The notes beneath the pieces were generated by a model. It searched no databases and had not been told where the DNA came from. It worked only from the letters and a program-made list of their open reading frames with translations. Positions 1 to 36,519 of a stretch of 36,519 nt of DNA are shown here, piece after piece. The stretch's first letter is position 1, and each line of letters begins with the position of its first letter. The translations under genes and the position numbers were made by a program. The DNA comes from a virus. The stretch is taken from positions 1-36,519 of IMG/VR virus record IMGVR_UViG_3300049844_000277; one strand, 5' to 3'.

Positions 1-142
1 CCATAAATTTAAAGGTCCTTTTGAAGGCTATGTCGGCTTTCAAAAAATAGATCATTTATGGGTATAAGGAATAATGGGAAAACACGCAAGCCTTTGTCCA
101 GGGCCTGAGCCGGTCATAGTTGACGGTGCGTGAAACGGGCAT

Positions 143-160
143 CTGAGATTCGGATCTCAG
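143..160 (+). promoter_or_regulatory. 7-bp inverted repeat CTGAGAT-tcgg-ATCTCAG directly 5' of the AGGAG ribosome-binding site of the first gene
   Basis: Perfect 7-bp stem with a 4-nt loop ends 1 nt before aaaggag. A TTGACG -35-like hexamer lies at 120-125. Confidence 0.3.
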
Positions 161-175
161 AAAGGAGAAAACCAC

Positions 176-391
176 ATGTGGGCAACACTTGGGGTTAACA
201 CGCTGAGGATGGCCGCGGCAGGTGCGGCTACGTTCCTGGGAGTGGTAGGGGCCGCCGAGGCCATCCAGGCCGGTAAGAAGTGGGTCGGGGGGTACAACAA
301 GACGTCGGAGTCGAAGTCGAAGTCGAAGTCGAAGTCGAAGTCGAAGGCGAGAAGGGATCCGTCTGCTCCGCTTAAGCGGCGGGCAGCGTAA
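176..391 (+). CDS. Small membrane-anchored protein with a C-terminal (Ser-Lys)6 repeat tail
   Basis: AGGAG sits 8 nt upstream of the ATG. The N-terminus is a hydrophobic Ala/Gly-rich helix followed by SKSKSKSKSKSK, encoded by (GTCGAA)6. Confidence 0.5.
   Translation: MWATLGVNTLRMAAAGAATFLGVVGAAEAIQAGKKWVGGYNKTSESKSKSKSKSKSKARRDPSAPLKRRAA
310..345 (+). repeat. Perfect hexanucleotide tandem repeat (GTCGAA)x6 with degenerate flanking copies at 304-309 and 346-351
   Basis: Six direct perfect units are visible. The repeat stays in frame and encodes the (SK)n tail. Confidence 0.9.
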
Positions 392-443
392 GGCTCCTAG
401 TCTCCTTGGCCTCGATATTCTGAGGTCAAGGAGATAAAAGAGC

Positions 444-737
444 GTGGAAGTACGTCACGCTTTTTTTTGCATCGACGCGTATATTACGTCTATGCCTAAG
501 CCCAAGGTAAAGAAGGTGAAGGTGTTTGATTTCGACAGCTTTGCTAGAATACTCGGTAAAGCTGTTCGATTGGGTCGTGCGCATTGGCTAGCCCGGCAAG
601 CACAAGCAACGCCGGCGGAACTGGCTACTGTGCTCAATTTACCGAACGTAGAACCGGTATCCCGAAGCGTGTATCTTTTGTTTATCCGCGAGGCGTATCT
701 CGCTGGATACAACTTCAGTAACATCCATATTGCGTGA
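444..737 (+). CDS. Hypothetical small protein, possibly a helix-turn-helix DNA binder
   Basis: A GTG start is preceded by AAGGAG 10 nt upstream. An alternative ATG lies at 492. The segment ELATVLNLPNVEPVSRSVYLLF looks like a helix-turn-helix. A T8 run lies inside the 5' end. Confidence 0.4.
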   Translation: MEVRHAFFCIDAYITSMPKPKVKKVKVFDFDSFARILGKAVRLGRAHWLARQAQATPAELATVLNLPNVEPVSRSVYLLFIREAYLAGYNFSNIHIA

Positions 738-884
738 ATAGTCTCGCAGACTAAGCGAAGCCTTTGTAGTAAAGGCCGGAAGTACGCTGGCCGGTGCCAG
801 TACAAGGGACCGTCACCGCGGAGCCGAGCTGGAACTGCAGTTAACCGTAATCAAAGTATCCACGTAATATGGAGACCTATACCC

Positions 885-1094
885 ATGCACAACATTCCTT
901 TTCATCATACGGCAATGGGTCGGGATTTTTTTGATCGTAATATCCCGATGCTTGTACGTCAGCTAACACGCCTTAACGACAACCTAGAGAAATTAATTAA
1001 GCAAAAAGCGGACACGTTAGATGAAAAAGAGGAGGTCCACCTTAGAGACACTATAGAAGTCGGAGAGTTGCGTACGACAATACCTCGAATATAA
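885..1094 (+). CDS. Hypothetical protein, 69 aa
   Basis: Open frame with GGAGA 12 nt upstream. A TTAACC-18-TAATAT promoter-like pair lies at about 841-875. The protein looks helical and charged. Confidence 0.35.
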   Translation: MHNIPFHHTAMGRDFFDRNIPMLVRQLTRLNDNLEKLIKQKADTLDEKEEVHLRDTIEVGELRTTIPRI

Positions 1095-1099
1095 GGCCC

Positions 1100-1450
1100 G
1101 TGGGGATGAAATTAAAGGGTTACAAGTTTTCCGCGGAGTTTGATTATAAGTTTTCTCCTCCGGACATTTTCTCGTGCAGACACTGCGGACAGGTACAGCG
1201 TGTACACGCGGAAGGTAAGTGCCTTTTTGAGCCGACGTTTTATTCAACACACGACCTGTTGAAGTTCTTTGAGTTACTGGGTGAGGAGGGTGGTAGCATT
1301 ACCTTACGCGCCGGAAACTTCTCCTTAACGCAGGGCGTATCCCGCCGCGCAGTAGATGTTCGCCCCCACAATGTGAAGGGACATATCCGGACTTTCGGAG
1401 AGGCTTATCTAACCTCAGATGAAAATGGATCCGATGCCCCGAACAGTTAG
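1100..1450 (+). CDS. Hypothetical protein, 116 aa, with a CxxC...C cluster
   Basis: GTG at 1100 or ATG at 1106 with GGGG adjacent. It sits 5 nt after the previous stop. Motif CRHCGQVQRVHAEGKC. Confidence 0.4.
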   Translation: MGMKLKGYKFSAEFDYKFSPPDIFSCRHCGQVQRVHAEGKCLFEPTFYSTHDLLKFFELLGEEGGSITLRAGNFSLTQGVSRRAVDVRPHNVKGHIRTFGEAYLTSDENGSDAPNS

Positions 1451-1685
1451 GAATTTCTGGATAGATCTGGAAGTGGACGGGCGAAAACACAGAATAAAAG
1501 CCGGTCCAAAAAGTAAATCCGGCGGTTTTGCTTGCAAGATTTTACAGCGAGCAGACGGAGAAATTTATGAGAAGGATTTGGTTATTAGTGGAAATGTTAT
1601 TAGCGAAAATGGGTTTAACAAATCGCTGATACTTCGTGTATGGGTTGACGGCGAAGTAATATTTAGTAGAACCACGAAAGTGTAA
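1419..1685 (+). CDS. Hypothetical protein, 88 aa
   Basis: Overlaps the upstream gene by 32 nt in an operon-like packing. The sequence is not low complexity. Confidence 0.35.
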   Translation: MKMDPMPRTVRNFWIDLEVDGRKHRIKAGPKSKSGGFACKILQRADGEIYEKDLVISGNVISENGFNKSLILRVWVDGEVIFSRTTKV

Positions 1686-1686
1686 T

Positions 1687-1938
1687 ATGTCCTCTGCCGG
1701 TTTAAAGCGTACCTGGAAATTTCACCGGCTCCTAGATGACCTAGTAAAATGGAGCGCATACTTAGAGCAGAGCGCTGAATGCTTTCACACTGATTTAGCG
1801 ACGTTTGATACAGGTCTAATCGACGATTCGGCGTATCTACGTAAGCTGCACAAAGAAATCCTAGGCTGCCTTACCCGAGTAAAGAAAGAAAGCGCACAAT
1901 TAAGAAAAGTGCGAAATCTGCACGGGTATAGGCGCTAA
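1687..1938 (+). CDS. Hypothetical helical protein, 83 aa
   Basis: The start is 2 nt after the previous stop, which suggests translational coupling. Confidence 0.4.
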   Translation: MSSAGLKRTWKFHRLLDDLVKWSAYLEQSAECFHTDLATFDTGLIDDSAYLRKLHKEILGCLTRVKKESAQLRKVRNLHGYRR

Positions 1939-1999
1939 TCGTTCTCAGATTCTGTCTGACGGAATGTCACCGTAGTGGTGATGGTTTTGTCCGTTTGCG

Positions 2000-2066
2000 C
2001 GGGTTGGGGGCAGTCCGCAAAAAGACGCGTCCTACCCCCAACCCGAACAAACCAGGTATATAAAAT
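2000..2066 (+). promoter_or_regulatory. Operator-like element over a promoter: 11-bp perfect inverted repeat CGGGTTGGGGG...CCCCCAACCCG (2000-2010 and 2035-2045) followed by TATATAAAAT
   Basis: The 24-nt spacer holds the 8-bp palindrome GACGCGTC. The -10-like box at about 2057-2066 is followed by the 2090 gene. No U-tract on either strand, so it is not a canonical terminator. Confidence 0.4.
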
Positions 2067-2089
2067 CCAACTCAGTGAGAATGTGACCT

Positions 2090-2284
2090 ATGTCAATCAA
2101 TATTTGGGGTAAGTACCTGAATCGAGTACCTGAGAAAATCGATGTGGCGGAATCCGCCGAAGAAGCTGCGTATATGGTTCGCCAGTATCAGCTAGGTTTC
2201 GGAAAGAACTGGATTATCTGGAGCGGTAAACGTAAAGACCTTACGGATTATCTCGCGGTGTTCAAAGACCCCAGTACGACCTAA
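2090..2284 (+). CDS. Hypothetical protein, 64 aa
   Basis: First gene after the operator/promoter element. The next gene starts 9 nt downstream. Confidence 0.4.
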   Translation: MSINIWGKYLNRVPEKIDVAESAEEAAYMVRQYQLGFGKNWIIWSGKRKDLTDYLAVFKDPSTT

Positions 2285-2292
2285 ACTAGAGC

Positions 2293-3318
2293 ATGGAATC
2301 CGAAGCGTACAAGCTGGGTACTCTCGACGCAGCCTTGGAATTGGGAATCACCAAGGAGGCGTGGGCTAAAGCTGTTTTACCCGCATTGGGGGCAGCGACA
2401 GGCGCCATGTTAGCGCCTGAGGGTGAAAGAGCGCAAGGCGCCGTGCTGGGAGGACTTGGAGCTCTTGGTACTCAAGCCGCCGTTGGTGCAGGGGCACGGA
2501 AACTTGTGAATCTCGGTTCTCGCGCTAAGACATTTCTTACCCCTAAGCCAAATCCACACGCTCCGACGCCTGGCGGAAAACAAATGGCGCAAACGGCGAA
2601 TCTTCCTGAGCATCTAGCGGATTTGACTCACTGGAACAGACAGGAGCGGATGTTCGATCGTACGCAAGATATGCTTAAGCGAGAAACCGCGCAGAATAAT
2701 GCTGAACTCTCTCGCCTTAATCCCGCTAAACCTGCTCCGACGATTTCACCACAGACTATCGCAGAATCCAAACGCTTAGGTACTGACCCCGCGTTGGTAA
2801 CGGCGATGATGAATGCTCCGAAGCAAGCGAGCTTGGCGCAATTTAAGTTGTCTGCTGATATCTCAATGGGCATGGGTATCCCGGGAACACCGGTAAGCAT
2901 CGGACTTAAAGACCAGCGGGAACGGTTACCGGGAATGGGCTACTGGGTTCCCCGCTCTACGTTAGAACGGGGTTTCCAATATGTTGACCAAGGGGTGGAT
3001 CCTGAAACAATTACGGCGCTTGAGGCGGAAAAAGGAACATTACTAGATCCTGCCGTGGGTGCCGCATTGGGGACCGTCGGAGCGTTAAAATTCATACCCA
3101 AAAGCGGAATAGTTGGGCCGCTTTTAGCAGGACTTACTGGCGCCGGGTTAGGTGCCAGTTATAACAGGCTTACACGAGACCGCCGTATAGCTGAAGGGAT
3201 AGAAGCATTACGCGGTGCGCAGTACGAACGTGAGCGTTTTCCAGTACGGCAGATAGCGCATCCCTCGGCAAACGAATCTACTCCGTTGGTAGTTTCTGGG
3301 GGGCATGAAGAGTCATGA
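2293..3318 (+). CDS. Gly/Ala-rich protein with several glycine-zipper (GxxxG-like) hydrophobic segments; possible membrane-active or ejection-type protein
   Basis: Segments GAATGAMLAP, GGLGALGTQAAVGAGA, LGTVGALKF and GPLLAGLTGAGLGAS. The 341-aa frame is clean. Confidence 0.55.
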   Translation: MESEAYKLGTLDAALELGITKEAWAKAVLPALGAATGAMLAPEGERAQGAVLGGLGALGTQAAVGAGARKLVNLGSRAKTFLTPKPNPHAPTPGGKQMAQTANLPEHLADLTHWNRQERMFDRTQDMLKRETAQNNAELSRLNPAKPAPTISPQTIAESKRLGTDPALVTAMMNAPKQASLAQFKLSADISMGMGIPGTPVSIGLKDQRERLPGMGYWVPRSTLERGFQYVDQGVDPETITALEAEKGTLLDPAVGAALGTVGALKFIPKSGIVGPLLAGLTGAGLGASYNRLTRDRRIAEGIEALRGAQYERERFPVRQIAHPSANESTPLVVSGGHEES

Positions 3319-3342
3319 GGTTTCAGCGGGCTAAATCGGCGG

Positions 3343-3376
3343 GAGAGTCCGCGGCATTAGATGCCTTCGGACTCTC
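3343..3376 (+). other. Nested perfect hairpin: outer 9-bp stem GAGAGTCCG/CGGACTCTC enclosing inner 5-bp stem GGCAT-tag-ATGCC
   Basis: Lies 25 nt 3' of the 341-aa gene stop, at the point where plus and minus transcription converge. No U-tract follows. Confidence 0.5.
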
Positions 3377-3453
3377 ACACGGTACGCCGATTCCTCCACC
3401 GACCTGGGTACAGCAGTGGCTAAAGGAAAAACATTCAACGGGAACGAAGAACG

Positions 3454-3750
3454 TCACAATCCCGTCGATGTCTCAGCGGAAGTACTCGAGTCAAAGGTTA
3501 GCCAGCCCTGACTCCGCCAGTAAAGCAAGATAGAGGTAATGCGTACTCTCATCTTTTGCTGCATTGCTTCGTCAAAGGCATCTTCTAAATGGTCCATCGC
3601 AAGGGCGCTGGAACCTTGAATGAGTTCTTTCCAGAGCTCTTCAAGTGTATGCCCTTGATGGAACGCCCACGAAACAACAGGTGGTGAGAACGTCACCACC
3701 TGCTGTAGCGGGTCTTCCGGGTGTTGCGTTATGGATACGTTAGGAATCAA
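3454..3750 (-). CDS. Hypothetical acidic helical protein, 98 aa, TTG start
   Basis: An in-frame TAG lies immediately upstream of the TTG. GAGG sits 9 nt upstream. It overlaps the AT-hook gene end by 11 nt. Confidence 0.4.
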   Translation of the reverse strand: MIPNVSITQHPEDPLQQVVTFSPPVVSWAFHQGHTLEELWKELIQGSSALAMDHLEDAFDEAMQQKMRVRITSILLYWRSQGWLTFDSSTSAETSTGL

Positions 3751-4216
3751 CTACAACGCCTCGGCGAGTTGCGTACGCGGTAAGAATCTCTCCAACGAGA
3801 GAGCCCACTGACGTATCCGCCTCCGATGCAGCGGCCTTCAGGAACTGCATGACGGTCTTCGGCACCTGCCCCTGAGCCTTCATTCCCGCGCCACGCCGAG
3901 CCCTCTTCTCCACCTTGGGAACCTGTGCGCTTACAGACTTCGGAGGACGACCGACGCGCCCAGGAACCTTCGGAGGACGTCCGACGCGTCCCGCCATCTT
4001 CGGAGGACGGCCAACACGTCCCGGAACCTTCGGAGGACGACCTCGCCGGGGAGCGGCGGCCGTAAGAGCTCGGCGCGTATACTTCCGCTTAACCCTCTGA
4101 GCCGGAGCAGCCGCAGCGGGCACGGCGGTGAGGGGAACGGGTGCAACAGCAGGAACATGATTCGTAGGCGCAGCAACCGTTGCGGCTACGGGAACTGTAA
4201 GCGTCGGGGCATCCAT
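3740..4216 (-). CDS. DNA-binding protein with 4-5 tandem AT-hook motifs (GRVGRPPK / RRGRPPK)
   Basis: I chose ATG at 4216 because AGGAG lies 6 nt upstream; the ORF track extends to a TTG at 4249. The R-G-R-P core flanked by basic residues is the AT-hook signature. The N-terminus is rich in Pro, Ala and Val. Confidence 0.7.
   Translation of the reverse strand: MDAPTLTVPVAATVAAPTNHVPAVAPVPLTAVPAAAAPAQRVKRKYTRRALTAAAPRRGRPPKVPGRVGRPPKMAGRVGRPPKVPGRVGRPPKSVSAQVPKVEKRARRGAGMKAQGQVPKTVMQFLKAAASEADTSVGSLVGEILTAYATRRGVVVDS
3938..4057 (-). repeat. 30-bp tandem DNA repeat x4 (unit starts at 3938, 3968, 3998 and 4028) encoding the AT-hook array
   Basis: Direct repeats cttcggaggacgNccNac... with a 30-nt period are visible. 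They are in frame. Confidence 0.85.
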
Positions 4217-4264
4217 CTTTGACTCCTTGAGTGAGATTTCGAGTTTCAAACCGCTATTAACGCA

Positions 4265-5005
4265 TCAATCGATATGTATCAACAGCTTTTCTCTGTATTC
4301 CGGATTTAACTCAAAGGGGTATCCGAAGGGATTGCAGACGATTCGGGTATCCCCTAGTTGATAACTAAAGAAATCGTGCGTATGGCCGTGTATCCAGAGT
4401 ACAGGCTTACGCTCTACAATAAATCGGTCCATCTGCGATACAAAAAAAGGATTAGTGGCGGATCCTCGGTATCTAGCCGCTACACTCTTCATCGACGGTA
4501 GGTAGTGCGTGATGACTACGTCACCTTGTTTGAGGTTTTTGTCTAAAAAGCGCTCAAACTTAGCGTTCTCTCGCACAACCCAAGGATGAAAGTCAACGAT
4601 CTCAGTGAAATCGTTCATCTCCGTGGCGGCGTAATCGTAATACGGCTTCCACTGCGGAAACCACATCGTACCGCCAAGAAAACGGCGGCCGTTGATACTG
4701 AGTACTTGATTGTTCAGTACGGAGAGGTTCGAGATACCCGCGCACGCCGTACTGAGTACGCTAAATCCTTCTGCTGGACGGAGCCTCCAAAATTCATGAT
4801 TACCGGGTACGTAAATAACCTTTGGGTACTTCGCCGCAAGTGCGAGGAGTAGTTTGCGTACCTGCGCACTGAACCGTAAGGATAGTATGTCTCCAGCGAG
4901 TACAAGGATATCCACGTCGGAGGGGTCCATCTTTCCGATGAACTCGGTACCGCCGTCAGCATGAAGCTCGAGATGGAGGTCAGATACTATCTGAAGGGTA
5001 GGCAT
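4265..5005 (-). CDS. Calcineurin-like metallophosphoesterase
   Basis: The ordered motif set VSDLHLE, LAGDIL, PGNHEFW and WIHGHTHD is present. Confidence 0.8.
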   Translation of the reverse strand: MPTLQIVSDLHLELHADGGTEFIGKMDPSDVDILVLAGDILSLRFSAQVRKLLLALAAKYPKVIYVPGNHEFWRLRPAEGFSVLSTACAGISNLSVLNNQVLSINGRRFLGGTMWFPQWKPYYDYAATEMNDFTEIVDFHPWVVRENAKFERFLDKNLKQGDVVITHYLPSMKSVAARYRGSATNPFFVSQMDRFIVERKPVLWIHGHTHDFFSYQLGDTRIVCNPFGYPFELNPEYREKLLIHID

Positions 5006-5018
5006 GTGAACTGTGTAC

Positions 5019-5276
5019 CTATTCAGGCCCCGCAGGAACTTGCGTGGAGATTTTCTCTTTGGGCCGGTTTGAGTTGTGGCTGTGCTGGTATCCTGCTTTA
5101 TACTTTTTAGACGTCAGCGTAGTAGCCTTGATGACGGTAAATAAGTGTCCACCGGAGAGACGTTTAGTAGCAGGACTTTCGCCGCAGCTCGGACACTCAA
5201 CAGCGTCGCCATCTTGTCGAAGAGCTTCGAATTGATGGCCACAAGCTTCACACAGATAATCGAACACCTTGAGCAT
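5019..5276 (-). CDS. FmdB-family zinc-ribbon protein
   Basis: N-terminus MLKVFDYLCEACGHQFE...CPSCGE matches the FmdB CxxC-x(n)-CxxC ribbon. AGAGGA ribosome-binding site 6 nt upstream. Confidence 0.6.
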   Translation of the reverse strand: MLKVFDYLCEACGHQFEALRQDGDAVECPSCGESPATKRLSGGHLFTVIKATTLTSKKYKAGYQHSHNSNRPKEKISTQVPAGPE

Positions 5277-5285
5277 CGCTTCCTC

Positions 5286-7088
5286 TTAGATGGGGTTCAT
5301 GCTGTCATCGAATTCTACGCTAGGCTGATACGACTGATAGCAGTACGTTGAATCTTCGCCAACTAAAGTAGTGAGAGAGGTTATCGCTGCGGCGGTAGCG
5401 TCCGCTGCCGTCGCCGTAGTTGCACCCGCGATGGTCGCTGTGGTCGTTGTAGTGGTTGGAGAGCGCACCGACATATTGTCGTTGAACACCGCCGGTTCGA
5501 TGGTAGCTAGCTCTACATCAATCTTCGCCAAAGCATCGGCGATGGCGCTGGCTCCGGAGCTAACGCTCTCCAGCACTTTATTGAGTAAAGCCATGGCGTC
5601 GGGTGTGGTGGCCAGCAGTACAACACCAGAGACGAATTCTTCACCATCAAACGGCGGGCGGTTAGGGTCGGAAGTATCTCCGAAGGCTTTGACCAGGTCT
5701 TCCTTTAAAAAGGATAACCCGCCAGTTCCGGAAAACGTACGTGCGCTCACTGCCCCAAGATTTATGGAAGAGTACGCGGAAAGAGATGACGCCGCAGCAC
5801 TCAACTTAGCGGTTAACGCCGTATATCCTTTGATCTGCTGTTCGAGCGCTTTTACGTTTGTTTTGAGTAAGTCTCCGTAGCCGGTAGTCGTCTCACTCAA
5901 TTGAAGTGCGAACGTGGCGACCTGATTCAACAGAGAGCCGACGGCAGGGAATAGGTCTATTGTTCGTGGCGTACGGAACCAATCAGGAGGTACGCCGGTA
6001 ATACTCCGGGGCGTCCCCTGCGTAGGTTGCGGAAAATAGACCTTGGATACGTTAGAAAGACGGGGGAAATAAAGGTCAGTACCTCCACCGTCCTCAAGCT
6101 CTTTTGAGGTACCTAACTTAACGTGAAAACTTGCGCAGTAGTAATAGCTTGTCCCCGCGGTGTGTTCGGCGGTATCCAGGTACGTAGTTTCCGTTAGACT
6201 TGTGTTTTCTACCGGAGTAACGGCGATAACTTCCGTTAGCCCATCTCCGGATTTCATTCCTTTGGTAAGTGTATTTTTTCCGAAGATTTCTTTAGGCGTA
6301 GTTGCAGATAGCAGCTGTACAGCGGTTGACCGAATTATTGCGACTTCGGTAACTTTGGCGAAAGTATTGAAGGTAGGAAGTTCTATAAGTGTTGATTGAT
6401 ACGCCCACTGTAGGTGAATCGCGTTGCCAGCGATTACCTTGGTTTTTAAATTTTGTGGTGCTGGAATCTCTGGAACATCTAACGAGGTAGGCTGTCCCGG
6501 AGATATGATTGCGGACATACCATTTGTAAAAGGAATGATTTCCGCAAAACTAGCTGCGCCCGATACGATGTACATCCCGGCTATTGCGTCAGTATCGGCT
6601 AACTGCGGCCTACTCGCATCTCCCGCATCTTCGAGAGATTCTAAGACCGTACGCACGAATCCAGCGTTTCCCCCTGTTGCTGTGAATATGTTTCGGAGAA
6701 TCGCCTGTTCTTCGTTTGTAGTGGTCTTGTCCGCAAACATCGTTTGAACGTTCAATCTCTCAGGCGTCGGGGAGACGTCCGCCGTATCGTTCAAAGCAAT
6801 CTTCACGATTTCAGGGATAATGACTTTTCGACTCGGCGGAACAAGGAGGACATAAATACCCGTGTCCTTCGTTAAAGATGCGACAGCGGTGTCGATGGCT
6901 GCCGCTGCAGTCTTAATCGCTTCTTGCGTCGCACTAAGACTGGTTGTCGCGGTTACGCTGAGCGCTTCTACTAGCCCCTTTATGGCAGTTAACCCGGTAG
7001 ACGTTGTAGACGTTAAAGTTTTTAATCCGTCTACAGCGGTAGTAATCTCAACGGGAATCTTTGGGAGCTCAAACGTTTTCCACGCCAT
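5286..7088 (-). CDS. Large protein (600 aa) with an internal FN3/Ig-like domain, probably structural
   Basis: PAPQNLKTKVIAGNAIHLQW...TSYYYCASFHV resembles an FN3 domain. The start is coupled to the upstream gene through a TAATG overlap. Confidence 0.5.
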   Translation of the reverse strand: MAWKTFELPKIPVEITTAVDGLKTLTSTTSTGLTAIKGLVEALSVTATTSLSATQEAIKTAAAAIDTAVASLTKDTGIYVLLVPPSRKVIIPEIVKIALNDTADVSPTPERLNVQTMFADKTTTNEEQAILRNIFTATGGNAGFVRTVLESLEDAGDASRPQLADTDAIAGMYIVSGAASFAEIIPFTNGMSAIISPGQPTSLDVPEIPAPQNLKTKVIAGNAIHLQWAYQSTLIELPTFNTFAKVTEVAIIRSTAVQLLSATTPKEIFGKNTLTKGMKSGDGLTEVIAVTPVENTSLTETTYLDTAEHTAGTSYYYCASFHVKLGTSKELEDGGGTDLYFPRLSNVSKVYFPQPTQGTPRSITGVPPDWFRTPRTIDLFPAVGSLLNQVATFALQLSETTTGYGDLLKTNVKALEQQIKGYTALTAKLSAAASSLSAYSSINLGAVSARTFSGTGGLSFLKEDLVKAFGDTSDPNRPPFDGEEFVSGVVLLATTPDAMALLNKVLESVSSGASAIADALAKIDVELATIEPAVFNDNMSVRSPTTTTTTATIAGATTATAADATAAAITSLTTLVGEDSTYCYQSYQPSVEFDDSMNPI

Positions 7089-7393
7089 TAGAAAACACTC
7101 CCAGGTTTAGACTTAACCGTAAGATACCTACGCCGGATAATACCCGCAGGTTTACGCGGTAAAACTAGTTCTCGATCAATCCTGTCCGGCGCTAGGTAGG
7201 TTCGCTGCTGTAATGATTTTCTTACTTCGCGCAATTCCTTTGGATTGATTCCGTGAGACGAAACTCGTGATTCGAGAGATTGTATTCGGCGCGCAAGACG
7301 AATGCGTTCTACCCTTAAACGAACATCAATCAGCCGTTGTGCCAAGTCTAGTAACGGAACACCCGCGTGCCAAGTCATGTCGTACGGTATCAT
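7088..7393 (-). CDS. Basic coiled-coil protein, 101 aa
   Basis: Arg-rich helical sequence. Its stop overlaps the start of the 600-aa gene. Confidence 0.45.
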   Translation of the reverse strand: MIPYDMTWHAGVPLLDLAQRLIDVRLRVERIRLARRIQSLESRVSSHGINPKELREVRKSLQQRTYLAPDRIDRELVLPRKPAGIIRRRYLTVKSKPGSVF

Positions 7394-7446
7394 GCGCCAA
7401 TATTTGGTATAAGCTTTATGTTTAACGACTTTAAATAAGGAACAGC
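7394..7446. promoter_or_regulatory. AT-rich divergent intergenic region, candidate divergent promoters
   Basis: A 53-nt AT-rich gap separates the minus-strand 7393 start from the plus-strand 7447 start. I saw no clean -35/-10 pair. Confidence 0.3.
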
Positions 7447-7797
7447 ATGAGCACAGAGATACAGAAATTCGGAACAGTTACGTATATCGTGCATCAGCCG
7501 GGAAATGCTACGCGCTATGAAGTGATAGGTGTCAAGCTACCTACGGCGGTTCCCGATTACGGAGATATGTGGCTGATTTCTTTTCCTTCCCTAGGAACTT
7601 CTTACGTCTTTCACCCGGGAGGATTTATAACCGTAGGGTATGTAACCGAGAAACTTTCGCATCAGAGAAATGGTTTGAAACTTGGGGAGGTGGATTTACA
7701 TGAGATGACCAAATGTATTGCATTAATCACCGGAGGAAAACATAACGCAACTACCGATGCACGCGGTACATTTCCACTGTTAAACATAGCCCAGTAG
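7447..7797 (+). CDS. Hypothetical protein, 116 aa, first gene of the inverted cassette
   Basis: AAGGAA ribosome-binding site 6 nt upstream of the ATG. Confidence 0.5.
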   Translation: MSTEIQKFGTVTYIVHQPGNATRYEVIGVKLPTAVPDYGDMWLISFPSLGTSYVFHPGGFITVGYVTEKLSHQRNGLKLGEVDLHEMTKCIALITGGKHNATTDARGTFPLLNIAQ

Positions 7798-7846
7798 CAT
7801 TATACCACCACCACCATCATGGGCTCCCTCTCTTACCGGAGTACCG

Positions 7847-8179
7847 ATGGACCAGAAATGGTTGTTACTGCTTCTCGGGGTTAATGAAAAACAGCTTCCG
7901 GCTGGGGGATATACTCTTTTGGCGGATGCCCTTAACGTACTTATTCCTTCGAACGTTACAGGATTAAACCTCGACAAGTTGTACCTTATTACCTCGAAAC
8001 AAAAATCGCGAATCCAGCGTATGGCGCATAAAACAGCTCTGGACTATCACCACTACGCGGTAAGTATCCGTGGTGAACCGTGTACTATTGAAAACTGTGA
8101 ACAACATAACTTAGGTAAGGTATTGAACTTGTATGCCTATCACAGTACGCGAAATCGAAAACCTCCAGGGATTAACTAA
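7847..8179 (+). CDS. Hypothetical protein, 110 aa, with an HNH-like core (HHYAVSIRGEPCTIEN)
   Basis: GGAG lies 7 nt upstream. The His-to-Asn spacing of 14, with R-G at +6/+7, matches the HNH core of the 282-aa HNH protein in this window. The second zinc/His half-site is not obvious. Confidence 0.45.
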   Translation: MDQKWLLLLLGVNEKQLPAGGYTLLADALNVLIPSNVTGLNLDKLYLITSKQKSRIQRMAHKTALDYHHYAVSIRGEPCTIENCEQHNLGKVLNLYAYHSTRNRKPPGIN

Positions 8180-8570
8180 GCGAAAGCCATACGCTGTTAA
8201 GTTGAACGATAGCTTGGTTTTAATCTACTCTACCTGGTTCGCGCTAGAACTTAAGGCGGAAAATGTAGAGATTGAAACCATTCAATGGAAGAAGGAAGTA
8301 AATGAAGTAGCGCGTAATTGGCGCGATGCTCTGCCAGCTAGTGATGGGGAGTACGCGCAAGGTATTCGTTGGACCAATCCTGACGATGCCGTGGTATTGA
8401 TTAAGCTCATCGCAGACTCTGCAACTGCCCTCATTTATCCAAGCTTGTTTGAATTGGTAAACAAGAAACTACCCGAACCGGAATTTCGGGTGTTTCCTGA
8501 AAAGGCATCTGCGGTAGCCATTTATAGCGAAGGTATTCGCGTAGGTGGTGTCTCGCAGATGTCGATTTAG
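8133..8570 (+). CDS. Hypothetical protein, 145 aa, last gene of the inverted cassette
   Basis: Its start overlaps the previous gene by 47 nt. A strong terminator follows at 8591-8620. Confidence 0.45.
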   Translation: MPITVREIENLQGLTKRKPYAVKLNDSLVLIYSTWFALELKAENVEIETIQWKKEVNEVARNWRDALPASDGEYAQGIRWTNPDDAVVLIKLIADSATALIYPSLFELVNKKLPEPEFRVFPEKASAVAIYSEGIRVGGVSQMSI

Positions 8571-8590
8571 CGATACGCTGTACGCTGTGA

Positions 8591-8620
8591 ACAGCGCCTC
8601 TATGGGGGCGCTGTTTTTTA
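8591..8620 (+). terminator. Rho-independent terminator: 8-bp stem ACAGCGCC/GGCGCTGT, 8-nt loop, T5 run
   Basis: Perfect GC-rich stem followed by TTTTT. The stop codon of the convergent minus-strand 510-aa gene lies within the T-run. Confidence 0.8.
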
Positions 8621-10150
8621 GCCTCCGACAAGTACGCGAGTACTCTTTACCGGCGGTACGGTAGCCTTGACCTTTGCGGTCATCGGCCCTGTAGCTGACG
8701 CGGCGGCAGGACTGGTTGGACCCATCGCGGATAAGTGCGTATGTGTATCAGCCCACTCCATGATGGCATTGATTACCTTCTCAAACTCTTCCCACATACA
8801 AACGTGATGCGTCGGAGTGCTTACTGACCAGGAGTGTCCATTAGGTCCTGGCGTTGCGGCGCCGTCCGCCGCGAGAAGAACAGAGTCGGGGTCCTTCGAG
8901 ATTAGATTAAACTTTGCCCCCGAAGGTGTGGCGAAGTTGAAATCTCCTGCGTAATTCACAAAGCTCTGCGCCTGCTTGGGCGCGGAGGTTGCGCCGCTCT
9001 TGGGATTACCTGTAACAGATTCGATTCCCCCATTTACAGCGTCCCAGAGAATCGCAACGCTTCCGGTACTCGGAGGAGGTGATTTTCCACCACCCTCTAC
9101 AGTCGTTACTTGGACGTTACTGATGTGCGTCATTCTGTCATGCCCAACGACTTCCTTCAAATCATTGCCGGCCGACACTGTGTAGTTGTTAGCGACTAAC
9201 GTTTCTTTGCCGGCGTTCAGAGTCTCTGTAACTTCTCCGCCTACCGTCGTAGACATAGCGCCCACGACCGAGACTTCTTTGTTTTCCGCGACATCTTCGC
9301 GCGCAGTTCCGCGCGTTCCTGATGAGATGTCCACGCCTGCAACGCCAGTCAGGGAAAGACGGCCATCCGCGCTCATGTGCAATTCACAGAGGGTATTGTC
9401 ATTGGGCGTTGTTACGCTCAGTCTAAATAAATCACCCTCAGCGCCCGCATCTAATCGAATGGTCCAATTCTCGACGTTCGCGCCGTTCTCAGTTAGCTGG
9501 TCTGCTCCGGCGCGCCAGGTTAATGATGTCTTACCGCCGTTGTTTGTAATCTCAAGATTTCCTAGCGCCGAAATGTGCCGGTAAACATTGGCGAAGACTT
9601 CCACCATGTCATTTATGCCGTGCGTACGAATTTGCGCCATCGGACCTGACGAGAGGATGTTCGATCCACCCGCAAGTACACCTAGGAAATTGTTGTGACG
9701 GCTTTTTCGAACCCAGTCATCCGCGAGAATGTCGACAGGGTCGTTGGGTGCGCGCACGCTACTGTAGGGATTCTTTTGGTCATAGACACCATCTTCCCCG
9801 CCGATACCCCGGACCTCACTGATTTGCGCAGGATTGACTTCGACCGCGCCCGTCGCAGCGCTTTTCAATACTGCAGCGATGACAGGGAAACCGAGCTCAA
9901 AATGAACTACGACTTCTGTTCCACGCGGTAGAATGCCGACTACTCCGGGGTCTTCAACGAGACGCCGGACGTCAGGCATCGGTCCCGCGCTACCTCCGAC
10001 CACTGTATATGTCTGTGCCTGGGGCGAGTAATCCCAGACTGAGCACACTTCCCACTGCCTGCGCGGGACCGCTTTATCGAGAACTCGTCCGTGTTGATTA
10101 GCTCCGGCATTACCATGCGTCTTGCTTCTAGGGAGTCCGGGGTTTGCCAT
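8618..10150 (-). CDS. Baseplate or tail central spike protein, gpV/gp5-like, with N-terminal OB-fold motif and C-terminal beta-helix-like repeats
   Basis: N-terminus PDVRRLVEDPGVVGILPRGTEVVVHFELGFPVIAAVL fits the Phage_base_V pattern. Downstream are Gly/Thr/Val-rich stretches of about 8 aa. Confidence 0.45.
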   Translation of the reverse strand: MANPGLPRSKTHGNAGANQHGRVLDKAVPRRQWEVCSVWDYSPQAQTYTVVGGSAGPMPDVRRLVEDPGVVGILPRGTEVVVHFELGFPVIAAVLKSAATGAVEVNPAQISEVRGIGGEDGVYDQKNPYSSVRAPNDPVDILADDWVRKSRHNNFLGVLAGGSNILSSGPMAQIRTHGINDMVEVFANVYRHISALGNLEITNNGGKTSLTWRAGADQLTENGANVENWTIRLDAGAEGDLFRLSVTTPNDNTLCELHMSADGRLSLTGVAGVDISSGTRGTAREDVAENKEVSVVGAMSTTVGGEVTETLNAGKETLVANNYTVSAGNDLKEVVGHDRMTHISNVQVTTVEGGGKSPPPSTGSVAILWDAVNGGIESVTGNPKSGATSAPKQAQSFVNYAGDFNFATPSGAKFNLISKDPDSVLLAADGAATPGPNGHSWSVSTPTHHVCMWEEFEKVINAIMEWADTHTHLSAMGPTSPAAASATGPMTAKVKATVPPVKSTRVLVGG

Positions 10151-10166
10151 GGGCGGGTATTATACC
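10151..10166 (-). promoter_or_regulatory. Extended -10 element TGGTATAAT 8 nt upstream of the ATG of the 510-aa gene, giving a possible leaderless transcript
   Basis: The minus strand reads ttttttTGGTATAATacccgcccATG. There is no ribosome-binding site and no -35. Confidence 0.3.
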
Positions 10167-10204
10167 AAAAAAATAAGCGCTCCAGCAAAATGCTGAAGCG
10201 CTTA
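10166..10204 (-). terminator. Rho-independent terminator with nested stems (outer AAGCGCT/AGCGCTT, inner CAGCA-ttt-TGCTG) and a U7 run
   Basis: Stems lie at plus coordinates 10175-10203. The A-run at 10167-10173 becomes a U-run on the minus transcript. It sits directly after the 258-aa gene stop. Confidence 0.7.
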
Positions 10205-10222
10205 GATACTGGCCATAATTTA

Positions 10223-10999
10223 TTACGGAAGTATGTCGTCCATTATCACCTGAGGCGCATCTGGCGTAAGGGCTTCGCTTGTTCCGGTAAAGTCTAGGAG
10301 CGCATCGACGGTCGCTCGAGGCACGCTTGTTGAAGTTGGCGCTCCGGCGATTTCGACCATCTCGAGCGGTAGTAAGCGGTCAGCCAGACCGGATACGTTT
10401 TCGAGAATCATATTTTGACCGGCGTTCGCTTGCACCGCGTACGAGTTAATCATCGCCAATTCGGCGTAGAATGACCCAACTAGGTCGCGGGTCTTATTGC
10501 GGAAGAAGCACGCTAGTCCGAACGGAACGTAATAAAGCTCAGAGTCCAGGTTGATGAAGAAATTACTGTTAGCGGTCTTCGCAGCAGGGTCGTCGAATTG
10601 CGAGACGTCTAAACCTGATGAACCATTTACTGCGTTATGGTAGAGCACACGCAGTAGATTACGACCATTGACGAACAATCTCGCGATAGTCCACTGAGTT
10701 TGCGCCTTGCCCGAAACAAAGAATGAGCGCCCGGAACCGATAGACATCATCGGTTGGGTAGGCTTGGTTTGCGTGAATTGAATACTCTGAAGCATCCCGA
10801 TGGCAAGCAACGAGCCTGGCGACTTGGTAGCTTTCCCGCCGCTATCTAGAATGGACCCCTTCCGAGGGGGACCAGCTAATACGATGGTATCGTCTGGATG
10901 CGCTGCGGAGTACGCAGCATTATCCATCTCGCGTTCGACGTAGCTACTCTGAAATTGCCAGTTCTCTACGCCCTTATTAATCCCGATCCCGTTAGCCAT
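10223..10999 (-). CDS. Hypothetical virion protein, 258 aa
   Basis: Clean open frame in the late operon, followed by a terminator. Confidence 0.5.
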   Translation of the reverse strand: MANGIGINKGVENWQFQSSYVEREMDNAAYSAAHPDDTIVLAGPPRKGSILDSGGKATKSPGSLLAIGMLQSIQFTQTKPTQPMMSIGSGRSFFVSGKAQTQWTIARLFVNGRNLLRVLYHNAVNGSSGLDVSQFDDPAAKTANSNFFINLDSELYYVPFGLACFFRNKTRDLVGSFYAELAMINSYAVQANAGQNMILENVSGLADRLLPLEMVEIAGAPTSTSVPRATVDALLDFTGTSEALTPDAPQVIMDDILP

Positions 11000-11008
11000 C
11001 GATGTCTC

Positions 11009-11272
11009 CTAGTGCGGCAAATACTCGGTACCGATCAGCAAACCAAGACCGGCCAAATCTGAGAGATGTTTGGTGGTTTTAGTAGTAGGCGAATCTTCTT
11101 CTTTGCTCAACAAGCTGTGTATTGTAGGCGCCGCAATCAGTCCGAGTCCAGCTACGTTGAGGTTTCGTTTAAGATTAGGCGAGGCAAGTAGTGCGCGAAA
11201 AGCATCGCCGCCGATTCCGGCGTACTTGTTAAGCGCATCCGTCGAGCCTCGCGCATACATCCTACGAAACAT
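11009..11272 (-). CDS. Hypothetical protein, 87 aa
   Basis: Tightly packed between neighbouring genes. Confidence 0.4.
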   Translation of the reverse strand: MFRRMYARGSTDALNKYAGIGGDAFRALLASPNLKRNLNVAGLGLIAAPTIHSLLSKEEDSPTTKTTKHLSDLAGLGLLIGTEYLPH

Positions 11273-11273
11273 A

Positions 11274-11711
11274 CTACCTCACTGTGTCAACGATGGCTAA
11301 AACCTGCGCATCAGTCAAGCCTAGATACTCAGCGGCCTGCTTTACGGAGTAGTCCTGCTCCGCCAAATACTGTAGCGCACCGGCGAACTTAGCAACGTCG
11401 AGCGGCGTGAACTCAGAACTTACCTGAACATTCACCGGCCGGCCGAACGTGTTCTGCTCGGCCCCCTTGATGATGTCGTCGATGATGTTCTTCATCGAGG
11501 ACTTCTTTTCGGTATCTTTCACAAGACCCCTCATCTTTGCGAGCGCCGCGTCGTCTTCTGCTTTTCTTGCGGCGTATCCCGCCTTTGCTTTTTGAGCGGA
11601 TGCACTCACGTTCTGACGCATCGTCTTCAACTTGGCGACGTCAGCGGCCAGCAATGGGGACTTTTTCCCCATTGCCAGCTTCTCAATCAACTCTTTTGCG
11701 GTCTTGTCCAT
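11274..11711 (-). CDS. Hypothetical Ala/Lys-rich helical protein, 145 aa
   Basis: Lies 1 nt from the downstream gene and 3 nt from the upstream one. Confidence 0.45.
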   Translation of the reverse strand: MDKTAKELIEKLAMGKKSPLLAADVAKLKTMRQNVSASAQKAKAGYAARKAEDDAALAKMRGLVKDTEKKSSMKNIIDDIIKGAEQNTFGRPVNVQVSSEFTPLDVAKFAGALQYLAEQDYSVKQAAEYLGLTDAQVLAIVDTVR

Positions 11712-11714
11712 GGC

Positions 11715-14126
11715 TTAAGCGCTCACCAGGTGGAGGGCGACAATGTTGAGAGGCGCAGGGAATTGAATCTCGACGTATATTTCTACACGGTCCGCTGAAG
11801 ACGTCGAAACGCTGATAGAGGTAATCGACCCGTCGATGATGGGTGCGCCGATTCGTGGACGACGGCGGAGCTTGAGGTTATCGATACCCGCGATTACAGA
11901 CGCGGACATGAAACTAAGCGTCTCGTTGTTTACGTTCCAGATGCCGATATAATCGTCGACGATATCTGCAAAGAACAACGACACGAAGTCGAAGTTCTTC
12001 ACCATCGAAAACTCACCGGACTGGAGCGTTGCCGTATCCGTCGTCAGCTGGTGAACGACGTACGGTAGCGCTTGCGGCGTATCTTGCTGGAGCACAAACC
12101 AACCACCGTTACTGATATCGGTGATTTGCTTGTCGTTGAAGTAGGTATTCGCGTTGTAGATTTTCGAGATACCCGCGATACCAAGGTTGGTGAAACCCTG
12201 ATGAGAGGGTAACCCCGCCGTCATACCGCCAACAGCACACGCAATGTAGTATCCCGGCTGAGAAGCGGCGGGCTGCGCAGTAGTCGGAGCATCGGGGTCC
12301 CTCGGGAGAGAGCCGTCAACCAAACCACCAACATCGCAAAGGTCCGGCCACACATTGACGACTCGACGACTCGCGAGGCTCTGCGTGATCGCGATGAGCT
12401 CAGTAACCTGGCCCGTCTTATCGAGCGTACGAGTGATGCGATAAGTGAGCGTTCCGGTCGTCGGAATAACCGTCGCAGGACTATTCCGCGAAACACCGTG
12501 CGGTAACTCATTGACGGCGAGCGACGTGTTGCGCCCATTGTTGACGATACGCAGCCGTTGATTGGAGATAACCGACGCAACTTGGAACGTGTGCTTTTCC
12601 GTAAAGCTTTCCTGTCCGGGATTCTGTGGCATTTCCACCAGGTCGGTGGGGATAATCCCAGCGTCCACGAACGTACCGTTGGCGTCGTACAAATCGAGGA
12701 ACAGCTTTGCGTCCGCGGTAGTCGCTAGACCAGTAATTGCCGTGGTAGCTAAACGAACCGCAACAGAGGACGTTCCCTCCATGATGCGTATGGTTGCGTC
12801 ACCGGATTGTACGCCACCAGGTAATTCTGTATCCAGCTCCAGTGACGTAGCGCTAAGAACCTGCGCCACAATGTAATCACCGGTACGCGGCGTCGCGGCG
12901 GTGTCATTCGCGCCAGCGGCGGGAGTGGTGGTAGTAGACAGAATCCGGAAAGTATCTCCCGGCTGCACATTCGCAGCTACGAGGTCTACACCTGGAATCG
13001 TAAGCGTATGGGTAGTCGTCGGTACGGCGAGTGACGAGTTTACTTCCGTCTTACCGTCAGTATTCTTGTCTATGACAATCTTGGTCGTCGGTAAAGTTCC
13101 AGCCTGGCCGATTGCAACTCGGAACTTCTGCGGAATACCGTTCGTAAGCGCGTAGTCTGGGTCGGCCAGAGCTACGAACTCGGCCTTTAGCATCGCGAGG
13201 ACTAACGGGTCCTGCGTCAGCGGAACTACCGCGTAAATGTCTTTCCGGGTCCCGATGCTGTTCTTCATCGAGGTATACCCGGCGAGGTCGTCCGTAGCGA
13301 TGCCGAAATACTGTATGCTGGTGTTCGTATTCTGTAGAGCGACAAATACGCCAGCCGCGAGTGGATTGCGGGAATCAATTCGGCCAAGCTGTCCCGTTAT
13401 CTCGTTTACCGAACCGAGCGTCTTTACGTCCTGTAGATCTAACCGTAGAGAACGATACGCGACGTACAGTTCACAGGAGACGATAGGCTTCTGCGAAGCG
13501 CCAACGGGAAGAGTAGCTAGCGCATTTACTTGGATGCTGTTCGTTCCAGGAACAAACGTGTAGAAGCTAGCATCAATCTCCGACTCGGGGAGCGCACGTT
13601 CAATCCGGAACTTAACGCCAGTGGCGCTGAAACCGGTAGGGGTTTCGCTATTCAACGTAAGCGTGTGAGCGTCGACAGTAATAACGGTACGGGTAACCGT
13701 CGTAGGTCCCGCGGTGTCCGTCATTACAATTGTATCAAGAGGCTGAACTCCGGCAGCTACGAAATCCGTAGCAACGGAACCGACGGAAGTTGATGCCACC
13801 GTCGTGGTCATGTCGAGGCCGTACACTAGCTCGACCTGCGTCGCGCTGGTGAACACACGCACGCTGGCTGAATCCAGAACTGCCCCGACCTTATTATTCG
13901 GAGCATCGGAAACTACAACGGCGCTCGTAACGACGCTAACGCCGGTAGCGGCGGAGCCTGGAACAATACCGTAATCGGCGATTTGAATATCGTCGCGATC
14001 CTCAGGAAAATCTTGAATCCAGTACGCGGGGCCCGCGATGAGGCAGTTTAATTCCGGAGTAGCCGGGCTGCTGCTCAGGGTCGCGAATTCCTGGAAGACA
14101 AGCGTGACGGGTCTTTGAGCTGCCAT
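11715..14126 (-). CDS. Large virion structural protein, 803 aa, possibly tail tube or baseplate
   Basis: CAGGAG ribosome-binding site 8 nt upstream of the ATG. Long Thr/Val/Ser-rich beta-type sequence. It is the largest ORF in the module. Confidence 0.55.
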   Translation of the reverse strand: MAAQRPVTLVFQEFATLSSSPATPELNCLIAGPAYWIQDFPEDRDDIQIADYGIVPGSAATGVSVVTSAVVVSDAPNNKVGAVLDSASVRVFTSATQVELVYGLDMTTTVASTSVGSVATDFVAAGVQPLDTIVMTDTAGPTTVTRTVITVDAHTLTLNSETPTGFSATGVKFRIERALPESEIDASFYTFVPGTNSIQVNALATLPVGASQKPIVSCELYVAYRSLRLDLQDVKTLGSVNEITGQLGRIDSRNPLAAGVFVALQNTNTSIQYFGIATDDLAGYTSMKNSIGTRKDIYAVVPLTQDPLVLAMLKAEFVALADPDYALTNGIPQKFRVAIGQAGTLPTTKIVIDKNTDGKTEVNSSLAVPTTTHTLTIPGVDLVAANVQPGDTFRILSTTTTPAAGANDTAATPRTGDYIVAQVLSATSLELDTELPGGVQSGDATIRIMEGTSSVAVRLATTAITGLATTADAKLFLDLYDANGTFVDAGIIPTDLVEMPQNPGQESFTEKHTFQVASVISNQRLRIVNNGRNTSLAVNELPHGVSRNSPATVIPTTGTLTYRITRTLDKTGQVTELIAITQSLASRRVVNVWPDLCDVGGLVDGSLPRDPDAPTTAQPAASQPGYYIACAVGGMTAGLPSHQGFTNLGIAGISKIYNANTYFNDKQITDISNGGWFVLQQDTPQALPYVVHQLTTDTATLQSGEFSMVKNFDFVSLFFADIVDDYIGIWNVNNETLSFMSASVIAGIDNLKLRRRPRIGAPIIDGSITSISVSTSSADRVEIYVEIQFPAPLNIVALHLVSA

Positions 14127-14291
14127 GGGCTATCACTCCTGTTCCTGCGTTACACAGAGTATAGGTAACGCTAGGTTAAAAATCACGAAGGTTCAAACGT
14201 CTTAAGGTACGCCGAGGCTAGGGCGAGTATAGGTCGTGTGAGTAGGTACCCTAAAGCCGATGGGTGCGAGGCAAGGGATCAACGCTTGCCC

Positions 14292-14990
14292 TCATTTAAT
14301 GTACTGCTTAAGCAGGAACGTGTCCGGGTTCGGCTCATTTGAGTCTCTGAAGCGAATAACAATATCCTCGAGAAGAGGACTAATGGGTAAGGTAGTCCAG
14401 CGTAAGTCAAATTGAATTTCAAACGTAATGTGCGTAGACCATTGCCCCTTGTCCCCATCAAAAGGAACGGTTCTACCTAGTATAGGCGGAGTTAGCTCGT
14501 GTAGTCCGAAGCTAGATCTAATCAAGTCGCGTCCAGCTAGGATATAGAACCACGTTATATCCGCTAGGATAGCGCTTTCGCCTTTAGCATCCGATACAAC
14601 CTCAATGTCGATGGGAATAGTTCCAAGCGCGTAGAAAGCGCGAAAACCGCTTGGTAGGTGTTGCCCTACAAAATTACCTAGGGCGACTTTACCTGCAGCT
14701 GTCTCACCTTTATCGACGTAGATGGCTGGGCGAAAGTTACGAACTTCCGTGTTCTCGTTGAACGCTGGTTCAATGACGATACGCCGAGGTTGGTCTTCGG
14801 TATTCTCTTCCGATACCTGCGGAGTAGAATTCTCGCTCCACGCCCAGGCTAAATCATTGCCTACGCGAAATCGTTCGCGTACAATTTCCGTGAATAGCGC
14901 TACGATGGCTAGCGGAGAACCTACGGCGATATCCGCGTGCTGTCCGGGTATCCGGGGAACTCGCTGGTTTTGATTGTCGAGAGTCCCCAT
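14292..14990 (-). CDS. Hypothetical virion protein, 232 aa
   Basis: AAGGT ribosome-binding site. Followed by a hairpin and a 165-nt intergenic region. Confidence 0.5.
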   Translation of the reverse strand: MGTLDNQNQRVPRIPGQHADIAVGSPLAIVALFTEIVRERFRVGNDLAWAWSENSTPQVSEENTEDQPRRIVIEPAFNENTEVRNFRPAIYVDKGETAAGKVALGNFVGQHLPSGFRAFYALGTIPIDIEVVSDAKGESAILADITWFYILAGRDLIRSSFGLHELTPPILGRTVPFDGDKGQWSTHITFEIQFDLRWTTLPISPLLEDIVIRFRDSNEPNPDTFLLKQYIK

Positions 14991-15001
14991 GGCGGTTTAC
15001 C

Positions 15002-15832
15002 TTAGAACAATGGCGGAATTCGTGTCGGGTCAACTACGAGGCGATACTCGATGCAACTTCGCGCGAGCTCGCTTACTTCAAATTTTTGATGGACTCCTAC
15101 CGTTTTTAGCTCTGTTTGAATTGCCGACTTTACGATGAATCGTCGGTTATCTTTGAGGAATACCAGTAAATCATCCGGCTCAACTTTCGGCGCATCTAGG
15201 ATAGTTACTTGCGTGGGTCGATAATCTGAAATCCCCTGCGGAGATATCTGCTTCGCCGTTGGTAAAGTCCCCCGACGGCCGAGAGTTAACACCGGAGTAA
15301 AATACCCAGGGGAAAAACCGGTTCCGTAACAGGCTGTGCAATTACCGCGCGTTACAGTCTTCGTAGTCTTATCCCAGCATTTAGCGCAACGCGGACCCCA
15401 GTGCATTCTCTTGACGACCGCGATTTCAACGCCGTTCAACTTTTTAAAGGTTAAGCTCTCATCTCGAAGAATCTTTTTCTTCAAAAGGCGTTGGGGGCCA
15501 TCTAAGCGAGGCTCAACCGCAGAGACTACTTCTACTTGATTATCTGTTCCCGAAGGTGGAACTGCTACTACACGATAAAAAATTCCACGTACTAGGGAAA
15601 GCTGATTCACATCTGCCGTAGCCTGCGTTGATGTAGAGGGCAATACGTCACTGTAATTGTAGATATCGATTCCACCGAGGGATAAAGATTCCCAAGGACC
15701 TTCCGGAGAGCCTGACCTATAGACGTTAAAACTATAGGACCCCACCTCTGTCGGGTTAATCAAATCCCACTGGAGAAATACTCCCCGTGGGAATAACGGC
15801 AGAAGCCGTGTGATTTCAATCGACAGCGCCAT
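15002..15832 (-). CDS. Protein with N-terminal FN3-like domain and CxxC...CxxC zinc-ribbon (276 aa)
   Basis: N-terminus GVFLQWDLINPTEVGSYSFNVYRSGSPEGPWE fits an FN3 domain. Cys cluster CAKCWDKTTKTVTRGNCTACYGTGF. Confidence 0.5.
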   Translation of the reverse strand: MALSIEITRLLPLFPRGVFLQWDLINPTEVGSYSFNVYRSGSPEGPWESLSLGGIDIYNYSDVLPSTSTQATADVNQLSLVRGIFYRVVAVPPSGTDNQVEVVSAVEPRLDGPQRLLKKKILRDESLTFKKLNGVEIAVVKRMHWGPRCAKCWDKTTKTVTRGNCTACYGTGFSPGYFTPVLTLGRRGTLPTAKQISPQGISDYRPTQVTILDAPKVEPDDLLVFLKDNRRFIVKSAIQTELKTVGVHQKFEVSELARSCIEYRLVVDPTRIPPLF

Positions 15833-16095
15833 TACGCCGTTGCCCCAATCATTGCTTCGTTTCCTGCGTTGATGAAATCGCTCGGCTTGGTAGCGCTGAG
15901 AGAATCAAACGCCTGTCCGACGGACCTGTTCTGCCGTCCAGGCTCATTAAACTGAGTGCCGTACGCACGCCGCCCATTGTCCGCGGAGATGGCGTCCTTC
16001 TTTCGTTGTCCGCCGGTCATTTTCCAATTCCACTCGGCTACCTTGAACGCAGCAAGCGCATCAGCACGACCGCCTTGATACGCGTACAGATTCAT
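15832..16095 (-). CDS. Hypothetical protein, 87 aa, carrying the shared AYQGG-x-DA-xx-FK motif
   Basis: GGAGG ribosome-binding site with a 6-nt spacer. The N-terminus is paralogous to the next two genes. Confidence 0.45.
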   Translation of the reverse strand: MNLYAYQGGRADALAAFKVAEWNWKMTGGQRKKDAISADNGRRAYGTQFNEPGRQNRSVGQAFDSLSATKPSDFINAGNEAMIGATA

Positions 16096-16712
16096 TTGCC
16101 GCCTCCAGAGACACTGACAACTTGGTTGCGTGTGTTCGACGCCGTTTCATTGGCGAGAGTAGCCGCTGGAGATATTCCAGTCGAAGAAACAATTCCGCCC
16201 ATCTGTTGCTCGGACGAACTTGGAGAAGAGCTACCTGGAGCTGTGGTAGTAGAAGATTCTGTTGTCGATGCGCTTTGAGACGGAGTAACGGACTTCGCTG
16301 TCTCGGTCGTATTGTTAGACCCGATAGTTGACCGTGCTCGAGGAATTTTCGCCGCCCTCGGAGGAGGAGCGGGAGCGTATACACTGGCCGCTTTAGACGT
16401 CGAGGGGATAGCGGGCGCTGCTGGAGGGGGCGAGGATATTACAGAACCTTGCGCTTGGGTTTGGCCCATACTGGCAACGGTAGGCGTTGCAGGAACTCCC
16501 GTACCTAAAACCGGAGACGTCGGGAGTGATTGATTAGGCGGGGCTGGCTTAGCTGATGCGGAAGTCATTCCCGGAACCGTCGAACCAACCGAAGGTACGG
16601 CGCCAAGACTTCCCGCCGCAGGAACGGCTCCAGACGTATGTAGCGCTGTTGCAGCAAATTTACATGCTGCGTCATTAGAGCCGCACTGATACGCCAACAT
16701 GTTAAGAGTCAC
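16092..16712 (-). CDS. Pro/Ser/Thr/Ala-rich low-complexity protein, 206 aa, with the shared N-terminal motif
   Basis: GTG start with an AGGAGG ribosome-binding site and a 5-nt spacer. N-terminus LAYQCGSNDAACKFAATA. Confidence 0.5.
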   Translation of the reverse strand: MTLNMLAYQCGSNDAACKFAATALHTSGAVPAAGSLGAVPSVGSTVPGMTSASAKPAPPNQSLPTSPVLGTGVPATPTVASMGQTQAQGSVISSPPPAAPAIPSTSKAASVYAPAPPPRAAKIPRARSTIGSNNTTETAKSVTPSQSASTTESSTTTAPGSSSPSSSEQQMGGIVSSTGISPAATLANETASNTRNQVVSVSGGGK

Positions 16713-17229
16713 GGAGCCCTCCTGTAGTATCGGACTGGAACGGCTTCGTAGGAGGGCCGCCCTGTAGCGTGTTGTTGACCCGTGACGGCTGTGTGAAGCT
16801 TGAGGGGTCCGTCAACACAGTACTGTTGTACCTAAAATTCTGCGCGATGTTCTGTGCACTATCTCGGTGATGCGTTGTTGCTACGGGCGAACCTGAATCT
16901 CGTACAGATGAGGCGTCCGCTGGAGCGGCGGATGATGCGGCGCTGAACTTAGCAAAAGCATCAGCCCGCCCGGCCCAATACGCCATCTTCTCAATTTTTT
17001 TTAGCTTATCGTAGTACCGCGGGTCTTCTGTGAGATGGTCCATCGCAATTTCTTTTGCGATTTGAGTATCCGGGGTGTGCTCACGCTCAACCTTTGCTCC
17101 GGCGCGAACCTTCTTCGGCGGAAAGGATTCCTCCGACTTACCGGAAGCAAGCCCGCCCTGAATCTTCTCTTTTTTTGGTGTCATAAGGAGAGCGGTACCT
17201 CGACTGGCTCGATGCGGGTAGGAATACAC
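16702..17229 (-). CDS. Hypothetical protein, 175 aa, with an internal copy of the shared motif (MAYWAGRADAFAKFSAA)
   Basis: GTG start with AGGTG 5 nt upstream. It overlaps the 3' end of the HNH gene by 49 nt. Confidence 0.45.
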   Translation of the reverse strand: MYSYPHRASRGTALLMTPKKEKIQGGLASGKSEESFPPKKVRAGAKVEREHTPDTQIAKEIAMDHLTEDPRYYDKLKKIEKMAYWAGRADAFAKFSAASSAAPADASSVRDSGSPVATTHHRDSAQNIAQNFRYNSTVLTDPSSFTQPSRVNNTLQGGPPTKPFQSDTTGGLRDS

Positions 17230-18029
17230 GTTACACCTAGTTTAGTTCTTCTCGCTTCGAGCCATTTCTCATTTACTATTTTCGCACCTTTAGAAGAGTT
17301 ACAGCTTTTACATATGGGGCGAAGATTACTAGGACAGTTCGAACCTCCGCGGGCTAGCGGTATTACGTGATCTATTGCGCCGTAAGGACGTCCACATATC
17401 CAACAATGTCCGCCCCAAAGAAGAATTATCTTCTTTACGTCGGCAGCGGATAGAGTACCTCCAATACGCGCTTCCCTAGCACGGCGATTAGCTTTAGCCG
17501 CTTTCAATGCTTCAGGGTGTCGCTGGCAATACTGGCGGCCATATTCTTTTACCTTCCGCGGATTCGCCTGTTTCCAAGATTTGACTTTCACCAGAACGCG
17601 CGCCATATTCTTTTTCAGCCATGCGCGGTCAGCTGCTTTCTTTCGTTCAGGATTAGCGTCCCGCCATTCTTTGTTTAACGCTAAAAGACGTCTCCGGTGT
17701 TTCTTGTAATATTTTTTTCGTGAAGCAACGGCCCGTTCTCGGTTCGTTTTGTACCATTCTCTAGACATTACCCTGTATTTATCAGGATCTTTCCAATACA
17801 GAATTTTATCGCGTTCCTTCTTACGGAGAGGATTTTTGAGTTTCCAGCGACGAGCTCTCTTTTTAGCGCGCTCTCGATAGTCGGAATCATTTGCGTATTT
17901 AGATGCGAGTTGCGCTCTTACACATTTTTTACACGAAGGGTGTTTCCCGCTACTTTGTTGGCTGTTGTTATAGAATTCGTCTAGTTCCCGATACTGCTTA
18001 CACTTAGTACATTTTTTGCGTATCATCAC
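17181..18029 (-). CDS. HNH endonuclease with N-terminal CxxC...CxxC ribbon and about five basic W...NPE-type repeats
   Basis: C-terminus GHCWICGRPYGAIDHVIPLARGGSNCPSNLRPICKSCNSSKG is a canonical HNH zinc-finger motif. Confidence 0.8.
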   Translation of the reverse strand: MMIRKKCTKCKQYRELDEFYNNSQQSSGKHPSCKKCVRAQLASKYANDSDYRERAKKRARRWKLKNPLRKKERDKILYWKDPDKYRVMSREWYKTNRERAVASRKKYYKKHRRRLLALNKEWRDANPERKKAADRAWLKKNMARVLVKVKSWKQANPRKVKEYGRQYCQRHPEALKAAKANRRAREARIGGTLSAADVKKIILLWGGHCWICGRPYGAIDHVIPLARGGSNCPSNLRPICKSCNSSKGAKIVNEKWLEARRTKLGVTCIPTRIEPVEVPLSL

Positions 18030-18037
18030 AGCATCAA

Positions 18038-18532
18038 TTAGGATGCATGGAAGAAGCGGCTAACTGATCTGTAGCCCGACCCGAGAGATCCGTAACACGC
18101 CTCCATGTTACGGGAAATCTTGTAGTTTTTCGCTTTCTCTTCAAACTCCGCTTTACATAGCTGAGCCAGCGCCATGTACTGCTGCTGTTTGTCGTCCAAG
18201 CCGATCGGCTGTATATCTCCGTCTTGGTACGTGACTTGATTCCGAATTTGTCTGAAGGCTTCCGCCATCATCAGGAATTCAGCACAACCCATCAACATTA
18301 GCCAGGAGTTGATACCATCAACAGCGTCGCTGGATACTGGCGTCATTACGTTGAATCGCGCAGCCGTAAACTTGATAGCCCGCTGAAGCTCTGCATCCGA
18401 GAACTGCGGTAGGTCGAAAAGAATATTGTACGACCCCGTGTTCGGAATCTGTCCCGCGATGTCACGGATAAATCCGCGAATGTCATCTTGCGTTATGACT
18501 AGGGTAGTAGTCGGCGTCGCGGTTACGGGCAT
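18038..18532 (-). CDS. Hypothetical virion protein, 164 aa
   Basis: Lies 6 nt from the next gene. Confidence 0.5.
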   Translation of the reverse strand: MPVTATPTTTLVITQDDIRGFIRDIAGQIPNTGSYNILFDLPQFSDAELQRAIKFTAARFNVMTPVSSDAVDGINSWLMLMGCAEFLMMAEAFRQIRNQVTYQDGDIQPIGLDDKQQQYMALAQLCKAEFEEKAKNYKISRNMEACYGSLGSGYRSVSRFFHAS

Positions 18533-18538
18533 GGCGCA

Positions 18539-18967
18539 TTACCCCTGGAACCCACGGCAGGTGGTAGCCCACGCACGGGCTAACATGGCCGCTGAGGCTC
18601 CACTGGTGACGAGTTGAACAGCCTGCTTGACACCCAAGGTCAACCGTGACACATACGAGAGCGTTGCAGCGGTGCCCGTGGTCAAGAGCAGCGACTCCCC
18701 GGAGATTACCGCTCCCCCAGCGTCCAGGTTTACAATGTAAACGCTGTACGTTACCGACCCCCCGAAATCCGCCATTACGTTGTGAACGACGATAGGTTCC
18801 GTCTGTTCAAAGTCGAACAAGCCGCCCTTGGTATCGGTGGCGTACTTGTTCATCCCGTTTCCGGTAGACAACGTAGACGTTGAGCGAGCTCCGTTGAACT
18901 GGGACCCCGCCGTAATGAGCTGCTGGATACCGGCGGGCGACGTTCCGACGAGATAGAGAAGAGACAT
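18539..18967 (-). CDS. Hypothetical virion protein, 142 aa
   Basis: Clean open frame in the tail module. Confidence 0.5.
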   Translation of the reverse strand: MSLLYLVGTSPAGIQQLITAGSQFNGARSTSTLSTGNGMNKYATDTKGGLFDFEQTEPIVVHNVMADFGGSVTYSVYIVNLDAGGAVISGESLLLTTGTAATLSYVSRLTLGVKQAVQLVTSGASAAMLARAWATTCRGFQG

Positions 18968-18976
18968 GAAAGCTCC

Positions 18977-19528
18977 TTAGACGACGATTTCCGTTTTATC
19001 TGGTCCGTACAATCCTTCTTTGAAAAATTGTACGGTGTACGTAAATCCCGTGGTTAGGCTGAGCGGATTTACCCAATTACCTTCGGCGTTGGTCATTGTA
19101 ATCGCCAACGGCGCATCAGTGTTTCCAGCGTCAAAGTCAGACTTTTTCCAGACACGAATAACCGCCGCTTCGACGGGAATTCCTCCAGCAGTCTGATATC
19201 GAAGTGCACCGGAAGAGCCGTAGTTGTGGTCGACCTTAACTACGTTCGGAAAAGATGGGGCGGTACTAACAGCCTGAAAAGGCGTCGAAGGAACGCTGTA
19301 CTGCCCTACCGTGTCGATTGCGGTGAGACGGTAATACTTAGACGTGTCTCCCGTAGAATCGAGGTAGAAAAAAGTAGACGTTAGCGCATCCCACGCAGGA
19401 CCTGGAATTACGTGCGGGACGTTTACCAACACCGCCCACGTCGCACCGGTTAGGTTGTCCGCGCGCTCAAGATTGTACGAGGCGATATCAAGCTCTGTGC
19501 TCGCCGCCCAATTGACTCGAATTCCCAT
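18977..19528 (-). CDS. FN3/Ig-like domain protein, 183 aa
   Basis: N-terminus VNWAASTELDIASYNLERAD...YYRLTAIDTVGQYS fits an FN3 domain. Confidence 0.5.
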   Translation of the reverse strand: MGIRVNWAASTELDIASYNLERADNLTGATWAVLVNVPHVIPGPAWDALTSTFFYLDSTGDTSKYYRLTAIDTVGQYSVPSTPFQAVSTAPSFPNVVKVDHNYGSSGALRYQTAGGIPVEAAVIRVWKKSDFDAGNTDAPLAITMTNAEGNWVNPLSLTTGFTYTVQFFKEGLYGPDKTEIVV

Positions 19529-19839
19529 TACACGTCCTCAGCCTTTCCACCGCCAGGCGCTTTCGGAGGAGGATTTGGTGTCTCATCCACTGCCGTACCC
19601 CGCGGTGCGATAGGTGCGGGATTCTCTAGTGTAGCCGTTCCTGTCGGTGGGCGGGGGATTGGATTCAACGGAGAAGCGACAGCTGAACCTACTGGAGGAA
19701 GCGGTATAGGGTTAGATAACGTAGCGCGCCCACTTGGAGCCTTTGGAGGTGGATCAAAATTTCCCGTACCGTAGGGCGGAACTAAGTCATTAGGGCAATC
19801 ATCCCGTAAGTATCCTTGTGTAGCTAGTTGGAGCGTCAT
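19528..19839 (-). CDS. Proline-rich repeat protein, 103 aa, with four NPxPxPP-G-A units
   Basis: Repeats NPIPLPPVGSA, NPIPRPPTGTA, NPAPIAPRGTA and NPPPKAPGGG. Confidence 0.45.
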   Translation of the reverse strand: MTLQLATQGYLRDDCPNDLVPPYGTGNFDPPPKAPSGRATLSNPIPLPPVGSAVASPLNPIPRPPTGTATLENPAPIAPRGTAVDETPNPPPKAPGGGKAEDV

Positions 19840-20345
19840 AGAACTCGATCAATTCTAAATAGGGTATTTCTACCCTGACTGTCGTAAGTCGCTAGAATGT
19901 TCCACTCAAACAAGAGACCCGTGACTCCGGCCAATACGGCGTTCGCCGCAGAGTTGTAACCACGTAGGCGAGATGACAGAAGTCGCTTCGCGCCGTCGTA
20001 CACTTGCATATCGAGAACAGTGTTCTCGTGCTCCAAGGCAAGTAACCGAAGGATATTCGTCTTCTCGGAACTAACGTCGATCGTCTCACCCTGCTGAGGA
20101 TAATCTTGGGCTACCGTGCTGTATCCCGCATCTAAGAAAAATTCGTATATCGCGGAATAATAGCCCTCGGACGTAGGCGTCCAATTTACCGAGTACAATC
20201 CCTTGGTGATGTGCAGGGGGTATAGGGTAGCGACGGTAGTTAACGTCGGACCTAGAATCGTTACGCGAACGAAGAGGTCCGTCTTGCCGTCGTTAGCAAG
20301 AGCTTGAAGTGGTACGGGTTCATTGAGCGTTGCTCGTAAGAGCAT
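19836..20345 (-). CDS. Hypothetical virion protein, 169 aa
   Basis: Its stop overlaps the next start in an ATGA arrangement. Confidence 0.5.
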   Translation of the reverse strand: MLLRATLNEPVPLQALANDGKTDLFVRVTILGPTLTTVATLYPLHITKGLYSVNWTPTSEGYYSAIYEFFLDAGYSTVAQDYPQQGETIDVSSEKTNILRLLALEHENTVLDMQVYDGAKRLLSSRLRGYNSAANAVLAGVTGLLFEWNILATYDSQGRNTLFRIDRVL

Positions 20346-20357
20346 GGTGCTCCAAGT

Positions 20358-20903
20358 TTAGCTGTCGAGTGAACACGGCGTTCCGAACCCGCCAAGGTAA
20401 TATTGTAGGAGTTTTTGGGGGTCAACGGAATCCGGGTCTTCCTCAAACTTTTCATACCCTGGAGATTTCTGCATAGCAATGCAGACCGCTTCTGAGCAGA
20501 AAACGTTTTTACTTCCGCGAAACGGATTTTTCCATCGGCGCTTAAGTCTCCGTCCTAGCTGAACGACAATCTGCCCCATTAAACCCAGGTAGTCGTACGT
20601 GGAACCCAGGTATCGATGCGCGACGTATTTTAAACCTACGTCTATAGGCACCTTAGGTAAAAACAATCCCACGACATGATTATCATTACGGAAACGTGAG
20701 TAGGGAATAAGCCTAAAACCAAACTCGTGCGCTTCCATCACGATACTCAGTTCCCAATCTTCGTCGTAATACAAGAACCAAGCGTGACTGGCTTTAGACC
20801 CTGTTATTTTTCGTACGACCCACGAGACGGGATTAAACATCTTTGGCGTCGAAAATCCGACGCGAACAAAGGTATTCTTACTTCCGCCACTTATCGTAGC
20901 CAT
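20358..20903 (-). CDS. Putative permuted papain-fold (His...Cys) cysteine peptidase; endolysin candidate
   Basis: SKASHAWFLY and NVFCSEAV give the His-then-Cys order of YiiX/LRAT-like NlpC/P60 relatives. It overlaps the upstream membrane-protein gene. Confidence 0.35.
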   Translation of the reverse strand: MATISGGSKNTFVRVGFSTPKMFNPVSWVVRKITGSKASHAWFLYYDEDWELSIVMEAHEFGFRLIPYSRFRNDNHVVGLFLPKVPIDVGLKYVAHRYLGSTYDYLGLMGQIVVQLGRRLKRRWKNPFRGSKNVFCSEAVCIAMQKSPGYEKFEEDPDSVDPQKLLQYYLGGFGTPCSLDS

Positions 20904-21183
20904 ACCAAGATATCAGCACGCCAACAAGGCACATCACCGGGTCACTGACCCACGAATTAAGCCAGCTCTCCGGTGAGAGCCAAACGGTTGGCCACTTCTT
21001 CTCTGCGAACTTTTCAAATATTTCCCAAAGGAAAGCGATGGATAAGCACGTAACCAGTAGTTTCGGTCTACGAGACTTCGATACCGCTACCGAGCTACCA
21101 ATGAAAAACCAGAAGGCTATGTGCGCGATAGCCCAATAATCAAAGAACGTAACACCGGTACGGATAGGAAATAACCAGTCCAC
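20878..21183 (-). CDS. Three-transmembrane-helix small membrane protein, holin candidate
   Basis: Hydrophobic segments YWAIAHIAFWFFIGSSVAV, LLVTCLSIAFLWEIF and VMCLVGVLISWYGY. Confidence 0.45.
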   Translation of the reverse strand: MDWLFPIRTGVTFFDYWAIAHIAFWFFIGSSVAVSKSRRPKLLVTCLSIAFLWEIFEKFAEKKWPTVWLSPESWLNSWVSDPVMCLVGVLISWYGYDKWRK

Positions 21184-21186
21184 AGA

Positions 21187-21477
21187 TTACCTTTTCTCTT
21201 TTGGAGAGTTTATTGTCAGCAGCCTTGAGATTTTCTCGTCGAGGATGTCGAGTCTAAAGTTTATTGCGTCGAATTTACCGTTAAGCTCTGTTTCGAATTT
21301 TTCCATGACCGCCCGCTGATATTTGTAGATAGCGTTCAGCCAGGTGAATATTTCAGGGAAATTTTCCCGAACCTCTGCGCACACTTCGCAGATGTTCGGT
21401 TTTCCGTGTGAGGTGAAATCGTAGCCACACGTCTCACAATCGACTTTATGCCACTCTCCGACGTCATCCCCGCGCAT
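21187..21477 (-). CDS. Zinc-ribbon plus coiled-coil small protein, 96 aa
   Basis: Motif CETCGYDFTSHGKPNICEVC followed by a helical C-terminus. Confidence 0.45.
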   Translation of the reverse strand: MRGDDVGEWHKVDCETCGYDFTSHGKPNICEVCAEVRENFPEIFTWLNAIYKYQRAVMEKFETELNGKFDAINFRLDILDEKISRLLTINSPKEKR

Positions 21478-21493
21478 GTAGTCTCCTGGGTGA

Positions 21494-22456
21494 TTACGGA
21501 ACGGCTCCCACGGTTAGAGCACGACCCAAGATGACTGTCCACGATAGCTTTAGGCCGGTGTGTCCAGAGTTATGCATCGTCAGCCGACCCTTCCATTGCG
21601 GTATCTTCGATTTCGGCTCAATAGCGGGAATCGAAAAATTAACGTAGTGGCTGCCGAGTATCTGTAGACGATTGGCGTAACGTACGAGGACCTGTTCAAC
21701 GGTTAGCAAATGCCAACGAGCACTACCTGGAGTAGCGCTCGGAGTAACAACCGGTCTACCGATTAACGGCGCGCTCATGTCCCAATACCCGTTGTACGTG
21801 GTAGGGCTTGTTTGCGCTGGAACGGGAACAGCGGCGCTCAAATCAACATCGTAAGCACCGTCATTGGCTGCGGGAACAATCACACCACTTACAACGTTAC
21901 AGTTACCAGTATTCGTACCGTTTGCTACCACCGATGTCGCAGGCGCAAACACCTCTAACGTAGCGTAATCGCCGTGCTCTGCTCCGGCGAAATTTGCGCT
22001 CGCACCCGCCAATAAAACAACGTCACAGAAAGACCACTCAACAACAGTATCCCCCGCGGTATCACTCGAAGCTAAAAAAGCCTGACCATTACCACGTTGA
22101 GTACCATCACCGGCGGACGTGAAATAGAGATAGACGCCCGCTGGGAAAATACACGGCGTAACAAATGGTGAGCCATCTGAGGCGGTCTGTGCCGTAGTAA
22201 TTGCTACGGTAGTTGGATGGTGGTCGTGAAGCAAATCGATAGCTTTAGTTACGGACAAGTCCGCGCTACCGTCATTCAATTGATATTTGTCCGTTCCTTG
22301 GCCGAGCAATTCGATGAGAGAAGAACTTGCAGCAAGCTGCCAGTGCTCGAACATGTCTTCTAGGTCGGCTTGAGAATTGGCCGGGATGACCTGCGCGATA
22401 GTGTTATATTTAACCTCGACATCCTCAGAGGTTTTATTCTTGAAGATGCGAGCCAT
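21494..22456 (-). CDS. Tail fiber-like or distal tail protein, 320 aa
   Basis: Gly/Thr/Ala/Asn-rich beta-type sequence. Confidence 0.45.
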   Translation of the reverse strand: MARIFKNKTSEDVEVKYNTIAQVIPANSQADLEDMFEHWQLAASSSLIELLGQGTDKYQLNDGSADLSVTKAIDLLHDHHPTTVAITTAQTASDGSPFVTPCIFPAGVYLYFTSAGDGTQRGNGQAFLASSDTAGDTVVEWSFCDVVLLAGASANFAGAEHGDYATLEVFAPATSVVANGTNTGNCNVVSGVIVPAANDGAYDVDLSAAVPVPAQTSPTTYNGYWDMSAPLIGRPVVTPSATPGSARWHLLTVEQVLVRYANRLQILGSHYVNFSIPAIEPKSKIPQWKGRLTMHNSGHTGLKLSWTVILGRALTVGAVP

Positions 22457-23022
22457 CAGCGATCTCCCTCAACAAGGACAAAGTCAGCGTTGCTAGTACC
22501 TGTACCGGTTAACCATGTGTACGGTTGGAGACTTAGCGCGGATACGTTCGTCGTAATAGCGGTAATCAGCGCGTTATCCAAAAAGAATTGAGCCAGGTTC
22601 GGAGACACAAGAATTTCAAAGAAGTGATTGTTACTGTCCACAGGGACAGCGCTATTGAAATTCGTCGTTCCTCCAGGCGTACCGCACTGGCAGCGGTAAA
22701 CGCCCGCGTTCGTAATCCAAGCAATCCATTCAGCGCCAGCTCCGTTCATCAAGCCAACTTCGGCTGTTCCGGTCCCCGGTGTTAATATCGCGCGCCAAAG
22801 GCACCGGACATTCTGGGCGGCGGAGAACGCGCCAAAACCAGCGTGCGTAATGTACCCACCTGCGCCGCTTACAAGGATACTTCCGCCCAAAGAATTTTGG
22901 CTCGTTACCGTAGCACCAGTGTTGCTCCACGCTTGATTATCGTAAGATGCACCAATGAAATCGTCGAAAAAAGATAAGCGCTCGGCGGGGTCCCGCGCGA
23001 TGTCCGCTAGGTCAAGCATCAC
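22456..23022 (-). CDS. Putative receptor-binding or lectin-like protein, paralog A (188 aa)
   Basis: Shares FxDDF-x-A-Y-N-x-W, FGAFSAAQ, TNF, FFLD and LQP blocks with the adjacent 204-aa gene. Confidence 0.55.
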   Translation of the reverse strand: MMLDLADIARDPAERLSFFDDFIGASYDNQAWSNTGATVTSQNSLGGSILVSGAGGYITHAGFGAFSAAQNVRCLWRAILTPGTGTAEVGLMNGAGAEWIAWITNAGVYRCQCGTPGGTTNFNSAVPVDSNNHFFEILVSPNLAQFFLDNALITAITTNVSALSLQPYTWLTGTGTSNADFVLVEGDR

Positions 23023-23633
23023 CTAACTCCCCGAGCATCTACGTAATCCATGTCAGAGGTAGCAGCAGCATTGTTACTGGAGGTACAATTAACAAAGGGC
23101 TGTAACTGCTGCGTAGAAATGTTCGTCAAAATAGATGCGCGAAGTATCCCATCCAAGAAAAAATTAACACCTGTCGAAGAGCACAGGATTTGGAACGTGT
23201 GCGTAGCTGTATTTGCGATAACTCCGCTATCTACGGTTGTCGTTCCTGCTCCATCGGAACATTGGCACTGGAAGTTTGTGGTTCCTCGAGCACTACGCCA
23301 GCGCATTGATTGTACGGTAGGCGCGGTGGCACTCTGAAATCCGCACTCAGAGAGTCCGCCCGTGCCCGTCGCGGGTGAAACAAGCGTTCCCCGCCAGATA
23401 ATCTGAGCAAACTGGGCGGCGGAAAAAGCGCCAAAGTTACCGTGATTAAATCGGTAACTGTTGTTATTGTTCGCGCTGATTAGAATACGGCCGCCGGCCG
23501 AGTTCAATTGAGTAACACTACCGTTGCCCGTAACCGCCCAAATACGATTATTGTACGCCGCCTGTACAAAGTCATCGATGAACGAGACTTGTGACGGGTC
23601 AGCGTAATTGGACGGTTGCGAAATTTGAGGCAT
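23019..23633 (-). CDS. Putative receptor-binding or lectin-like protein, paralog B (204 aa)
   Basis: ATGA overlap with paralog A and the same motif blocks. Confidence 0.55.
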   Translation of the reverse strand: MPQISQPSNYADPSQVSFIDDFVQAAYNNRIWAVTGNGSVTQLNSAGGRILISANNNNSYRFNHGNFGAFSAAQFAQIIWRGTLVSPATGTGGLSECGFQSATAPTVQSMRWRSARGTTNFQCQCSDGAGTTTVDSGVIANTATHTFQILCSSTGVNFFLDGILRASILTNISTQQLQPFVNCTSSNNAAATSDMDYVDARGVR

Positions 23634-23649
23634 TAGGGTGTTGACTCAC

Positions 23650-24381
23650 TTACGCCGTCAGCTCAGTGATTCTGGCTGCTCCGGTCGCGGAAACCCAGAT
23701 ACCGGAAATGAGGCCCGTGTACAACAGGGCGCCGTCCAATGTAAGAGTCGCGTTAATCCCCAGACGGTACGTGTAGCTCGTCGATGATGCTGTAGCGCCG
23801 TACTTGACGTACAGTACCGATGTACTGTCGTTGACGATTACCGCGCCGAGTCTGTTAGCGTTGGATGCGAGTAACGTCGTAGAAGAAGCCGACGCAGCGA
23901 CGTTGGTAAGTGTTGCCGTTGCCGCTTTAGCGCCTGTAGTAGAGACCGCGGTTTGATCGCTCGCTAAAACTACCGCGAGAGATGCCGACATCGCTTTCTG
24001 ACCGAGAGTTGCCGGTAGCTTCCCCGATATCCCGGATAACGTCGTCTCCGTAGCAGCTCCCGATGGAAGAGGGAGCGATGCGGCAGAGATTGGTTGCGTA
24101 TCTGTCGGCGTCGTGGGCTTGTAGAAAGCCGTTCCGTCGGTTAACCGGACAGCGCTCGGACTCGCAGCTACGGTTCTATCTTGCGCCGGAGATGCTGGAA
24201 TCTTTGTGTTAATCGCAGATAAAGTAGTCTCAGTTGATGCGCCTGACGGCAGCGGTAAAGCTGTAGCCGAAATCGGCTGGGTCGTTGAACCCGTCGGGTC
24301 AGTACGGAGCGGAGCTCCAGATACGCCAAGTGGCGTACCGTCTGTTGCTACGATAACTGCCACAGGGGAATCTACGCTCAT
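23650..24381 (-). CDS. Tail fiber repeat protein, 243 aa, with two copies of about 37 aa (QPISA-x-LPLPSGA-x-TETTLS-x-I)
   Basis: The internal repeat is visible at protein level. Ser/Thr/Ala-rich. Confidence 0.55.
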   Translation of the reverse strand: MSVDSPVAVIVATDGTPLGVSGAPLRTDPTGSTTQPISATALPLPSGASTETTLSAINTKIPASPAQDRTVAASPSAVRLTDGTAFYKPTTPTDTQPISAASLPLPSGAATETTLSGISGKLPATLGQKAMSASLAVVLASDQTAVSTTGAKAATATLTNVAASASSTTLLASNANRLGAVIVNDSTSVLYVKYGATASSTSYTYRLGINATLTLDGALLYTGLISGIWVSATGAARITELTA

Positions 24382-24914
24382 GTCACGCTCCTAGTGCGAC
24401 TTGTCTCAAAGGCTCCAGAATATGAAACCGTATCGACGACCGTCGCCAACAAGGTCTCCGATTCGTCGTAAACTTTCCAAGTAATTGAATCCGGAAATGC
24501 GCCGGTCCAATGGATGAGTTTCTCCACAATCTTCTTCTTACCTACACCGGCTTGGTCATACCAGACAATAGCCGTTGGAAAAATTGTTCCAGTGGTCTCT
24601 TTGTAAGCCCCAGAAGCAAATCCTTCAAAAGGTCCACCACCATCGGCAAGGTGGATGAGTTGCCTAATGGTAGTATGTCCGCTGGGACTTAGGCCCCCAG
24701 AGCTCGACGCCTCTTCCCATACGCTGTTAGCGTCGTTACGGCGATACAACTTACTTAGGTCTGTTCGCCAAAATAGCTCTTTTGCTTCAGGTGAAGCTGG
24801 AAAGCTCGGACCGGAGGGGATGACTAATGCACCACCACCATCGCGGTTAAATTCGTACGTACCGGTAACGATTTTGGACGCGGTGTCGTCAATGATGACT
24901 TGAACGATACCCAT
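24378..24914 (-). CDS. Hypothetical tail protein, 178 aa, paralogous C-terminus with the next gene
   Basis: C-terminus VSYSGAFETSRTRSVT compares with ISYSGGKVTGYVRTRDI in the 168-aa neighbour. Confidence 0.5.
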   Translation of the reverse strand: MGIVQVIIDDTASKIVTGTYEFNRDGGGALVIPSGPSFPASPEAKELFWRTDLSKLYRRNDANSVWEEASSSGGLSPSGHTTIRQLIHLADGGGPFEGFASGAYKETTGTIFPTAIVWYDQAGVGKKKIVEKLIHWTGAFPDSITWKVYDESETLLATVVDTVSYSGAFETSRTRSVT

Positions 24915-25421
24915 TTAGATGTCCCTGGTCCGCACGTAGCCGGTTACTTTACCGCCGGAGTAAGAGATGTTTGTCGTGGTCTGGGCGACAATGGTCGTAC
25001 CGTCAGTATCATAGATTCGGTCTATTTGCGTTACCACTCGCCCAGACACGTAAGTATAATCCGAGGTCTTTCGAATTTTAGATGTAGCAGTAACGGTCCA
25101 GGTCTCCTTTGAAACCAGAACACCGGAGTATGTAACTACGTACGTAAATCCTGTGTAATTGGGGTCCGTCTCTAACAGGAAATCGTACGTCGAAACGCCT
25201 GAACCGCCTAAAAGCTCGGCGAGAGTCTTTGCTCCGGTAATCGTATCCTTGAGGACAAGATTACCGGAGACATCTCGCTCGAGCCCGACAAGTAAGTCGT
25301 TCGTTGCAGCGAATTGCGGATAGAATCCTGCAGCGGCAAGGCCGTCGGTTGCAAGCTGAATCTCTGATTCGTATCCCTCAGCGGTGTCCTTCTGCGGGAT
25401 AACTAAAACCGTGGCAGCCAT
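24915..25421 (-). CDS. Hypothetical tail protein, 168 aa
   Basis: Adjacent to its paralog with no gap. Confidence 0.5.
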   Translation of the reverse strand: MAATVLVIPQKDTAEGYESEIQLATDGLAAAGFYPQFAATNDLLVGLERDVSGNLVLKDTITGAKTLAELLGGSGVSTYDFLLETDPNYTGFTYVVTYSGVLVSKETWTVTATSKIRKTSDYTYVSGRVVTQIDRIYDTDGTTIVAQTTTNISYSGGKVTGYVRTRDI

Positions 25422-25435
25422 TACCGTCTTTCAGG

Positions 25436-25654
25436 TTAGGTAGGTGTTACGCGAACCACGTACAAGCTATCACTATCAAGCTCCCAGTCTTCGTACTGTA
25501 TACCGGCGAGCTGACTCAACGCCGTCTTAAACGATTCTCTGTTCCCTGTGGAGGAGAACGCTGCGAAGACGTACGTCTTCCTTCTCTTTGAAAATACGCA
25601 GTTGTTAGTTCTGGCAGCCTGAATGACTTCTAGGTCTTTACCGTTCCAAGCCAT
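25436..25654 (-). CDS. Hypothetical protein, 72 aa
   Basis: Compact non-repetitive frame. Confidence 0.4.
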   Translation of the reverse strand: MAWNGKDLEVIQAARTNNCVFSKRRKTYVFAAFSSTGNRESFKTALSQLAGIQYEDWELDSDSLYVVRVTPT

Positions 25655-25675
25655 GGTTGTCCTCCTGAATTACAC

Positions 25676-26401
25676 TTATTCCGGAATCCTTTGATAAATC
25701 GAACTGTTGGTAGGATTGCCTGAATTGTCTTTTGTTGTGTAGGTTTTGATAACGGTAACTCCGTCGTCATCGTAGACCTTAAACTGATTACCACCCTGAG
25801 TCGCCTTATTCGCGAGCATCTTGCGGGCCAGAGTAGACTCTGTAATTGTTTTGGCTATATCCAAAGATACGTTGCCCAATTGCGGGCTACCTAACTTGGT
25901 CTGTACGGCAGCGATATCGGTGGATACGGATGATACGGGCGTGCCTAGCTTGGTGTTAACGGTTCCGATATCAGCCGAAACCGAAGATCCTGACGGCGTA
26001 CCTAAGACAGTCTTAACGTTGGCGATGTCTCCGACGATACTAGTATAATTGGGCGTCCCAAGTCGGGTTTGAACATCTGAGACGTAGTTATCGTGGACAG
26101 AAAATTGGGTAACAGCCTTTCCTGTTCCTCCGGTGATAGCTATCGTGTACTCTCCCGGAGTGGAAATCTGAGAAGAAACGATTAATAACTTATACACCCC
26201 CTGAGTAGCGAACGCGCCGGTAGTCAATTCAGTCCAGGTATACTGTGTCCCGGCCGTTAACGTCGTAGGGGTCATCGCCGGAGTCTTGGCCAGCGTGACA
26301 GTAGTAGATGCTTGAGCTACCCCTGCTACCGGAGCAAAAGCGGTATCAAAGAGCCTTACGGCAACCTGTATGTTATCGTTTGTTTTATAGTGAGTAAACA
26401 T
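25676..26401 (-). CDS. Repeat protein, 241 aa, with four 19-aa units V-x-T-x-LGTP...DI
   Basis: VQTRLGTPNYTSIVGDIAN, VKTVLGTPSGSSVSADIGT, VNTKLGTPVSSVSTDIAA and VQTKLGSPQLGNVSLDIAK. There is a 57-nt periodicity in the DNA. Confidence 0.55.
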   Translation of the reverse strand: MFTHYKTNDNIQVAVRLFDTAFAPVAGVAQASTTVTLAKTPAMTPTTLTAGTQYTWTELTTGAFATQGVYKLLIVSSQISTPGEYTIAITGGTGKAVTQFSVHDNYVSDVQTRLGTPNYTSIVGDIANVKTVLGTPSGSSVSADIGTVNTKLGTPVSSVSTDIAAVQTKLGSPQLGNVSLDIAKTITESTLARKMLANKATQGGNQFKVYDDDGVTVIKTYTTKDNSGNPTNSSIYQRIPE

Positions 26402-27396
26402 TAGAAATTTACTCCTGAATTAAAGCCGCAGGCTAGTTTTGCGAAAAAAGAAGCGCCGCTTGAAACCGAAGAAACCCACACGTTTGATGTGTATGCGGCG
26501 ACTACGGGGGTTAACGTTTCTCCTGCGACGATATAAGCGCGCCCATTAGCGAAGCAGGATCCAAAAGTTTGCATGTAACCGGAACTCGCGTAAGGCATGT
26601 CCGCGGTAAAACTTGGTATTCCGAACGTAGTCGGATCGCTCATCGGGAATACCGCTATTTTTTTGTAATCAGAAAGAGTATTCCCCAAACTGTATGCTTC
26701 GCCATTACTTATAAAACCAAATGATGCCTCTCTTGTCCCCCAGCTTCCATTTGTTCCGGCGGACGTCCACGTTCCAATGGTATGATCTCCGTTAATAGGA
26801 GCGTATCGTGGACCAGAAGTAGTGTTGTAAGAATTAAGAAGATACAGGTAGCCGTTATCGGCTACGAGAGAGTTAATAGAGGATCTGGCCGAAAAAGGAA
26901 GGTCTGGACCTCGAGTCGCGGCTGAGGCGGTTCCGTTAGAATTAAGGAGACCGTACGACGTTATAACGGTAGCGCTTGAACCCCCTACTTTGTAGTAATA
27001 ATCATTATAGTAGGCGACCCCGCAATTAAAGGTTGCTTGACCGCCCCATAGCCCATTCGGAGAAAGTGACCAGGATCCGAGCGTTCCATTGGCGTTAATA
27101 GGGGCGCTATATATTGCTGCGGTTGAGTACGCATCTGCGATACCTCCAAACGTCCAAAGGTATCCTTTGGCTGCGATAACCTGCATCCCGGCCCCGCCTA
27201 CCGGTAAATTGGAAGTCATTGTCCAGCTTCCAATATTACCGTTACTTAAAATTGGGGCATAGTATACCAGAGAACTTCCGTTTGGATAATTTGTGTTCAT
27301 TCCACCTACGCCATAAATATGCGTAGAGGTTGCAGCAACTCCGACCCGCATTGCCGCTAGGGGATATGCGGTCGTTGCTTGCCAGTTAAAGATCAC
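26401..27396 (-). CDS. Kelch-type six-bladed beta-propeller protein, probable receptor-binding module
   Basis: About six 50-aa repeats carry hydrophobic-x4-GG and Y-x-APIN-x-NGT-hydrophobic-G-S-W motifs, for example IYGVGG, LWTFGG, YYKVGG and YIVAGE. GTG start. Confidence 0.6.
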   Translation of the reverse strand: MIFNWQATTAYPLAAMRVGVAATSTHIYGVGGMNTNYPNGSSLVYYAPILSNGNIGSWTMTSNLPVGGAGMQVIAAKGYLWTFGGIADAYSTAAIYSAPINANGTLGSWSLSPNGLWGGQATFNCGVAYYNDYYYKVGGSSATVITSYGLLNSNGTASAATRGPDLPFSARSSINSLVADNGYLYLLNSYNTTSGPRYAPINGDHTIGTWTSAGTNGSWGTREASFGFISNGEAYSLGNTLSDYKKIAVFPMSDPTTFGIPSFTADMPYASSGYMQTFGSCFANGRAYIVAGETLTPVVAAYTSNVWVSSVSSGASFFAKLACGFNSGVNF

Positions 27397-27717
27397 GGTA
27401 CCTGCCCCTATCCCTCTGAGAAGCGTACAATTATGCGTATTACATCAGGAAGAATAGCTTCGGCGGGAGTCTTGAGCTCGGCGATTGTACTCGTAGCGAT
27501 CGAATACACGACGTCCTACGAATAGCGCTGCTTCCTCCGCAGAAATTAATTCCCCCCATCAAACATCGTCAAAGACGACTGATATGGGGGCCCTCTACGG
27601 CAAACCACAGCGCCCGCGGTCCAAAGCCCCGCCGTTACCCCTCTGTTACCCCCCGGTTATAGGAGGGGGTAACAGACTAAACGGGGAGAGAGGAGAGTAC
27701 TCCGGGCCGCCAGTGCT
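27397..27717 (-). promoter_or_regulatory. 320-nt structured noncoding region between the tail fiber and the Kelch gene, with an 11-bp-stem hairpin at plus 27643-27675, direct repeats and G-tracts
   Basis: No ORF of 60 aa or more. The hairpin is CTGTTACCCCC-loop-GGGGGTAACAG with CCTATAACC in the minus-strand loop. GTTACCCC occurs twice. The minus strand carries G6, G4 and G4 runs. Confidence 0.45.
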
Positions 27718-29670
27718 TCAAGCCTTCTTGCCGTAGTCGACGATGCGTACCATCAAGTCCGTAGCATTGAGAGCTACACCGACTTGAATGACGCGCTTAC
27801 CGCTACCCGAGGGAGCTGCGGTCGATAGACCGCCGCCCGTCGCCAGGTAGTACGGCGTACCGGCGGTAGCGCCAGTAAGTACGCCAACCGCCAAGCCCGT
27901 CTCCACAACCTCAGTTGGGCTACCAACGGTAGCTTGCGCCGTACGGGCGATACCGATAACACGAGACTTCGGGTCGGTATCCGTATCCGCCTTAGCGACT
28001 CTATCTCCCGTACCGGTGATGTAGAGCGGATCGCCAACGGCTACGGCAGCATCGACGTTGATGGTGTTCTCAATCCGTTGAGCTTCACCAACATTATTGG
28101 CCTGGAGAGCGCCGCCACCCGTGAAGCTGATGGTCGTTCCATCAACCTTCACCTGCATACCGTTGGCGCTGGTTTGTAGACCCGCCGCGGTATCGTACTT
28201 AACTCCGAGCTCGTTAACCGTAAACTTCAGCGTCGGGTTGGTGTCCTCGATATCTACGTAGAGACCCGTAGCATCCGTAAGGAGACCAGATACCGCCGGG
28301 AGCTTAACGCTTAGGCCGTTAGCATCTCGCTGCAGACCGCCAGTGGAGAAAATCTTGGCCTGTACGCCCGTAGAGCCGTTGAACTCGAGGCCGGGGTTAG
28401 CCGCCAGCATCAAGTAAACGCCGTTAGCGTCGGTCGCGATAGCGCGGGTATTGTCCGCAACAACCTCAAAGCCCGTCGCGGTAATGGTAAGGCCCTTACT
28501 CGCGCTGACGATACCCTTCAAGCCAGTGCCGCTAAGCGACAAGCCAGGGTTGGTATCGAGCTTAACGCCAAGGGTCTTCGGCGTACCGGCGTTAAACTGG
28601 AGACCACCAGTCGTAGTCAGCGCCATCCGCAGAATGCCGGTCGTGAGGTAGAGAGCGTAATCTTCGTCTACCGTCAGCTTGCCCTTGGTTCCGCCACCAG
28701 CTCCTGACGTTGCGTCAGGAACAGCGCCTGAACCAGAGAACACGTTCCACGTATTAGCGTCGTCATCCCAAGCTTCGATGGAGTTCTCATCGAGGCAGAA
28801 GTGCATCTCGCCATCGATAAGAGCCGAGGTTTGCCGGCGGAAACCGAAGCGGCCCGCAGCGGGGTCCACCGACGGCATCGTGATGACGGTCGTGCTGGTG
28901 TAGTCCGTGTACGGAACACCGGGCGACCCAGACGCGTACTCGACGACTTTGGCGTCGTTCGCCGTCGTCCACGTACCGTAGATACGGCTCGTAGAATTAC
29001 CTGCGGCAGTAGCCTTCTCGTGAACAACAATGATATTCCCGCCAGCGGGATTGAGGCGGTCACTCGCGTAGTCGACGTGAGCGTCCCATACTGTATTACC
29101 GCCGTCCGCCATCACCCGAGTAACGAAACGCTCCATCGCCGTCAGAGCGCTCGTTTCAATCGAGACGTCAGTAGCCGCAGACTCGCCAGCGATATTCGCT
29201 ACGAAGGTATACGTCCGGGTTAGTGTCCCGTTCGTCAAAACAACCGTATCTCCAACTACCGGCTGATTGGCGAAGAACAGTACCTCGGCTGCATTGATAC
29301 CTTGAACGTCCGACAACTGACCGTCGGACACAAGCGCTTCTTTGATTTGCCCGCCAGTTACGACGAGCGTATCAACATACGCCTTGTTCGTCAGGTCACT
29401 GGCTAGAGTAGGAGCAGTGCTCCCCGTTACTTTAGCAACCCCACCCAAATCAAGGTTCGCAGTTAAAGCGAGACCTGCGAGAGAAGCACCAGATTGCCCG
29501 TAAGCCAACCCGTCGTTGGCTGCCGTCGCCGCCCCGAGACCAGTAATCTTGTTGGTCCCCATGGCGATGTTGCCGCTCATGGTAAGACCACCTAAGTCGA
29601 GGGCATCCGCCGGCTGCTGCTCCTCGAAGTACCCTTCAGTCGATTGAAATAGGAATTTACGTAGAGCCAT
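27718..29670 (-). CDS. Tail fiber protein, 650 aa
   Basis: N-terminal ITGLGAATAANDG...DLTNKAYVD matches the common tail-fiber anchor motif ending K-x-YVD. The C-terminal half has GL-NG-L-VKL type beta repeats. Confidence 0.7.
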   Translation of the reverse strand: MALRKFLFQSTEGYFEEQQPADALDLGGLTMSGNIAMGTNKITGLGAATAANDGLAYGQSGASLAGLALTANLDLGGVAKVTGSTAPTLASDLTNKAYVDTLVVTGGQIKEALVSDGQLSDVQGINAAEVLFFANQPVVGDTVVLTNGTLTRTYTFVANIAGESAATDVSIETSALTAMERFVTRVMADGGNTVWDAHVDYASDRLNPAGGNIIVVHEKATAAGNSTSRIYGTWTTANDAKVVEYASGSPGVPYTDYTSTTVITMPSVDPAAGRFGFRRQTSALIDGEMHFCLDENSIEAWDDDANTWNVFSGSGAVPDATSGAGGGTKGKLTVDEDYALYLTTGILRMALTTTGGLQFNAGTPKTLGVKLDTNPGLSLSGTGLKGIVSASKGLTITATGFEVVADNTRAIATDANGVYLMLAANPGLEFNGSTGVQAKIFSTGGLQRDANGLSVKLPAVSGLLTDATGLYVDIEDTNPTLKFTVNELGVKYDTAAGLQTSANGMQVKVDGTTISFTGGGALQANNVGEAQRIENTINVDAAVAVGDPLYITGTGDRVAKADTDTDPKSRVIGIARTAQATVGSPTEVVETGLAVGVLTGATAGTPYYLATGGGLSTAAPSGSGKRVIQVGVALNATDLMVRIVDYGKKA

Positions 29671-29732
29671 AACTTTTATCCCCCAAAAAGTCGTAAATTA
29701 CCGACGCCACTTTCAACCGCTTACCTGCAAAT

Positions 29733-30203
29733 CTAGGCGGCCGGAGTCGTAGAAGAAACCTCCGACTTCGGCGCTGTAGGCTGAATCTTGTGCAAAATTC
29801 CGGTTTCGTCGTCGAAACTATACTCGCGCAAAAGTATACCCATCTTCTGCTCTACTTCCTGCCGTACACCATTATAGCGGGCTTCCATTTCCTGCATGTG
29901 CATCGCTGTAGCATGTAGACCTGCCTGCATTCCTGCAAGTTTTCCGTCCTTGTCGATACTTCGAATGTGCTCAGCTAACTGCATCTGCTGAAGCATAAAT
30001 TGATTTCGAGCAGCACGAACTTCCGCATCCAGCCGGCAAAGATTCATGCGCGTCATGTCATCAAGCTTAATAACTTGATCGACGATAGACGGCTCCTCTT
30101 TACTCGGTAAGCTGGGCGCCGGTGGAACCTCCGCAACAGGGGCAGTCTCGATTTCAACTTCGGATACTTCATGAATACGCTTAAGCTTTCTTGGACGTGC
30201 CAT
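29733..30203 (-). CDS. Coiled-coil protein, 156 aa, possible tail assembly or adaptor
   Basis: Heptad-like Gln/Met/Ala/Glu-rich sequence. Its stop lies 2 nt from the next start. Confidence 0.45.
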   Translation of the reverse strand: MARPRKLKRIHEVSEVEIETAPVAEVPPAPSLPSKEEPSIVDQVIKLDDMTRMNLCRLDAEVRAARNQFMLQQMQLAEHIRSIDKDGKLAGMQAGLHATAMHMQEMEARYNGVRQEVEQKMGILLREYSFDDETGILHKIQPTAPKSEVSSTTPAA

Positions 30204-30204
30204 T

Positions 30205-30624
30205 TTAGAGCCTTACCTTGGTGAACATTGGACGAATGCTTAGGTCTACTTTATCTGCTGCTGCGGCTACGCCTACAGCTTGTACGACCGCGGTTCCAGA
30301 GATGGAGTCTACCGCAGCTGGTGGGGTTGTCGTCGGTTTTCCGTCTAGACCTACAAAAACCAAACGCCCTACATCTAGCGCTGGAAGCCCTGTAAACCCA
30401 CACAGCCCCTGCTTTTGAATTAAGCACGACGTACTGGTTATTTTTTGTATGACGGTACCTACGGCGGGCATCATCAAGTGATTCGACGGGTCTGCTTTAG
30501 TTACTACGTAACTTTGCCCTACGACCGAACCACTTATACGTACAAAATCTCCCACCGCGTCTGAAGGTTGGCAGATCGCGTGACTAAATGAAGCACTACT
30601 TCGAGAAGGTCCCGTGACAATCAT
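30205..30624 (-). CDS. Hypothetical virion protein, 139 aa
   Basis: Lies between the head and tail genes. Confidence 0.45.
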   Translation of the reverse strand: MIVTGPSRSSASFSHAICQPSDAVGDFVRISGSVVGQSYVVTKADPSNHLMMPAVGTVIQKITSTSCLIQKQGLCGFTGLPALDVGRLVFVGLDGKPTTTPPAAVDSISGTAVVQAVGVAAAADKVDLSIRPMFTKVRL

Positions 30625-30633
30625 CGAGAGCTC

Positions 30634-30879
30634 TCACTCCCCACGAATGGCCCTACTTCGGAGATACTTGAACGCTTCGAAAAACCGAGAATAGTTTGAC
30701 ATCGTATATGCGACTTCTTGTGTTGTTCCTTCCTGCGGAGAAATACCGAATTCAAAATACGCACGACTCTTACTTTTGGTTGACACGGACAGCAAGCTCG
30801 TTCCCTGCATCATGAGGAAGCAGGCCAGACCGATGTTGTCGGTTACGAACGTCTTTGTGTCAGGACCGGGCATAGTCAT
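30634..30879 (-). CDS. Hypothetical protein, 81 aa
   Basis: The ATG lies immediately after the terminator U-run. Confidence 0.45.
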   Translation of the reverse strand: MTMPGPDTKTFVTDNIGLACFLMMQGTSLLSVSTKSKSRAYFEFGISPQEGTTQEVAYTMSNYSRFFEAFKYLRSRAIRGE

Positions 30880-30910
30880 AAAAAAGGACGCCCAGTTACC
30901 TAGGCGCCCC
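30880..30910 (-). terminator. Rho-independent terminator after the nuclease gene: 7-bp stem including one G-U pair, 10-nt loop, U7
   Basis: The minus RNA reads GGGCGCC-uagguaacug-GGCGUCC-UUUUUUU. The plus-strand A7 run is at 30880-30886. Confidence 0.55.
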
Positions 30911-30934
30911 TTAGTGTAGGCATTTCAGCCACGC

Positions 30935-32497
30935 TTAGAGTTGATAATCCCAACGTTTTTTACCGCAGTCCCAAATCCTTAGTAGGCCACGCTGTTGAGC
31001 CCACGCCCATTCGGTCAAGTGTGGCGGACAACCTGAGCGCTTCTTAGCTTGTGATTGTTTCGACACTAGTTTAGCCGGAGGAACTACATATGAGTAGTCT
31101 GGGGGTATTTCGTCGGTAAGTGTAAACCCAAGCTTTTGGTAAACATCCCCAACGAACCAACGATTATCGGACCAAGTACGGATACTCGTGAAACCCTTAT
31201 TTCGGGCGTACTCTACTAGAAGCTTGAATAGTCGCTCAGCGCCACCCATCACGTAAACATCCGACTTAAAACAAAGGCGCTGAAGAACCAACACTTTGTC
31301 GTGGCCTTGGCGATGGTGTGTTCCAGCAGTAATCACACCGATGAGCTCTGTGTCTGTGAACAATCCCAGAGCGTACCCAATTTCACGGGCCTGTGGCTGT
31401 AAGTGGTGTGCTCCGATAAAAAGCCGAGCCTGCTCCACTGGAATCGGCGTAACAGTACACTGACGAGCTTGGAAACGGCGAGATGAGAGATGCAGTATCG
31501 AGCGTAGTACGCTTTCGACCTGTGGGCGTCTTTCACGCCATTCGTTCTCGAAGAGGGTTATGAGGCGGAAACCTTGTTTTTGAGCGAGCTTGAGTTTGTT
31601 GTAATGACCATCTTTTCCATACCGCAATATACCATCCGAATCTACACGTTCCGAGTGCCAGTATAATCCGCAGTATTCAATGGCGAGCTTGTGAGAGTCG
31701 ACTACGATATCGAGGGACTTTCGTCCAATCGGTACTTCTTGTCGGACCGGAGTTCCGAGCCACGATGAAATGAGCTCAGCTAACGTATTTTGGGCGGCTC
31801 CGTAAATATGTGTCTTCGTCGGAACTCCACTTTCACCGTAACGTTCAAGAATGGTCGAAGTACGCTTTTCAACCAAAGCATCCCAGTGTTCTTTAGAGAA
31901 GGATCGCTTGATACAGCCCTGGCAGAGAACTCTCTTAAAAACGAAACGAATCCCGCGATGAAATATTTTCAAACACTCAGGGCACTGAAGTAAAATTGGC
32001 TTAGAAACGCCTCGCGTGAGGTCTTCCGGATAATATCCGTACTTACGAAAAGTTTCCTCACGTAAAACACACGCGGGTAGAGGAGGCGGCTTTCCTAGCT
32101 TATCGGCCCACCATTCTCGCCGTTGCGCCTTAAGTTCCGGTGAAGATGAGATATTCTCAACACCGTGACGTTCGAGCATGGTATCTTTTATCTTTTGCCG
32201 TATCTCTTTGCTCTTGAACGGAGAATCTACCCCATAGCGCTCCAACATAGTGATCCGCTGCTTTTCAACAGCTGCCGCTGGGCGCTTCAGATGGATTACG
32301 CAGGAGTGACAGAGGAGCTTGTCATCAACGCGACGGCGCTGTCGCGTGAGGACAGCCTTACAATTGTTGCACGCGTACACAACGTGCTTCGCTGATTTGG
32401 GGTTCAGCTCTTGTGGGCGGTACCCAAATCGAGCGTAGGTCTCTTCCTCAAGGACGGGCATTGCGGCCCTATACGCCAGATCAAAAGGATTGGACAC
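30935..32497 (-). CDS. Free-standing multidomain nuclease, homing-endonuclease-like: Zn-ribbon, tandem RYGV-type repeats, PD-(D/E)XK-like core, GNAT-like C-terminal region
   Basis: CNNC...CHSC ribbon. Repeats ERYGVDSPFKSKEIRQKIKDTMLERHGVEN and ILERYGESGVP. LDIVVDSHKLAIEYCGLYWH...FENEW resembles the DUF559/Vsr-type core. The C-terminus has VMGGAERLFKLLVEYARNKGF...VYQKLGF. GTG start with no ribosome-binding site, placed just after the capsid terminator. Confidence 0.6.
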   Translation of the reverse strand: MSNPFDLAYRAAMPVLEEETYARFGYRPQELNPKSAKHVVYACNNCKAVLTRQRRRVDDKLLCHSCVIHLKRPAAAVEKQRITMLERYGVDSPFKSKEIRQKIKDTMLERHGVENISSSPELKAQRREWWADKLGKPPPLPACVLREETFRKYGYYPEDLTRGVSKPILLQCPECLKIFHRGIRFVFKRVLCQGCIKRSFSKEHWDALVEKRTSTILERYGESGVPTKTHIYGAAQNTLAELISSWLGTPVRQEVPIGRKSLDIVVDSHKLAIEYCGLYWHSERVDSDGILRYGKDGHYNKLKLAQKQGFRLITLFENEWRERRPQVESVLRSILHLSSRRFQARQCTVTPIPVEQARLFIGAHHLQPQAREIGYALGLFTDTELIGVITAGTHHRQGHDKVLVLQRLCFKSDVYVMGGAERLFKLLVEYARNKGFTSIRTWSDNRWFVGDVYQKLGFTLTDEIPPDYSYVVPPAKLVSKQSQAKKRSGCPPHLTEWAWAQQRGLLRIWDCGKKRWDYQL

Positions 32498-32523
32498 AAA
32501 AAAGGCACCCCGGAGGGTGCCTA
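32497..32523 (-). terminator. Strong rho-independent terminator after the capsid gene: perfect 8-bp stem AGGCACCC/GGGTGCCT, 4-nt loop, U-run
   Basis: The minus RNA reads AGGCACCC-uccg-GGGUGCCU-UUUUUG. The stem lies at plus 32503-32522. Confidence 0.8.
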
Positions 32524-32546
32524 ATTTGATCTCTATCTATGGTCGC

Positions 32547-33455
32547 TTACGGGAACGTAATCGACTGAACCGACAGGCGGTTACCGATACCGATACCCGG
32601 GGCCGCGTACGTCCAGAAGGTGATAGTGTCCGCTTCCTGCTTGATGTACAGCGTCGCATCCTGCAGGAGGAAGAAGTTACCCAGATAGTTCTCCGGCGCG
32701 TAGATGTACGCCTTCTTCGGGTCGTGCACGTGGGACTTGATGGTGGTGATAACCGGGAAGCCCCACAGCTTCTCCTCGTTCTCAACACCTTCGTCGTAGT
32801 GCCGTGACGCGACATCATTACCGACGCTGGTAGCCACCAGGTCCAGAGCCTCGTAGTACAGGCTCTTGGTCATCGTCATCTTCCCGATGGGACGACGACG
32901 ATTCACCATCTTCTGGAAGCCCGCCTTAAACGCCGTGGAGTTAAAGCCCGTCGCGCCGATGTTCTGCTCAGCCAGGTTCAGGGCGATAAGCGCATCGACC
33001 GTCTCCTGCCACTTCTTGTCTTCCTGGTCGGCCATGTCCTTGACCGAGTTGTCGCTCAACATTTTCCTAATGTCATTTTGGTAAGTCATCAACTGGAATT
33101 TTGACTTAGTAAAGTGCTGGCTCTCCGTCTTTCCGAAGAAGATTGAGTAGCGTGGACCCTTGAACCAGGTACGCGGACCGGCGCCCTGGAACTGGACGAA
33201 GGTAGCCACCGACTTCGGCTCCTTCTCCACAATCTTCTTCGGCTCATCCGTGTTCTCGTCGCGGTCAATCTCGTCGTCCTGTAACAGGACCGGCGTGATG
33301 ATTTCTCGAGCGTACGACTCCTGACGGACAAACTCGCGGATAAACGCACTACCCTCAGCCGCAGCTTCCTTGATGCGCCCGTCCTCGATCTTCTTTACGA
33401 AGTTCGAATTGACGAACTGCGCTGAGACTTGCTGGGTTTCAGTCTTATAAGCCAT
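32547..33455 (-). CDS. Putative major capsid protein, 302 aa
   Basis: It follows the scaffold and decoration genes, has GGAGG 10 nt upstream of the ATG, and is followed by the strongest terminator in the window. Confidence 0.5.
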   Translation of the reverse strand: MAYKTETQQVSAQFVNSNFVKKIEDGRIKEAAAEGSAFIREFVRQESYAREIITPVLLQDDEIDRDENTDEPKKIVEKEPKSVATFVQFQGAGPRTWFKGPRYSIFFGKTESQHFTKSKFQLMTYQNDIRKMLSDNSVKDMADQEDKKWQETVDALIALNLAEQNIGATGFNSTAFKAGFQKMVNRRRPIGKMTMTKSLYYEALDLVATSVGNDVASRHYDEGVENEEKLWGFPVITTIKSHVHDPKKAYIYAPENYLGNFFLLQDATLYIKQEADTITFWTYAAPGIGIGNRLSVQSITFP

Positions 33456-33715
33456 GGTTGAAAAGCCTCCGTTAAATCTGCCCAGAGTCTGAGCGTTAAG
33501 TTAATCTAGGCACTTTGGGTTATAGGGACAACTTTTGATTTGCACAGATACTGCTTCGCGACCTCGAGACGGCCCGTACTATCTTCCGCACGGGCCAATA
33601 ACAAATTGCACTCGTTGCACAGCAGGCCGCGAACTTTGTTGGTCGCGTGGTTATGCGCAACACCAAGTTTTAAAGTTACGCACTGACCATTCTGTGCTTC
33701 AAAAGCGCCAGGTAT
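33456..33715 (-). promoter_or_regulatory. 260-nt structured leader upstream of the capsid gene, with GC-rich hairpins such as GGCCCGT-12nt-ACGGGCC
   Basis: No credible ORF. Several perfect 5-7 bp GC stems lack U-tracts. A CCTATAACC motif lies about 70 nt upstream of the ATG on the minus strand. Confidence 0.35.
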
Positions 33716-34207
33716 TTAGAGGCCGCCGCCCTGCGGCACGATTACCTGGAGAACGCCGTTAACTGAGTCAAGGCCAGCAGGACCAACCACGCCGATAATC
33801 TGGTCCGTCGCCCCAGCGAGCTTAACCTTGCCCGCGTTGAATGATACGAGCTTGCCGGGCGTATATGACCCCGTGTCGTACTGGTCCGTTAGCATCGTAA
33901 AACCACCGTGAAGAACGGTGAGCTTCTGCACGAACGAACCCGAGAAGTCCTTGTTACCGTCGATGGTAACAAACGCCATCTTCGCGTTCAGACGATTGGC
34001 GACCACATCTCCCGTGGTGGCGAGCTCCGCCTCCCCCGTGGTGACGTTCATCGACACAATCGCACCAGGAGGAATAACGCCCGCGACGGGAGTACCCTCA
34101 GAATTCAGGGTCATGCCGCCAGGAACCGTGAGAACCTGCGCCAGAGCAGCCAGCGCAACCGGGTTATCAACGGAAACAATGTCAAACTTCGAGCTGAGCA
34201 TACTCAT
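33716..34207 (-). CDS. Head decoration protein-like (gpD/DUF2190-like), 163 aa
   Basis: Lies directly upstream of the capsid gene. C-terminal GATDQIIGVVGPAGL resembles the G-x-TD-x-AVGIL motif of lambda gpD-type proteins. AGGGAG ribosome-binding site. Confidence 0.4.
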   Translation of the reverse strand: MSMLSSKFDIVSVDNPVALAALAQVLTVPGGMTLNSEGTPVAGVIPPGAIVSMNVTTGEAELATTGDVVANRLNAKMAFVTIDGNKDFSGSFVQKLTVLHGGFTMLTDQYDTGSYTPGKLVSFNAGKVKLAGATDQIIGVVGPAGLDSVNGVLQVIVPQGGGL

Positions 34208-34242
34208 TGTATATCTCCCTACTTTCTATCCGCCTGGTGGCG

Positions 34243-34614
34243 TTAAGAGTTGATGAAGTTGCCGAAACGATCCCAGGCAGCGGCGGCTGCCTCTTTCTTG
34301 TTCTCCGGTTTACTTTGCGCCGACTTCTCGCTTGACCGGCCGAGGCTTTCTACGCCGGTACTTCCCGCCGTTTTATCCAACAACTGCTTTACGGTGGAGA
34401 GCACATCTTCCCCCGAGGAGGAAAGCTTGTCGAAGACTTCTCGCGGAATCTCTTCCCCGGTCGCTTCCGTATACTTATCGGCAACGCTCTTCAGGGCGAC
34501 GTCTCGAGCCATCTTTACGGCGGCGGTCTTTTCAGCTTCGTGGCTATCGATGACTTTTGCAGCCTCATCTAAAACGTCAGCCACTTTTAACAGGAAGTTC
34601 GAATCAGCGGACAT
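34243..34614 (-). CDS. Acidic helical head-module protein, 123 aa, scaffold-like
   Basis: Glu/Lys/Ala-rich helical sequence, similar in style to the 216-aa scaffold. Confidence 0.45.
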   Translation of the reverse strand: MSADSNFLLKVADVLDEAAKVIDSHEAEKTAAVKMARDVALKSVADKYTEATGEEIPREVFDKLSSSGEDVLSTVKQLLDKTAGSTGVESLGRSSEKSAQSKPENKKEAAAAAWDRFGNFINS

Positions 34615-34742
34615 GTGACACCTTTGCGCGAAGGATGTTCAAAGCCATCGCCGCTTGAAGAACCTGCCCGCACTTAATCTGATTGTCTGCCTCAATCGAA
34701 GCAGCCTTTTCACGAAGAAGTGCGGCCAATTTCTGTAGATTC

Positions 34743-34955
34743 TCAGACGTCATAGGCTTTCCGAAAGCGCGCTAAATCAGTGTAGGTAATCGGCGACGAA
34801 CCTGCGATCCTGAGTTGCTCGGCTACCTTTCGTAACATTCTTCCGGTATCAGTCTTTAGGGTCTCTTTGGTATAGGCCACTTCTGCCTGTTTTGACAACT
34901 GACCCTTCTCGACCTCTTCCATTACGAATGCTGTAAGCTGGCTGAGATCTCTCAT
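34743..34955 (-). CDS. Hypothetical head-module protein, 70 aa
   Basis: Compact frame in the head operon. Confidence 0.4.
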   Translation of the reverse strand: MRDLSQLTAFVMEEVEKGQLSKQAEVAYTKETLKTDTGRMLRKVAEQLRIAGSSPITYTDLARFRKAYDV

Positions 34956-35091
34956 GGTTTACGCTCACGAATCGCCGGCTCAACGTTAGCGGCTTTAGCT
35001 AGAACCTCACGCACAGAAGAAGGTAAATTGGCTTCCGCCAACTTAAACAACTGTGCGTAGGTTTCACGGGTAACCGCATCATACATAATAA

Positions 35092-35682
35092 TTACCCATT
35101 AACAGACGCTTGAACAATCTGCGCCGTAACGGCCGCAGCCTTGAGAAACTCAAGCGATGCCGTCTTGTGGATAGCCTCAACCGTGTCGTTGTATCCCTGA
35201 ACGTAGGAAGCTTCGGCCTGCTTTTCAAGATCGGCCTTAGCCGCATCGTAGCCGATTTGAGCCGCCTGCTTCACGAGCTCAGGATTCTGCTGCGCGAACT
35301 TACCGAAGTCTGAGGTATCCGCGACAGCGGGAATATTCGCAACCATCTGCGCAGCGACCTTGTTCCACTCCCCGAGCCGAGCAACTGCAGCATCGGCAAA
35401 GGCGGCACCGAGGAGACGAGCCTCCTTTTCCGCGGCTTCCTTTTCCGCGGAGGCGAGCTCTTCGGCGACCTTCATCACGTCTGCAACGGGGGAAGCCGAA
35501 ATAGAAGCCGACTTATCGGAGGCAACCTTCTCCGAAGAAGCAAGAGCCTCCTTCATCGCGCTAACTAGAGCGTCAGGCGCAGACGCGGTCTTCGCCGTCT
35601 CGGAAACAGCGGGAGCCTCGCTCGCCTGCTTTTCAGCGGCCTGCGCCTCCCGGATACCCGCCAGAATTCTGTCGATCTTCAT
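35092..35682 (-). CDS. Scaffolding protein (Ala/Glu/Lys-rich helical)
   Basis: I chose ATG at 35682 because GAGGG lies 8 nt upstream; the ORF track extends to 35742. The composition is typical of scaffolds. Confidence 0.5.
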   Translation of the reverse strand: MKIDRILAGIREAQAAEKQASEAPAVSETAKTASAPDALVSAMKEALASSEKVASDKSASISASPVADVMKVAEELASAEKEAAEKEARLLGAAFADAAVARLGEWNKVAAQMVANIPAVADTSDFGKFAQQNPELVKQAAQIGYDAAKADLEKQAEASYVQGYNDTVEAIHKTASLEFLKAAAVTAQIVQASVNG

Positions 35683-35742
35683 GTTTGAGCCCTCAGTTGC
35701 AAGAAGTCTAGGAGACCCCGTGTAGAAACACAAACTACCCAA

Positions 35743-36519
35743 TTACACAAGCATTTGACCAATTTTCTCTACGACCGTATCGATGTCGATTTCTGGGGCA
35801 ATAACACTGTCTACCGGAGTCGCCGCCATCAATGTTTCTGTGTACTCGGAAAACTTGCTCAAAGCGTGTCGAACTCCGCCATATGCTCCAAGTGTTCCAA
35901 GTACACCTAACGCAGGATTGTCAGCGTAGAAGGATCCAAGTCTATCCAAGATACGCCTACCCAGCGGCGCTTGCGGGTCATCTACCGGCTGTCCGCTCTG
36001 TAAGCGAGATACATAATCATGTCCTAACGCGGTAACCAATCCAGCGGACCCGAGAATTGGGAGCATAACCTCAGCTGTGCTGGACTCTTTACGTAACTCA
36101 GTCAACGTAGGAATCGGAATTCCTTCATCCGTTAAATACTGTGGACCGTAATCCGGCTTAAGTGTCTTGGCTCCGATGAGCCCAGTTGTTGCCCATGTCA
36201 ATGGGCGAAATGCCTTCGATACTAAGCCCGCAGCGGTGCGTCCACCTGCTGCCAATAAAGCACCAGTACCTACCAACTTAGCTAACTGCTTCTTAGCTAT
36301 CTCGTCGTGCGCCTGTCGCGCCGCGCCGCGTGTTGTAATGTACTTTTCACCGGTAGCTGGGTCGCTAACGTGTAAGGACTCCGTCCATTGAGGTTCGTCA
36401 GCACGTAGCTGCGGTGGTAACAACTGCCTAGAAAGATAATCCGTAATTGTTGAGCGTTTTTCTAAATATTTTTCAGCCACCACACCAATCTCAGGGTTTA
36501 CGTTTTCGGGAGTTCGGTC
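35743..36519 (-). CDS. Portal or head-morphogenesis protein, C-terminal part; 5' end lies beyond the window
   Basis: The frame stays open to the window edge. Its position immediately upstream of the scaffold suggests a portal. Confidence 0.4.
   Translation of the reverse strand, partial: DRTPENVNPEIGVVAEKYLEKRSTITDYLSRQLLPPQLRADEPQWTESLHVSDPATGEKYITTRGAARQAHDEIAKKQLAKLVGTGALLAAGGRTAAGLVSKAFRPLTWATTGLIGAKTLKPDYGPQYLTDEGIPIPTLTELRKESSTAEVMLPILGSAGLVTALGHDYVSRLQSGQPVDDPQAPLGRRILDRLGSFYADNPALGVLGTLGAYGGVRHALSKFSEYTETLMAATPVDSVIAPEIDIDTVVEKIGQMLV

Follow-up and report, generated by a model that had tools for sequence, protein, structure and literature searches.

The window analysed here, 36,519 nucleotides of the IMG/VR virus record IMGVR_UViG_3300049844_000277, carries a single large open reading frame (ORF) between a capsid gene and a small conserved gene, and this ORF is a selfish, free-standing gene for a homing endonuclease from the known Hef-like family. 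The segment 30880–32546 takes in the ORF and both terminators that bracket it. The locus consists of the following features.

32547–33455, minus strand: major capsid protein gene, 302 aa, conserved upstream neighbour and candidate homing-target region
32498–32522, minus strand: terminator T1, between the capsid gene and the ORF
30935–32497, minus strand: Hef-like homing endonuclease ORF, 520 aa, GTG start, no Shine-Dalgarno (SD) sequence
30880–30912 (approximate), minus strand: terminator T2, 13-bp stem plus U-run, directly 5' of the ATG of g81
30634–30879, minus strand: g81, DUF5659 protein (Pfam DUF5659, E 1.3e-5), conserved downstream neighbour

The upstream gene had been called a capsid gene in the first-pass annotation of this DNA. 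That assignment holds, and it rests on Salmonella phage Arash, whose annotated major capsid protein matches the gene product (36% identity, E 6e-56); the product is 94–97% identical at the amino acid level to proteins on ~25 IMG/VR and JGI contigs. On the other side, g81 has homologues with 53–65% amino acid identity in the relatives. PHROG and Pfam scans of nine flanking proteins gave almost no matches, and a 650-aa fibre-like protein is the sole pointer, a hint, that the downstream genes are tail genes. No paralogue of the ORF occurs elsewhere in the window, and PADLOC defence-system models returned no family at E <= 0.01. A search of positions 30000–34000 for Rfam introns found no intron family, only a chance snoRNA match (E 0.5), and the ORF is situated between complete genes and interrupts none of them, as is expected of a free-standing rather than an intron-encoded gene. 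Megablast of positions 29500–34500 against GenBank phages gave no match, which indicates a phage without a close cultured relative.

The 520-codon frame, its GTG start, the missing SD sequence and the two bracketing terminators were all confirmed as first described. T1 reads AGGCACCC-TCCG-GGGTGCCT, followed by TTTTT and then by GTG. The start codon thus follows the capsid terminator as had been noted, but it abuts the U-run directly instead of lying 6 nt behind it. The T1 stem has 8 bp, six of them G-C pairs, and folds with -24.4 kcal/mol (z = -4.0; none of 200 shuffles equals it); in an extended form of this stem the GUG start codon is itself paired. T2 lies 24 nt past the TAA stop of the ORF and folds with -29 kcal/mol (z = -2.8). 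A purine-rich SD is absent from the 20 nt upstream of the GTG, the position at which many neighbouring genes carry GGAG or AGGAG. This absence had been read as a mark of a parasitic gene. It is real but not specific to the homing endonuclease ORF, because the conserved g81 also lacks an SD and likewise begins right after a T-run. The GTG start is backed by an N-terminal motif shared between the ORF (MSNPFDL) and two homologues, P0002 (MRTPYDL) and P0004 (MKRPYHL). Most homologues begin at a position equivalent to Met13, which was considered as the true start and could still be it; it was not adopted, given the recurrence of the MxxP[FY][DH]L N-terminus in P0002 and P0004.

Comparison with related loci indicates that the ORF is inserted in the spacer that follows the major capsid gene in an uncultured phage of ~180-190 kb. 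Among ~110 loci with a capsid homologue, only one (L111) has a Hef-like gene adjoining the capsid gene, a sister copy in the same place; another (L190) carries a partial Hef-like copy one gene further down. The relatives with 94–97% identical capsid proteins are without the ORF, which holds for every close relative having enough downstream sequence. Alignment with relatives, as proposed in the first-pass annotation, also bore out its view of the ORF as an insertion: at two clean empty sites, L119 and L122, the capsid gene, its terminator and g81 are adjacent, with a capsid-g81 spacer of ~60-75 nt versus 1,667 nt here. T2 is homologous, by alignment, to the capsid terminator at these empty sites, and the stem sequence of T1 matches the capsid terminator of a third relative, L028. 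With one terminator like that of L028 and the other like that of L119 and L122, the locus looks like a recombination product.

Alternatively, the ORF could be ancestral at this locus and have been lost repeatedly in the relatives. This would account for the nearest homologue (P0001, 47% identity), which lies directly after the capsid gene of a more distant relative whose capsid is only 73% identical, and lineages differ in any case in what follows the capsid gene. However, repeated loss would have to explain why every close relative with sufficient downstream sequence is without the gene, and why T1 and T2 each resemble the one capsid terminator of a different lineage; many independent losses would be required, and we regard an ancestral ORF as very improbable. 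Insertion remains the preferred reading. Amino acid similarity to the closest relatives falls from 94–97% at the capsid to 53–65% at g81 and then to nothing, a collapse that fits the view that nuclease genes mark boundaries of genetic exchange (PMC10448857). The capsid DNA of the closest relatives is only ~85% identical, so that insertion boundaries and a co-conversion tract are not exactly definable. Exact-match probes for near-identical genomes, taken from the capsid 3' end and the g81 5' end, had no hit in IMG/VR or metagenome contigs, and the capsid 3' end shows no cluster of private substitutions that could point to a target site made immune or to co-conversion.

Membership in the Hef-like family is evident along nearly the whole protein. 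The PHROG family phrog_3339, "homing endonuclease", matches with E 1.1e-73, residues 53–518 aligning with profile positions 117–533 of 536. In tblastn, 412 phage records match, 85 of which cover at least 80% of the protein, and annotated Hef-like proteins of cultured phages are matched with E 1e-21 to 1e-27 over 85–98% of its length. The latter include proteins of Acj9, LIMEstone1 (F-LimVIII), Campylobacter phages and RaK2, and the C-terminal motifs shared with them align. Campylobacter phage PC14 carries 11 copies. The Acj9 gene, Acj9p227, is situated between nrdA and nrdB, and nrdB is the target reported for the Hef of phage U5 (PMC2988022). The initial call of a free-standing multidomain nuclease gene of homing-endonuclease type therefore holds, on the strength of the phrog_3339 and tblastn matches.

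A structure model of the 520-aa protein (AF2, mean pLDDT 86.9) resolves into four parts: two Zn-ribbon plus helical-repeat modules, a Vsr-like nuclease and a C-terminal GNAT domain.

32078–32461, minus strand: N-terminal module 1, residues 13–140, Zn ribbon and ERYGV/ERHGV helical repeats (DUF7487)
31802–32077, minus strand: N-terminal module 2, residues 141–232, internal duplicate of module 1
31478–31801, minus strand: Vsr-like (EDxHD-type) PD-(D/E)XK nuclease domain, residues 233–340, from profile and fold matches
30938–31477, minus strand: Mom-like GNAT domain, residues 341–520, from structural and profile matches to Mom

All four elements noticed at first sight proved to be real, the Zn ribbon even twice. 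The ribbon of module 1 (CxxC...CxxC; C43, C46, C63, C66) is nearly invariant, and the ERYGV/ERHGV repeats correspond to a defined domain, DUF7487 (Pfam E 1.6e-11, above the cut-off), with a hint of a treble-clef Zn finger; module 1 is presumably DNA-binding. Module 2 carries the second ribbon (C172, C175, C192, C195) and one ERYG repeat and is 32% identical to module 1 (BLASTP, E 3e-15). A Pfam scan of the protein found no NUMOD match; these ribbons and DUF7487 repeats make up its N-terminus.

The block suspected to be PD-(D/E)XK-like proved to be a nuclease of the Vsr-like type, in agreement with Taylor et al. 2011, who placed phage Hef-type enzymes in the Vsr-like family (PMC3239194). The family profile matches the homing endonuclease I-Bth0305I (3r3p) with E 0.0019, and the domain model (pLDDT 87) retrieves Vsr (1vsr, 1cw0), 3r3p and 3hrl in Foldseek with probability 1.0 and TM 0.5-0.68. 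Seven nuclease residues are invariant across the family (D263, E274, G277, H281, H298, K301, E319). D263, E274 and H281 fall in register with D196, E206 and H213 of I-Bth0305I, and the position of its D222 is taken by the invariant H298; the first Glu of the EDxHD motif is not confidently placed.

Together, these data indicate that the ORF is probably a mobile Hef-like homing endonuclease gene of the Vsr-like EDxHD nuclease lineage that was inserted after the capsid gene. Whether it is still mobile can be questioned. The protein deviates at five of the 69 columns with a conservation of 90% or more (G176L, S285V, Y297G, D318N and R477L), which ranks it seventh in deviation among 117 family members. 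A search of 5.8 billion proteins gave no copy above 47% identity. With its weak GTG, missing SD and a start codon paired in the terminator stem, the gene could be full length but decaying, or be kept only because it is silenced between two terminators. We consider this unlikely. The frame runs uninterrupted through 520 codons, confidence in the predicted structure is high, and all 20 family-invariant columns are kept, although this is so by construction of the alignment. Decay as judged from D318N is weakened by the Hef of Acj9, which has the same FENEW motif, and D318N and R477L also occur together in the unrelated homologue P0094, which points to compensation between the two rather than to damage.

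The last domain of the Hef-like family is a relative of Mom of phage Mu, so that the GNAT fold first suspected here is borne out. Mom is a Gly-tRNA-dependent, DNA adenine N6 modifying GNAT enzyme, and its chemistry, a tRNA-dependent modification of a flipped-out adenine, was solved only recently. The domain of the ORF protein, which includes a helix-pair insertion (~residues 473–503) and the RIWDCG strand, has Mu Mom (8bv8) as its best PDB match, with chains A and B ranked first and second of 1,014 in Foldseek (E 1e-7), and stand-alone phage Mom proteins match it in BFVD as well. A PHROG Mom-like family matches with E 7.8e-7. The Pfam Mom profile (PF25680) matches with E 4.5e-5 and 23.6 bits, below the gathering cut-off of 27.1, and many close homologues have a precomputed match to it. 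When hhalign was used to compare the family with the one sequence of Mu Mom, the register was as expected but the probability was low, and for this reason the relationship is based on the Pfam, PHROG and fold evidence. The combination of nuclease and acetyltransferase-like domain had been considered non-standard for homing endonucleases. It is instead the standard Hef-like build, given the full-length match to phrog_3339, the 412 phage records, full-length structural matches to the ORF protein in BFVD and ~10,440 clusters at 50% identity that carry the C-terminal domain.

It is tempting to ask whether the domain has also retained the activity of Mom. In the register obtained with hhalign, R407, D444, R446 and Y453 correspond to Mom R111, D149, R151 and Y159, and H365 was paired by eye with H58; these five Mom residues are important for Mom activity (PMC13219725). 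Five of the seven Mom active-site positions (H58, Y59, R111, S124, D149, R151, Y159) are thus kept, with Y59 replaced by L366 and S124 by E421. If active, Hef-like homing endonucleases would be two-enzyme proteins, a nuclease fused to a DNA-modifying enzyme, in which the Mom-like domain flips out and modifies a base by aminoacyl- or acyl-transfer. Adenines would be marked with an aminoacyl-tRNA or acyl-CoA donor, protecting the element's own genome or preparing the target, and the gene would behave as a selfish single-chain restriction-modification element. Such a role would suit the invariance of H365, R407, G418, D444, R446 and Y453 in all 117 relatives and of G419 in 116; these positions align with residues of Mom at which mutations abolish activity or lower it strongly. 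It would also suit the helix-pair insertion at the site of Mom's essential HTH-like insertion, and conservation within the protein is highest in the C-terminal domain, with 41 near-invariant columns versus 18 in the nuclease domain. Close relatives of the domain are, furthermore, recurrently paired with nucleases of different families; in these fusions the order is reversed and the nuclease is an unrelated one, TnsA-like or Tox-REase-7.

Other positions speak against a transferase. S124A is catalytically dead in Mom, yet this position is variable in the family, with Ser in only 91 of 117 members and Glu in the ORF protein, which here reads GGAE where the family consensus is GGAS. The Y59 position is never Tyr, and the equivalents of D149 or R151 are lost in annotated Hef-like proteins of cultured phages, with Asn at the former in the Hef of Acj9 and Leu at the latter in PC14. 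The Pfam Mom score, too, stays under its threshold. An active transferase therefore appears distinctly unlikely. Judged from these alignments, we propose that the Mom-like domain is mainly a dsDNA-binding, base-flipping reader. This role is favoured because the S124 position varies and the Y59 position never has Tyr, because the D149 and R151 equivalents are lost in Acj9 and PC14, and because a domain paired with unrelated nucleases looks like a shuffled DNA-recognition module. The 41 near-invariant columns, however, exceed what plain DNA binding predicts and leave room for an enzymatic or ligand-binding function.

For the mobile homing gene that we favour, the following course can be envisaged. 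Only transcripts that continue past the capsid terminator would yield the protein, and little of it; low expression would be expected because the GUG is weak, lacks an SD and lies partly within the extended stem of the terminator. In a mixed infection, it would bind a long DNA target in genomes without the gene, probably in or beside the capsid 3' end, by means of the duplicated Zn-ribbon/helical-repeat modules and the Mom-like domain, the latter acting mainly as a reader of flipped bases rather than as a transferase. The Vsr-like domain would then cut using D263, E274 and H281, and recombinational repair from the gene-carrying genome would copy the gene and flanking markers into the cut genome.

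As far as the window is concerned, most of this is annotation, namely of a Hef-like gene behind the capsid gene of a large uncultured phage, at a place where the resemblance to its relatives ends. Of broader interest is that the whole Hef-like family ends in a domain homologous to Mom, and that in a large Hef-like subgroup the residues around Mom's active site are invariant. The Hef-like family was already known, and the fusion of a nuclease with a GNAT domain is typical of it; what deserves attention is the conservation of Mom-like active-site residues, of which we found no discussion in the searchable literature. The homology offers a testable idea on DNA recognition by the poorly understood Hef-like endonucleases and suggests a place where a modification activity might hide. 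If such an activity existed, base modification could shield the carrier genome from the nuclease it encodes or be what permits cleavage; selfish single-chain elements resembling restriction-modification systems would then be at home across thousands of phage lineages, and the Mom-like fusions to unrelated nucleases (Vsr-like, TnsA-like) would reflect functional coupling.

Among known systems, the T4 seg and mob genes resemble the ORF in their intergenic position beside essential genes; their expression is tightly restricted and they have a role in marker exclusion and gene conversion (PMC2988022 and established knowledge). Their products differ from the ORF protein in having GIY-YIG and HNH folds, with no sequence relationship. 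E. coli Vsr (1vsr, 1cw0) shares the nuclease fold and the catalytic Asp and His, but it is a repair nickase of one domain, has a Zn site and intercalating Trp residues, and plays no part in homing. Closer to the ORF protein is I-Bth0305I, the EDxHD prototype, with the same nuclease fold, equivalent residues (D263/E274/H281 for D196/E206/H213) and a bipartite layout of DNA-binding and nuclease parts. I-Bth0305I is, however, intron-encoded, has NUMOD-type N-terminal motifs and ends with the nuclease, whereas the ORF is free-standing and its protein has Zn ribbons, DUF7487 repeats and, in addition, a Mom-like domain of 180 aa. Where I-Bth0305I has D222, the final Asp of EDxHD, the ORF protein has the invariant His H298.

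Mu Mom has in common with the C-terminal domain the equivalents of H58, R111, D149, R151 and Y159 and an insertion where Mom has its HTH-like DNA-binding insertion. It differs in being a stand-alone dimeric enzyme of ~230 aa instead of a domain fused to a nuclease, and the Y59 and S124 equivalents here are Leu and Glu, with a Pfam score under the threshold.

The closest parallel is with Hef and the Hef-like proteins themselves (U5 Hef; Acj9p227; LIMEstone1 F-LimIII, VII, VIII and X; CP220 and PC14; RaK2; PA5oct), to which homology is full-length (tblastn, residues 53–519). In them, too, DUF7487 repeats are followed by a Vsr-like nuclease and then by a C-terminal domain that ends in RIWDCG, and their genes are likewise free-standing between conserved essential genes, patchily distributed and often present in several copies per genome. 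Unlike the members from cultured phages, to which it is only 24–29% identical, the ORF protein has a duplicated Zn-ribbon module. In its metagenomic subgroup D444 and R446 are invariant, whereas one of the two is lost in Acj9 or PC14. The putative target locus of the ORF, downstream of a capsid gene, also differs from theirs.

The first-pass annotation had described a 520-aa ORF with a GTG start, two bracketing hairpins and no Shine-Dalgarno sequence, and this observation as a whole was confirmed. All genes around the ORF in the window lie on the minus strand.

30634..30879, minus strand: g81, a DUF5659 gene
30880..30912, minus strand: hairpin T2, 13-bp stem, 24 nt past the TAA stop of the ORF; its U-run abuts the ATG of g81
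30935..32497, minus strand: endonuclease ORF, 520 aa, GTG start
32498..32522, minus strand: hairpin T1, AGGCACCC-TCCG-GGGTGCCT, then a U-run, then the GTG of the ORF without a gap
32547..33455, minus strand: upstream gene, 302 aa, followed by 24 nt to T1

RNA folding gave -24.4 kcal/mol (z = -4.0) for T1, with the start codon paired to an A-rich stretch on the 5' side in an extended stem, and -29 kcal/mol (z = -2.8) for T2. No purine-rich Shine-Dalgarno sequence precedes the GTG, while GGAG or AGGAG is common at neighbouring genes. The missing motif is not peculiar to the endonuclease gene, because the conserved neighbour g81 likewise lacks it and starts directly after a U-run. In the relatives L119 and L122 the g81 homologue has a short spacer of ~12 nt with a GGGAAAG or GAGGAAAA motif. 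In favour of the GTG start, the N-terminal motif MSNPFDL recurs as MRTPYDL and MKRPYHL in two homologues (P0002 and P0004, respectively); a start at Met13, the position at which most homologues begin, is possible. An 11-nt direct repeat, CCTTTTTT(A/G)TG, flanks the element on the minus strand at 30877..30887 and 32495..32505 (spacing 1,618 nt) and spans the end of the stem, the U-run and the start codon. The repeat could mark recombination junctions, or could simply reflect two terminators, each with a start codon behind it.

The proposed homing-endonuclease identity was supported by a match to PHROG 3339 "homing endonuclease" over residues 53 to 518 (E 1.1e-73) and by tblastn, in which the protein matched 412 phage records. 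In Acinetobacter phage Acj9, Dickeya phage LIMEstone1 (F-LimVIII) and Campylobacter phage PC14, the last matched at 11 places within one genome, the matching genes bear the annotation Hef-like homing endonuclease; those in Klebsiella phage RaK2 are labelled just homing endonuclease. The Acj9 gene is flanked by nrdA and nrdB, and nrdB is the reported target of Hef of phage U5 (PMC2988022). The LIMEstone paper (PMC3296691) sets Hef-like enzymes apart from GIY-YIG and HNH as a third group among the free-standing homing endonucleases of phages. The gene adds a new and divergent member to a known family. Neither an intron at its locus, nor a defence-system match of its protein, nor a second copy within the window was found.

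Two other genes of the window stand out.

17181..18029, minus strand: 282-aa ORF, GTG start, overlapping the neighbouring ORF 16702..17229
4265..5005, minus strand: metallophosphoesterase, 246 aa (phrog_1649, E 1.6e-48)

The 282-aa ORF has the lowest GC content among the window's genes (0.458), hits the endonuclease VII and HNH endonuclease families of PHROG (best E 2.5e-23) and probably represents another free-standing homing endonuclease gene, an HNH-type one, within the minus-strand gene block. The metallophosphoesterase is one of very few window proteins with any family match; for the rest of the phage, PHROGs give almost no annotation.

At 36% identity (E 6e-56), the 302-aa product of the upstream gene matches the protein annotated as major capsid protein in Salmonella phage Arash. 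Homologues of the 302-aa protein were found on about 110 contigs from IMG/VR and JGI, and several of these contigs are 180-194 kb long. Among these, a Hef-like gene adjoins the capsid gene only in L111, and L190 carries a partial copy one gene further down. That the endonuclease gene is an insertion, as first suggested, is supported by ~25 contigs with capsid proteins 94-97% identical, since the gene is absent from all that reach far enough. Most of these close relatives have the order capsid, terminator, 80-aa ORF and g81 homologue; in L119 and L122, g81 comes straight after the capsid gene and its terminator, a clean empty site. No genome closer than ~85% identity in capsid DNA was found, so that the insertion boundaries are placed only to within two short spacers, and the capsid 3' end shows no cluster of private substitutions marking a target.

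The capsid terminator of L119 (4930..4965) and L122 can be aligned with T2, and T1 shares its stem (GGCACC/GGTGCC) with the capsid terminator of another relative, L028 (6935..6965). On its two sides the element thus has capsid-terminator variants, each typical of a different lineage, an arrangement that looks as if lineages had recombined. Amino-acid similarity to the closest relatives falls from 94-97% at the capsid to 53-65% at g81 and is undetectable for the next three genes, a pattern reported before for nuclease genes that lie at genetic-exchange boundaries (PMC10448857). The nearest homologue among 5.8 billion proteins, P0001 (47% identity), is encoded at exactly the same place, just past the terminator of a 73%-identical capsid gene, which points to a gene lineage specialised for the capsid-downstream locus. 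The region downstream also appears to have been reshuffled between lineages. The second gene after the endonuclease gene, encoding 139 aa (30205..30624, minus strand), begins MIVTGPSRS, as does the 80-aa ORF of the close relatives (6981..7223 in L002), and the two diverge completely thereafter; the C-termini of the 139-aa protein and of a 650-aa fibre-like protein (27718..29670) share phrog_12121.

An AlphaFold2 model built on 117 homologues (mean pLDDT 86.9) resolves the domains of the protein. One module is present twice, at residues 13-140 and 141-232 (32% identity between the copies, E 3e-15); each copy is a CxxC...CxxC Zn ribbon followed by helical ERYGV-type repeats, which correspond to Pfam DUF7487. 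The nuclease domain spans residues 233-340. The family profile matches the catalytic domain of the homing endonuclease I-Bth0305I (3r3p) at E 0.0019, and a separate model of the domain (pLDDT 87) matched Vsr (1vsr, 1cw0), 3r3p and 3hrl with probability 1.0. Phage Hef-type enzymes had already been assigned to the Vsr-like "EDxHD" family by Taylor et al. 2011 (PMC3239194). Invariant D263, E274 and H281 are in register with D196, E206 and H213 of I-Bth0305I, whereas the last Asp of its motif aligns with an invariant His, H298.

Residues 341-520 adopt a GNAT fold, and the best of 1,014 PDB matches is the crystal structure of the DNA-modifying enzyme Mom of phage Mu (8bv8, E 1e-7), with ordinary acetyltransferases ranking lower. 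The PHROG "Mom-like DNA modification protein" also matches (E 7.8e-7), as does Pfam Mom just under the cut-off (E 4.5e-5). The view that a nuclease fused to a GNAT-like domain is a non-standard architecture was not supported: comparison of the model with BFVD gave full-length matches (E 1e-23 to 1e-33) to more than 20 phage proteins, which carry the names endonuclease-like or homing endonuclease, with stand-alone Mom proteins further down the list. The C-terminal domain as sole query retrieved 10,440 clusters (50% identity level), 355 of which scored below E 1e-30; most of the clusters are proteins of 430-680 aa with the domain C-terminal. In a minority it is N-terminal, and another restriction-fold nuclease (TnsA-like or Tox-REase-7) comes after it. 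Pairing with different nucleases of this fold has thus taken place independently, and the domain acts like a module that travels with nucleases. Three such reversed proteins (P0141, P0165, P0247), in which TnsA-like or Tox-REase-7 replaces the Vsr-like nuclease, have Mom-like domains 45-49% identical to that of the ORF.

The frame of this copy is open and the structural model is confident. Its protein departs from consensus at five of the 69 columns conserved at >=90% (G176L, S285V, Y297G, D318N, R477L), ranking as the 7th most deviant of 117. The nuclease-domain change D318N (~31544..31546) and R477L in the Mom-like insertion (~31067..31069) each occur in 2 of 117 proteins, the same two, i.e., this one and the unrelated P0094; D318N is present in Acj9 Hef, too. 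This co-occurrence hints at a contact between nuclease and Mom-like insertion and suggests an inter-domain salt bridge lost in both proteins.

Mom transfers glycine from Gly-tRNA to N6 of adenine in double-stranded DNA, the target adenine being flipped out, as suggested by AlphaFold3 modelling; R111, S124 and R151 are essential, D149, H58, Y59 and Y159 important, and an HTH-like insertion is required (PMC13219725; earlier mutagenesis, PMC7261163). No link of Hef-like enzymes to Mom or GNAT was found in the papers searched. It is possible that the Mom-like domain is itself an active transferase. No other part of the protein is as conserved: the Mom-like domain has 41 near-invariant columns vs 18 in the nuclease domain. 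In the alignment with Mu Mom, R407 falls on R111, D444 on D149, R446 on R151 and Y453 on Y159, and H365 was matched to H58 by eye; all five are invariant across the 117 relatives, and a helix pair at about residues 485-502 of the model occupies the site of the Mom insertion. However, only 91 of 117 relatives have Ser at the S124 position, where this protein has Glu, none has Tyr at the Y59 position, and the annotated Hef-like proteins of Acj9 and PC14 have Asn at the D149 and Leu at the R151 position, respectively. Because these positions are not kept throughout the family, we favour a role of the domain as a DNA-binding, base-flipping reader. What merits following up concerns the whole family: a large class of homing endonucleases in phages carries a Mom-like domain whose pocket is conserved.
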